44,965 nucleotides of DNA from a virus (taxonomy: Duplodnaviria > Caudoviricetes). The position numbers were made by a program, and so were the translations under genes. This document shows, one piece after another, positions 1 through 44,965 of the stretch. The notes under the pieces were generated by a model, which saw only the letters and a program-made list of their open reading frames with translations, had not been told where the DNA came from and did not search any database. The stretch is from positions 1 to 44,965 of IMG/VR virus record IMGVR_UViG_3300032136_000008; one strand, written 5' to 3'. Position 1 is the stretch's first letter. Each line of letters begins with the position of its first letter.

Positions 1-328
1 GCGTGTAAACATCAACCGCATAAATCGGCGCACCTTCCTCGTCGACCCCCGTGCGAACTTTGTGAGCCGACTGCCCGGCGACATACTCCCAGGCATAGGC
101 CACATTGTAGGCCGTGATCATCTCGCACAGCAGGGCGATCTCGTCCGGCTCGGCACTGTGCGCGGCATAGACGGGGAACTTGCCGTTATAGCTACGGCTG
201 CCAAGAAGCTGCCGCGCCGTCGCCTGGAACTCGACGCCCAAGCGTTGTACGACGATGCGCTGAATCGCCTCGGGCAGGGTGTCGAAGTCGGTACCATCGG
301 GGACCAAAATAATGCTTTGCGAAGTCAT
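1..328 (-). CDS. 5' part of a 150-aa protein that crosses the circular junction (continues at 44965..44834); probable fibre/spike-associated protein or chaperone
   Basis: ATG at 328 overlaps the stop of the upstream head-fibre gene (TGATG). The frame MTSQSIILVPDG...AVDVYT stays open to base 1 and continues in frame after removing the 7-nt terminal overlap. Not in the ORF track. Confidence 0.75.
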   Translation of the reverse strand, partial: MTSQSIILVPDGTDFDTLPEAIQRIVVQRLGVEFQATARQLLGSRSYNGKFPVYAAHSAEPDEIALLCEMITAYNVAYAWEYVAGQSAHKVRTGVDEEGAPIYAVDVYT

Positions 329-2127
329 CAGTAACGGTCCTCGATCCAGGTGAATGTCAGTGCTTCGTCGTAGAGGGTGAGAGAGTAGAAGGCGACGGGG
401 ACTTTTATTGAAGGTGCCAAGTCAATCGTAGTCGTGTCATAAGTGTCAGCAGGATAAGTACCAACCGACGACCACGACCAATCTCCCGCATCAGTGACGT
501 TATACCCTCCGATCTTGGCTCCTACTCCATCTTCCCAACGCGTCGCAAATGTATAGACATCCCCGGCATCTGGGATAATTTGCGTAGTCGGATAATTTGC
601 ACCGGCAGACAACGCTACTTTTTGGCTTACGTGGGAGATATAGAACGGCCTACCGTCTGTCTCAAACTGAACCAAATTCGAGGTTTCAGTAAGTGGAGAC
701 CCCGCAGGGAATGCCATCTGTGCAATGACCGTCCCTTCCGCCCCATTAACCGCCTGAGCATAAGTCAGCGCAGGGGTGGCCCGCGTCGCCGTGCTACCGC
801 TGGTCTCAATGTAGTTGGTCGCAAACGGACCCTCCTCAAGCTGTACACCGATGAACCAGAGGCTGCGCTGCAAGTTGTCACGGTCTGGCTGGATAAGTAC
901 GCGCCCGACAGTATCCGTTGCGTGACTCGTCAACGTAAATTGCACCCGATACCAACCGTCGGCCATTTCAGTAAAGATCAGATTTGAGTCCCCTGAGTGG
1001 ACTGTTCCTTGTGACGGGACTCCTCCGCTCCAGTCGATATCGGTATAAGCGTGCCATGTTGATGCGGTTGGTGCATAAATACCAAAACGACATGTTGCTG
1101 TGTCGTCTGGTTTCATATATGCCGAGATTGTGTACTCGGTGGAAACCACAACCGTTGTGTCTTTATATTTGCCGTCGTGAACCGCCGACACACCAGTCAG
1201 CTTATCGGCATAATGCCCGGCAATACAGCTCACGGTATCATTAGGAGCGACAGTGCAGGCAGTGTTATTAGCCCACGAATCTATATCGGTCGATTCAGGA
1301 ACGAGGTTATCGGCGGTCGGTTCAAGGAGCAGGTGTCCGCCTGTGATGGGCGCACCAGTGCCTTCGGTAACAACCCCGTTCGCGTCGACACTGTTGCCGT
1401 TGGTCGTGCTGAAGAAGCGGGTGCGGTTTATCCCGGTGCCATAATCTTCGTCGTCCACAAACTCACTCGGCACGGTCATGTCGGCACGACCGCTGACCTC
1501 TTCGATCATCGTCTTTCCGACGGTGACACGAGTGGCCGTGTGCTCGGTACGTCGCACAATATAAACAGTCGGCCCCCATCCCCAATCTTCATCGGGGTTA
1601 TCTATTTCAAGAGGCCCAACTACATACCTTGTAAGGGTGTCGGTCAGAGTAATATCTTCAAATAAGGCAGGCGGTATTCCATCAGAATGTACCTGAATCC
1701 GTAGTGTTTCACCCGGTACGCCAGACAGTTCTACCGAAAACAGCACTTGATTGCCATTTTGCCGAAGCGCAATATTGCTAAAGTTTAGTGCCCCATATTC
1801 GCCCCAAGGAGCATTAGCACGAGCGGGTGAGAACTCGACAGTAGTAGCGTCAATCTTAGTAACTAAGTCAAGCGTTGCTGACCAATCCGTTATGTCATTT
1901 GGAGAAGTACACCAGTTCCGCACGTACCGCAGACCGCTGAAAGTTGCGCAATTCTCCGGCACCGTCTGTACGATTCCCTCGTGATCGACGACCGTAGCTT
2001 CGCCTGTGCGGGTGTAAGTAGCCCCGTTTCCCAAAACGCCAGTAGAAAACTGACGCACAAAAGAGCTAACAAAGCTTGCTAACGGCTTCGATAACGCAAC
2101 GGCAAGAGCAAGTCCCAATGCAGGCAT
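328..2127 (-). CDS. Head spike fibre-like virion protein with carbohydrate-binding-type beta domains
   Basis: Motifs ATYTRTGEATVVD..G, GHLLLEPTADNLV and QLEEGPFATNYIETSGSTATRA resemble the phage/GTA head-fibre pattern. Lies directly downstream of a spike-base gene. Confidence 0.7.
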   Translation of the reverse strand: MPALGLALAVALSKPLASFVSSFVRQFSTGVLGNGATYTRTGEATVVDHEGIVQTVPENCATFSGLRYVRNWCTSPNDITDWSATLDLVTKIDATTVEFSPARANAPWGEYGALNFSNIALRQNGNQVLFSVELSGVPGETLRIQVHSDGIPPALFEDITLTDTLTRYVVGPLEIDNPDEDWGWGPTVYIVRRTEHTATRVTVGKTMIEEVSGRADMTVPSEFVDDEDYGTGINRTRFFSTTNGNSVDANGVVTEGTGAPITGGHLLLEPTADNLVPESTDIDSWANNTACTVAPNDTVSCIAGHYADKLTGVSAVHDGKYKDTTVVVSTEYTISAYMKPDDTATCRFGIYAPTASTWHAYTDIDWSGGVPSQGTVHSGDSNLIFTEMADGWYRVQFTLTSHATDTVGRVLIQPDRDNLQRSLWFIGVQLEEGPFATNYIETSGSTATRATPALTYAQAVNGAEGTVIAQMAFPAGSPLTETSNLVQFETDGRPFYISHVSQKVALSAGANYPTTQIIPDAGDVYTFATRWEDGVGAKIGGYNVTDAGDWSWSSVGTYPADTYDTTTIDLAPSIKVPVAFYSLTLYDEALTFTWIEDRY

Positions 2128-2131
2128 ATTA

Positions 2132-2392
2132 TCACCAACTCAAAGCAACAAGCTTTGTCGCCGTTGTACCATTGGCGGAACTGTTTACCATAAAAGGTTG
2201 GCCACTTTTAGAGCCAACCTGCAGAACAGAGCCGGTAGGAACTCCATAGAAAACAACATCAGTCGTACCACCATCCCGACTTATGGAAATATCTCCACCA
2301 CTTCCGACATAAATTGCACAGCAAGTGATAGAAGCCTCGGCGCCGTCTGCAATGACTTCTTCTTCTGTTGATGAACCATAGACAATAGCCAT
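2132..2392 (-). CDS. Head spike base protein (RcGTA Rcc01079-like)
   Basis: 86 aa with AIYVGSGGDI..., VVFYGVPTGSVLQV and a C-terminal GTTATKLVAL, the pattern I recall for this family. RBS GAGG upstream. Confidence 0.75.
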   Translation of the reverse strand: MAIVYGSSTEEEVIADGAEASITCCAIYVGSGGDISISRDGGTTDVVFYGVPTGSVLQVGSKSGQPFMVNSSANGTTATKLVALSW

Positions 2393-2466
2393 AAAAACCT
2401 CTAGGTAAAAAGGGTGTTAAATATTAACCAATACATGGCGCCAAAAACTACCCCACATCTAGCCCT

Positions 2467-2495
2467 AGTCTAACTCCAACCCAACCAGATGTCAA
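2467..2495 (-). promoter_or_regulatory. Sigma70-type promoter for the head-spike genes (CTTGACATCTGG family)
   Basis: On the - strand: TTGACA-17 nt-TAGACT, about 75 nt upstream of the 2392 start. Confidence 0.7.
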
Positions 2496-3202
2496 GTCGA
2501 ATTTACCTTAACCGAACGCGACTCCGGCGCAGGAAGCTCATGATCAATAAGGTTCGAGTGATATTGCAGCTTTCCAACGTGGCGAAGTTGCTTGCTGAGA
2601 TCATGATCCACCCAAATGTCTTCCTCAGCTTCTTTCTGAATCTTAGCGCAGAAATAAACATCTTCGCCACAAAATCCTGGAATATCCGGAATCCATTCCA
2701 TCATGAACAAGGGAACGGAAAGTTTTTCCAAAACACTCCTCCGCACCATAAGCATACCGCAGCCAAGATACTGAACCTTCTGAAGCCCATGTTTTTTCTT
2801 AGAAGAAATCGGTTTACCATCAAATCCTTGCCCGACCCAATTCACGGGAAAAGACCGAGTAGTATAATTTCCCCCGATCGCCGGTTTTCCTGAGCTAAGA
2901 AGCCGAATTAAAGCATCCTTTGGAAAAACCATATCGTCATCTATGAACAAAATATGCGTGCAATTATCTTTCAACGCCTGGGCAATTAATTTCTGCCGAT
3001 TGGTTACCAGCATACTTCCCGAAAGACAATAAAGATTCACGGACATTCTTTCACACCCCAGGGCCGGGTCCGGGCGCCAATGGAGTGTATGAGCGAAAAG
3101 ACTAACTAAAGCTCGACCGAATTCCATTTCCCACATGCCAGCCGATGGTACGAGCACTCCTACTTTAACTGTTGGCTCGAGGATCTTCTCCTGTTTCTTC
3201 AC
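2492..3202 (-). CDS. GT-A fold (family 2-like) glycosyltransferase
   Basis: HILFIDDDM (DxD), GCGMLMVRRSVLEKL and GEDVYFC motifs. Start moved from the ORF-track 3268 to GTG 3202, which has GGGAG 7 nt upstream. Confidence 0.8.
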   Translation of the reverse strand: MKKQEKILEPTVKVGVLVPSAGMWEMEFGRALVSLFAHTLHWRPDPALGCERMSVNLYCLSGSMLVTNRQKLIAQALKDNCTHILFIDDDMVFPKDALIRLLSSGKPAIGGNYTTRSFPVNWVGQGFDGKPISSKKKHGLQKVQYLGCGMLMVRRSVLEKLSVPLFMMEWIPDIPGFCGEDVYFCAKIQKEAEEDIWVDHDLSKQLRHVGKLQYHSNLIDHELPAPESRSVKVNST

Positions 3203-3482
3203 AATAATTCTCCCAAAAAGTATTAGTCGGCGAGGAAGTTTCCTTATATCTTCCGCGAATTTCAGCAAAAGCCCCTTCCGTATCTAATCCACGGGAAAGG
3301 ATTTTTAGCAAATATTTCCGAACCAAATGAGTCTGGATTGCTAAGCCCTTATATGCTCCTGGAACAAAGCGACCATTTTGCTGGTGCATGGTTACCTCCT
3401 GCACCACGCCATCATTGTCCTCGACGAAGCTCCCGATTTCAAAAAACGGGTTCGGCAGCATTACTCTAAACAACGTCGACAT
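3165..3482 (-). CDS. Hypothetical protein (105 aa)
   Basis: RBS AAGGA before the ATG. Fills the gap between the capsid terminator and the glycosyltransferase. Confidence 0.6.
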   Translation of the reverse strand: MSTLFRVMLPNPFFEIGSFVEDNDGVVQEVTMHQQNGRFVPGAYKGLAIQTHLVRKYLLKILSRGLDTEGAFAEIRGRYKETSSPTNTFWENYCEETGEDPRANS

Positions 3483-3493
3483 TCTGTTTCCTT

Positions 3494-3530
3494 AAAAAGG
3501 AGGGAGGGACCGGAGCCAAGTCCCTCCCCC
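3494..3530 (-). terminator. Intrinsic terminator after the major capsid gene
   Basis: On the - strand: GGGAGGGAC/GTCCCTCCC stem followed by CCTTTTT. Confidence 0.75.
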
Positions 3531-3558
3531 AAAGCCTCACCAAGGGCAGATTTTAGTT

Positions 3559-4770
3559 TTACTCAACAGCCAGATAACGCATGGCCCGGAGGTGATTATA
3601 TTCCACACCGGCCTCCGAGATCCACTGGCCTTTCCGCGAGTCCTCGTCGTTGGCCTGAATGTTATCCTTAAACGTGGTGTCTCGGGACTTCATCGGCCGA
3701 TAACGGAGGCAACCAGGATCAACCACAAAGGCGCCGTTCGTGAACCTGGAGTTCACATTCATCAGCGGATGCGTTTTGATATACATCGTGCCTTGCGGAA
3801 TGACCCAACGCTGGAGCTTCATGCCATAAACATCGACAATCGAATCAAAATTGATCCGCGTCGAGCCGGCATCCCGCGCCCACTTGTTCAGGTAATTCAT
3901 GAACCCATTACCGGCAAAGACGATTCGCTCATCCCCGGCCATGTCCATGTTATAGTCGAACACCTGATACGTTGCGTTGAGAAAGTCATCTTCCCCGGTT
4001 GTGGTGGCACTGGAAATCGTGGCAATCGTGGGCTTATCAGTCGCATGATAATCTGCGCCCAAGTATTCCATCAACCCGCCAGTGTACCGAATCGGCTTTC
4101 CATTCGAGCCGGTGGTTTCGTACTTATGCCCGAACATGAACGCCTGTTCCATCGCAACGGAATGGTCGAACATTTTCCGCTTCTTGTCGTTCTTGATCGG
4201 GTCACCAGTACGAGTCCGCGTCACCGCAGCGGTTCCGGTAAGTTCATACACAGTTTTGAAGATCTGCGTATAGTTCGTTTTCTTCGTCGGGTTGCGGCTA
4301 GAAGCCTCTGGGCTTGCCGTACCCTCGGCAAACGCATTGCCGATTTTCAAAAGAAACGAATTATCCGGAATCGTTGCGGCAGTCGTTCCCGCCGCGCCAC
4401 GACTTACGGCAAATTGCGTCGCCGAAGTAATCGCAGTGACTTGCAGGATTTCATACGAGTAAGTTGTCACCGCGGCCTTTTCCACCATCAGCAGATCGCC
4501 GATAACCAGATCCTCGGCATCCCCGCTGTCGATTGCAACAGTCGTCACTGCAGTTGCTGCCGTCGCGGCCACCTGCAAACGAATCGGATTCAGTTCTTCC
4601 TCCCACCACGAAAATTCCGGGTCATCCGTCGACTCGGTTTTCATCTTAGACATCAGAGCAGTCAGCGGCGCCGAGCCATTCGGATTCCGCCAAAGGATCA
4701 TCTCCCGAAAATTCTTCGGGCGCTCATCAGTGCCCCAATCACCAGTACCACGCAGTCCTGCTACAGCCAT
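3559..4770 (-). CDS. Major capsid protein (SU10/DUF5309-like HK97 fold, with a beta-rich insertion domain)
   Basis: 403 aa, immediately after the scaffold gene and followed by a terminator. FSWWEEEL and NYTQIFKT motifs are typical of this capsid family. Confidence 0.85.
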   Translation of the reverse strand: MAVAGLRGTGDWGTDERPKNFREMILWRNPNGSAPLTALMSKMKTESTDDPEFSWWEEELNPIRLQVAATAATAVTTVAIDSGDAEDLVIGDLLMVEKAAVTTYSYEILQVTAITSATQFAVSRGAAGTTAATIPDNSFLLKIGNAFAEGTASPEASSRNPTKKTNYTQIFKTVYELTGTAAVTRTRTGDPIKNDKKRKMFDHSVAMEQAFMFGHKYETTGSNGKPIRYTGGLMEYLGADYHATDKPTIATISSATTTGEDDFLNATYQVFDYNMDMAGDERIVFAGNGFMNYLNKWARDAGSTRINFDSIVDVYGMKLQRWVIPQGTMYIKTHPLMNVNSRFTNGAFVVDPGCLRYRPMKSRDTTFKDNIQANDEDSRKGQWISEAGVEYNHLRAMRYLAVE

Positions 4771-4781
4771 TTTAATTCACC

Positions 4782-5699
4782 TCAAAAGTTGTCAGGGTCT
4801 TTTTCCATCTCCACGGCCATGGCTTCCCATGGATTATGCGGAGCGGAGTTTGCACGAGGATTAAGCGGAGGCGCCTGCGGCGGGGTCATCGGGGCCGAGG
4901 GGGTTTCAGCAGGAGCCGAAGCAACCTGGGGGTCGCCTAGTCCTACTGCCGCGCGAGCAAACTTTGCGATCTCACGACGTTTTTCCTCGACAGAAATCTG
5001 CCGATTCGCGTTCATCTGATTCCACATAGTTGCTACTTGCGTAACCTGATCCCGATAATTGCGAAGGTCGGAGTATTCATTGAAAAACTCTTCTTCGGCG
5101 CTTTGCCGCGTCTGACGTTGTTCAATGATCTGGCCGATATAGTTCGGCAGCTGAGCCATAACGGTTTGCACCACTTGCTCATAAGCCGCCAACTGAACCT
5201 TCGCCGCCATTTGAGGAAGAACCTTTCCAGGATTTTCTTCAAACGCCAAGGCGTCCTCATCACTCATCACATAACTTTTTTCGAGTTCAGTCAGCGCTTG
5301 CTGCCGAAGCTCGGCCCGTTGCTCTGCCGACAGCCCGGCGGGGGTTTCTTCCACCTGGGCCTGAGGGGTTTGCGGGCTTGTAGGAGTCTCCGAAACCACC
5401 GGGGTTTCCTGGACGACTTCCTCTGGCTTTGGCTGATCCGAGGGTTCTTCCACCTTGGCTTCGGGGCTTTCGGGCTTTCCGTCGTCATCCGAGGTTTCCT
5501 CGGGCTTTTCTGCGGGTTCAGCCGGCGGCGCCGAAGCCTGGGCGTCAGGCTCGGTTTCAGCAACTTCCGTTTCGTCGATATCGAAATCGGCAACAAAGCC
5601 ATTCCATTCTGAATTCTCAGAAACTTCAGAAACTTCAGTCTCCGGAACGGTGTTTTCAATTTCCTCGGTCTCAGGAACCGGATTCGTCTGTGTCGTCAT
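4782..5699 (-). CDS. Capsid scaffolding protein
   Basis: Acidic, Pro-rich low-complexity N-half and helical C-half. Sits between portal and capsid genes. Confidence 0.75.
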   Translation of the reverse strand: MTTQTNPVPETEEIENTVPETEVSEVSENSEWNGFVADFDIDETEVAETEPDAQASAPPAEPAEKPEETSDDDGKPESPEAKVEEPSDQPKPEEVVQETPVVSETPTSPQTPQAQVEETPAGLSAEQRAELRQQALTELEKSYVMSDEDALAFEENPGKVLPQMAAKVQLAAYEQVVQTVMAQLPNYIGQIIEQRQTRQSAEEEFFNEYSDLRNYRDQVTQVATMWNQMNANRQISVEEKRREIAKFARAAVGLGDPQVASAPAETPSAPMTPPQAPPLNPRANSAPHNPWEAMAVEMEKDPDNF

Positions 5700-5982
5700 C
5701 TTCTATTTCCTCGGTTAAAGAATCAATAATTGCCTGAGGAAAATCCCGGGCAAGTTGAAAGGCAAAGCGCTCGGAGCGGAGTTGGATCAAAGATCCCAAG
5801 GGATTATCCCCATGGATTAAATCTATAGATTCCTCTTGCGCTTTTCGCAAATTAATCTGGGCATCCAAGAATTCAATATATTGATCCCAGCCAGCATGGG
5901 CCAAAAGGGATCGAAAAATTTGCCTCTGGTCAATAAGATCGGAAACGGATTCTTCGGAAAAGTCATCTTGATTCTCAATCAT
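5671..5982 (-). CDS. Small helical protein between portal and scaffold
   Basis: ATGA-coupled to the portal stop. Position is common in podovirus head modules. Confidence 0.7.
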   Translation of the reverse strand: MIENQDDFSEESVSDLIDQRQIFRSLLAHAGWDQYIEFLDAQINLRKAQEESIDLIHGDNPLGSLIQLRSERFAFQLARDFPQAIIDSLTEEIEDDDTDESGS

Positions 5983-7904
5983 CCTGTGCTCCCCATTCCG
6001 GGCATTTGACCAGGTTCAGGAACTGCCGTTAGATCCCGCGTTGCCTCGGACATAGGAACAACATTCCCAGCGGCGACTTGCCCAGGCACCATGCCATCGG
6101 GCATGACTTGGACTTCGAATTGCTTGATATTTTTTAACCCTCCAAGCTGCGCCATCCAGCCGAACATCTTGGCCAAGTCATACTTCTGGGCAATGAAGGG
6201 CATCTTTTGAGCGCCCATGAGAATTTCGCGGAAGAGATTCGCCTGGGCATAGCGGTCAATGGGCATAGTTCCATCAACGGCGACGAAATCGAATTGCCCA
6301 GTAATCATATCCGGCGAAACTGCAATTGGCCCGGCATCTTGCGAAAGATCCCCGGCAATACGGAATTGCTGTTCTTGGTCGTAATATTGCTGAGTATTCG
6401 AAAGCATCCTTTGGCCAAGCGGCGTCATGGCAATCGCAGACCAATATTCTGCTACAGTTTTCAGGCGATTAATTCCCATGCTTGAGGAAGTCCTAATCTC
6501 CGTGGCAGATTTTCGCCCACCTTGATGAACCTGGCCCATGAGGTTATCATTAACTCCAAAGGCCCGAGCAGCATATTCGGCCAACTCCTGCATGTCGGGA
6601 ATATTGCCGCGAGTAACATCACTGACCGGAATTTGCTGAATAAGACTCCGAACATCCTGGCCATAGGCATTCGGTTTCAGGCGGATGAGTTTAGAAGTTC
6701 CTCGCCGGGTTAGATCCTTATACGTTACGCGAGACGGATCATAGATAAAATTATTCCCAAGACTCGAACGGACGTTGAAGAAATGCTGATTAAGCAGCCA
6801 AGTCATTGCATCATTCAGAGGCATCAGGCGATCGAGCATAGAAGTCGAGTAGGACTTATACGCGTCGAAATCCATGGGAAGCAGGGCCACGGGAAACTCA
6901 TCATGATACCGGCCATAGGGGCGAGCGGCGATAATGATCTTATCATCCACTACTTCAAAAACCCATTTTTCCGGATAAGTCGAGCTTCCGAGTTTCCAAT
7001 CCTTGGGAATCAAATCAATGACAATCTCGAACCCAGTCGCCCCGTCAACGGCCGTGATGTGGGAGATATATTCCCGGTCTTCCTTCGGCAACTCCTGCCA
7101 CGCGCCCCCGGAGTAACTGGATTCATTCTTCCGCGCGCCATTGGCGAGTTTCTTAGCTTCCTCTATATTCTGATATCGGCCCTGAGTCTCCCCGCGGACA
7201 AGGTCGTTCCAGTTGTATTCCACCATCCGAGCGACGAATTCCCCGCGCTGGTAATCCGTCAGCGGTACGCGCCAATCAGGCCAGAAATGCGAAGGATGGA
7301 CATTGAAAATTTTATTCCCCATATATCCCTTGGTTCGAATGGTTTTCCGGATTTTCTTACTTTCCCCTGGCATGGGCATACCGAAAAAGGTCGAGGGCAC
7401 TTCCTCCACCACCGAGGTTTGAACCCATTCCTCGTCCCAATAATCCCAGAGAATCCCATAACCATACTTCGGGGCGTCATGGAGCCACTGATAAATCGGC
7501 GCCGCCATATGGCCGACCTGAAATTGATAATCCATCAGGGCCTCGACGCTTTGAACCTTCATCTGAGGTTCGCCGTGGCGGCCTGTGAACTGAAACACGG
7601 GCGTCCGGCCAAGAAAGACTGAGGACCAGTAAGTATGGGCAGAGAGCAGCGTCGCATAAGAATACGGAATATAAACCGTATAATAATCTGGCTCCCCGGA
7701 TTGATATCTTTGTTTCCGAAGTTTCGTATCCTCCGTATCAGCCAGATAGCAATCATAAAGATCATCATGGCGCTCGAAATCACTTACCCGATCTTCGATC
7801 TTGTTTTTCGCTGGAGTCTTCCGGGCCAACAAAGCTTGAAGAATAAACTTATGCTGCTTTGAGTCCACGGGCAACCGGACGTTCAGGCTTTGTTTCATGG
7901 GCAT
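5979..7904 (-). CDS. Portal (head-tail connector) protein
   Basis: 641 aa directly after TerL. KYGYG and KSATE segments, size and synteny fit a podovirus portal. Confidence 0.85.
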   Translation of the reverse strand: MPMKQSLNVRLPVDSKQHKFILQALLARKTPAKNKIEDRVSDFERHDDLYDCYLADTEDTKLRKQRYQSGEPDYYTVYIPYSYATLLSAHTYWSSVFLGRTPVFQFTGRHGEPQMKVQSVEALMDYQFQVGHMAAPIYQWLHDAPKYGYGILWDYWDEEWVQTSVVEEVPSTFFGMPMPGESKKIRKTIRTKGYMGNKIFNVHPSHFWPDWRVPLTDYQRGEFVARMVEYNWNDLVRGETQGRYQNIEEAKKLANGARKNESSYSGGAWQELPKEDREYISHITAVDGATGFEIVIDLIPKDWKLGSSTYPEKWVFEVVDDKIIIAARPYGRYHDEFPVALLPMDFDAYKSYSTSMLDRLMPLNDAMTWLLNQHFFNVRSSLGNNFIYDPSRVTYKDLTRRGTSKLIRLKPNAYGQDVRSLIQQIPVSDVTRGNIPDMQELAEYAARAFGVNDNLMGQVHQGGRKSATEIRTSSSMGINRLKTVAEYWSAIAMTPLGQRMLSNTQQYYDQEQQFRIAGDLSQDAGPIAVSPDMITGQFDFVAVDGTMPIDRYAQANLFREILMGAQKMPFIAQKYDLAKMFGWMAQLGGLKNIKQFEVQVMPDGMVPGQVAAGNVVPMSEATRDLTAVPEPGQMPGMGSTG

Positions 7905-9406
7905 ATTCTAATATCCGGTATGTCAGGGAGGTCGCGCTCGGCCTCAAGAATGTCGTCAAAATCACCAAGGAAATGACCCGAGAGATCCAAGACCGCGGCG
8001 ACGGCGACGGCAAGGGCCTCGATCCGGTCATCATGGGAAACCGAAGGATAATTGACAATTTGAGAAATTAATTCATGCTGGCTTTCATGAAAATACAAAA
8101 GCCCCTCGGCCAAGGCGTCGCCCAGGGTATCAATAATTCGATAAGACTTCTTCCGGCGCTCGGGAATATAAGCATCAATCCGCATGAACTGCCCCTTCGC
8201 CCGCATGGCTTTTTCCAAGAGCCAAGCCAAGGTTCTCTGATAGTTCACAGATTCTGCTTTGAGAATCTCGGGCATCCAAGTATTTTTCATACTTAGAAAT
8301 GTCGAAATACTCCAATCCGGGGTATGGCCTTTATTTGCTCGGAGATCCAGGACATAAATCCGGCGTTCCTTCGTAGTCCGATCTTTCCATAATCCCACGG
8401 CAATCCAGACTTCTTCATCCTTTCCTTTCAGCCCGCGTTCAATCTCCCGCTCCGACGGCGGGGGCACCGGGTCAACGGCCATCGCGACCATCATAGACCC
8501 TGGCGAAGGCGGGACCTGATAATACCTGATCTGATCCGAGGCCGAAGGGAAGGAAAGATCCGCAGAGCCAATAACCTGACATTCCATCTCCCGCATCCAG
8601 AGATAAAGCTTCCCCCGATCGGTGTAGGCTTTCTTCTCGGCCAGAAGATCCTCATACGACCAGCGCTCAGGCCAGGCGCTTTGGTTATTCATTATGATCG
8701 GGAATTTTGCACTGGCCCAGGTCGGGTCTTTCATGCAAGCGGAGATCGCATCTTCTGGATGCAGAAGAGTTTGAAGAAATGCTATTTTAGCCAGGGGTTC
8801 TTCACTTGCCGGGGCAAGAGAATTATATAACGAACCCAAGATATAATCTTCAGTCTTTGTCCTCTGATCCGCGGTGGCCGTGTTTTCCTCGTCCGACGGG
8901 TCGTCGACGACGATCAGATCCGGGCGATAATCATCAACGTTAATCCCCCTGGTCGAGCCGGTTATACCAAGAGCCAGAATTGTCACCGGCGTTTGGCTCG
9001 GACCTACGAGGATTTGGCAAACCTCCGACGTCCACGGCACTCCGGGGCGGAGCTGAAACGCATCGCGATAGAGGGAATTAAACTCTACCTGCCGCATGAT
9101 CCAGGCCAAGGATCGCCGGGCATGGTCCTGGCTTTTTCCAACAAAAAGAACTGTTCGGGAAATAAGGAACGCAACTCGCTTGGCCAGATACAATCGGAGC
9201 AAAGTTGTCTTCGCCCCTCCGCGGAAGACCTCAAAGGCCACCTTGCGCTCGGCGGAATCCAGGTGACTCCACATCTCTCTGTGAAAATCTGGCGTCCCCT
9301 GGCGAACAGTCTTCGGGAAAAAATAATGCGAGAAGAAAACACTATCTGCGGCGGCGAGCTGAACCGCCTCGGCCAAAGGAAGTTGCTGAGTTTTCAGGGC
9401 TTCCAT
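7895..9406 (-). CDS. terL: Terminase large subunit
   Basis: Walker A FRGGAKTT, Walker B LIVVDD, nuclease-domain MAVDP and C-terminal HDDRIEAL. Confidence 0.92.
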   Translation of the reverse strand: MEALKTQQLPLAEAVQLAAADSVFFSHYFFPKTVRQGTPDFHREMWSHLDSAERKVAFEVFRGGAKTTLLRLYLAKRVAFLISRTVLFVGKSQDHARRSLAWIMRQVEFNSLYRDAFQLRPGVPWTSEVCQILVGPSQTPVTILALGITGSTRGINVDDYRPDLIVVDDPSDEENTATADQRTKTEDYILGSLYNSLAPASEEPLAKIAFLQTLLHPEDAISACMKDPTWASAKFPIIMNNQSAWPERWSYEDLLAEKKAYTDRGKLYLWMREMECQVIGSADLSFPSASDQIRYYQVPPSPGSMMVAMAVDPVPPPSEREIERGLKGKDEEVWIAVGLWKDRTTKERRIYVLDLRANKGHTPDWSISTFLSMKNTWMPEILKAESVNYQRTLAWLLEKAMRAKGQFMRIDAYIPERRKKSYRIIDTLGDALAEGLLYFHESQHELISQIVNYPSVSHDDRIEALAVAVAAVLDLSGHFLGDFDDILEAERDLPDIPDIRICP

Positions 9407-9927
9407 ATATGAACCCCGATGCGCTCGATCCTACAGTTTTCTATTTTCGGAATCATGTCTATTTGTTCAGGAAAATAAATCGCCGGATCGTACCACTTGC
9501 AAACTTCAACTAAATGAATTGAATAGCTCGGGAAAAGATACTCAACCACGGGGAAATATAATTGCCTTAACTGCCACCAAGCATCCGAGGTATGTTGATA
9601 CTTTGCCTCGATAATTATGATCCGACCATTCCAGGGATCAAAAGCCAAGCAATCGGGCTGACACCAGCGGAATCTATCTTCTCCCTTTTCTTGAAACTGA
9701 ATCCATGGCCACGGAAGGATAGGAGATTCTAAGGATTCTTCAAGAAACTCCATCAACCGGCGTTCGTATTTAATCCCCTGCGCTTTTCGGCCCCTGGGCT
9801 TCCTCTTTTTCAAAAATCCCGGCGCCGTCGATAAGCGTGCCCACGCGATCGGTTTGGATATTGGCCGGAAGCCTGGCGGGGGCCGCGGGGTTTTGGGCGT
9901 TATCTCTCCCGTGTCCTGCCAAAGCAT
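9394..9927 (-). CDS. PD-(D/E)xK endonuclease (resolvase/restriction-like)
   Basis: G..YE helix, QPDCL...IIIIEAK catalytic motif and Q...Y. Lies between terS and terL. Confidence 0.7.
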   Translation of the reverse strand: MLWQDTGEITPKTPRPPPGFRPISKPIAWARLSTAPGFLKKRKPRGRKAQGIKYERRLMEFLEESLESPILPWPWIQFQEKGEDRFRWCQPDCLAFDPWNGRIIIIEAKYQHTSDAWWQLRQLYFPVVEYLFPSYSIHLVEVCKWYDPAIYFPEQIDMIPKIENCRIERIGVHIWKP

Positions 9928-10369
9928 AGACCTTTTCCCTTGCTTGATTAATCACAGTAATATCCACATGCGTATGCGTCGACGCGGCGGGCAGGGGCCC
10001 TCCAGCCTGGACATTAACCTGTGCGCCTTTGGCCCCGTATCCAAGGCGCCCAAGGGTTTTATCCGCCACGGCAAGGATGAAGGCCGGATCCTGGGAATCG
10101 TCCACGGCGTCGCCGAGTTTTTCCACCGCCCTATGCGCAATTCCTACAACCTTTTCCTGCAGCGAAAGATGAATCGTATCCGCAATCTCCCGATTCCTTT
10201 GCTGCAAGTATTCGCGAAAAACTTCGGAATTCGTCACAATGGAAACCCAGGAAACACTCATCCCCACGGCCGCCGCGATTTCTTTTAACCTCGCCGACGG
10301 GTTCGCCAGGAGATATTCCGCGATCGCCATGTGCCGGTGATTTAATTCGACTAATTGAACCTGCGCCAT
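9770..10369 (-). CDS. terS: Terminase small subunit (putative)
   Basis: N-terminal HTH (LKEIAAAVGMSVSWVSIV) followed by helical segments. First gene of the late arm, upstream of terL. Confidence 0.7.
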   Translation of the reverse strand: MAQVQLVELNHRHMAIAEYLLANPSARLKEIAAAVGMSVSWVSIVTNSEVFREYLQQRNREIADTIHLSLQEKVVGIAHRAVEKLGDAVDDSQDPAFILAVADKTLGRLGYGAKGAQVNVQAGGPLPAASTHTHVDITVINQAREKVYALAGHGRDNAQNPAAPARLPANIQTDRVGTLIDGAGIFEKEEAQGPKSAGD

Positions 10370-10402
10370 GAGCTTTTCTTAAAACATCCTCCACATGGCT
10401 AT

Positions 10403-10431
10403 ATTATATCTCCGAACCTTCCAGGTGTCAA
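10403..10431 (-). promoter_or_regulatory. Consensus sigma70 promoter for the packaging/structural arm
   Basis: On the - strand: TTGACA-cctggaaggttcggaga (17 nt)-TATAAT, a perfect consensus. Confidence 0.85.
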
Positions 10432-10444
10432 GTTTTTTCGGCAA

Positions 10445-10600
10445 GGGGGAAGCGGCGACTCTGGGGAGGCGACTATGGGGGAAGGCGAAGGCTGGGGGAA
10501 TAAACGTCACCATTTATTCTCTAATTTTTAGCACCCCCACCTGTCGCCATAAGATATAGGGGGAGGGGGCCATCATGGGGAGGGGGCGGGGGTCGAGGGA
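10445..10600 (+). repeat. G-rich, strand-asymmetric tract with three GGCGA...GGGGA repeats
   Basis: GGCGACTCTGGGGA, GGCGACTATGGGGGA and GGCGAAGGCTGGGGGA, then multiple G4-G5 runs at 10559-10600. Confidence 0.7.
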
Positions 10601-10654
10601 ATGGCAAATAGCTGGAAATCGGGAGGAATTTATGTAGGTCATAAAAAAATTTGA

Positions 10655-10683
10655 TTGGCATCTGTGCCGATGTGTGCTAAGAT
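10655..10683 (+). promoter_or_regulatory. First early promoter (sigma70-like, extended -10)
   Basis: TTGGCA-17 nt-TAAGAT with TG at the extended -10 position and an A-tract upstream. Confidence 0.6.
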
Positions 10684-10747
10684 TAGATTGAGGGTGGCGG
10701 ATGGGCCGCTATCCAGTGAGCCGGACTGGCCGCGGGTGTTCCCGCGA

Positions 10748-10758
10748 TTCTTTAACAA
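10748..10758 (+). promoter_or_regulatory. boxA-like antitermination element in a structured leader
   Basis: TTCTTTAACAA resembles rrn/lambdoid boxA (TGCTCTTTAACA). Preceded by hairpin CGCGGG-TGTT-CCCGCG. Confidence 0.55.
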
Positions 10759-10839
10759 GTTGGTGTGCGGTTGGCAGATAGCTTTGGGCTATCGCCTAGA
10801 CGCCATTGTGATGTTTAATTTAACGCAATGGAGTTGATT

Positions 10840-11379
10840 ATGAAAATCGCAAAGAAAGAAGTGGTGTTCGAAAATGGTACGCCTATCACGGTTCTGTTCA
10901 AATGGACCGACGGTGCGCCGCCGACAAGGATCGACCTTGATCAGTTGAATGGCATGGATGATTGGTTCAAGGCCATGGGCGTGCAACAGAAGTTCGGGGA
11001 CGCCTATTCGGGGCTGAATGATATCCCGGCGGATCGTCGGGTAGCTGAAGCTCGGAAGATTGTCGAGGATCTGATTCAACAGGTCATCGGGAATCGGGAA
11101 TGGGCTAAGAAAGGACCACGTGGCGAATCGAAGGATATTCTCGCCGAGGCTATTCATCGTTGCATGGAAGACAATCCGGCCACGAAATCGCCTGGGGTGG
11201 ATACCATCCGGGGTAAATTGGATACCATGGACGCGGATGAAATCAAAGCCATGAAGGCGAAATGGAAAACGATCGACCTCGAGATCGAAAAGATCAAAGT
11301 CGAACGAAAGGAGCGGAAGCTGAAAGGCGCGGAAGATGATGTCGCCGGGGTGGAGGATGTCGCGGCGATGTTTGAATAA
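10840..11379 (+). CDS. Early protein of unknown function, paralogue of 12484..12996
   Basis: GGAG RBS favours ATG 10840 over 10828. Contains GVQQKFGDAYSG and ends VEDVAAMFE. Confidence 0.85.
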   Translation: MKIAKKEVVFENGTPITVLFKWTDGAPPTRIDLDQLNGMDDWFKAMGVQQKFGDAYSGLNDIPADRRVAEARKIVEDLIQQVIGNREWAKKGPRGESKDILAEAIHRCMEDNPATKSPGVDTIRGKLDTMDADEIKAMKAKWKTIDLEIEKIKVERKERKLKGAEDDVAGVEDVAAMFE

Positions 11380-11390
11380 GGATTGAATTC

Positions 11391-11404
11391 GGCCATGGAT
11401 GGCC
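11391..11404. repeat. GGCCATGGATGGCC element, copy 1
   Basis: Exact 14-mer repeated at 11662-11675. Interrupted palindrome just upstream of an RBS. Confidence 0.85.
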
Positions 11405-11422
11405 TTTTCTTAGGAGACGACT

Positions 11423-11653
11423 ATGGATAAAGCAAAAATCAAAGAATTGATCACGCTTTCTGATAAAACTTTGATCGAATACGCGCTGCGGCAACAGATT
11501 TCCGACATGCTGCTTAATGCAGAATTCCAAAGCAAAGCAGAGCGGAAAGAAAAGATTTCTGCCATTGTGGCGAAACTTTTAGAATTACGCGAACAACATC
11601 AACAAATGGGAATAGACGCCGAATGGAAACAATACCTCGGCAGCAGGAAGTAA
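11423..11653 (+). CDS. Hypothetical protein (76 aa)
   Basis: AGGAG RBS; charged helical sequence. Confidence 0.75.
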   Translation: MDKAKIKELITLSDKTLIEYALRQQISDMLLNAEFQSKAERKEKISAIVAKLLELREQHQQMGIDAEWKQYLGSRK

Positions 11654-11661
11654 CCCCCATG

Positions 11662-11675
11662 GGCCATGGATGGCC
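11662..11675. repeat. GGCCATGGATGGCC element, copy 2
   Basis: Identical to 11391-11404 and again just upstream of an RBS. Confidence 0.85.
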
Positions 11676-11693
11676 AATTTTAAGGAGATCAAT

Positions 11694-11846
11694 ATGAACA
11701 TCATTGATACCCTATCCAAACAAGACTGGATGGAAATCTGGTTATACCTTGAAGATAACGAGGACGGCCCACACATCGTATTTGACGACTATCAAAGTGA
11801 ACTATTGAATACTTGGTATAAAGACCTGCCGGATTATCCGGATTAG
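11694..11846 (+). CDS. Small acidic hypothetical protein (50 aa; below the ORF-track cutoff)
   Basis: AAGGAG RBS. Reads MNIIDTLSKQDWMEIWLYLEDNEDGPHIVFDDYQSELLNTWYKDLPDYPD and is followed by a terminator. Confidence 0.7.
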   Translation: MNIIDTLSKQDWMEIWLYLEDNEDGPHIVFDDYQSELLNTWYKDLPDYPD

Positions 11847-11866
11847 ACAGAAACCCCCCCCCCCAT

Positions 11867-11898
11867 GGGCGGCCCACGCGGTCGCCTTTTTTTTTTTT
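11867..11898 (+). terminator. Intrinsic terminator
   Basis: GGGCGGCC-CACGC-GGTCGCCT stem with a 12-T run. Confidence 0.85.
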
Positions 11899-11970
11899 AA
11901 TTTTCCCCCCTTAAGTATTCAACCATTTGGAGGTTTTTCTCGGCGGGGCTCCGGGGAAGAAAGGGGATAT

Positions 11971-12006
11971 GGCTGAGAAGGCTGGAATGGCTGGAATGGC
12001 TGGGAT
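11971..12006 (+). repeat. Four tandem 9-bp repeats (GGCTGRRAW), iteron-like
   Basis: ggctgagaa ggctggaat ggctggaat ggctgggat. Confidence 0.8.
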
Positions 12007-12016
12007 AAAGGGAATT

Positions 12017-12350
12017 GGCTAGGGATGTTCTCGGGGGTTTCTGAAAAGTTCTGTTATCCCTGTGCAACGGCGTCCACGGGGCATATCTTTGGGGATATAT
12101 GTCGTTAAATATTCCCCCATCCCCTCCATTGATTCCCCATATACTCCACTTTAATTTTCTTCTTTTTATTTTTATTTTTTTTTTATAAGATAGATATTAG
12201 GGGGAGGGGGAAAAGAGAATGTGCCAAGGTTAGAAGAAGGCTGGGAATATATAATGCCATTTATCCCCGTCGACGCCGATTTATGCCCCGTGGACGGCCG
12301 TATACAGCCACAACAGAACTTCACAGCCCACCCCCAGACCATCCCCAGCC
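12017..12350. other. Long imperfect inverted repeat with AT-rich centre; candidate replication origin
   Basis: Perfect reverse-complement blocks 12071-12085/12282-12296 (15 bp) and 12046-12055/12312-12321 (10 bp), plus 12091-12116/12243-12268 (22 of 26). T-rich core at ~12150-12190. Confidence 0.6.
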
Positions 12351-12395
12351 ACGCCCCACCAACCACGGCACATCCGAGGCCAGCTAAAAAAAGTC

Positions 12396-12425
12396 TTGAC
12401 ACCTGGGATATGGATATGCCATAAT
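12396..12425 (+). promoter_or_regulatory. Sigma70 promoter (CTTGACACCTGG family)
   Basis: TTGACA-18 nt-CATAAT with extended TG and an A-tract upstream. Confidence 0.8.
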
Positions 12426-12483
12426 GGATTCACGGTGGGGGAAATAAGTCCTTCGCCGGTTTATTGATTTAGGAGATTCTAAA

Positions 12484-12996
12484 ATGCCCAAGGGTAAAGC
12501 GGTTTGTAAAAAAGCGGTGCTGGAAGATTCGAGCGGAGTTGATTTTAATTTCGAAAACGGAAATAGTCTGAATGCTCGGCTGGCCGAATTGCCAGAGGAA
12601 ATCGTAGTCCAACTGGCCTTGTACGGGCTGAGCCAGAAGGTTGGAGATTCCTATTCCGGTGTGGATGGGAATATTGAGGAAGCCGAGGAGCTGGCCAATG
12701 GGGTCTATGATCGGCTGAAGAAAGGCGAGTTCAAAGCGAGTCGCGAATCCTCGGGTTCAGGGCGGGTTAGCGATCTTGCCCGGGCTTTGGCGCAGGTGGC
12801 GGGAGTTGACCTTTCGGCGGCGGTTGAGAAGCTGGCCGAGATGGACAAGGATGCAAAGAAGGGGCTGAAGGAGAATCTGCACATCCAGCGCGCGCTGACC
12901 GAAATTCAGAAAGCAAAATTGGCGGAAAAAGAGGCCAAGCTGGCCGAGGAAGCCAAGGATATGGATGTGGAAGATCTCGGCGCCATGTTCAGTTAA
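12484..12996 (+). CDS. Early protein of unknown function, paralogue of 10840..11379
   Basis: AGGAG RBS. Contains GLSQKVGDSYSG and ends VEDLGAMFS. Has its own promoter and terminator. Confidence 0.9.
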   Translation: MPKGKAVCKKAVLEDSSGVDFNFENGNSLNARLAELPEEIVVQLALYGLSQKVGDSYSGVDGNIEEAEELANGVYDRLKKGEFKASRESSGSGRVSDLARALAQVAGVDLSAAVEKLAEMDKDAKKGLKENLHIQRALTEIQKAKLAEKEAKLAEEAKDMDVEDLGAMFS

Positions 12997-13026
12997 AAGC
13001 ACCATGTAGCCTCTCGGAGGTTAAGG

Positions 13027-13060
13027 AAAGGAGGATGGGGAAACCTGTCCTCCTTTTTTT
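13027..13060 (+). terminator. Intrinsic terminator
   Basis: AAAGGAGGATGGG-GAAA-CCTGTCCTCCTTT followed by a T run. Confidence 0.85.
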
Positions 13061-13090
13061 GGGAGGGAAGAAAAATAAACGGGGGGAAAT

Positions 13091-13148
13091 ATTATTTAAT
13101 AAACACCATTAAATAATGCTTGCAACCTCCCCCAACATATGCCATAAT
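13091..13148 (+). promoter_or_regulatory. Promoter with an upstream palindromic operator-like site
   Basis: ATTATTTAAT-7 nt-ATTAAATAAT (13091-13117), then TTGCAA-17 nt-CATAAT (13120-13148) with extended TG. Confidence 0.65.
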
Positions 13149-13209
13149 CCGATTATGGCCGAAATATTTTTCCGCCATGTTGATTACCTGAATAAAAGGT
13201 CAAGATAAT

Positions 13210-13476
13210 ATGAACGCAATCGAAAAACTCGCCCAAGACTTTGGCTGGATCGAAGATCAAGATTCAGCTTTTTCCTTTTTAGAAATGGTGGATTCTGAAA
13301 TCGTAGACATCCTGGACGCATACGAAGATGAATATTCATTTTTTCCTTATGACGAATGCCCATTGAATCCAAAACAAACCTGGATCGAATGGGCCGTAAG
13401 TTTGGTAAAGCAAAGAGCAGAAATTCACGATGTGCTTTATCCTGAAGAAACGAAGAAATTGCTAAGTCTTTTTTAA
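13210..13476 (+). CDS. Hypothetical protein (88 aa)
   Basis: First ORF after the promoter; AAGG RBS. Confidence 0.7.
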   Translation: MNAIEKLAQDFGWIEDQDSAFSFLEMVDSEIVDILDAYEDEYSFFPYDECPLNPKQTWIEWAVSLVKQRAEIHDVLYPEETKKLLSLF

Positions 13477-13492
13477 GTAAGAGGAATTCAAA

Positions 13493-13855
13493 ATGAACTT
13501 AATTGAAATACTTGAAACCAATATGGTCTTCGAAGATGGAGATATGGGAACCTGGGTCACAGATGTTAAAATCAAAGGTTCGAATAATGGAGAGGAAATC
13601 TTCCTCACCGTCCGGGTTCTTATGGACACCCAGGATATCAATGTCAAGCTCCTGGAATACGAGGACTCATTCAGCGCAGAAAAAGATCAAACAAACATCG
13701 TTCCTGAGTTCAATAACAACATTTCCCGGAACCTTTTCCACTGGAATGATTTTATGCTCCAGAACGTTGGAGCAAATGTGCAAAAAGCCGCAATCCTAGT
13801 CGCCATGAGTCTGATTCTTGGCGATGATCTTTTGCCTCCTGTTTTGGTTAATTAA
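13493..13855 (+). CDS. Hypothetical protein (120 aa)
   Basis: GAGG RBS inside a 20-nt repeat shared with the next gene. Confidence 0.75.
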   Translation: MNLIEILETNMVFEDGDMGTWVTDVKIKGSNNGEEIFLTVRVLMDTQDINVKLLEYEDSFSAEKDQTNIVPEFNNNISRNLFHWNDFMLQNVGANVQKAAILVAMSLILGDDLLPPVLVN

Positions 13856-13867
13856 GAGGAATTCAAA

Positions 13868-14350
13868 ATGAATCTAAATCTAAACAGCCATATCGACGCC
13901 CTTGCCGAGCGCGAGAAACATAATCGCAAGCAAAACATTCTCCTCGCCAAGGCGCAACAAAGCCTCGCAGCCAATGAGGATAAGATTAAGAAACTAATCG
14001 AATTCACCGAGTTGCCAATCACCTCTATCGCGGTGAGCAATGTTTGGCCTTATCGAGATCAAATCGTTTCGGGAATAAGTTTCCTCGAAATCCGAGCCTA
14101 TTGCGCCTTGGACGAGGAAACCTTCTTCGCCATGAGCCCATGGATGGAGTGGCAATCAATCAACGTGCTCTGGAATATCCCCGAATATCAAGGATTGATT
14201 CGAATCGCCGACGGCGAGATTATGCTCAGCATAAATATTTCGGCAAAAGTGGCAGAGGAAGATGTTAAAACCCTAGAGAATATGGAAAAAATCATCTACG
14301 AATCCCCGGCCACTCCTGAACCCGAAATGCGGGTAAATTGCCAAGTCTAG
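13868..14350 (+). CDS. Hypothetical protein (160 aa)
   Basis: GAGG RBS; in tandem with neighbours. Confidence 0.75.
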   Translation: MNLNLNSHIDALAEREKHNRKQNILLAKAQQSLAANEDKIKKLIEFTELPITSIAVSNVWPYRDQIVSGISFLEIRAYCALDEETFFAMSPWMEWQSINVLWNIPEYQGLIRIADGEIMLSINISAKVAEEDVKTLENMEKIIYESPATPEPEMRVNCQV

Positions 14351-14395
14351 TCCAGACCGGGGCGTCTTCAAGGAGGGCGCCCTAGCCTGGGTTAG
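14347..14395 (+). promoter_or_regulatory. Long intergenic RNA hairpin, RNase III-site-like
   Basis: About 23-bp stem with five G-U pairs and two mismatches, AAG loop, no U tail. Confidence 0.5.
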
Positions 14396-14420
14396 CCAGG
14401 AAAACAAAACGGAGACCAGA

Positions 14421-14675
14421 ATGTTATCCAAAACGCAAATTAATATCCTTCTCCTCGCAAAAGGCGGGCAAGTTATTCCCTACCGCCGGAGCTGGAAACC
14501 GCAAACCCTGGCTTCTCTCGAGCGCCGGGGATTTATTTTCCTTTATCGAGAGGGAATCCGGGTCACTCGCGCCGGGGATCAAGTTCTTGAAATGGAACTT
14601 AAACACGAGTTTGCCGAATGGCGCGAGCATCTTAACCGCGCCGTCTCGTTTCGGAAGAATAGCTTGAGGAAATAA
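14421..14675 (+). CDS. Small basic protein, winged-helix-like
   Basis: GGAG RBS. TLASLERRGFI....IRVTRAG resembles a wHTH wing pattern. Confidence 0.6.
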   Translation: MLSKTQINILLLAKGGQVIPYRRSWKPQTLASLERRGFIFLYREGIRVTRAGDQVLEMELKHEFAEWREHLNRAVSFRKNSLRK

Positions 14676-14677
14676 CC

Positions 14678-15388
14678 ATGTGCAAAGAAACTAACGCAAC
14701 GCAAATCCCGGAATTGCTCCAGTCCGCCCTTAACCTGGCCGAGGAGCATTATTGGCTCGTCAACAAAGCCGAGAAATATTATAATGATCTCGATTATCGG
14801 CTGCAGAATATTCTCGATAATTATTTGAAAAACCCGAGCCTTACCCATCGCCAAGCCAATTGGCTGGAAAACGAATTAGCCAAATTCACCGAAATCAAGC
14901 CCTTATACGGCGATTTCAAGGCGGTGCAAGTGATGTTCACCATCGCCTCGAATCACTTAAAACGGCCAAAGATTCGCCTCCTGACCAAGGAAAACACTTT
15001 TATCCAGTTAACCTTTATCCCTGGAGAAAAGACCATTATCCTCCATCGCGGCGGCTGGGCCGGGCATGGGCAAAGAGTCTATCTTGGCAAAATAACCCCA
15101 GAGAATCAAATCATTCCCAAATTTTCCGGGGCGATTACGGAGGATATCGAAAATTGCCTCCAAGAATTTTCCCTCAATCCCGCCGCCGTGGCTAAGGCCA
15201 GTGCCTTGAAGCTCGGAGCTTGCGGCTTCTGCGGCCAAAGGTTAACGGATCAAGAAAGCAAATCCAAGGGCTATGGGCCAATATGCGCCGATCACTTTGG
15301 CCTCCCTTGGGGGAAAACTAATGAAGCTGCCATTGCCCGGCGGAACAAGACCGCCCAAGCAGATGATCTTTCCAGCCTTTTTGCATAA
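14678..15388 (+). CDS. DUF6011-like zinc-finger protein
   Basis: C-terminal CGFCGQRLTDQESKSKGYGPICA signature. Confidence 0.8.
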   Translation: MCKETNATQIPELLQSALNLAEEHYWLVNKAEKYYNDLDYRLQNILDNYLKNPSLTHRQANWLENELAKFTEIKPLYGDFKAVQVMFTIASNHLKRPKIRLLTKENTFIQLTFIPGEKTIILHRGGWAGHGQRVYLGKITPENQIIPKFSGAITEDIENCLQEFSLNPAAVAKASALKLGACGFCGQRLTDQESKSKGYGPICADHFGLPWGKTNEAAIARRNKTAQADDLSSLFA

Positions 15389-15399
15389 GGAGACATAAA

Positions 15400-15696
15400 A
15401 TGAATAGAACCATTCACTCTTTCCATGGCAATCATCGGACTTTTGATTTTGAGCAAATCGAAGCCGGAGTTATTATTACCATTTATCCTCCGATCTGCTT
15501 TAACCAAGGGCGCAAAGTCCATCTTTTCCCCAATGAAACCCTGCCGGATATTGAAAAAACCCAACAATGGGCCGAGGGAATTGGACATATCCAAGATATG
15601 CTAAAACCCCTATCCGCCAACGCGATGGAGTTTCTTATCTCCGGCATGACGCCCGAGGAATGGAATCTGCTTTTTCCCGAGGAAGAAACCGAGTGA
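15400..15696 (+). CDS. Conserved-type phage hypothetical protein (98 aa)
   Basis: AAGGAG RBS. IQD....LSA...EFLISGMTPEEW is a motif I recall from other phage small proteins. Confidence 0.7.
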   Translation: MNRTIHSFHGNHRTFDFEQIEAGVIITIYPPICFNQGRKVHLFPNETLPDIEKTQQWAEGIGHIQDMLKPLSANAMEFLISGMTPEEWNLLFPEEETE

Positions 15697-16085
15697 AAAA
15701 GATAATAGCTATGCTGGCAATAACCGCGGCGACTGGGCCAATTCATGCCGAATGCGTCGACTGGCTGCCGGTATTCATCAAAGTCCCAAGTGAATGCCCA
15801 ATGTGCCCGGATCTGCCAGCCGTACCGGAGGGCTGCACCCATTACACCCAGATCACGCCGTCGATTTCGGTGGTCAACTGGCGCACGCTGCAGTTCCAAG
15901 CTGGCCCCTGGCTGCAGGAAGTGCAACACGTTATCGAGGTTGATCAAAGCCAGTGCCAATGGGATTCCTGGTCAAGCAGGTGGAATTGCACCGTATCGTG
16001 GGACGTTCCCCCGGGCGCATGGTGGTGGCAGTGGACAGACAGCCAGTACCCCCTGGGGACGCAGCGGTGCCTTTGGAATTTTTAA
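15693..16085 (+). CDS. Putative secreted Cys/Trp-rich protein (130 aa)
   Basis: GTG start overlaps the previous stop (GTGA). MKKIIAMLAITAATGPIHA resembles a Sec signal peptide; 7 Cys. Confidence 0.65.
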   Translation: MKKIIAMLAITAATGPIHAECVDWLPVFIKVPSECPMCPDLPAVPEGCTHYTQITPSISVVNWRTLQFQAGPWLQEVQHVIEVDQSQCQWDSWSSRWNCTVSWDVPPGAWWWQWTDSQYPLGTQRCLWNF

Positions 16086-16102
16086 CAAAGGAGCAACTTT
16101 TA

Positions 16103-16372
16103 ATGCCCAAACTACTAACCTATTCCGGCGAGTTGCCTAACGGATCTCGCCTTCCGATTCTTGTAAAATATATCCGAGATTCGGCCATGGCGGAAACCTT
16201 GGAATATCCCGCCGAGGTTGCGGAGATTGAAATAAGTTATGTTCATGTAATTTGCATGAGCAAAACTTTCGAAATCACCGACGCCTTGAGCCAGGAAACC
16301 CTAGACCAAATCATGCAGGACATTGAACTCCATCACCAAGCCCTGCGGGAGGAATATTTCTATGCCCTCTAA
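16103..16372 (+). CDS. Hypothetical protein (89 aa)
   Basis: AAGGAG RBS before ATG 16103, which is downstream of the ORF-track start. Confidence 0.65.
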   Translation: MPKLLTYSGELPNGSRLPILVKYIRDSAMAETLEYPAEVAEIEISYVHVICMSKTFEITDALSQETLDQIMQDIELHHQALREEYFYAL

Positions 16373-17021
16373 TTCTTTCCGCAATAAATCCGGGCAATAT
16401 ACTCCGGGCGGAAACCTTACCTTAAACGACCTCCGCAGTTGGATCTGGCGGACACCAGGGGATCATTGGCTCCCGCCGCCGACTCTGCCTATCGGAGGAG
16501 GAAAACCCTGGCGCATCCCGAGAAACAGGTTTCCTGAATTAGTCGGAATCTTTCCTCCCGATTCTCGCCCCTCGGTGAGGAAGGTTTTCTGGACCACAAA
16601 ACACAACCATATCCCCGAGCGCCTTCGCACGACTTGCACTTGCAAAGGCTGCCTTAACCCTGACCATCAAGAGGAAATTTACATGACCCCCGAGGAAGTT
16701 TATTTTACCTATTTCATCAAGGCTTTTGAATTCGCCGAAAAAGGAGAAGTTCTTTCCCTGAATTTCGCCAACGAGGGAGAAGCTGTGACCTATCGCCAGC
16801 GCCTCAATGCCTTCCGCCATAGAGGGCTTTCCGAGCATCGACTTCCCGAATCTTGGAAAGATCTTTCCCTCCGAATTCGAAAAGATGGAGAGCAATTTAT
16901 CCTCTTCGCCGATTTGCCGTCTTCTTCCCTCGAAACCGCCTTGGCCGCGGCACTGGGAGTCGAATCCCTAGAGGAGAATAGTCAGCCCAGCGCCCTTGAT
17001 CTTTTGAATGAACTGGAATAA
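16362..17021 (+). CDS. Degenerate HNH-like domain fused to a domain similar to 19007..19273
   Basis: GGAGG RBS at 16362. VRKVFW...IPERLRTTCTCKGCLNPDH resembles HNH. An in-frame internal start at 16683 has a GAGGA RBS. Confidence 0.55.
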   Translation: MPSNSFRNKSGQYTPGGNLTLNDLRSWIWRTPGDHWLPPPTLPIGGGKPWRIPRNRFPELVGIFPPDSRPSVRKVFWTTKHNHIPERLRTTCTCKGCLNPDHQEEIYMTPEEVYFTYFIKAFEFAEKGEVLSLNFANEGEAVTYRQRLNAFRHRGLSEHRLPESWKDLSLRIRKDGEQFILFADLPSSSLETALAAALGVESLEENSQPSALDLLNELE

Positions 17022-17026
17022 ACTGC

Positions 17027-17055
17027 TTGACAACTGGTGCCGTTTATTGCATAAT
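17027..17055 (+). promoter_or_regulatory. Sigma70 promoter (CTTGACAACTGG family)
   Basis: TTGACA-17 nt-CATAAT in an intergenic gap. Confidence 0.8.
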
Positions 17056-17086
17056 AAATAGCACCATCAAACCCCGGAGACCTTTC

Positions 17087-17353
17087 ATGATCCCAGCCAA
17101 ACATCTTTACCTCTACCTCGTAACCCAGAGCGCAAACAGAGAATACGACACCTACGACGCCTTCGTAGTTTGCGCCGAGAATGCCGAGGAGGCCAAGCAC
17201 ACCCATCCGACAGGAGAACCCCTCACCCCCGAGTGGCGGCCAGATATCTATGATCCCTGGACTTCATTGGAAAATGTCCATGTCCAGTATCTTGGTAAAG
17301 CCGACCCGATTCTAACCAAGGGCATTCTTTGCGCCTCCTATAACGCAGGATAA
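17087..17353 (+). CDS. Conserved-type phage hypothetical protein (88 aa)
   Basis: GGAG RBS at ATG 17087. YDTYDAFVVCAENAEEAK...YLGKA...GILCASYNAG is a pattern I recall from many phages. Confidence 0.8.
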   Translation: MIPAKHLYLYLVTQSANREYDTYDAFVVCAENAEEAKHTHPTGEPLTPEWRPDIYDPWTSLENVHVQYLGKADPILTKGILCASYNAG

Positions 17354-17357
17354 AAAA

Positions 17358-17858
17358 ATGAACATCTTCCGCGTAGCATATACTCCAATAAGATGCGCCC
17401 AATGCCTCGACGATCTTAGGTTAAATAAAATGATCCTCGAAACGGCGCAGTTACTTTCCACCGCCGTTTGGCACCATGCGCCTCAGCAAGCCCGCCTATG
17501 GGGCCTCTATCGCCCGACGCATCGGAATCATCCAGTCACCCTTTGGGTCAAACATTCGGAAAGCAATTATCGCTGGACCACGGACCTCTTATACCACCTC
17601 CTCCGCGAGCGCGAGTTCCGGACAAACAAAACCCATGCGACGCAAATATACCTCCGCCGCCTAACCGACGGAGTAGAGTTTATCCCCTGGGCAAAACCAA
17701 TTCCAAGCCCTAATTGCTCCGCCTATCCGGAAGTCGAGCATTTCCTCGCCTATCGCCTTACCTTGCGCGACAAGTGGGTTAATGATATTCGAACTCCGAC
17801 CTGGACCAAGCGCGGTTCGCCTGAATGGCTTAAAAAAATCAGCGATTTAGATTGCTAA
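17358..17858 (+). CDS. Pyrimidine-dimer DNA glycosylase/endonuclease V-like protein (Pyr_excise family)
   Basis: MNIF...DD.RLNKMILETAQLLST...YRPTHRNHPVTLWV..S..NY.W signature. Confidence 0.8.
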   Translation: MNIFRVAYTPIRCAQCLDDLRLNKMILETAQLLSTAVWHHAPQQARLWGLYRPTHRNHPVTLWVKHSESNYRWTTDLLYHLLREREFRTNKTHATQIYLRRLTDGVEFIPWAKPIPSPNCSAYPEVEHFLAYRLTLRDKWVNDIRTPTWTKRGSPEWLKKISDLDC

Positions 17859-17870
17859 GGAGATAAACTC

Positions 17871-18353
17871 ATGAATTCAAAATCCACCCTCGCCGGCCAG
17901 GATCTCTGGTCCTTCCTTTGCGCCACGAAACCCGAGAGGCAGGCTTTAACCAACGCCGAAAAACGGAGGAGAAAAAAGGAGCAAAAATCCAAAGAATTCG
18001 AAAAACTTAAACAAACCCTCCACCAAGCCGCCGAAGCGATGAATCTATGGACTCCCATCGCTCGGATATACGTTACATTTCAAGTAACTTGCCACTGCGG
18101 CAACGAGTTTTGTCAACCGGAACTTCATATATCCGACAAACCGCTGATCGAATTCCAGCATAAACGGACTAAGGAAACTAAAATTTCCCGCGCGGATTGG
18201 AGCGAAATCCCAGCCAACCTTCCGGGAAAGAATAAATTCCTCCCGGCAAAATCCTGCCATTGCCCCGAGTGCATTGGTTTACTTACCCAGCATCTTCCCA
18301 GTCCTCCGCCCATTCAACTTGAACTATTTGGAGAATCTCATGGCAGTCATTAA
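17871..18353 (+). CDS. Putative Zn-binding protein with a C-terminal QLELF motif
   Basis: CHCG and CHCPEC motifs; GGAG RBS. Confidence 0.7.
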   Translation: MNSKSTLAGQDLWSFLCATKPERQALTNAEKRRRKKEQKSKEFEKLKQTLHQAAEAMNLWTPIARIYVTFQVTCHCGNEFCQPELHISDKPLIEFQHKRTKETKISRADWSEIPANLPGKNKFLPAKSCHCPECIGLLTQHLPSPPPIQLELFGESHGSH

Positions 18354-18684
18354 ATCCACTATGATCCGAGGGCGCCGAGGTCGGCCGAGAAATCTCGAGC
18401 CCATGTCCCGGTGGACATTGCGAATCCCTGAGTCCATTGCCGCTCAATGGGATGCCTTATTCCTCGACCCAACGGGGACCAAGGTCAAGCATAACACTCG
18501 CAACGATATAGTCAAGGCTCTGCTTTCTCTAACCATGGAGAGCTTTATCCAAGGCGAGCCGATAGTCAATATCTCCCACGTCCACCAGCTTATCCGCGAC
18601 AAAGCTCAACAGGCCGGATTAGCTGTGGAGGAAATCGACGCCGAGGACATTCTTCTCCCAGAGGATTTTGAAGAAAAGTCTTGA
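18340..18684 (+). CDS. Putative DNA-binding protein (AT-hook-like RGRPR plus ribbon-helix-helix-like region)
   Basis: RRGRPR followed by WTLRIPESIAAQWD...RNDIVKALL; GGAG RBS at ATG 18340. Confidence 0.6.
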   Translation: MAVIKSTMIRGRRGRPRNLEPMSRWTLRIPESIAAQWDALFLDPTGTKVKHNTRNDIVKALLSLTMESFIQGEPIVNISHVHQLIRDKAQQAGLAVEEIDAEDILLPEDFEEKS

Positions 18685-18709
18685 CAACTGGCCACTATTA
18701 TGGCATACT
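18681..18709 (+). promoter_or_regulatory. Sigma70 promoter for the recombination/replication module (CTTGACAACTGG family)
   Basis: TTGACA-17 nt-CATACT with extended TG. Confidence 0.8.
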
Positions 18710-18736
18710 ACCCATCCTAGCCACGGAGATCAAACC

Positions 18737-18997
18737 ATGAATACCCCACAAGAGGTAACCTTCCAACTCGAAGATTATCGCCAGAGAGTCCTCGCCGCCG
18801 ACAAGCTTCGCCTTGCTGGAGACGAAGAAGGCGCGAGGAAACTTATGCCGACAAGGGAGGAAATCATCCAATCCATTAAAGCCTATCGAAAACTCATGAC
18901 CACGAAACAGACGAAACGGGCGACTTCCTCGGAAGGCAAAGCCAAGGCCAATAAGATCAAGACCATGGATAACCTGGCTGATCTTTTCAAATCGTAG
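18737..18997 (+). CDS. Hypothetical protein (86 aa)
   Basis: GGAG RBS at ATG 18737; first gene after the promoter. Confidence 0.75.
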   Translation: MNTPQEVTFQLEDYRQRVLAADKLRLAGDEEGARKLMPTREEIIQSIKAYRKLMTTKQTKRATSSEGKAKANKIKTMDNLADLFKS

Positions 18998-19006
18998 GAT
19001 TTCCTC

Positions 19007-19273
19007 ATGTCCCGCCAGCGGCCCGAAGACTTCAGCCAAAACTTTGTAATCCTTGTTCAAAGAGCTTATGACGAGGGGGAGGTAAAAATCCCTCTCCCCA
19101 TTTCCGAGGCAAAAGCTTTGCGCAGTAATTTCTATCATTTTCGCAAAGTCTTGAAAGATTGCGAAGATCCTTTTTATAAGATTACCAAGGAAATCAAGTT
19201 CTTTATCGAAGGCGGATTAACCCTTCGGCGCCGCGGGCTCGACGCCCCTCTTCCCGAGGATTTCGAGAAGTAA
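19007..19273 (+). CDS. Hypothetical protein (88 aa)
   Basis: AGGA RBS. Similar to the C-half of 16362..17021. Confidence 0.7.
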   Translation: MSRQRPEDFSQNFVILVQRAYDEGEVKIPLPISEAKALRSNFYHFRKVLKDCEDPFYKITKEIKFFIEGGLTLRRRGLDAPLPEDFEK

Positions 19274-19301
19274 TATTTCTTTCTTCTGGAGACCACTTAA
19301 C

Positions 19302-20282
19302 ATGATTGACTCTCACCCTCGCTTCCCGGAGGTCATAGATTCCTCCATCCGGGGCGCCTTTGTTTCTTGCCCGAGGCAATTCTACTACGGCTATCTTCGA
19401 GGCTTGTCCTCCAAGCGCCTTTCGATTCACCTCCATTTCGGCGCCTGTTTCGCCGCAGGGTTAGAATCCTATCGCCGAGCCTTTTATGACGAGGAACGAT
19501 TGGCGCACGAGCTTTCCTCCTGGCATGACCATGCGCTTTATCTCGGCCTCATCCGCATTATCCGCGAATGGGGGGAGTATCCCACCGAGGAGGAAGAACC
19601 CAAAACTTTGTGGAATTGCCTCGGAGCCCTGGATTATTATTTCGAAACCCATCCTCCGGCCACGGATATCCTCCAACCATATATCAAACAAAACGGGGAA
19701 CCGGCGGTAGAGTTTTCCTTCACCTTGCCGATGGAAGTCCTCCATCCTGAAACCGCGGAGCCATTGATCTACGCTGGCCGGTTCGATATGCTCGGCCTAT
19801 ACCAGGGCCAGCTTGCCGTTATTGACGAGAAGACCACAAAACAACTCGGGGCCAGTTGGAGTTCTTCCTGGGATCTCCGCGCACAATTCAAGGGCTACGC
19901 CTATGCCGCGCATCAATTTGGCTATCCTGTAATCGGCACCGTAGTTCGCGGAATTGCTCTCCGCAAACTCGGCTTCGACCACGCCGAGGCTTATATTCCC
20001 GTCGCCAAGTGGGATCTTGAACGCTGGTGGGAGCAACTCCAACACGATGCAAATCGCATGGTTACCTCGTGGAAAAACCGCTACTGGGATATGAATCTAG
20101 ATTCTTCCTGCACTTCCTACGGCGGTTGCGCCTTTACCCCGCTGTGCAAACTTTCCAACCCCGAGCCCTGGATCGAATCCAGCTATGTCGTGCGCCGGTG
20201 GAATCCATTAGACCGCGACCCCTTATCCGAGGATCGCAAACGCGAGGCAAATTCAATCACCGAATTCGGAGCCCTGCTATGA
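19302..20282 (+). CDS. Cas4/RecB-like PD-(D/E)xK exonuclease
   Basis: N-terminal CPRQF, catalytic GRFD...VIDEKT, Q..GY and C-terminal C.....C.....C (Fe-S ligand pattern). Confidence 0.85.
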   Translation: MIDSHPRFPEVIDSSIRGAFVSCPRQFYYGYLRGLSSKRLSIHLHFGACFAAGLESYRRAFYDEERLAHELSSWHDHALYLGLIRIIREWGEYPTEEEEPKTLWNCLGALDYYFETHPPATDILQPYIKQNGEPAVEFSFTLPMEVLHPETAEPLIYAGRFDMLGLYQGQLAVIDEKTTKQLGASWSSSWDLRAQFKGYAYAAHQFGYPVIGTVVRGIALRKLGFDHAEAYIPVAKWDLERWWEQLQHDANRMVTSWKNRYWDMNLDSSCTSYGGCAFTPLCKLSNPEPWIESSYVVRRWNPLDRDPLSEDRKREANSITEFGALL

Positions 20283-20704
20283 AGGCCGGGTTTCTCTTAA
20301 CCTTCCCCGACGGGAATACCAAGGACCTTGGCGAATTCCATTTAAAATCCATCCAGGGCCTCCCACACCTCCCGCACTTTTTCTGCCCCCGATGCGGAGA
20401 AGAATGGGGAACCGCCTATGCCTTGGATTCCCAGGAACACCGCCACGTTGTTCATCACGCTCTTTGCCTTAACCATGGAGGAGGAAGCCTAATCCTATGG
20501 GGAGATTATCCCCTCGACCAGTTTAATTATCAAATGCTTTTACACGAAATAACCCTTATCCTCGCCTACGGAGACCATTATGACTTCTGCAACTACAGCA
20601 CCAGCCGTCGAAACCAAGAAACCTGTGCAACATCCTGGCAGCAATACCTTGCTTCTAGGAGCAACCGGCACGGGGAAAACTTACTCCATCAGAACCTTTC
20701 TTGA
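20279..20704 (+). CDS. Zinc-ribbon hypothetical protein
   Basis: ATGA-coupled start; FFCPRCGEEW...CLNH. Its 3' end overlaps the ATPase gene by 125 nt. Confidence 0.6.
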   Translation: MKAGFLLTFPDGNTKDLGEFHLKSIQGLPHLPHFFCPRCGEEWGTAYALDSQEHRHVVHHALCLNHGGGSLILWGDYPLDQFNYQMLLHEITLILAYGDHYDFCNYSTSRRNQETCATSWQQYLASRSNRHGENLLHQNLS

Positions 20705-21413
20705 CGCCGGGATTACTCCCTTCGTCCTCGCCACGGAGCCGGGGATTGAATCGACTCTCGGCGACCTTCCTCCGGAAAAATGCCACTGGCATTACATTGC
20801 CCCGGCGGCGTCGAGCTGGGAGGACATGATCGACTCGGCCAAGAAGATCAACATGCTGGATCAAAAAGCCCTGGCCCAGATGCCAGGAATTAATAAGCGA
20901 AAATTTACTCAATTCATCGACGTCTTAACCACTTGCAATGATTTCGTCTGCGACCGAACCGGAGAATCTTTCGGCGACGTTTCAACCTGGGGGCCAGATC
21001 GAGTCCTGGTTATCGACTCCCTCAGCGGCCTGAATATCATGGCCATGAACCTCGTCGTCGGCTCGAAACCGATGAAATCCATGCCTGACTGGGGCATGGC
21101 AATGGATAATCTCGAGCGCCTTATCATCACTCTAACCACAGGAACAAAATGCTATTTCGTTCTAACCGCTCATCTTGAACGAGAAGTGGATGAGGTAACC
21201 GGCGGAACGACCATAACCGCCTCCACCCTTGGCCGCAAACTAGCCCCTCGAATCCCTCGCTTCTTCGACGACGTGATCATGGCGCAACGAGAAGGCAAGA
21301 CCTTTACCTGGACCACGACGGCCATGAATGCTGATCTCAAGGCCCGAAACCTTCCTTGGGATTCCAAACTCAAACCCACGTTTAGGCAAATCGTGGAGAG
21401 CCGGAATGTTTGA
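20580..21413 (+). CDS. AAA_24/Sak4-like ATPase (recombination/annealing module)
   Basis: Walker A GATGTGKT, Walker B LVIDSLS and LTAH motif. Sits between exonuclease and SSB. Confidence 0.85.
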   Translation: MTSATTAPAVETKKPVQHPGSNTLLLGATGTGKTYSIRTFLDAGITPFVLATEPGIESTLGDLPPEKCHWHYIAPAASSWEDMIDSAKKINMLDQKALAQMPGINKRKFTQFIDVLTTCNDFVCDRTGESFGDVSTWGPDRVLVIDSLSGLNIMAMNLVVGSKPMKSMPDWGMAMDNLERLIITLTTGTKCYFVLTAHLEREVDEVTGGTTITASTLGRKLAPRIPRFFDDVIMAQREGKTFTWTTTAMNADLKARNLPWDSKLKPTFRQIVESRNV

Positions 21414-21486
21414 GCGCCTTCTCGTCATCATCGGAGTAATTGTTTTTATCCTTGTTTTCTCCTGGATAATATTTAAAAAACTCTAA
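21406..21486 (+). CDS. 26-aa single-pass membrane peptide (not in the ORF track)
   Basis: MFERLLVIIGVIVFILVFSWIIFKKL. GGAGAG RBS at 21395-21400; start overlaps the ATPase stop. Confidence 0.6.
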   Translation: MFERLLVIIGVIVFILVFSWIIFKKL

Positions 21487-21617
21487 GTCGAAACGGGGCG
21501 GGGTGTGGCTCTCCCCAGCTGTTTGCTTCCCAGGATTGGTCTCCTCCTCCGCAAACAGAAACCACATTCCGCCTCGTCTGCCAGGGCTGGGTTCCCTGGT
21601 ATTGATAAGACAACCTG
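21487..21617 (+). ncRNA. Type II hammerhead ribozyme (U3-A8 core variant)
   Basis: GTC-GAAA-stem III (21493-21508/21562-21577)-GTC cleavage triplet (21576-21578)-stem I TGCCAGGG/CCCTGGTA-core TTGATAA-GAC. Loop I TGGGTT can pair with the 3' tail AACCTG. Confidence 0.85.
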
Positions 21618-21637
21618 AAACATAGAGGAAAAATCAC

Positions 21638-22063
21638 ATGTTTGATCCTACAACTTTCGCTGACACCACGATCGAAGATTCGTTTGAGGAAAAGCGTTCG
21701 CTCATCCCGCCGGGGGAGTATATGATGACCCTGGAGGAAGTCGAACCCCGCGTAGTTGGTGAGCGGAATCTTCCAATTCTCTCCGTCCGGCTGCGGATCG
21801 TCAACTCCGGGGACGAGGAGGCCGACAACCGCGTAATCTATCACACCGTTTGGCTGGACATGGACGACGCCGGGTCGCTTCTCACTGGCCCGAATAAGAA
21901 CATTAACCTCGGGCAGTTGCTTTCCGCCCTGGGGCTTAATGGCAAGCCCTGGTCGCCGAACCAGTTGGCCGGGAATGTTGTCCTCGGGAATCTTTCCCAT
22001 ACCTTGAACAAGCGCAGTGGAGAAATGGAAGAGCGGATCACCCGCTTCGCCAAGGCGTCGTAA
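21638..22063 (+). CDS. Single-stranded DNA-binding protein (DUF669/gp2.5-like OB fold, putative)
   Basis: IPPGEY motif, OB-like beta pattern, position after the Sak4-like ATPase, GAGG RBS. Confidence 0.7.
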   Translation: MFDPTTFADTTIEDSFEEKRSLIPPGEYMMTLEEVEPRVVGERNLPILSVRLRIVNSGDEEADNRVIYHTVWLDMDDAGSLLTGPNKNINLGQLLSALGLNGKPWSPNQLAGNVVLGNLSHTLNKRSGEMEERITRFAKAS

Positions 22064-22070
22064 GGCGGTA

Positions 22071-22113
22071 GGCCCAGGGAGGTGCCAAGGACGGTGCTTT
22101 CTCTGGGTTTTTT
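22071..22113 (+). terminator. Intrinsic terminator after ssb
   Basis: GGCCCAGGGAG...TTCTCTGGGTT stem followed by a T run. Confidence 0.75.
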
Positions 22114-22128
22114 AAAAGGAGAGTAACA

Positions 22129-22530
22129 ATGCCTAAATGTATCCATTGCCACAGCTCAGGACTTGGAGAATTTTGCTTTGATGATTGCGAAGCATGTGAT
22201 GGAACAGGAGAACAAGAGATGTCTGATAAAACAATCTGGGATAGCCCTAAAGCACCTGACTTCAGACCTGTAAATGCCATAATTGCAGAACTTATCAATA
22301 CAAAAAAAGAAGCTGATAAATATTACCAGCTTTGGCAAGCGGAGCGCCGGCAGTTGCAAGGTAAATTAGATGCCTCACGACTTGTAGTTACCGAACTCCG
22401 CGCCGAAAACGCACAGCTGTTAAACCTTATCAAAGAACACAATACATATGTTCAATGTGGAGGAGGATCAGACAATCCTGATGATCTTATAATCTTTCTC
22501 CCCGGAGCCTCTTCTAATGCCCATGATTAA
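22129..22530 (+). CDS. Hypothetical protein with a DnaJ-type CxxCxxxG zinc finger and a coiled coil
   Basis: CIHCHSSG...CEACDGTG; AAGGAG RBS. Confidence 0.65.
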   Translation: MPKCIHCHSSGLGEFCFDDCEACDGTGEQEMSDKTIWDSPKAPDFRPVNAIIAELINTKKEADKYYQLWQAERRQLQGKLDASRLVVTELRAENAQLLNLIKEHNTYVQCGGGSDNPDDLIIFLPGASSNAHD

Positions 22531-23827
22531 ACCATATTTCCTCCCCCTTTCCGAAGTATCTCTATCCGACAGGCAAAGAAAATACTTCGACGAATCCAAG
22601 ATCATCGACCTGGCCGAGGATATTAAACTCCATGGCCTGATCCATGCTCCTGCCGTTACCTCCCTCGGTCGCCTTATTGTCGGCGAGCGGCGCCTTCGCG
22701 CCATGCAGATGCTGCATCGGAAAGAAACGCCTTTTACTTACCAAGGCGCCGTCTGCCCGCCGGAGCACATTCCAGTAACCTTCATCCCCGTCGAAAAAAA
22801 CCTCTCCGACGAAGAGATTGAAATCCAACTCAAGGAAATCGAACTCGCCGAAAATCTTCTCCGCGAAAACCTTTCCTGGCAAGAGCGAGCCCAAGCCGAG
22901 CGCGAACTCCATATCCTCCGAAAAGAACAAACCGGGGGGAAGCAAACCTTAGAGCAAACGGCCGAAGAAATCAAAGGTTCTAAACCAACAAACTTAGACA
23001 AAGGAAATCTAAAGGAAAACCTTTTCCTCGCCGAGCATCTCACCGATCCCGAGATTTCCAAAGTCAAGAATCGCAAAGACGCTCTCCGCATTGCCAAGGA
23101 AAAAGTCCTCCGCGAACGCCGAGCGGCTTTGGCCGAGGAATATAAAATAAATCCTAAAAAATCCGAAAGTCCGCATATGCTTATCCTCGGGGATTGTTTA
23201 GAACAATGGAATAAAATCCCTGAATTTTCACTTCTCCTCACCGATCCTCCCTATGGCATGGACGCGGGAGAATTCAACTCTCAATTCACCATAGCTCATG
23301 AGTATGAAGATTCCTCCACCTCTTGGCCAGAGCTTATGGAATCCTTGGCAATTAATTCTTATAAACATTCCAAAGACCTTGCCCATGCATTTGTCTTTTG
23401 TCATATTCTTAATTTCCCCGAGCTTGCCGCTAAGTTTTCCTCTGCCGGCTGGGACGTTTGGCCGAGGCCATTAATCTGGGACAAGGGTTCCCTGGGTTCT
23501 CTCCCAAAACCTCATCATGGTCCGCGGTTCTGCTACGAGGCAATCCTTTTCGCTAACAAGGGAAATAAACCCGTCCTCCGCACGGGCCGAGATGTTTTGC
23601 CTATAACCAACCCGAGCAAAACTTTCCACGCCGCCGAGAAGCCGGTGGAGCTTTTCTCTGAACTTATTTCCCGAACCTTGGAACCTGGAGAAATCGTCCT
23701 TGATCCATTTTGCGGAAGTGGGACTATCTTCCCCGCAGCGACGAGGCAAGCCGTCAAAGCCGTTGGGATTGAGAAATCCTCCACCCATCACGACACGGCT
23801 TTGATTCGCCTTCGCGAGGGATTATAA
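22517..23827 (+). CDS. ParB-like N-terminal domain fused to a beta-class N6A/N4C DNA methyltransferase
   Basis: GLIHAPAV...LIVGERRLRA...ELAENLLRENL (ParB). TDPPY precedes H.AEKP and VLDPFCGSGT (MTase). Confidence 0.9.
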   Translation: MPMIKPYFLPLSEVSLSDRQRKYFDESKIIDLAEDIKLHGLIHAPAVTSLGRLIVGERRLRAMQMLHRKETPFTYQGAVCPPEHIPVTFIPVEKNLSDEEIEIQLKEIELAENLLRENLSWQERAQAERELHILRKEQTGGKQTLEQTAEEIKGSKPTNLDKGNLKENLFLAEHLTDPEISKVKNRKDALRIAKEKVLRERRAALAEEYKINPKKSESPHMLILGDCLEQWNKIPEFSLLLTDPPYGMDAGEFNSQFTIAHEYEDSSTSWPELMESLAINSYKHSKDLAHAFVFCHILNFPELAAKFSSAGWDVWPRPLIWDKGSLGSLPKPHHGPRFCYEAILFANKGNKPVLRTGRDVLPITNPSKTFHAAEKPVELFSELISRTLEPGEIVLDPFCGSGTIFPAATRQAVKAVGIEKSSTHHDTALIRLREGL

Positions 23828-23829
23828 CC

Positions 23830-25533
23830 ATGGATCTCGAAAAGCTTCCCCGTTGCTATCCTTCCGGCCCGGTTCCAGCTAAGATCCTCATCGTCGGAGA
23901 ATTCCCCACGGCTGAGGAAATCCACCGCAAGGAACCCTTCGTCGGCGCGTCGGGCAGAGTCCTCACCGACATTCTTCATGAATTAGATATCCTCCGCACC
24001 GAGTGCCGGTTGACCAATGTATCCCCCTGGCGCCCTCCGCGAAATGATATCTCTAAATTCTTTCTAACCAAAACCGAGGCAACAAAGAATGGCTTTCTTC
24101 CTCTTGGAGGAAAATACCCAAACCAAGCCCTTCGCCAGGGGCTTAAAGAACTCGCCATCGAGGTGGCAAAAACCCAGCCGGAAATAATCATTGCTCTTGG
24201 CAACACGGCATTATGGGCGCTGACCTCCGAGTGGGGGATAACTAAATGGCGAGGAAGTGCGCTTACCCTTAACCCGGCTTGGGAGCAACCTTATGATCCT
24301 GATATCCGAGTCATAGCTACTTATAATCCCCTAGGCATCATGCGCTCTTGGGATTGGCGGCCGGTTGCTTGTTATGATATTTCCAAAGCAAAGGAACCAA
24401 AACCTAAGGAACCTGAATGGGACTGGAAGATATCTACCTCCTTCCGCTCCGTTATGATTCAACTTTATCTTCTCAAACGATCCTTGGATCAAGATAAACT
24501 CTCTTGGATCGCCGCGGATATTGAAACCCGAGAACGAACCTTTGTCGACTGTATCGGCCTGGCATGGTCCGAAACCGAGGCCATTTGTATCCCCTTTTTC
24601 CGCGCCTCAGATTATTCCTTCCTCTGGACCGAGGAGCAAGAGGCTGAGATTGTTCTTTTTCTCAGGGAAATCTTTCTTCATCCTCGAACAAAGCTCATTG
24701 GGCAAAACTGGTATTATGATGCTCAATATATCGCTCGCATCTGGGGCATCTTTCCAATCCCTGAATTCGACACCATGGTCGCTCACGCCGTCGCCTATCC
24801 AGGTACACCAAAAAGCCTAGATTATCTTTCATCCATTTATCTCCCATGGCATCGCTATTGGAAGGACGACACTGCCGAAGCCGAGGCCGAGGCCGATGAC
24901 AATAAGCGCTGGGAATATAACTGCAAAGATTGCTGCGCCACGTGGGCTCTACGCGAGCCGATTGAACAAACCCTTAGATCTCAGAATCTTTGGCAACCTT
25001 GGGAATTCGAGCGAGATCTCTTCCGCCCATTGATGGCAATGATTATGAAAGGCGTTCGATTGCATGAAAAGCGGAGGCAAGAATACCTTCCCTTGGTCCT
25101 CGACCAGCAAGCCGATTTGGAAACCTTTTTCCAACAAGTCCAAGCCGAGGCCTTCCCGGATCTTGAACTCGCCAAGACTAAAACTGCAAAACCCTGGTAT
25201 CGTTCCCCAACCCAGATGGTGAAACTTCTCTACCAACACCTCCACCTCCCGACCCAATATCATAAAAAAACCAAGCGCCCGACGACCGACGAAGCGGCCC
25301 TCGCCGCCTTGATGAAAAAGGAGCCAATCTTTGCTCCCTTATTTTCCCTTATTCTTGACTACCGATCCCTCGGAGTCTTTCTAACAACCTTCCTCCTCAT
25401 GCCCATGGACCGGGATAGAAGATGGCGGACCTCCTACAACCCCGTAGGAACGGAAACCTTCCGCCTGAACTCTAAATCCGATTCATTCGGAATGGGAGGT
25501 AATCTACAAAACATTCCAACTGGAGACGACTGA
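23830..25533 (+). CDS. polA: Family A DNA polymerase, N-terminal part: UDG-like domain, 3'-5' exonuclease and thumb
   Basis: ILIVGE.P and PFVGASG (family-4 UDG). DIET / NWYYD / YNCKD (Exo I-III). GTETFRL and NLQNIP at the C-terminus. Confidence 0.9.
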   Translation: MDLEKLPRCYPSGPVPAKILIVGEFPTAEEIHRKEPFVGASGRVLTDILHELDILRTECRLTNVSPWRPPRNDISKFFLTKTEATKNGFLPLGGKYPNQALRQGLKELAIEVAKTQPEIIIALGNTALWALTSEWGITKWRGSALTLNPAWEQPYDPDIRVIATYNPLGIMRSWDWRPVACYDISKAKEPKPKEPEWDWKISTSFRSVMIQLYLLKRSLDQDKLSWIAADIETRERTFVDCIGLAWSETEAICIPFFRASDYSFLWTEEQEAEIVLFLREIFLHPRTKLIGQNWYYDAQYIARIWGIFPIPEFDTMVAHAVAYPGTPKSLDYLSSIYLPWHRYWKDDTAEAEAEADDNKRWEYNCKDCCATWALREPIEQTLRSQNLWQPWEFERDLFRPLMAMIMKGVRLHEKRRQEYLPLVLDQQADLETFFQQVQAEAFPDLELAKTKTAKPWYRSPTQMVKLLYQHLHLPTQYHKKTKRPTTDEAALAALMKKEPIFAPLFSLILDYRSLGVFLTTFLLMPMDRDRRWRTSYNPVGTETFRLNSKSDSFGMGGNLQNIPTGDD

Positions 25534-25721
25534 TGACCTGCGAAGAGCAACAAGAACTTCTTAGTGGATATCTGACCATGATCGAATCCAATACCCAGCG
25601 GCTTTATAAAACCGGCCAAGCCACTCCCGAGCGCATGGCCCTGCATCATGATACCATCAGCCTCTTCAACCGTTGCCGGGAGATCTTGAACCGTGACTGC
25701 CAGACTTCCGAATATTCGTAA
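25533..25721 (+). CDS. 62-aa hypothetical protein inserted between the polA halves
   Basis: TGATG coupling to the upstream stop and GGAG RBS. Overlaps the start of the second half. Confidence 0.6.
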   Translation: MTCEEQQELLSGYLTMIESNTQRLYKTGQATPERMALHHDTISLFNRCREILNRDCQTSEYS

Positions 25722-26460
25722 ATTATTTATCCCTGATCCAGGATATATTATCTGCGATACTGACCTTGATCGCGCCGATTTGCAAGTTGTAGTATGGGAG
25801 GCCAATGACGATGATCTTAAATCCAAACTCCGTGAAGGAGCTGACATTCACCTGGAAAACGCAAAGGACATTTTTGGAGAGCGAGCTGCAAAAGAAAAAC
25901 GACCACTCGCCAAGGCTGGAGTCCATGCAACTAACTACTACGCTTCTCCAAGAACTCTTGCGCGAGCACTGGGAATCACTATTAAAGAAGCCGAGTATTT
26001 TCAATCCCGATGGTTCGCAGCTCACCCAGGTATATCAGATTGGCACGACAGTGTCGAGGCGAGTCTACGCGCGAGCCGAAGTGTCCGGAATCCCTTTGGA
26101 TTCAGACGTTATTATTTCGATCGAATCGACGCTGTGTTACCAGAAGCCTTAGCCTGGATTCCACAATCCACAGTTGCGATTGTAACTAATCAAGGGATTA
26201 AAAACCTATACCACAACGTACCGGCCGTGGATATTTTACTCCAAGTCCACGACTCCGTTGTTTGGCAGATAAAAAAGGCCTTGTTTAATTTCAGGTTGAA
26301 GGAAATCTACCAGGCTCTTCACATAACAATTCCATATCCTGATCCCCTGACCATCCCGGTCGGGCTTAAGGTTAGTGAATCTTCTTGGGGAGAGTGTAAG
26401 GAAATGGATTGGAAGGCTGTGGTGGAGGGAGGGGAAGGTTTAAGGGCGACGAATATTTAA
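25693..26460 (+). CDS. polA: Family A DNA polymerase, C-terminal palm/fingers part
   Basis: IRKLFIPD, motif A DLDRADLQV, motif B RPLAKAGVHATNY, motif C LQVHDS. GTG start with GGGAG RBS. Confidence 0.9.
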   Translation: MTARLPNIRKLFIPDPGYIICDTDLDRADLQVVVWEANDDDLKSKLREGADIHLENAKDIFGERAAKEKRPLAKAGVHATNYYASPRTLARALGITIKEAEYFQSRWFAAHPGISDWHDSVEASLRASRSVRNPFGFRRYYFDRIDAVLPEALAWIPQSTVAIVTNQGIKNLYHNVPAVDILLQVHDSVVWQIKKALFNFRLKEIYQALHITIPYPDPLTIPVGLKVSESSWGECKEMDWKAVVEGGEGLRATNI

Positions 26461-26494
26461 CCATATTCCGCACCCTTTAATTGGAGACCCCCAT

Positions 26495-27736
26495 ATGCCA
26501 CGCAAATTAAAAAACTGGATAGATTCCTATTTATCCTATTCCTCCACTTCCGAAGCCCCGGAGAGCTTTCATTTCTGGACCGCGGTTTCCACAATCGCCG
26601 GGGCTCTTCGCCGCCGAGTTTGGATTGATATGGCGTATTTCCAGTGGACTCCAAATATGTACATTGTCCTCGTCGCGCCGCCAGGAATTGTTTCAAAATC
26701 AACGACAATCTCCATCGGCATGAAGCTTCTTCGAGAAATAGATGATGTCGTATTTGGCCCTGACGCCGTGACATGGCAAGCCCTGACGGAAAGCCTTGCC
26801 GAGGCTTCTAAAGATGTCCTCATCGGAGATCAATTCCACCCCATGAGTTGCATCACCATTGCCTCTTCCGAATTCGGAACCTTTCTAAATCCTCACGACC
26901 GCGAGATGGTGGATGTAATGGTCTCTCTTTGGGACGGGCAAATCGGAGTATGGGAGAAGCGAACCAAAACCCAGGGCAGTGATTCCATTGTCAACCCTTG
27001 GATTAACATGATCGCTTGCACGACGCCGTCATGGATTGCTGGAAACTTCCCCGAATACATGATCGGCGGAGGCTTTACCTCCCGCTGCGTTTTAGTCTAT
27101 GCTGAGGAAAAGCGCCATCTCGTCGCCTATCCCGGCGCGTCAGTGCCAAAGGATTTCAAAACCCTGCAGCATAATCTCATCCATGATTTAGAAATCATCA
27201 GCCAACTTGCCGGGGAATATAAAATAACCCCCGAGGCATTAACCTGGGGCACCGAATGGTATGAAAAACATTATGAGGAAACCAAGGCGGGGAAATTCGA
27301 TCAAGCCCGATTCGGCGGATACATGGCGAGGAAGCAAACTCATATCCACAAACTAGCTCTTGTCCTCGCCGCGGCAAAAAGAAATGAATTAGAAATCCGA
27401 AGGGAAGATCTGATCGAGGCTAATGAACATGTCAGTCTTCTTGAATCCAATATGCCCAAAGTCTTCAGCCTCATCGGCCGAAGTGCAGAGGCAAAGATCA
27501 GCGAAGATGTTTACAGAATAGTGAGGGAAAACAGCGCCATAGACAAACCGGCGCTGTTCCAAACCCTAAGATCAACCTATGGAGTCGATGAAATTGAGCG
27601 CGGATTACGAGGATGCCTTGAAGCCAAACTCGTAACCCAGATTCAAAAGGCCGGAAGGATTATCCTCGTCGACGCCGATTACCTTCTCCGCCAGCGGGCT
27701 CAGCGCGAAGGCTCTTCCCAGGTCCAGTCTGGATAA
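26495..27736 (+). CDS. DUF3987-type P-loop protein, putative replicative helicase
   Basis: SEAPESFHFW, PNMYIVLVAPPGIVSKST (variant Walker A), SSEFG, LWDG and GGFTSR; C-terminal wHTH-like region. Confidence 0.75.
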   Translation: MPRKLKNWIDSYLSYSSTSEAPESFHFWTAVSTIAGALRRRVWIDMAYFQWTPNMYIVLVAPPGIVSKSTTISIGMKLLREIDDVVFGPDAVTWQALTESLAEASKDVLIGDQFHPMSCITIASSEFGTFLNPHDREMVDVMVSLWDGQIGVWEKRTKTQGSDSIVNPWINMIACTTPSWIAGNFPEYMIGGGFTSRCVLVYAEEKRHLVAYPGASVPKDFKTLQHNLIHDLEIISQLAGEYKITPEALTWGTEWYEKHYEETKAGKFDQARFGGYMARKQTHIHKLALVLAAAKRNELEIRREDLIEANEHVSLLESNMPKVFSLIGRSAEAKISEDVYRIVRENSAIDKPALFQTLRSTYGVDEIERGLRGCLEAKLVTQIQKAGRIILVDADYLLRQRAQREGSSQVQSG

Positions 27737-30700
27737 GATTCCATAATATCGGAATAGATTCTTTGCTCCCCTTTCGTCGGCGCCAAGCCCATTTCCGTCC
27801 GCCGCATTTTCACATATCGGCTCTTGAAACTTTTCGAAAGATCCTCTGGCCCGATCCCTCGAACTCCCTCAGGTCGATTCTTATTATATTCATCAATTGC
27901 CTTTCGAACATCAGCAATCCCTTCGCGATCCTTAGTAACTCTAGCAACATAATATTGCGAGTAAAGCTTAGCCCTCCGAGCTTGATAGAACCGAGCAGTC
28001 TGCTTAGCTTCCCACCGCATTTCCTGTTTCCGGGTTAGTTCAACCGGCGTGAAACCTCCAGCCATTCCCCCGATTTCATATAAACTCATCGGATCTTGGG
28101 CGTCATATTCGGCTAACGTGGCTAGATTGTATGCGTCGATTTCTTCGCCCGTCACGGCCGTTCGTGTGGCCCGTGACACGGCTTTTAACGCCGCAGGCAT
28201 GGTCCGTTCCCACCGTTTCCATTGATCGCCCTCATCCGATCCGGCAGCTTTCCATGCGTTGAAAAACAACGACGCCACCGGCCCCCCGGCTGCCTCCAAC
28301 ATATGCCCGGCCGTTGAATAGGTATCGGACATTATGTTGCTCCGATTCAAGGCTTCCGTACCGGGGACCATCGTTCCTAGGGATAGAGACATATGCAGAT
28401 CAAACGGGAACAACGCGCCAAAACCATTATGACTTGCTCCACGGAGAATCAAATCCGGAGCGCCGTCGATGGCGCCAAAGGTTTCCTCTGCCGCAAGGCG
28501 CATTTCTTTCTTAACATCGACTTTCTCATCATCGCCCTCCATTGCTTGCAAAAAGAATTGCATGATATCAATTACATTCTGGGCAAAAGGAAGTCCAAGG
28601 ATTCCGCCAAGAGCAAACATATTCCTCATCACGCGTCGACCAGCGGGATCCTTAAGAACAAGATAACCCATGTGTTGCTGATAAAGCTTGAAAAGAAAAA
28701 GAATCGAAGCTTTTCCTTTCATAAGATTTGGCCGAGCCCAGCGAGCATATTCTCCCTGAGTTATTTCCACAGCTTCTCGGGCAAGAACAAAGGCTTCTTG
28801 TTTAATCCGCTCGGCATCTGTAGGGGCAAGATCAGCAAGCTTCTGGTCACCAAGGAGTTTATTCCTATGCAGCCGATACGACGCCATGAATGTTGTCAAG
28901 CGGTTAACTCTCTCCGCCCCCTGGAACATGGCCATGGACCAGCGTTGCCATTGTCGGATATTTCTATTAACCCCGGCATCTTTTCCTCCCGGCAACCAAT
29001 CCGGGAGAATGCGCTGAAGATTAGATCCCTCGGCATAACCGCCGAGTTCAGAAGCCAGGCTTTCTTCTAGAAACTCTGCCTCGTATCCTTTTTCTAAGGC
29101 CTCGACCAGATCCGCTTCGACGGAACCTTTCTTCCCTCTTGTCCACGCCGCGCGAAGATCCTTAGTCGCCTTAGCCATTTGGGCAATGCTTTGAGTAAAC
29201 CCATATCTTTCCTCTAACCAAGGCTGCGTAGCGATGAACGGCTGGGTCAGGTTAACAAACGCACTTCGAGGAACAAACCCAAGATACCAAATTGTAACGG
29301 CAGAGCGAATATTCGCCCACTCATTCTGCGGGGTCATCAGATACTCATAATGATCCGCCAAATATTGCCGCAGTTTATCCAGCCTAACCGATTCATCCGG
29401 GCCAAGTTTCCTTTTCGCGTGCCCATTAAAATCCCTCATCTGATCCAGGCCATCAAGAATCTGATGCCGGTGTTCGGCCCGAGCAATAAAGTTCCCAAAG
29501 TTCTGCATAAACGCAGCATAGGATCGCAGGGCATCGGAGGAAAATCCAGGGGTTCCTTTCCTCCTTGTCAAACGCTTTTTGAAACTAGATCCAGGAGAAT
29601 ACTCAAGCTTAACGTTTTGAATCCCTCGATTAACATTCGTGATAAAGGTTGCTAGTTCCTCGGGCGACGCGTCAGGTTTCAGAACTTTAGCTTCTTCTAT
29701 CGACATCTCGGCAATCTTATCCAGAATAATATCTGGCATCTGATTAATCCCGCCCTCGGTTTCATCCAAGTAACCGGAAGAAATATCAAAATCACTTGAA
29801 CTAAAATTCTTCTGAATCCACGCCCATTCGCTTGCTTGTTTTTTCTTATTCTCATTCGTTCCGAACCAAACTATCTCTCCGGTTTTAAACTCCCGCCCAT
29901 CAACGGTGACTGGTTTCTCAGCCTTGACTTTAGTATAATATCTCCCAAATCGCATAAGAGGAAAATAATCCCGATTAAGCATTTCTTTTTTCTGCTTAAG
30001 CAAAGCCGCCTCTCGCATCTTATAAGCCACGGGATCATTGGCTAGGGCTTTTTGCGCATCCTTAATCAACACTTCAAACAATTTATTCAAGGCATCAGAG
30101 AAATCCTTCTCCATCCTTTTCCAAACATCAAGCCCTTCGGGGCTGATTCTACTTTGCTGAATTAGCTTTTGCGTTTCGCTAGGATTATTCTTCCTCTGCA
30201 ATTTATCCGATTGCAGAGTCATCATAAAGGCAAATTGCTCAAATGCTTTAAGTTTCTGCTTATCCCGTTCGATCAGTTGATAGGCATATTCCAGCGTATC
30301 CACAGCCCGGCTGACCCAAGTTCCTTTCGCCGCCCACCAGTTTCGAATCCCCTCAACCGTTGTCACCATTCCGGGAATATTTTTAAACTCCCTTTCCAAT
30401 TGCGGAATGGTATAGATTTGCTTCATATGCGCGCGATATTTAGGGATATGCCCGAGAACACTTCGAATAGTTTTCGCCGTCGGAGACTTCTTCGGAATCT
30501 TAGCTGCCGCCGTGATGCGGTTTGCGGTTTGCTCCAGCATCTTCTCATCGCCGACGATAAGAGCCTTAGACCCCAGGGTCTTTTCAGTCTTCGCCATGTC
30601 TTGCATTTCAAGGCGCAGGCGCTCGTTTCGAAAACGCAGTGAATCTAACCACGCGTCGACGCCGGGGTAAGTCTTCTTAAGCTCCGGCCATTTTTTAACC

Positions 30701-33093
30701 AAGTTCTCATACATCTGAACCATCTGGTTCCAGATCTTTTGATAAAACGGTTTGGCAATTTCGCTCTGCATCGGCCCTTGCTTGTACATGGACTTCGCCA
30801 CGCTTTCAGCAATGAACTCGTTAAAGGAATACCAATAATCTATTCCAGGGCCAAAATGTGTTTTAGCCTTATGAGTTTGATCCGAGCCATAAGCTAAACC
30901 TTCTAGCATAAATGGCGCACGCCAAGAGGAGAGAAACTCAGCAGAAGATTCATCCCAGTTTCGATCCCTTAACCACCGGCGATAATCGTTCAGGATTGCA
31001 ATCTGCGTCAATTTATCCGCGCGTTTGAATTCACTAAAGCTAAGCAAATGCCCGAGTTCATGGTGCATTACCTCAGCAATAGCTGCATCTTCGGATAGGT
31101 TATAATCCTTTGCTCGTTCTGCTATGCGTTCGTTGTTTAGATATATTGAAAAAACTCTTTCCGTAGTTCCATCAAAATTCTGCGCGTCGACGAAACTTAC
31201 TTCTCCGAAATTCTTCTGACTTCCCGGAGCCGTTTGCGAAGCATGGGGAAGGATTGCCAAGCGCGTATTTGGCGCATATCGTTGAAGAAAATTATCCGCA
31301 ACAAGTTTGGCTACTTGGAGTCTCTTAGCTTCTATCCGACGGTTTTGTTTATCCGTCTTGGACATAAAGTTAGTTTCATAGCCAAAACCCAGGATCTTAG
31401 ATTCTCCAAGCGGAAGCTCAGATAACCCCGTGGCGGCTACAGTTTCGCCAACAGCACCGGCCATTTCGCGAAGAGTGTTTCTTACCTTAGCTTCATCCTT
31501 AGCCCGACTGGTTCGAATCTCACTTTGCAGCCGCCCAAAAGCCCCTTGCAAATCTCCGCGAGTAATAAGCTGAGCGGTTTCTATAGCCCAAAGCTTCGGA
31601 ACACCATTCGCCATCTTAGCGCCGTCGGAGGCAAGAATTCCTTCAACAAGAGCCTTCTGCATCTCCGGATTCGCCGCGGCGTTTCGCATGGCACGAGGCG
31701 TCGGGTAGGAGAACAAAGTTTCCTGTCCAAAGTCTCCTATATTTTTATAACTATCATCCAGCCCCCGGCGCTCTTCCATGATCCTGGAGCCAACGCTATC
31801 CTCGTCTTGAAGGAATATATCCTCTAAGACTTCATCATTCGCCAGTCGGGCAATTGTTTCATTCGCTTTTCGTTCCTCCTCTACTATGTAATTGAAATAA
31901 TCATCCTCCATATCCGGGGTCTTTTCCAACTCCGGCATGGGGGTGATCGGTTCTTCTTCGAGCTTTTTCTTATCCAATTCTTGGCGAAAGAGTTCAAGGC
32001 GTCGATCTTGTTCCTCGCGAATAGCTTCAGGGGTTAGAGTCGGATCAGCGGAAAGAACACCAGATCCCCCGCCAACGACCCCACCCACGGCGGCGCCTGC
32101 ACCAGCCGCTTGGCCAGCGCCTTCAAAGGCTGCTTGGTTCGGATCAACCTGCCCGACGGCGAGGTTGCCAGCGACTTTTCCACCGCCTTCCTCTAATCCT
32201 TCAGACAAGGTTTCCCCAGCAAGGCCTTTCGCTCCGGCTACTATTTTACCCCCAGCCGTCTTTCCCCCAACCATGGCCTTTTCAAATACACGCCCAAAGG
32301 GAAGGAATTGCGCTCCGACAGAAATTCCACCGGCCGCGGCGCCGGCTTGTTGGGAAAGCTTCTCGGCAATTTGCTTCTTAGCTTCTTCGGCTCCAACGGT
32401 TTTGGAAAGTTCCTGAAACTCCGGATTTTGATTCCAAAGTTTGTCAGGAAGTTTAAGCAAATCCTTATACGCTTCCCCAGCAACATCGGCACCTTGGAGT
32501 CCTGCTCCAGTTCCCACGGCCACCCCGGTTCCAAGGGCAATGGATTTAGAAACTCCGGCAACAAGACGCCCGGCCCCTCCACCGACAACCATAGAGGGAG
32601 CTGATTCCATAATGGCCCCGGCAAGGAGATAGCCATCATTTAAATATTCCCAATACGTCGCGCCGAGTTGACTCCATTCGCCATCTACGGCTTTGACTCG
32701 TTCTTGCATCTCCCTTTGCCGAGTCTTATATTCATCCGAAATTCCCTCTTGCCAATACTCGGCACCCTGCTCCCCTATACGGGTCAGGGCATTCTCAGCA
32801 TCTACTCCGGGCAAATATCCCGCTATGGTTCCGATATTAGAAAGCAAACGGTTTGAGCCGACGCCGTAGAGCCGGGTCATATCCCCTGCAATTGAACCTT
32901 CTACTTTTGGCTGCTTTGGCTCTTGCATCGAAGGATCTATAGTTTCCTCTTGCCCCTGCGCAGCCATTGGCACCAAGGGAGGCAAACCAAACTCCGCCAA
33001 TGGATTCGATTCCACGGGCTTAGTTTGTTTCGGCTCCTCACCACGAAGAGGCACCAACTCCGGAAGACCAAATTCAGCAAGAGGATTAGCCAT
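27700..33093 (-). CDS. Large internal virion/ejection protein with PLxRFG and zincin-like metallopeptidase domains
   Basis: 1797 aa, last late gene. Gly/Ala-rich N region, HHELGH...NEFIAE and YFPLMRFGRY. Confidence 0.8.
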   Translation of the reverse strand: MANPLAEFGLPELVPLRGEEPKQTKPVESNPLAEFGLPPLVPMAAQGQEETIDPSMQEPKQPKVEGSIAGDMTRLYGVGSNRLLSNIGTIAGYLPGVDAENALTRIGEQGAEYWQEGISDEYKTRQREMQERVKAVDGEWSQLGATYWEYLNDGYLLAGAIMESAPSMVVGGGAGRLVAGVSKSIALGTGVAVGTGAGLQGADVAGEAYKDLLKLPDKLWNQNPEFQELSKTVGAEEAKKQIAEKLSQQAGAAAGGISVGAQFLPFGRVFEKAMVGGKTAGGKIVAGAKGLAGETLSEGLEEGGGKVAGNLAVGQVDPNQAAFEGAGQAAGAGAAVGGVVGGGSGVLSADPTLTPEAIREEQDRRLELFRQELDKKKLEEEPITPMPELEKTPDMEDDYFNYIVEEERKANETIARLANDEVLEDIFLQDEDSVGSRIMEERRGLDDSYKNIGDFGQETLFSYPTPRAMRNAAANPEMQKALVEGILASDGAKMANGVPKLWAIETAQLITRGDLQGAFGRLQSEIRTSRAKDEAKVRNTLREMAGAVGETVAATGLSELPLGESKILGFGYETNFMSKTDKQNRRIEAKRLQVAKLVADNFLQRYAPNTRLAILPHASQTAPGSQKNFGEVSFVDAQNFDGTTERVFSIYLNNERIAERAKDYNLSEDAAIAEVMHHELGHLLSFSEFKRADKLTQIAILNDYRRWLRDRNWDESSAEFLSSWRAPFMLEGLAYGSDQTHKAKTHFGPGIDYWYSFNEFIAESVAKSMYKQGPMQSEIAKPFYQKIWNQMVQMYENLVKKWPELKKTYPGVDAWLDSLRFRNERLRLEMQDMAKTEKTLGSKALIVGDEKMLEQTANRITAAAKIPKKSPTAKTIRSVLGHIPKYRAHMKQIYTIPQLEREFKNIPGMVTTVEGIRNWWAAKGTWVSRAVDTLEYAYQLIERDKQKLKAFEQFAFMMTLQSDKLQRKNNPSETQKLIQQSRISPEGLDVWKRMEKDFSDALNKLFEVLIKDAQKALANDPVAYKMREAALLKQKKEMLNRDYFPLMRFGRYYTKVKAEKPVTVDGREFKTGEIVWFGTNENKKKQASEWAWIQKNFSSSDFDISSGYLDETEGGINQMPDIILDKIAEMSIEEAKVLKPDASPEELATFITNVNRGIQNVKLEYSPGSSFKKRLTRRKGTPGFSSDALRSYAAFMQNFGNFIARAEHRHQILDGLDQMRDFNGHAKRKLGPDESVRLDKLRQYLADHYEYLMTPQNEWANIRSAVTIWYLGFVPRSAFVNLTQPFIATQPWLEERYGFTQSIAQMAKATKDLRAAWTRGKKGSVEADLVEALEKGYEAEFLEESLASELGGYAEGSNLQRILPDWLPGGKDAGVNRNIRQWQRWSMAMFQGAERVNRLTTFMASYRLHRNKLLGDQKLADLAPTDAERIKQEAFVLAREAVEITQGEYARWARPNLMKGKASILFLFKLYQQHMGYLVLKDPAGRRVMRNMFALGGILGLPFAQNVIDIMQFFLQAMEGDDEKVDVKKEMRLAAEETFGAIDGAPDLILRGASHNGFGALFPFDLHMSLSLGTMVPGTEALNRSNIMSDTYSTAGHMLEAAGGPVASLFFNAWKAAGSDEGDQWKRWERTMPAALKAVSRATRTAVTGEEIDAYNLATLAEYDAQDPMSLYEIGGMAGGFTPVELTRKQEMRWEAKQTARFYQARRAKLYSQYYVARVTKDREGIADVRKAIDEYNKNRPEGVRGIGPEDLSKSFKSRYVKMRRTEMGLAPTKGEQRIYSDIMESYPDWTWEEPSR

Positions 33094-33102
33094 AACTATT
33101 CC

Positions 33103-34128
33103 TTAAAATCCACCCGTTGCACTAGTACCATCAATTGATATTCCAGCGGCTTGGAGCATATCAGCTATTTTAGAATCCGTCGTTGCGCGCTGAAGAACTT
33201 TTTGTTGGGCCTCTGCAGACATCTGCGACCAAGCAGATTTGAATTGAGCAATGGATTCTGGAGTATAGCCAGTGGTTGCCGCTCCTGGAGTTGCCCCTTC
33301 CGGCGCCGCTTCCTGTCGCTGATACCTTGCTTTCAACTGCGCATCATATTCCTTTTGCGCGTCCGTAATCGCAGCATTGACATCAAACGGACCAATAGAA
33401 GCCCCATCACCATATGGGTTTTTCAGCACATCGCCATGCGCTTTCCTCGCCATTTCCACGCGAGCATTAACCCACTCATCCCGGCTCTGCGTCCGGCTTC
33501 GATATTCAACCTCTGTCATCGCATCTTCTTCTGACATCCAGGGAGATTGCGTCCGAATCGCGGCGGCATAACGCCTATTCGCAGCCTCTTGGCGCAAGGC
33601 AACATTATCTGCCCCAGGACCTCCACTGCCTCCAGCCTTTGCTTGGCGAAGCCTTTCACGCTGAAACTTCAATTCTTCCTGTTGCCATTTCTGCTGCGCC
33701 TGGAACTTTTCCTTCTCCCATTGCAATCTTTGCGCTTCCATATCTCGGCCACGAGTAGCATTATCGAGACTGCTTTGTTCCCGTTCCTCCGCCCTTCTTT
33801 TTGCCTCTTTATCCTCTCGCCCTTTACTCATCCGGCCTTTCATAGCTGCAGCTTCGGCCATGGCGCCGCTAATTCTACTCGCCGGATTACCTTGACTTGA
33901 AGCCAGACTAGTCCCGAATTGCAGAAGCATCGCGGCATTTTCCGGGTCACTCGCCATTTCCTGTAACGCAGAAAGCCAGCCTTGTTTCCGCTGTTGAAAT
34001 CCCGAATCTTGCTGGTTTGCCGAAGGAATCGGGGCCTGCGGTTGAGGCACATTCGGAGCCGGAGCGGAATTAGATTGCGAGGGATTATACCCCGCAACCC
34101 CGGACATAATGGAATTTAGATCGGCCAT
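33103..34128 (-). CDS. Putative internal virion (ejection) protein
   Basis: Gln/Ala-rich coiled-coil protein within the ejection-protein cluster. Confidence 0.6.
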   Translation of the reverse strand: MADLNSIMSGVAGYNPSQSNSAPAPNVPQPQAPIPSANQQDSGFQQRKQGWLSALQEMASDPENAAMLLQFGTSLASSQGNPASRISGAMAEAAAMKGRMSKGREDKEAKRRAEEREQSSLDNATRGRDMEAQRLQWEKEKFQAQQKWQQEELKFQRERLRQAKAGGSGGPGADNVALRQEAANRRYAAAIRTQSPWMSEEDAMTEVEYRSRTQSRDEWVNARVEMARKAHGDVLKNPYGDGASIGPFDVNAAITDAQKEYDAQLKARYQRQEAAPEGATPGAATTGYTPESIAQFKSAWSQMSAEAQQKVLQRATTDSKIADMLQAAGISIDGTSATGGF

Positions 34129-34131
34129 GAT

Positions 34132-34692
34132 TTATCTCCCAAGAAGTTGCCCCAAAGTTGGAGGCATAAGTTGCATACCAACTGGAACAGGCTGTGGGGG
34201 TTTCAAACCTGGAGCAAGTTGCGCTTGGCCAGTTACTGGGGGATTAAAATACGTCGACGCCTGCGGCGTAGGAGTCTTGGCGTTAGAGGAAGTGTTAAGA
34301 TATTGCAGAGCATCGCCTAAGGCCCCAGGGTTCATTCCCGCCGCTTGTGGGCCAGGATTTAGATAACTCCCCGTAGAACCAAAAAGCACATCCTCTTGCG
34401 GCATGTTCACAACATTGGCCGGAGGTGTTGCCGTAACATTAGGCATTGGAGTTGATGGTTGAAGCAAAGCTCCGAGCGAAGGAGTCATCCCTCCCCCAGT
34501 CATAGGTCCAGGAGCATTATTAACTTCCCCTGGAACCATGGGCGCGTTTGCCTCAAGCATTGCAGAATTAACTGATTGCTTAAAAGTTCCCGGAGCCGGA
34601 GGGGGAATATTCATTCCAGCGAGTTGAGTAGCCGCTTGGTCCATCATTTGCGGATTCATCAAAGCCTGACGAAGAAGCGCAGGATCAAACAT
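34132..34692 (-). CDS. Pro/Gln/Met-rich low-complexity protein, putative internal virion protein
   Basis: AAGGAG RBS; position in the ejection cluster. Confidence 0.55.
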   Translation of the reverse strand: MFDPALLRQALMNPQMMDQAATQLAGMNIPPPAPGTFKQSVNSAMLEANAPMVPGEVNNAPGPMTGGGMTPSLGALLQPSTPMPNVTATPPANVVNMPQEDVLFGSTGSYLNPGPQAAGMNPGALGDALQYLNTSSNAKTPTPQASTYFNPPVTGQAQLAPGLKPPQPVPVGMQLMPPTLGQLLGR

Positions 34693-34703
34693 TTAAAGTC
34701 TCC

Positions 34704-35681
34704 TTAACTGAAGAGAGAAAGCAAGGCAAGGCCACCCGCAGCCCATGGCGCAGCAGCTGCCATAGGCCCACCAAGCGCCATCATCCCGCCATATGTTGAA
34801 AGCCCTGTTCCAGCGGCGCCAAGTAGATTTCCGGCCATGCTAGAAGAATTAACACCTGTTGAACTTGCTGTTCCGGTGCCGCCATATTGACCCTGGACTA
34901 AATTCTGATAAGCCGCGAGTTTATTATACGGAAGCTGTTGTTCGTATTCATATCTCCGAGCTTCATCGTCAAGAAGGGCTTGTTCATAAGATCGAATCTG
35001 CCCCCCGACGGCGCCCATAGTTTGCGCTGGCGTTGTTGCAAGTTGGGCGGTACCTGGAGCAAGCGCCAAACCTTTCTGCATGGCCTCAAGATTCCTGCCA
35101 TACATATCCGAATACATCTGGGAAGTTGTATTCAAAGCATTTTGTGATGCTCGATCAATCGCCATAGTTTCGCCAATGCGTTGACCGGCACCCCCAAATT
35201 GTCCAGAAGCAATTGCCCCACTTCTAACGGCCGGAAGAGCTTGTTCAGTTAATGCCTCCATAACCGGGCTAATAGCTCCACGAGCATAATCGGCCATATA
35301 AGGATTTGAATCTGCCCGTAAAACATCAGAAGTCAAGAATCTATTTGCAGCCGTGGCATCTTGGGCCAGGGGCTGCTGTTGATTCATCGCAGCGCTAGTA
35401 GCATACGCTTGAGCATATCGTTCTTCTGGAGTGAATTGGGCGATAGTTTGCCCAGGATAAAGATTCGGCCCAGGAGTTTCATTAAGAGCTTTGGCTTGTT
35501 CAAAGATATCTATAAGATACGGTTCTTGTTCTTTCCAAGGGTCTGCTTTTTGAACCGTATTAGTAGTAGTACCTCCCCCGCCTCCTTCCAAAAGATGAAG
35601 AACCTTCCCGGTATATTGAAAAGATTCTTCCTCTAAAACATTTCCGTCCCAATCAAGAACGAGCTTAGTGTATATTTTCAT
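34704..35681 (-). CDS. DNA ejection/pilot protein
   Basis: GGGGGTTTNTVQKADPW motif, Q/A-rich helices and a Gly-rich hydrophobic C-terminus. Confidence 0.7.
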   Translation of the reverse strand: MKIYTKLVLDWDGNVLEEESFQYTGKVLHLLEGGGGGTTTNTVQKADPWKEQEPYLIDIFEQAKALNETPGPNLYPGQTIAQFTPEERYAQAYATSAAMNQQQPLAQDATAANRFLTSDVLRADSNPYMADYARGAISPVMEALTEQALPAVRSGAIASGQFGGAGQRIGETMAIDRASQNALNTTSQMYSDMYGRNLEAMQKGLALAPGTAQLATTPAQTMGAVGGQIRSYEQALLDDEARRYEYEQQLPYNKLAAYQNLVQGQYGGTGTASSTGVNSSSMAGNLLGAAGTGLSTYGGMMALGGPMAAAAPWAAGGLALLSLFS

Positions 35682-36120
35682 TTAAAATCTCCCACTCATA
35701 CAGAGCCCATTGACGAGACGGCCGCGTTACTCGCGCCCAACCAGCACGACCTTGAGTCTGAATAGCCTCACAATTATATTTTCGTGCAAACTGCCATAAA
35801 GTCTTGTGCATTTTAAGACCGGTTTTAAAATCCTTACTCAGAAGACCTTTTTTTGCGCCCCCTGCAAAAATATTCAAAACTTTCCGACGTGGATAAGTTA
35901 GTATCTCAGTGATAATAAATGCTAAAACTGTGGTTTGTTTTAGTAAAACCCAGCATTGCATATCTTTGGCTTGCAAGAATTTAAGAATATCTTCAGGAAG
36001 ATAATTTTTTATCCCACCAGTTTTATTTAGCGCAGGGATAAGTAGGTCTTCTACCTGATCCCAAACAAGATCAAGTTGAGAGCTTGGAACGGGGTATAAA
36101 ATTTCTTCAGCCGCCCCCAT
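35665..36120 (-). CDS. GNAT-like virion assembly protein (position of T7 gp13/P22 gp14)
   Basis: EILTYPRRKVL..FAGG and C.AI...GRAGWARV. Precedes the ejection proteins. Confidence 0.65.
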   Translation of the reverse strand: MGAAEEILYPVPSSQLDLVWDQVEDLLIPALNKTGGIKNYLPEDILKFLQAKDMQCWVLLKQTTVLAFIITEILTYPRRKVLNIFAGGAKKGLLSKDFKTGLKMHKTLWQFARKYNCEAIQTQGRAGWARVTRPSRQWALYEWEILNENIH

Positions 36121-36736
36121 AGCTATCCTCCCGATTTGTCATTTCCCTTGCTACGTTATCCGTTATGATTTGCTGAGCAGCCAAGGCCGCCATTTCATCG
36201 AATCGAGGTTTAATATCCAAGGCTCGAAATGCGGTACAGGCACTTTGCCCGGCAAGGCCGATAAGAAGGTCGGGATAATAAGTACTCCAAAGATTACCAG
36301 AATCGCCCGTGGCTAGGGTTGAATCCTTACTGGCATAATGCATGGATACAGTATATTCTGCATCCGGTTTTGGATAGCACCAAAGATAGCTGCCAAGAAT
36401 GGCATAATATTCAGGAAGCCCGCTTTCTTCATCTTCGTATTTGCTGCGAAGGGTAGCGAGGTCTTCTTTTTTTAATGCTATATATTCCCCCGTAGTTGTC
36501 ACCACAAAATAATGACTCTCCTCCGTCTCCCTCAAAAACCCTGTTGGAAGCTCTACTCGAGGTTCATCAATTGTCGTAGTTGTGGTTTCTTCGAGGAAAA
36601 GAAACCATGGAAGTTCCGGGCTTCGTTCAGCCTTAATTTGTGCAAGCTTAAGTTCGGTTAGCAGCGTTGAGTCCATAACCGTGCCGATATCGCCCAGCAA
36701 AGATTGCAAACTTTCAATCATTTCATCAGTAGTCAT
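36107..36736 (-). CDS. Head-tail adaptor protein
   Basis: LPTGFL, GLPEYYAI...LWCYPKPDAEYTVSMHY and N.W...YPDLL adaptor-type pattern. Confidence 0.75.
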   Translation of the reverse strand: MTTDEMIESLQSLLGDIGTVMDSTLLTELKLAQIKAERSPELPWFLFLEETTTTTIDEPRVELPTGFLRETEESHYFVVTTTGEYIALKKEDLATLRSKYEDEESGLPEYYAILGSYLWCYPKPDAEYTVSMHYASKDSTLATGDSGNLWSTYYPDLLIGLAGQSACTAFRALDIKPRFDEMAALAAQQIITDNVAREMTNREDSYGGG

Positions 36737-38316
36737 TATCGCCTCCCCACTGGAGCAAAATCAACTTCAAAACCTTCAAGGGTCCAACTCACATCGGCAT
36801 TAGAGTAAAACTCAATCGCATGAAGCCGACCTGTGGTTCGAAAATTAAGTTTATAATCTGTTCCGGGTGTGAAAGTTTGATACGAACCCCAGGAATAAGA
36901 TCCATCTAAAATGTTTAAAGTTCCCAAACGAACTTGAAAGGCATCACCAGAGGCTTTAGGATAAACCGTAGTAACCATATGCCAGTCCGCTTTATCGCCA
37001 AGATCAACTCCCGTACGCCGAGCATAGCATTCAAGATTAGAGCCATTAGCTTGATTTCCTGAATCCATTTCCCAAAGTTTTTCATCTCCGCCAAGGATAA
37101 GGGAGTCAAATATCGGAGCGGTTTCTAACGGTTCCCCCCAACGGGTCCACTGAGGAACCGCGGGCGTCGTGCCCCAATCTCCCCAAGTAGCATACGGTAA
37201 GGTAGCCCAGGTATAACTTGAACTCCGATCGACTACCGCAAACACTGCGCAACGAGAGTCAGGGATATCTCTTTGGCTCCAGGTGTTATCTTCAACATTA
37301 AAAACCAAAGCTTTATTACAATCTAAATTTCCCGCTTCTGGGTAACAAAGCCAAACTTCCTGAGTTTTATGATAAAAGGCACAAAAAACCTTATCATAAG
37401 TTGTTCTATTTACATTATCAAAAAAGGTTTCCTTAACTCGTTCGTCAGCAATTGAAATGAAATTCGTGCCATCGTAGAGGTATATATCCCCATCACTTAC
37501 GAGGAAATGCTTACCCCCAACATCGCAAACACAATTACGAGAATAAATCCCCTTAGAAGTAGTAACGTTGCGAAAGTTAAAAACTTGACGATCTTGCCGG
37601 CCAGTGAAAGTTACAGAATATATCGCATCGGTGAGATAGATTTGCAATGAGTCCTTGAGTTGCAAGGCATCCAGAATATAGCCTGAAGTTTCCGTAAGTT
37701 CCGTATCGCGGGCATCAAAGTCTGCATTATTAATATCCCAAGTAATCGGCACTGTCCCAGGTTCCGCTGGATGACTCCACCACACTCGGCGTCGATTCCG
37801 ACCCATGCATGGCTCAGTAATATCCATGGCAAACAAATGATACTTAAAGGATCGAATCAACCTTGCTGTCATTGGAATATCTTTCCAATAGCAAGTATTA
37901 GATTCATCCGTGGAATCATAGGGAAGATCCTGGGCTAATCCAGCTCCACCCCAATATTGGGGATTATCATATCCATTATTTAAAACCGCTACGCCGCCAA
38001 GAATAGTTGAATCCCAGCGCCCAGCGGAAGTATACCCATATCCACTAATATCTGTTTCCGTTCCGGCGGAAAAGCTATGGATTTGCGTATCATCAGCATA
38101 GACAAAATAAGTCTGAAGCCCAGAGCGAACAGCTGTTAAAGTTTGTGGGGCGCCGGTGATCGAAGCTAACTCCGTATGCCCAGAGAAAGCCTTAATAGAC
38201 TTATCCACACAACGCATGTTTTTTAATTCAGACCAAGCTTCCGGCGGAAGAGTATGATCCTCCCGATCCTTAACTAATCCGATTGACCCAGCTTTAGAAA
38301 CAGCAAGTGAGGGCAT
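36736..38316 (-). CDS. Tail nozzle/stabilisation protein (beta-propeller, P22 gp10/T7 gp12-like position)
   Basis: 526 aa, beta-rich. VWWSHP, EVWLCYP and ALVFN...NTWS. Adjacent to the adaptor. Confidence 0.75.
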   Translation of the reverse strand: MPSLAVSKAGSIGLVKDREDHTLPPEAWSELKNMRCVDKSIKAFSGHTELASITGAPQTLTAVRSGLQTYFVYADDTQIHSFSAGTETDISGYGYTSAGRWDSTILGGVAVLNNGYDNPQYWGGAGLAQDLPYDSTDESNTCYWKDIPMTARLIRSFKYHLFAMDITEPCMGRNRRRVWWSHPAEPGTVPITWDINNADFDARDTELTETSGYILDALQLKDSLQIYLTDAIYSVTFTGRQDRQVFNFRNVTTSKGIYSRNCVCDVGGKHFLVSDGDIYLYDGTNFISIADERVKETFFDNVNRTTYDKVFCAFYHKTQEVWLCYPEAGNLDCNKALVFNVEDNTWSQRDIPDSRCAVFAVVDRSSSYTWATLPYATWGDWGTTPAVPQWTRWGEPLETAPIFDSLILGGDEKLWEMDSGNQANGSNLECYARRTGVDLGDKADWHMVTTVYPKASGDAFQVRLGTLNILDGSYSWGSYQTFTPGTDYKLNFRTTGRLHAIEFYSNADVSWTLEGFEVDFAPVGRR

Positions 38317-39173
38317 TAGCTAACACTCGATTGAATTACAAGAGAGACAAGAAGTTTAGCCGCGGTAGTTGAGTTTCCGTTTGTAGCAAGCTTAAGATAA
38401 TCGCCGGCAGTTACAGAAGCATTACTAATTGAAGTATCCGAATCAATGTCTCCTGCCGCAGAACCGGAAAAAGCAACCGTAATACTTGCCATAACCGAAT
38501 CATCAGATTGGGTTAGAATAACCGTAGCATCGGCCACGGTAATAGCTCCTTGTAAACAAGTATCCACTCGAACCACGGTTCCTGTTACAGGGACAGGGAT
38601 ATAAACTGTCTCTGCGGTGGAAATATCAGCAATTTCATGTGTGAGAATGGTGTTTGTGAAAGAGCTAGAATCTACCAATTCCGCGGTACCTGACCCAGTA
38701 TACCGGATCATCTTATCTGCAGCCGAAGTTAACCCGGCAATGGCCGCGAGATCGGCATCATAAGCTTGAACATCAGTTCCCAGAACAATGCCCAGATTCG
38801 TCCGCGCCGCCGAGGCTGTGCTCGCCCCGGTCCCGCCATCTGCTACGGCTAGATCTGTTATTCCGGTAATCGTTCCTCCATTAATAACCGCAGTTGTTAT
38901 GGTTCCCAAATTCGTCCACGTGAGAGTTCCTGCATCAACATTACTCAAAGCATCCGCAGTTAAAGCCTTAGAAGCCTCACCCGTTCCAAGAGTCGTGATA
39001 TCCAAATAGTTCAACTCCGCAGCCGTGGCGGTTACTTGAGCATCCAGATTAATCGTACTTTGAAGAACTGTTTTAATCAGAGCAATCTGATCTCCACCTT
39101 CGGCAGGATCGGTAGTAGAGCTTGTATTAGCCGGAACCAAGTCATCAATATATGTAGCGGATTCAACAGTCAT
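38316..39173 (-). CDS. Tail fibre/needle-like structural protein
   Basis: VESATYIDDL.P.N N-terminus; TAAELNYLD and LAVADGGTGASTASAARTNLG fibre repeats. Confidence 0.7.
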   Translation of the reverse strand: MTVESATYIDDLVPANTSSTTDPAEGGDQIALIKTVLQSTINLDAQVTATAAELNYLDITTLGTGEASKALTADALSNVDAGTLTWTNLGTITTAVINGGTITGITDLAVADGGTGASTASAARTNLGIVLGTDVQAYDADLAAIAGLTSAADKMIRYTGSGTAELVDSSSFTNTILTHEIADISTAETVYIPVPVTGTVVRVDTCLQGAITVADATVILTQSDDSVMASITVAFSGSAAGDIDSDTSISNASVTAGDYLKLATNGNSTTAAKLLVSLVIQSSVS

Positions 39174-39184
39174 TTAATTAACCC

Positions 39185-40480
39185 TTAGGTAAAGAAAGAG
39201 ACGGCGCCGCGGTTGAGAGTGCCAAATTGATAAGGAATAGTAGTCATGGCAACAATACCACTTACACCTTCATACACCACATCCATTCCACTATACCCAC
39301 CGCCTTCTGCCGTTTCTAAATGAGGAACGTAATTACAATACTCATAGTCCCAAGTTTCAAAATTCATTCCATAGATAAACGTAGCCCCTTTCGGCGCCCG
39401 AGGACTTCCATGGGTAAATTGACCAGAATAAATAAAGAGACTATATCCATCCTCACTAAAAGCTACATCACCGCCAAAATAGGAAGTATTTGAGTCAAAC
39501 CACTCGCCGTCAATATCTTCTGCAGCAAAATCAATTCGCTCAATAGTTTGTTGCTTGGTGAAAACGCCACCAGAATCTTCCCAAACAGTTACTTCCCCGG
39601 TTGCCCCTACGCCGTGACTGGCATCGCCAATAGCGAGCTTAGTTCCATCATTTGTAAGCGCTAGGGCAAAACCAAATCCGGTATCAGCATTTACCTCTTC
39701 AATCGTATTTCTATACGTATACGAACTGCCATTCCAATCATAGATATAAACACGCTGAGTATTTTGACTATAATCTGTTCCAGGCGCGCCTACAGCAAGA
39801 ACCGAACCGTCTTCGGAAATTTCCACTGAATGTCCAAATTGTCCTCGACTTACCGCGCCGGCTTCTTGAATAGTTTGCTGTTTGGTAAAGCCAACAATAC
39901 CTAATTCAGGATCTTCTGTCCAGGTATAGATATGAACCGTTCCAGTATTTATTCCATTTTGATCCGAATATGGCGCCCCTACGGCAAGTCTAAAGGCAGT
40001 AGAACTATGAGAAAGAGAATAACCATATCCTTCATATTGATCTTCATTCGGAACTGTTAATTCAACAAGTTCTATCCAACCGCCACCAGGATCAGTTATG
40101 TCCGGACTAAGAACTGTGATTCGACGATTAGATCCTCCAGAACCTACAATAACATATGTTCCATTTCGAGCAAGAGAAACACTGCCATTATAGTCTGAAT
40201 CTCGTGGAGACACCATAGTTCTTTCGAATTCCCAAGTAGACTTTATACAAGCCGTTGCGGGGTAAGACGGAACTACATCTCGAAAATACACATAGGAACC
40301 ATCAACTATTGGCCACGAACCACTGAGGTAAGGCCATTGGCGCTCAAGCATTGCCAACCGGTTTTCCAAATCCTGGGGCCAATAATCATCAAGGCGATTA
40401 AAATGCCGCTCAAGATAAGCCCGAAGAGTCGGGTCATCAATTTCCGGAATAGGTTCAGCAGTAAATCGCGGTTTAGTCAT
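39185..40480 (-). CDS. FG-GAP repeat beta-propeller virion protein
   Basis: YGYSLS..LAVGAPY, FGHSVEISEDGSVLAVGAPG, FGFALALTNDGTKLAIG and FGGDVAFSEDG repeats. Confidence 0.8.
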   Translation of the reverse strand: MTKPRFTAEPIPEIDDPTLRAYLERHFNRLDDYWPQDLENRLAMLERQWPYLSGSWPIVDGSYVYFRDVVPSYPATACIKSTWEFERTMVSPRDSDYNGSVSLARNGTYVIVGSGGSNRRITVLSPDITDPGGGWIELVELTVPNEDQYEGYGYSLSHSSTAFRLAVGAPYSDQNGINTGTVHIYTWTEDPELGIVGFTKQQTIQEAGAVSRGQFGHSVEISEDGSVLAVGAPGTDYSQNTQRVYIYDWNGSSYTYRNTIEEVNADTGFGFALALTNDGTKLAIGDASHGVGATGEVTVWEDSGGVFTKQQTIERIDFAAEDIDGEWFDSNTSYFGGDVAFSEDGYSLFIYSGQFTHGSPRAPKGATFIYGMNFETWDYEYCNYVPHLETAEGGGYSGMDVVYEGVSGIVAMTTIPYQFGTLNRGAVSFFT

Positions 40481-40869
40481 CAGAGGGACCCAAGACCTAC
40501 CACAACACCATTAGCTGGCCAAAGCACAGCCTTTCCAGAAACTATGCTAACCGGGGCGCCTGTGTTGCCAAAAGCATAATAATTTCCCCCCGTAGGTGCG
40601 TCATGCAAGGAAAAGGATAAAATCTCATCCCAATCCGCCGTAGCTATTGGAGAATAAATATCTGCCGGATTCCAGCGTTGGATATCACTAACTCGTTCGA
40701 AAGTTATGGAACTGCGAGAATAATTATCTCCGGTGAGTTCTGTTCCCTGAGCTGCCGCCGTCGACGCCGTGGTGTTACAGGCAATATAAAATTGCGTAGG
40801 AATTGTCGGCGTTTCGCCTTCAAAAATTCCAAGCAACTCGTTTCGGAACCAGTTAGAAAAGGTGGCCAA
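40480..40869 (-). CDS. Small tail/structural beta protein
   Basis: FSNWFRNELL...GTELTGDNYSR..ITF...LHDAPTGGN pattern. TTG start at 40869 with GGGAG RBS preferred over 40956. Confidence 0.65.
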   Translation of the reverse strand: MATFSNWFRNELLGIFEGETPTIPTQFYIACNTTASTAAAQGTELTGDNYSRSSITFERVSDIQRWNPADIYSPIATADWDEILSFSLHDAPTGGNYYAFGNTGAPVSIVSGKAVLWPANGVVVGLGSL

Positions 40870-40952
40870 AACAATCTCCCATTGAACTAGACTAGACCCC
40901 GGCTCCTTTGTTGGCCGAAGTTCTCCAGTATAATTACACCACGCAACGCAAC

Positions 40953-41411
40953 TCATACAACAGCCACGGTAAAGATTGTTCCAGGAGAACCCGAGGCAAC
41001 ATTATTAAATTTAATAATAACATCACCTGCGGTGATATCTATGGTTCCAAGTTCAAAGAAACCAATGGCTTGATCGCTGGCGGCCGTTTCATTATACAAA
41101 ATTCCCCAAGCTGTGGTTGAAGCTTGCCCGGAAGCATTAGAGGAAATAGTAAAACTATCCCCGGCCAAAGTAGCGGTACCTGAAGCTTCAGTATAGGTTA
41201 CATCAGTTAGAGTAACCGGCCCCGTATAACCACCGCCTGTACTGATTTCATTTGCAGAATAATCTGACCAGGTCGGCGTAGCATCTGCTGCGGTTGGCGG
41301 AGTTGTGTTATCTATAATTCCGAATTTCAAAACATCAGAGGACAGATTATGAACCTCGGTGCCCAAGTCCGTCGTGAATTCTTCAAAAATAGTAAAGTCC
41401 CCTGTAGCCAT
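40953..41411 (-). CDS. Small tail/structural beta protein
   Basis: AGGAG RBS; HNLSSDVLKFG and ANEISTGGGYT structural-protein pattern. Confidence 0.65.
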   Translation of the reverse strand: MATGDFTIFEEFTTDLGTEVHNLSSDVLKFGIIDNTTPPTAADATPTWSDYSANEISTGGGYTGPVTLTDVTYTEASGTATLAGDSFTISSNASGQASTTAWGILYNETAASDQAIGFFELGTIDITAGDVIIKFNNVASGSPGTIFTVAVV

Positions 41412-41420
41412 TTTTCTCTC

Positions 41421-41930
41421 CTAAACTGATTCCCAGGTATTAGAAACCCCAGATACTGGAGTCCATGAATTTGTTGCCGGAAAAACCGGAGTCCAAGTAG
41501 AGGCACCGTCGCCAGCAATAGTGCTTGGAAAAGCAGTTATGCGAATTATACCTGGAGTTACGGATTTTGAATATTCAACAGCAAGAGTAGCCGCAACGGG
41601 AGACAGGGCAATAGCTGCAGGAGAAATTGAAATTTCATTATCAGCACTAATTGTCGCCGGAAAACCGATACAAGTAATACTCCCCGGAACACAAGCAATT
41701 TCTACAGCCCCTTGTTGAACAACTGTTGCATTCGTTGGAGTAAGAACTAACGCCCCAACGGAACAAGCAATTTCCCATTGCTGCGCAATCCCGGCGTTTA
41801 TTCCCGAAACCGCTATCGTCCCAACGGTGCAGGATATAGTGGTATCCCCACCAGTCGACGGCGCCGTAAACGGAGCGCCACCCGGCCCGACTGTGCCAAG
41901 GGCGCGAGCGTATGGGCTGACGATGCTCAT
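41421..41930 (-). CDS. Thr/Ala/Gly-rich structural protein with short beta repeats
   Basis: Repeated I.C..G.I...G..A.I units and terminal WTPV repeats. Confidence 0.6.
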   Translation of the reverse strand: MSIVSPYARALGTVGPGGAPFTAPSTGGDTTISCTVGTIAVSGINAGIAQQWEIACSVGALVLTPTNATVVQQGAVEIACVPGSITCIGFPATISADNEISISPAAIALSPVAATLAVEYSKSVTPGIIRITAFPSTIAGDGASTWTPVFPATNSWTPVSGVSNTWESV

Positions 41931-41940
41931 GGGCTGATCT

Positions 41941-42174
41941 TCACTCGCTCAGCAGGGCGTCCACGGCAGCGGCCAGTGCCTCGATCTGCTGCGCTTGCTC
42001 TGCGACAACTCCGCGCAGAGATGGGACACTGTTCGCAGCAGCGGCTGCAGCCTGATTCGCTTGTGCCCGTGCAGGCATCGCTGCCACTGTCGTTTTCTGC
42101 GCCTGCGCCGCTGCTCGTGCGGCCCGTCGTGCTGCAAGTTTCTGCGCTAGTTCTGTGCTATTCATGCGGGCCAC
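41941..42174 (-). CDS. Ala-rich coiled-coil protein (77 aa)
   Basis: In tandem with fibre genes; the start may be the internal ATG (MNSTEL). Confidence 0.55.
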   Translation of the reverse strand: MARMNSTELAQKLAARRAARAAAQAQKTTVAAMPARAQANQAAAAAANSVPSLRGVVAEQAQQIEALAAAVDALLSE

Positions 42175-42629
42175 CTCGTCGGATCGGTTACGTCGATTGC
42201 TTCGACCTCCTCCACCGTTGTACAGGCGTCGATCTCTGCGAGCAGTGCCGCGTGCGATGCCTCGATTGCTTCGGCTGCGTCCAAGCTGGACTTGAGCGCG
42301 ACCAATGCCGAGTCGTCATCCTCGCTCGCTGTGCCCAGTGCCACGCGTAGGGTCAGGTCAACAGCAGCAGCCGTGCTCCTGACATGCGACCGCCAGCGGT
42401 CAGTCGTCTCGCCGGATACCGCGTCGACCCGGCGATTGCGTTCGGCCGATGCCCGGTCCTTTGCCTGTTCCTGCATCGCTGGCAGTTCTGCTGCGGCGAT
42501 TTCTACATCAGTGGGGCGGGGTTGGTCGCTGTACCATTCGAACCGATAAACCCCAGGCGCAGACGAGTCCGCCCAAAAATCACGACCCGAGGTAAACCCA
42601 AGAAATTCTAATATTGCTGGCGTGTTCAT
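42162..42629 (-). CDS. Tail-fibre assembly chaperone-like protein
   Basis: Follows the fibre gene. W....PRPT N-domain and C-terminal IDACTTVEEVEAID....WP. Confidence 0.65.
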   Translation of the reverse strand: MNTPAILEFLGFTSGRDFWADSSAPGVYRFEWYSDQPRPTDVEIAAAELPAMQEQAKDRASAERNRRVDAVSGETTDRWRSHVRSTAAAVDLTLRVALGTASEDDDSALVALKSSLDAAEAIEASHAALLAEIDACTTVEEVEAIDVTDPTRWPA

Positions 42630-43759
42630 AGAATCTCCTGCGCGAAAATGTAGCCACCAGCCGACGCGTTCATCAGGTTTGTCGAGGAAACAGTCGCTCC
42701 TGCTGGGATGTTTACAGAAAATCGTGGATAAATATAAACGTCGGAACTGCGCGACACAGATCGAACTACGCCAACTAAGAACTGAAGTCGCCCATTCTGC
42801 GCCCAGTTGACCTTGCCCGATGCAATGGCAGCCGCTGAGGAATTCCGAATTGCCCAGTCTCCAGGAAAGGCCACATCATCCGTGCTGGGGCTAAAGTCGT
42901 AATCGGTGAGTGAAGAAATTTCCAACGAGAGTTTGCAATCTCGCCGGAGGTTAATCCTTTTGTTTGTGGTGTCTGCGATGCCTCCGACATCATAATTGGT
43001 ATCTTTTGCGTTGAGATTTAAGGCAGGGGTTGTTGTTGGATCGAGTGCGACATTATCCCCAAGTGCCGTATTGTTTGCGTCATAAATCAGTCCAGAGGAC
43101 GCAATACGCCCATCTCCGCTATGTGACAATCCCCAAGTCAGGACTCCAGCAGATTCTGCCAGACACATAAAACGCATCGTCTCATCTGCGATAAACAGCC
43201 GCGTCGCCTCGGTGGCTGTGTACTGTGTGCCAGCCAACCACAACGAATCGCCAGTGTTTGCCTCAATCACCAATTCGCGGCCGATAGTAGCCGGGGCGTG
43301 GGTTGTCACCTTCACGGCGCACTCATCCCCGACCGCAGCCGTAGCCGGTAGCGTGTACGCGAGATCCGCAGTCGTGATGCCGCTGATATCGCATAGGGAC
43401 AATTCGCCAAGCGTGCCAGTGATCCCCGTTCCGGTAATAGTGTAAGGCACTGCGACCAGTTCGCCGCCCGTCGGGCCGATGCAGATCACATCGAGCGTCG
43501 AGGGCGAGGTCGGCAAGGTACCAACTTCGGCCGCGAAAACGCAGCCCGTAATCGTGCCACTGGCTGCGGAGTTGTACTGCCCAGTGAACGTGCTGGTGTT
43601 GGTGTTGTCGCTGGCCGTGAATCGGTACGTCACGCCGTCAGTCAACGCCGTCATGTCCTGATGATCCGGTATCCCCGTGCCGGTCAACGCCGTACCGGTC
43701 AGCGTGATCGTGGTGCCGCTCAAGGTGCAGCCTGATTCGCCAATGATTGCCAGACTCAT
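42626..43759 (-). CDS. Tail fibre/receptor-binding protein
   Basis: Thr/Gly-rich; YTLPATAAVGD fibre motif and a beta-rich C-terminal domain. Confidence 0.65.
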   Translation of the reverse strand: MSLAIIGESGCTLSGTTITLTGTALTGTGIPDHQDMTALTDGVTYRFTASDNTNTSTFTGQYNSAASGTITGCVFAAEVGTLPTSPSTLDVICIGPTGGELVAVPYTITGTGITGTLGELSLCDISGITTADLAYTLPATAAVGDECAVKVTTHAPATIGRELVIEANTGDSLWLAGTQYTATEATRLFIADETMRFMCLAESAGVLTWGLSHSGDGRIASSGLIYDANNTALGDNVALDPTTTPALNLNAKDTNYDVGGIADTTNKRINLRRDCKLSLEISSLTDYDFSPSTDDVAFPGDWAIRNSSAAAIASGKVNWAQNGRLQFLVGVVRSVSRSSDVYIYPRFSVNIPAGATVSSTNLMNASAGGYIFAQEIL

Positions 43760-43995
43760 AGTTCTATGTCCTCGATGGCCTGCTCGCTCATTACTGCGAG
43801 CAGTTCGTCACGTTCTTTGCGGATCTGGCATTCACTGCCCTTGCACAACTTCCGTGACCGCAGCAGATCCAATTCAGCCCGCGCTACGTTCATCTCGCGC
43901 CGCATCTCGTCACGCTCCCGCAGCAGATCCCGGCAGGCATCTTCGAGCTTGTCGCCGGTTGCGCAGACGCAGGTTCTGGGGCGAAGGATGCTCAC
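43756..43995 (-). CDS. Hypothetical Cys-containing coiled-coil protein (79 aa)
   Basis: Start and stop both overlap the neighbouring genes by 4 nt. Confidence 0.55.
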   Translation of the reverse strand: MSILRPRTCVCATGDKLEDACRDLLRERDEMRREMNVARAELDLLRSRKLCKGSECQIRKERDELLAVMSEQAIEDIEL

Positions 43996-44096
43996 GACAG
44001 CGCCACCCGGATTATTTCCAAACTCGCGATTGCGAGGATAACCAGCACGACGACGGCGAGCAGTGCGGCCAAATTTCTTCCGGTATCGTTGGTCAT
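43992..44096 (-). CDS. 34-aa membrane peptide
   Basis: MTNDTGRNLAALLAVVVLVILAIASLEIIRVALS; ATGA-coupled start. Confidence 0.55.
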   Translation of the reverse strand: MTNDTGRNLAALLAVVVLVILAIASLEIIRVALS

Positions 44097-44290
44097 TCCT
44101 GCCGCTCCCAATAACACCCGCAACGGACGCAGGTCACGCGATATGCCGTACCCTGCAACGGATGCCCCTCTGAACATCGCGATGCCGGCTCGGGCCAGCT
44201 GTTACGCGGGTTCGGTTTGTTCCAAGGGTTCGCCTTGCGCCCCTTATCGACCGGGTAGACCGCGACTTCCTGGTGCGACATTTCAGTCAT
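44093..44290 (-). CDS. Small zinc-ribbon protein (65 aa)
   Basis: CSEGH...CVRCG; ATGA-coupled start at 44290. Confidence 0.55.
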   Translation of the reverse strand: MTEMSHQEVAVYPVDKGRKANPWNKPNPRNSWPEPASRCSEGHPLQGTAYRVTCVRCGCYWERQE

Positions 44291-44796
44291 TGATAGTCCG
44301 CCTGCATCTGTCGGCAATTTTTCTGCAGGGCGCTTATCTGTTCCTGCATCACGGCCACATCACGCTCGCACTTGCGGATTCGCGCATAACCGCCACCTTG
44401 CCCATCAGATCGTTGCCGATGTTCTTTGTCGCGCTCCTGATCTTGCTCGAGAGTCCGCACAGCAGCCCGGAGTGCCGCAATCTCTCTTTGGTCATGCTCG
44501 TGGCGCAGTTCAAGTGCGGCGATTCGATCCCTACTTTCGCGCCCTTGCGTCTCAAGTGCAGCAATTCGCTCGCGATTCTCTCTGCCTTGTTTGCCGTACC
44601 AGCGATCAGGCGCAGCAACCTGCTCTATCGCCTCAGGCGGAATTAGGATTTGTGGCGCAGTTTGCACGGTCACAGTCCCGAGGCCAGCCGCTGCAAGTAA
44701 ACCTGCCAGAATCCGGGCAAACGGACTGCCCAGTAGACGAGCAAGAGAACCAATCCAGCCCCCGCCGCCCCTGAAAATAGAATCTCGATCATCCAT
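44287..44796 (-). CDS. Membrane-anchored coiled-coil protein (possible lysis accessory)
   Basis: Hydrophobic ILAGLLAAAGLGTVTV, then tandem QGRE(N/S)R(E/D)RIAALE repeats. Confidence 0.6.
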   Translation of the reverse strand: MDDRDSIFRGGGGWIGSLARLLGSPFARILAGLLAAAGLGTVTVQTAPQILIPPEAIEQVAAPDRWYGKQGRENRERIAALETQGRESRDRIAALELRHEHDQREIAALRAAVRTLEQDQERDKEHRQRSDGQGGGYARIRKCERDVAVMQEQISALQKNCRQMQADYQ

Positions 44797-44837
44797 CCAC
44801 CTACATTCCTGAGCCGTTGTTTTTGTTGGTTAGTCAT
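44670..44837 (-). CDS. Possible 55-aa membrane protein overlapping 44287..44796 in another frame
   Basis: ATGA-coupled start; MTNQQKQRLRNVGGWMIEILFSGAAGAGLVLLLVYWAVRLPGFWQVYLQRLASGL. Confidence 0.4.
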   Translation of the reverse strand: MTNQQKQRLRNVGGWMIEILFSGAAGAGLVLLLVYWAVRLPGFWQVYLQRLASGL

Positions 44838-44965
44838 TCGATCACCCACGACTCAAACCCGGCCATGATGTGCAGGGTGGGGATTGCTACGGGGCGAGAG
44901 GTATTGCCTTCTTCGTCCACTTCGTCAGCAATCCAGTCGATGAAACTTCCCGGCACAGGCGTGTA
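44834..44965 (-). CDS. 3' part of the junction-spanning 150-aa protein (begins at 328)
   Basis: YTPVPGSFIDWIADEVDEEGNTSRPVAIPTLHIMAGFESWVIE*, in frame with 328..1 through the shared GCGTGTA. Confidence 0.75.
   Translation of the reverse strand, partial: YTPVPGSFIDWIADEVDEEGNTSRPVAIPTLHIMAGFESWVIE

Follow-up and report, generated by a model that had tools for sequence, protein, structure and literature searches.

Hammerhead ribozymes with the permuted type II topology, a pseudoknot and, in a natural variant that is active in vitro, a U3-A8 core pair were published in 2011 (Perreault et al., PMC3088659), and in the same work phage hammerheads were proposed to process mRNAs of operon or gene length, single-gene messages among them. 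The role of phage hammerheads is called open in reviews (PMC6765202, PMC6155905). In phage T4, the ssb mRNA is reported to be processed at -71 and to be the most stable T4 mRNA, and RNases E and G are described as preferring 5'-monophosphate ends (PMC3014915). In Bacillus subtilis, RNase J1 is reported to degrade the 5'-OH RNA that the glmS ribozyme produces (PMC11780869). DUF669 proteins encoded beside sak4 have been shown to be single-stranded-DNA-binding proteins (SSBs) in HK620 (PMC5928155) and Healer (PMC13687109). Judged by title and the start of the abstract, none of the papers found deals with a phage hammerhead upstream of ssb; ssb-linked or long-arm cases may be listed in Weinberg et al. 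2015 or in Dataset S1 of PMC3088659.

A complete type II hammerhead fold can be read from the sequence at 21487-21617 (+) of the window, by which we mean the whole 44,965-base virus record that was analyzed, between a small open reading frame (ORF) on the sak4 side and ssb. We think it reasonably probable that this element actively processes RNA in favor of ssb, the ribozyme cutting the exonuclease-sak4-ssb transcript after 21578.

Genomic setting of the element

The window is 99% complete by CheckV, and its sequence is present in sediment metagenome runs; the sequencing runs listed for it are three DNA runs, one of which may be the origin of the record itself, and no RNA run. Its genes include those for a family A DNA polymerase, a primase/helicase, and portal and capsid proteins of the SU10 type. 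The nearest upstream sigma70-like promoter on the strand, at 18681..18709 (+), is a candidate by consensus match (10/12 consensus matches, 17-nt spacer). Between it and the ribozyme lie a gene of the recombination module for a PD-(D/E)XK exonuclease (19302..20282, +; PF12705, E=1.5e-9; phrog_1218), the gene for a Sak4-like AAA_24 single-strand annealing protein (20580..21413, +; PF13479, E=2e-12; phrog_124, E=2.8e-19), and a 26-codon hydrophobic ORF (21406..21486, +), which has its own SD-like GGAG and no Pfam match and whose stop codon abuts the ribozyme. A related locus, L133, also has a 26-codon hydrophobic ORF in the same place.

Downstream of the ribozyme, an SD-like GAGG and the ssb start codon (21625..21640, +; ATG at 21638) lead into a gene (21638..22063, +) for a DUF669-type OB-fold SSB of 141 aa (phrog_378, E=1.3e-6) that, judged by its tail charge, lacks an acidic tail. 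PF05037 (DUF669) is matched by 6/6 close homologs (best E=7.5e-6), the window protein itself falling below the cut-off (15.9 versus 21 bits). The structural model of the window SSB (pLDDT 95.6) has the plasmid protein PrgE as its best structural match (E=1.2e-5) and SSB and PriB chains as weaker ones, all of which we take to be OB-fold single-stranded-DNA binders. The protein encoded beside Sak4 is a member of the DUF669/OB-fold group, and the identification of the downstream gene as ssb in an earlier note on this DNA is borne out by phrog_378, the DUF669 homologs, and the OB-fold model. The same note had envisaged a monocistronic ssb product bounded by a terminator, and an intrinsic-terminator-like hairpin with a U run (22070..22113, +; -23.5 kcal/mol) does follow ssb.

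Elsewhere in the window, a pyrimidine-dimer glycosylase-like gene (17358-17858) and a gene for a ParB-methyltransferase fusion (22517-23827) were found. Two ORFs (23830-25533 and 25693-26460) share the coding sequence of the family A DNA polymerase, which has a uracil-DNA-glycosylase-like domain at its N terminus, and between them lies a 62-codon ORF of no known family (25533-25721). Rfam gave no match in this region at the gathering score; a natural split, an insertion, and recoding are the candidate explanations.

Structure of the hammerhead

Stem II is open and both stem I and stem III closed, as in the type II topology. The 5' strand of stem II, GTC (21487..21489, +), was located by descriptor and fold and ends in C11.1 at 21489; its 3' strand, GAC (21609-11), runs directly into the pseudoknot tail (21612-17), the two occupying 21609..21617 (+). 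The GAAA at 21490..21493 (+) supplies G12, A13, A14, and A15.1. Stem III (21493..21577, +) is a helix of 16 bp, counting A15.1-U16.1 and including three G-U pairs, with a distal extension and pair probabilities of 0.84-1.0. Its arm measures 82 nt from C15.2 to G16.2, the GAAA and the triplet being excluded, versus 11-22 in the short class. The GUC triplet occupies 21576..21578 (+), and the cut is predicted from the hammerhead consensus position to follow C17 at 21578, which is 59 nt from the ssb ATG (21638). Stem I (21579..21601, +) has 8 bp, one of them G-U, formed by strands 21579-86 and 21594-601 around a 7-nt loop I. The core, UUGAUAA (21602..21608, +), corresponds to U3 U4 G5 A6 U7 A8 A9. 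Every coordinate that the earlier note gives is correct, as a rereading of the sequence confirmed.

The three helices are thus arranged around positions 3-9, G12 A13 A14 A15.1, U16.1, and H17, and the 3-8 pair alone departs from the hammerhead consensus. Positions 3 and 8 nonetheless form a Watson-Crick pair, U3-A8, and since both element-bearing relatives, L133 and L010, have C3-G8, the earlier interpretation of U3-A8 as a compensated core pair holds. Loop I (21588-93) is the predicted partner of the tail (21612-17), with four Watson-Crick pairs and two G-U wobbles (duplex, -4.2 kcal/mol). Such a loop I/3'-tail pseudoknot has at least the four pairs that mark type II hammerheads, as had been proposed from this sequence and as covariation of the pseudoknot across the class upholds; it is weaker than in similar phage hammerheads, which have six Watson-Crick pairs.

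When the element was folded in isolation with pseudoknots unscored, stems I and III were near certain and stem II had a probability of 0.6. In a 320-nt context, again with pseudoknots unscored, the probability of stem II was 0.08, because sequence of the upstream ORF pairs with the core. In addition, U3 permits a competing fold in which the core forms 5 bp with the 5' strand (probability, 0.2-0.25). Activity of the element at low Mg2+ is, from these folding models, likely but not certain.

That predicted pairing between core and upstream ORF, together with the small-ORF stop codon abutting stem II, would also suit a regulated switch, in which cleavage is governed by translation of the 26-codon ORF (the ribosome covering stem II at the stop or freeing the core) or by a protein such as SSB bound to the stem III arm. 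T4 gp32, which is reported to autoregulate via a leader pseudoknot (PMC3014915), offers a precedent, and a 12-nt apical motif of the stem III arm (21533..21544, +) is common to the window and L133 although the flanking helix has diverged. Outside the window this motif was found in 1/330 loci, namely, L133; as an argument for a switch it is weakened by being a matter of two sequences and by having no counterpart in L010. We regard such a switch as unlikely, for these reasons and others given below.

Statistical support and covariance model searches

A descriptor covering all three hammerhead permutations, run on both strands of the window, matched at this site and nowhere else. The site has 27 paired positions, a count that never exceeded 14 when the sequence was dinucleotide shuffled 60 times, and the folding z-score of the element is -3.1 to -3.2. 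Positions 21270-22233 are matched without a single letter difference by a contig from a second study, so the element is not an assembly error.

The search with the Rfam type II hammerhead covariance model that had been proposed at the outset was unsuccessful on the intact sequence: the Rfam search of the window returned no hammerhead match at the gathering score or at E<=10, and the element does not reach the RF02276 gathering cut-off of 37 bits. On RF02276, phage copies whose loop I and tail are the same reach 47-52 bits. Rfam also misses a consensus-core long-arm copy in L010, and the 82-nt stem III arm is therefore the probable cause of the miss in the window. The miss counts against membership by Rfam score, not against the element's working like a type II hammerhead. 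We also built a covariance model from 39 hammerheads found in other phages. Run with its filters off, it puts this site at the top of its matches in the window (25 bits, E=5e-5; runner-up, E=3) and aligns only the 3' half of the element correctly. With default filters the same model gave no match in 100 of 153 Sak4/SSB loci, L010 and L133 among them; this null is filter blindness toward the long arm, not absence of the element. When GenBank phages were searched with the element by blastn, a chance match was the only result.

The absence of an Rfam match is what might be said for a chance match or an assembly artefact. Shuffles, covariation, and the identical contig of the second study exclude it, and Rfam misses the L010 copy too, so this explanation is barely credible.

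Related hammerheads in L133 and L010

Single-protein queries against IMG/VR gave no loci; with Sak4 and SSB alignments as queries, at least 153 loci were obtained, from which 110 distinct ssb leaders were derived, that of the window included. Close relatives are under-represented in this set, for which 8 of 64 metagenome parts were covered. Among the loci listed, hammerheads were found in 3/110 of these leaders, those of the window, L133, and L010. Of the matches listed, the closest relative is L133 (Sak4 C terminus 79% and SSB 67% identical to the window). In the comparison of these two sequences, 22/22 predicted pairs are kept, six by double change (five in stem III and one in stem I), three by single change, and none is broken. 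Further swaps affect stem II and the 3-8 pair; the middle pair of stem II is U-A in the window and A-U in both L133 and L010. L010, which is more distant (Sak4 61% and SSB 31% identical to the window), has a hammerhead in the same place with a consensus core, GAAA, a GUU triplet, unrelated stems, a long stem III, and a 6-bp pseudoknot; its stem I is wholly different and has 7 bp, and its pseudoknot differs from that of the window by one double change. The stems thus covary between the window and L133, with L010 as a third case, and the type II hammerhead identity assigned in the earlier note is sustained by topology, core, pseudoknot, and covariation.

The L133 hammerhead (L133:282-395) carries A14C, giving GACA in place of GAAA, and an extra U after A9, its stems being intact. 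A14C departs from consensus and was found in 1/331 sources; from the sequence, it may reflect an assembly error, decay, or a variant that cleaves slowly. Four other phage hammerheads in the collected loci also have the extra U after A9, and an extra A after the A9 position is reported as natural in a viroid (PMC1636495).

The earlier note had held that its reading would fall if related phages lacked core conservation and stem covariation. The former is indeed lacking in part, 107/110 leaders being without the element and the L133 core having A14C, and the latter is present. L001, the nearest full-length Sak4 neighbor of the window, has no hammerhead. A quick Sak4 tree places the window in one group with L001, L010, L003, and L086 (SH-aLRT, 94), and in a quick SSB tree the window and L010 are not joined. 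By these two trees, the ribozyme may have had either one origin or two. No RF02276-level type II hammerhead was found elsewhere in 38 related records; the phage family of the window is accordingly without the usual arrays.

This rare and patchy distribution (3/110 leaders, with L001 lacking the element), the lack of any other Rfam-level copy in the 38 records, the A14C of L133, and the two wobbles in the window pseudoknot could all be expected of a neutral or decaying gene-junction cassette that was acquired from another phage and has no selected effect on ssb. Such a cassette would not readily account for the want of any broken stem pair between the window and L133 at 67% SSB identity, for the consensus core retained with new stems in L010 at the identities given above, or for the U3-A8 swap, which requires two matched changes, and we consider this explanation quite unlikely. 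Processing in favor of ssb remains the reading that we prefer.

Type II hammerheads in IMG/VR

A U3-A8 pattern scan of IMG/VR showed that 34/45 loci are full U3-A8 hammerheads, which rules out U3-A8 as a rarity. Among 55 distinct sequences, 27 are U3-A8 hammerheads, counts that include many near-copies and come from a pattern selected for that core and are thus not a frequency estimate. The median distance from cut to ATG in the class is 59 nt (54 of 55), the same as in the window. An upstream stop codon begins 5-8 nt before G12 in 56/82 (a count without shuffle control), compared with 6 nt in the window. In a set of 39 sequences, picked for having stems, both the stems and the pseudoknot covary. 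The window element is, in this arrangement of upstream stop codon, ribozyme, SD, and ATG, typical of the type II hammerheads at phage gene junctions. Before unrelated genes, too, the class normally has a flush stop codon, which may reflect tight packing, which weakens the case for control by translation of the small ORF.

Long stem III arms were flagged in 17/94 pattern loci, amounting to 18 unique sites. L270, L272, and L291 were discarded as wrong assignments and L257 and L264 as doubtful, and the arms at the 13 sites judged credible are 38-86 nt long. None of these (0/13) adjoins a homolog of the window SSB family, which rules out the long stem III as an ssb-specific feature. Long arms also precede unrelated genes, a further point against a switch worked through the stem III arm.

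Three other arrangements were observed among the collected loci. The phage contigs L158, L168, L173, L179, and L189 hold arrays of 3-5 type II hammerheads per <=2.4 kb, one at each gene junction. Within the first 230 bases of the matching strand, L199, L209, L216, and L225 have type II hammerheads in which A9 and G10.1 are separated by an extra U and the triplet region is of GUA type, and U3-A8 copies adjoin them. At L275:792-902 (-), a long-arm type II hammerhead is followed directly by tRNA-like sequence, with no SD and ATG.

The ssb leader in related phages

A sigma70-like promoter was found in 25/110 ssb leaders, 91-152 nt before the start (shuffle mean, 1.6; maximum, 5 in 200), compared with 7/97 before sak4. 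The promoter-bearing leaders are concentrated in few clades. Terminator-like sites follow 47/90 ssb genes versus 5/90 sak4 genes. From these sequence features, the view that ssb tends to be set apart across the phage family gains support. By the tests used, 82/110 ssb leaders have neither ribozyme nor promoter, and a separate 5' end for ssb is therefore not clearly required. No sigma70-like promoter was found in the three ribozyme leaders, a result expected by chance about half the time.

Two sister phages without ribozyme or promoter share a conserved GC-rich ssb leader (L003:3355-3495 and L086:3135-3285), a segment of which, by prediction, pairs with the region of the SD and start, with an upstream SD copy as a possible alternative partner. 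On the modeled folds of these two sequences, the leader is a possible translational switch. A differently folded leader predicted to mask the SD in sister phages is a further point in favor of regulated cleavage in the window. When the ssb slot was searched for another Rfam family, L086 yielded no credible match, and 12 other loci yielded none at E<=0.5.

The ssb leaders of 98 relatives are G-poor 13-48 nt before the ATG (G fraction, 0.145), and AACC occurs in 61/98 of these stretches, versus a shuffle mean of 26 (maximum, 36). As far as sequence goes, the stretch could be an unstructured SSB operator or a translation enhancer. The ribozyme pseudoknot tail starts with the same letters, AACC.

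A broader proposal may be put forward tentatively, with the odds as a whole somewhat against it: the ssb leader would be a swappable slot in this podophage family, with SSB output uncoupled from that of Sak4 by an internal sigma70 promoter, by a self-cleaving hammerhead with a long arm, or by a hairpin that masks the SD; the ribozyme would stand in for a promoter and increase SSB through RNA processing alone, a defined function under selection; and the element would belong to a long-stem-III subtype that goes unseen by Rfam-type searches.

Proposed processing of the ssb transcript

Processing in favor of ssb would begin with a host sigma70-type polymerase, which would start at 18681 and run to the terminator, yielding a precursor of about 3.4 kb. 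After the ribosome departs from the small upstream ORF, the ribozyme would fold and would cut without a trigger. Cleavage after 21578 would yield a single-gene ssb mRNA of about 535 nt, the 5' end of which would be a 5'-OH carried by the 8-bp stem I hairpin, and the upstream piece would keep the long stem III as a 3'-terminal hairpin and end in a cyclic phosphate. In an RNase E-reliant host the ssb piece would outlast the upstream piece, so that SSB, which is needed in bulk, would exceed Sak4 and the exonuclease. The ribozyme would in this way substitute for the internal promoter that roughly one in four related ssb leaders appears to have. The idea that cutting frees a masked SD is not supported, the predicted SD accessibility rising only from 0.40 to 0.44 on cutting; so small a change also tells against regulated cleavage.

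The argument from 5'-OH stability made in the earlier note fits RNase E/G hosts and not RNase J1 hosts, and the sign of the effect therefore depends on the host. The ribozyme might thus cut and yet lower or cap ssb expression, its 5'-OH product going to a 5'-3' exonuclease so that a host-toxic protein is limited. The fate of the glmS product noted above is a precedent for this, an RNase J host is possible for the window phage, phage SSBs including the DUF669 protein Gp63 are reported to be toxic to bacteria (PMC13687109), and T4's own kinase is described as converting 5'-OH ends into decay substrates (PMC3014915). Weighing the other way, the ssb product would begin with an 8-bp hairpin at base one, the promoter apparently added by about a quarter of the relatives points to more ssb, and no polynucleotide kinase family was found among the 73 ORFs that were Pfam scanned (of 196 ORFs of at least 60 aa). 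Lowered expression is, on this evidence, fairly unlikely, and we retain processing in favor of ssb as the preferred explanation.

Comparison with known systems

A single copy before a gene of known function, in a slot that in relatives holds a promoter, a folded leader, or nothing, offers a natural comparison set, and because these natural alternatives occupy the same slot, swap experiments could directly test the idea that the RNA is cut to be stabilized. Since long-arm type II hammerheads escape both Rfam and default-filter searches, counts of phage hammerheads are probably low.

The closest described systems are the RF02276 phage and prophage hammerheads (PMC3088659), which, as reported, share with the window element the permuted order, the core, the short stem II, the loop I/3'-tail pseudoknot, the intergenic place in a phage operon, a natural U3-A8, and a proposed role in making single-gene mRNAs. 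Unlike them, the window copy has an 82-nt stem III arm and no RF02276 match, and relatives of the window bear a promoter-like site in the same slot. Where phage hammerheads usually form arrays between small unknown genes, the window has one copy, before a gene of known function.

In T4 gene 32, as in the prediction for the window, the ssb message is released from a polycistronic RNA by a cut some 60-70 nt ahead of the start codon, and the leader contains a pseudoknot (PMC3014915). T4 is reported to use host RNase E, and its pseudoknot binds gp32 (PMC3014915), whereas the window RNA would cut itself and leave a 5'-OH. Self-cleavage in a 5' leader that yields a 5'-OH mRNA, predicted here, is described for the glmS ribozyme (PMC11780869), which in contrast requires a metabolite and leads to RNase J1 decay; no ligand site is evident in the window.

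In gene content, the window resembles HK620 (PMC5928155) and the Gp63-Gp64 pair of Healer (PMC13687109), in which an AAA-family annealing protein adjoins a DUF669-type SSB, and differs from both in that its SSB is short (141 aa) and falls below the Pfam cut-off. The likeness to the anti-CRISPR repair module of Healer is one of gene content only, and the word ribozyme is absent from the main text of the Healer paper (PMC13687109). No part of the window element is new singly; set beside these systems, it is a genuine further case of a known phage hammerhead type, probably hidden from Rfam by its long arm.
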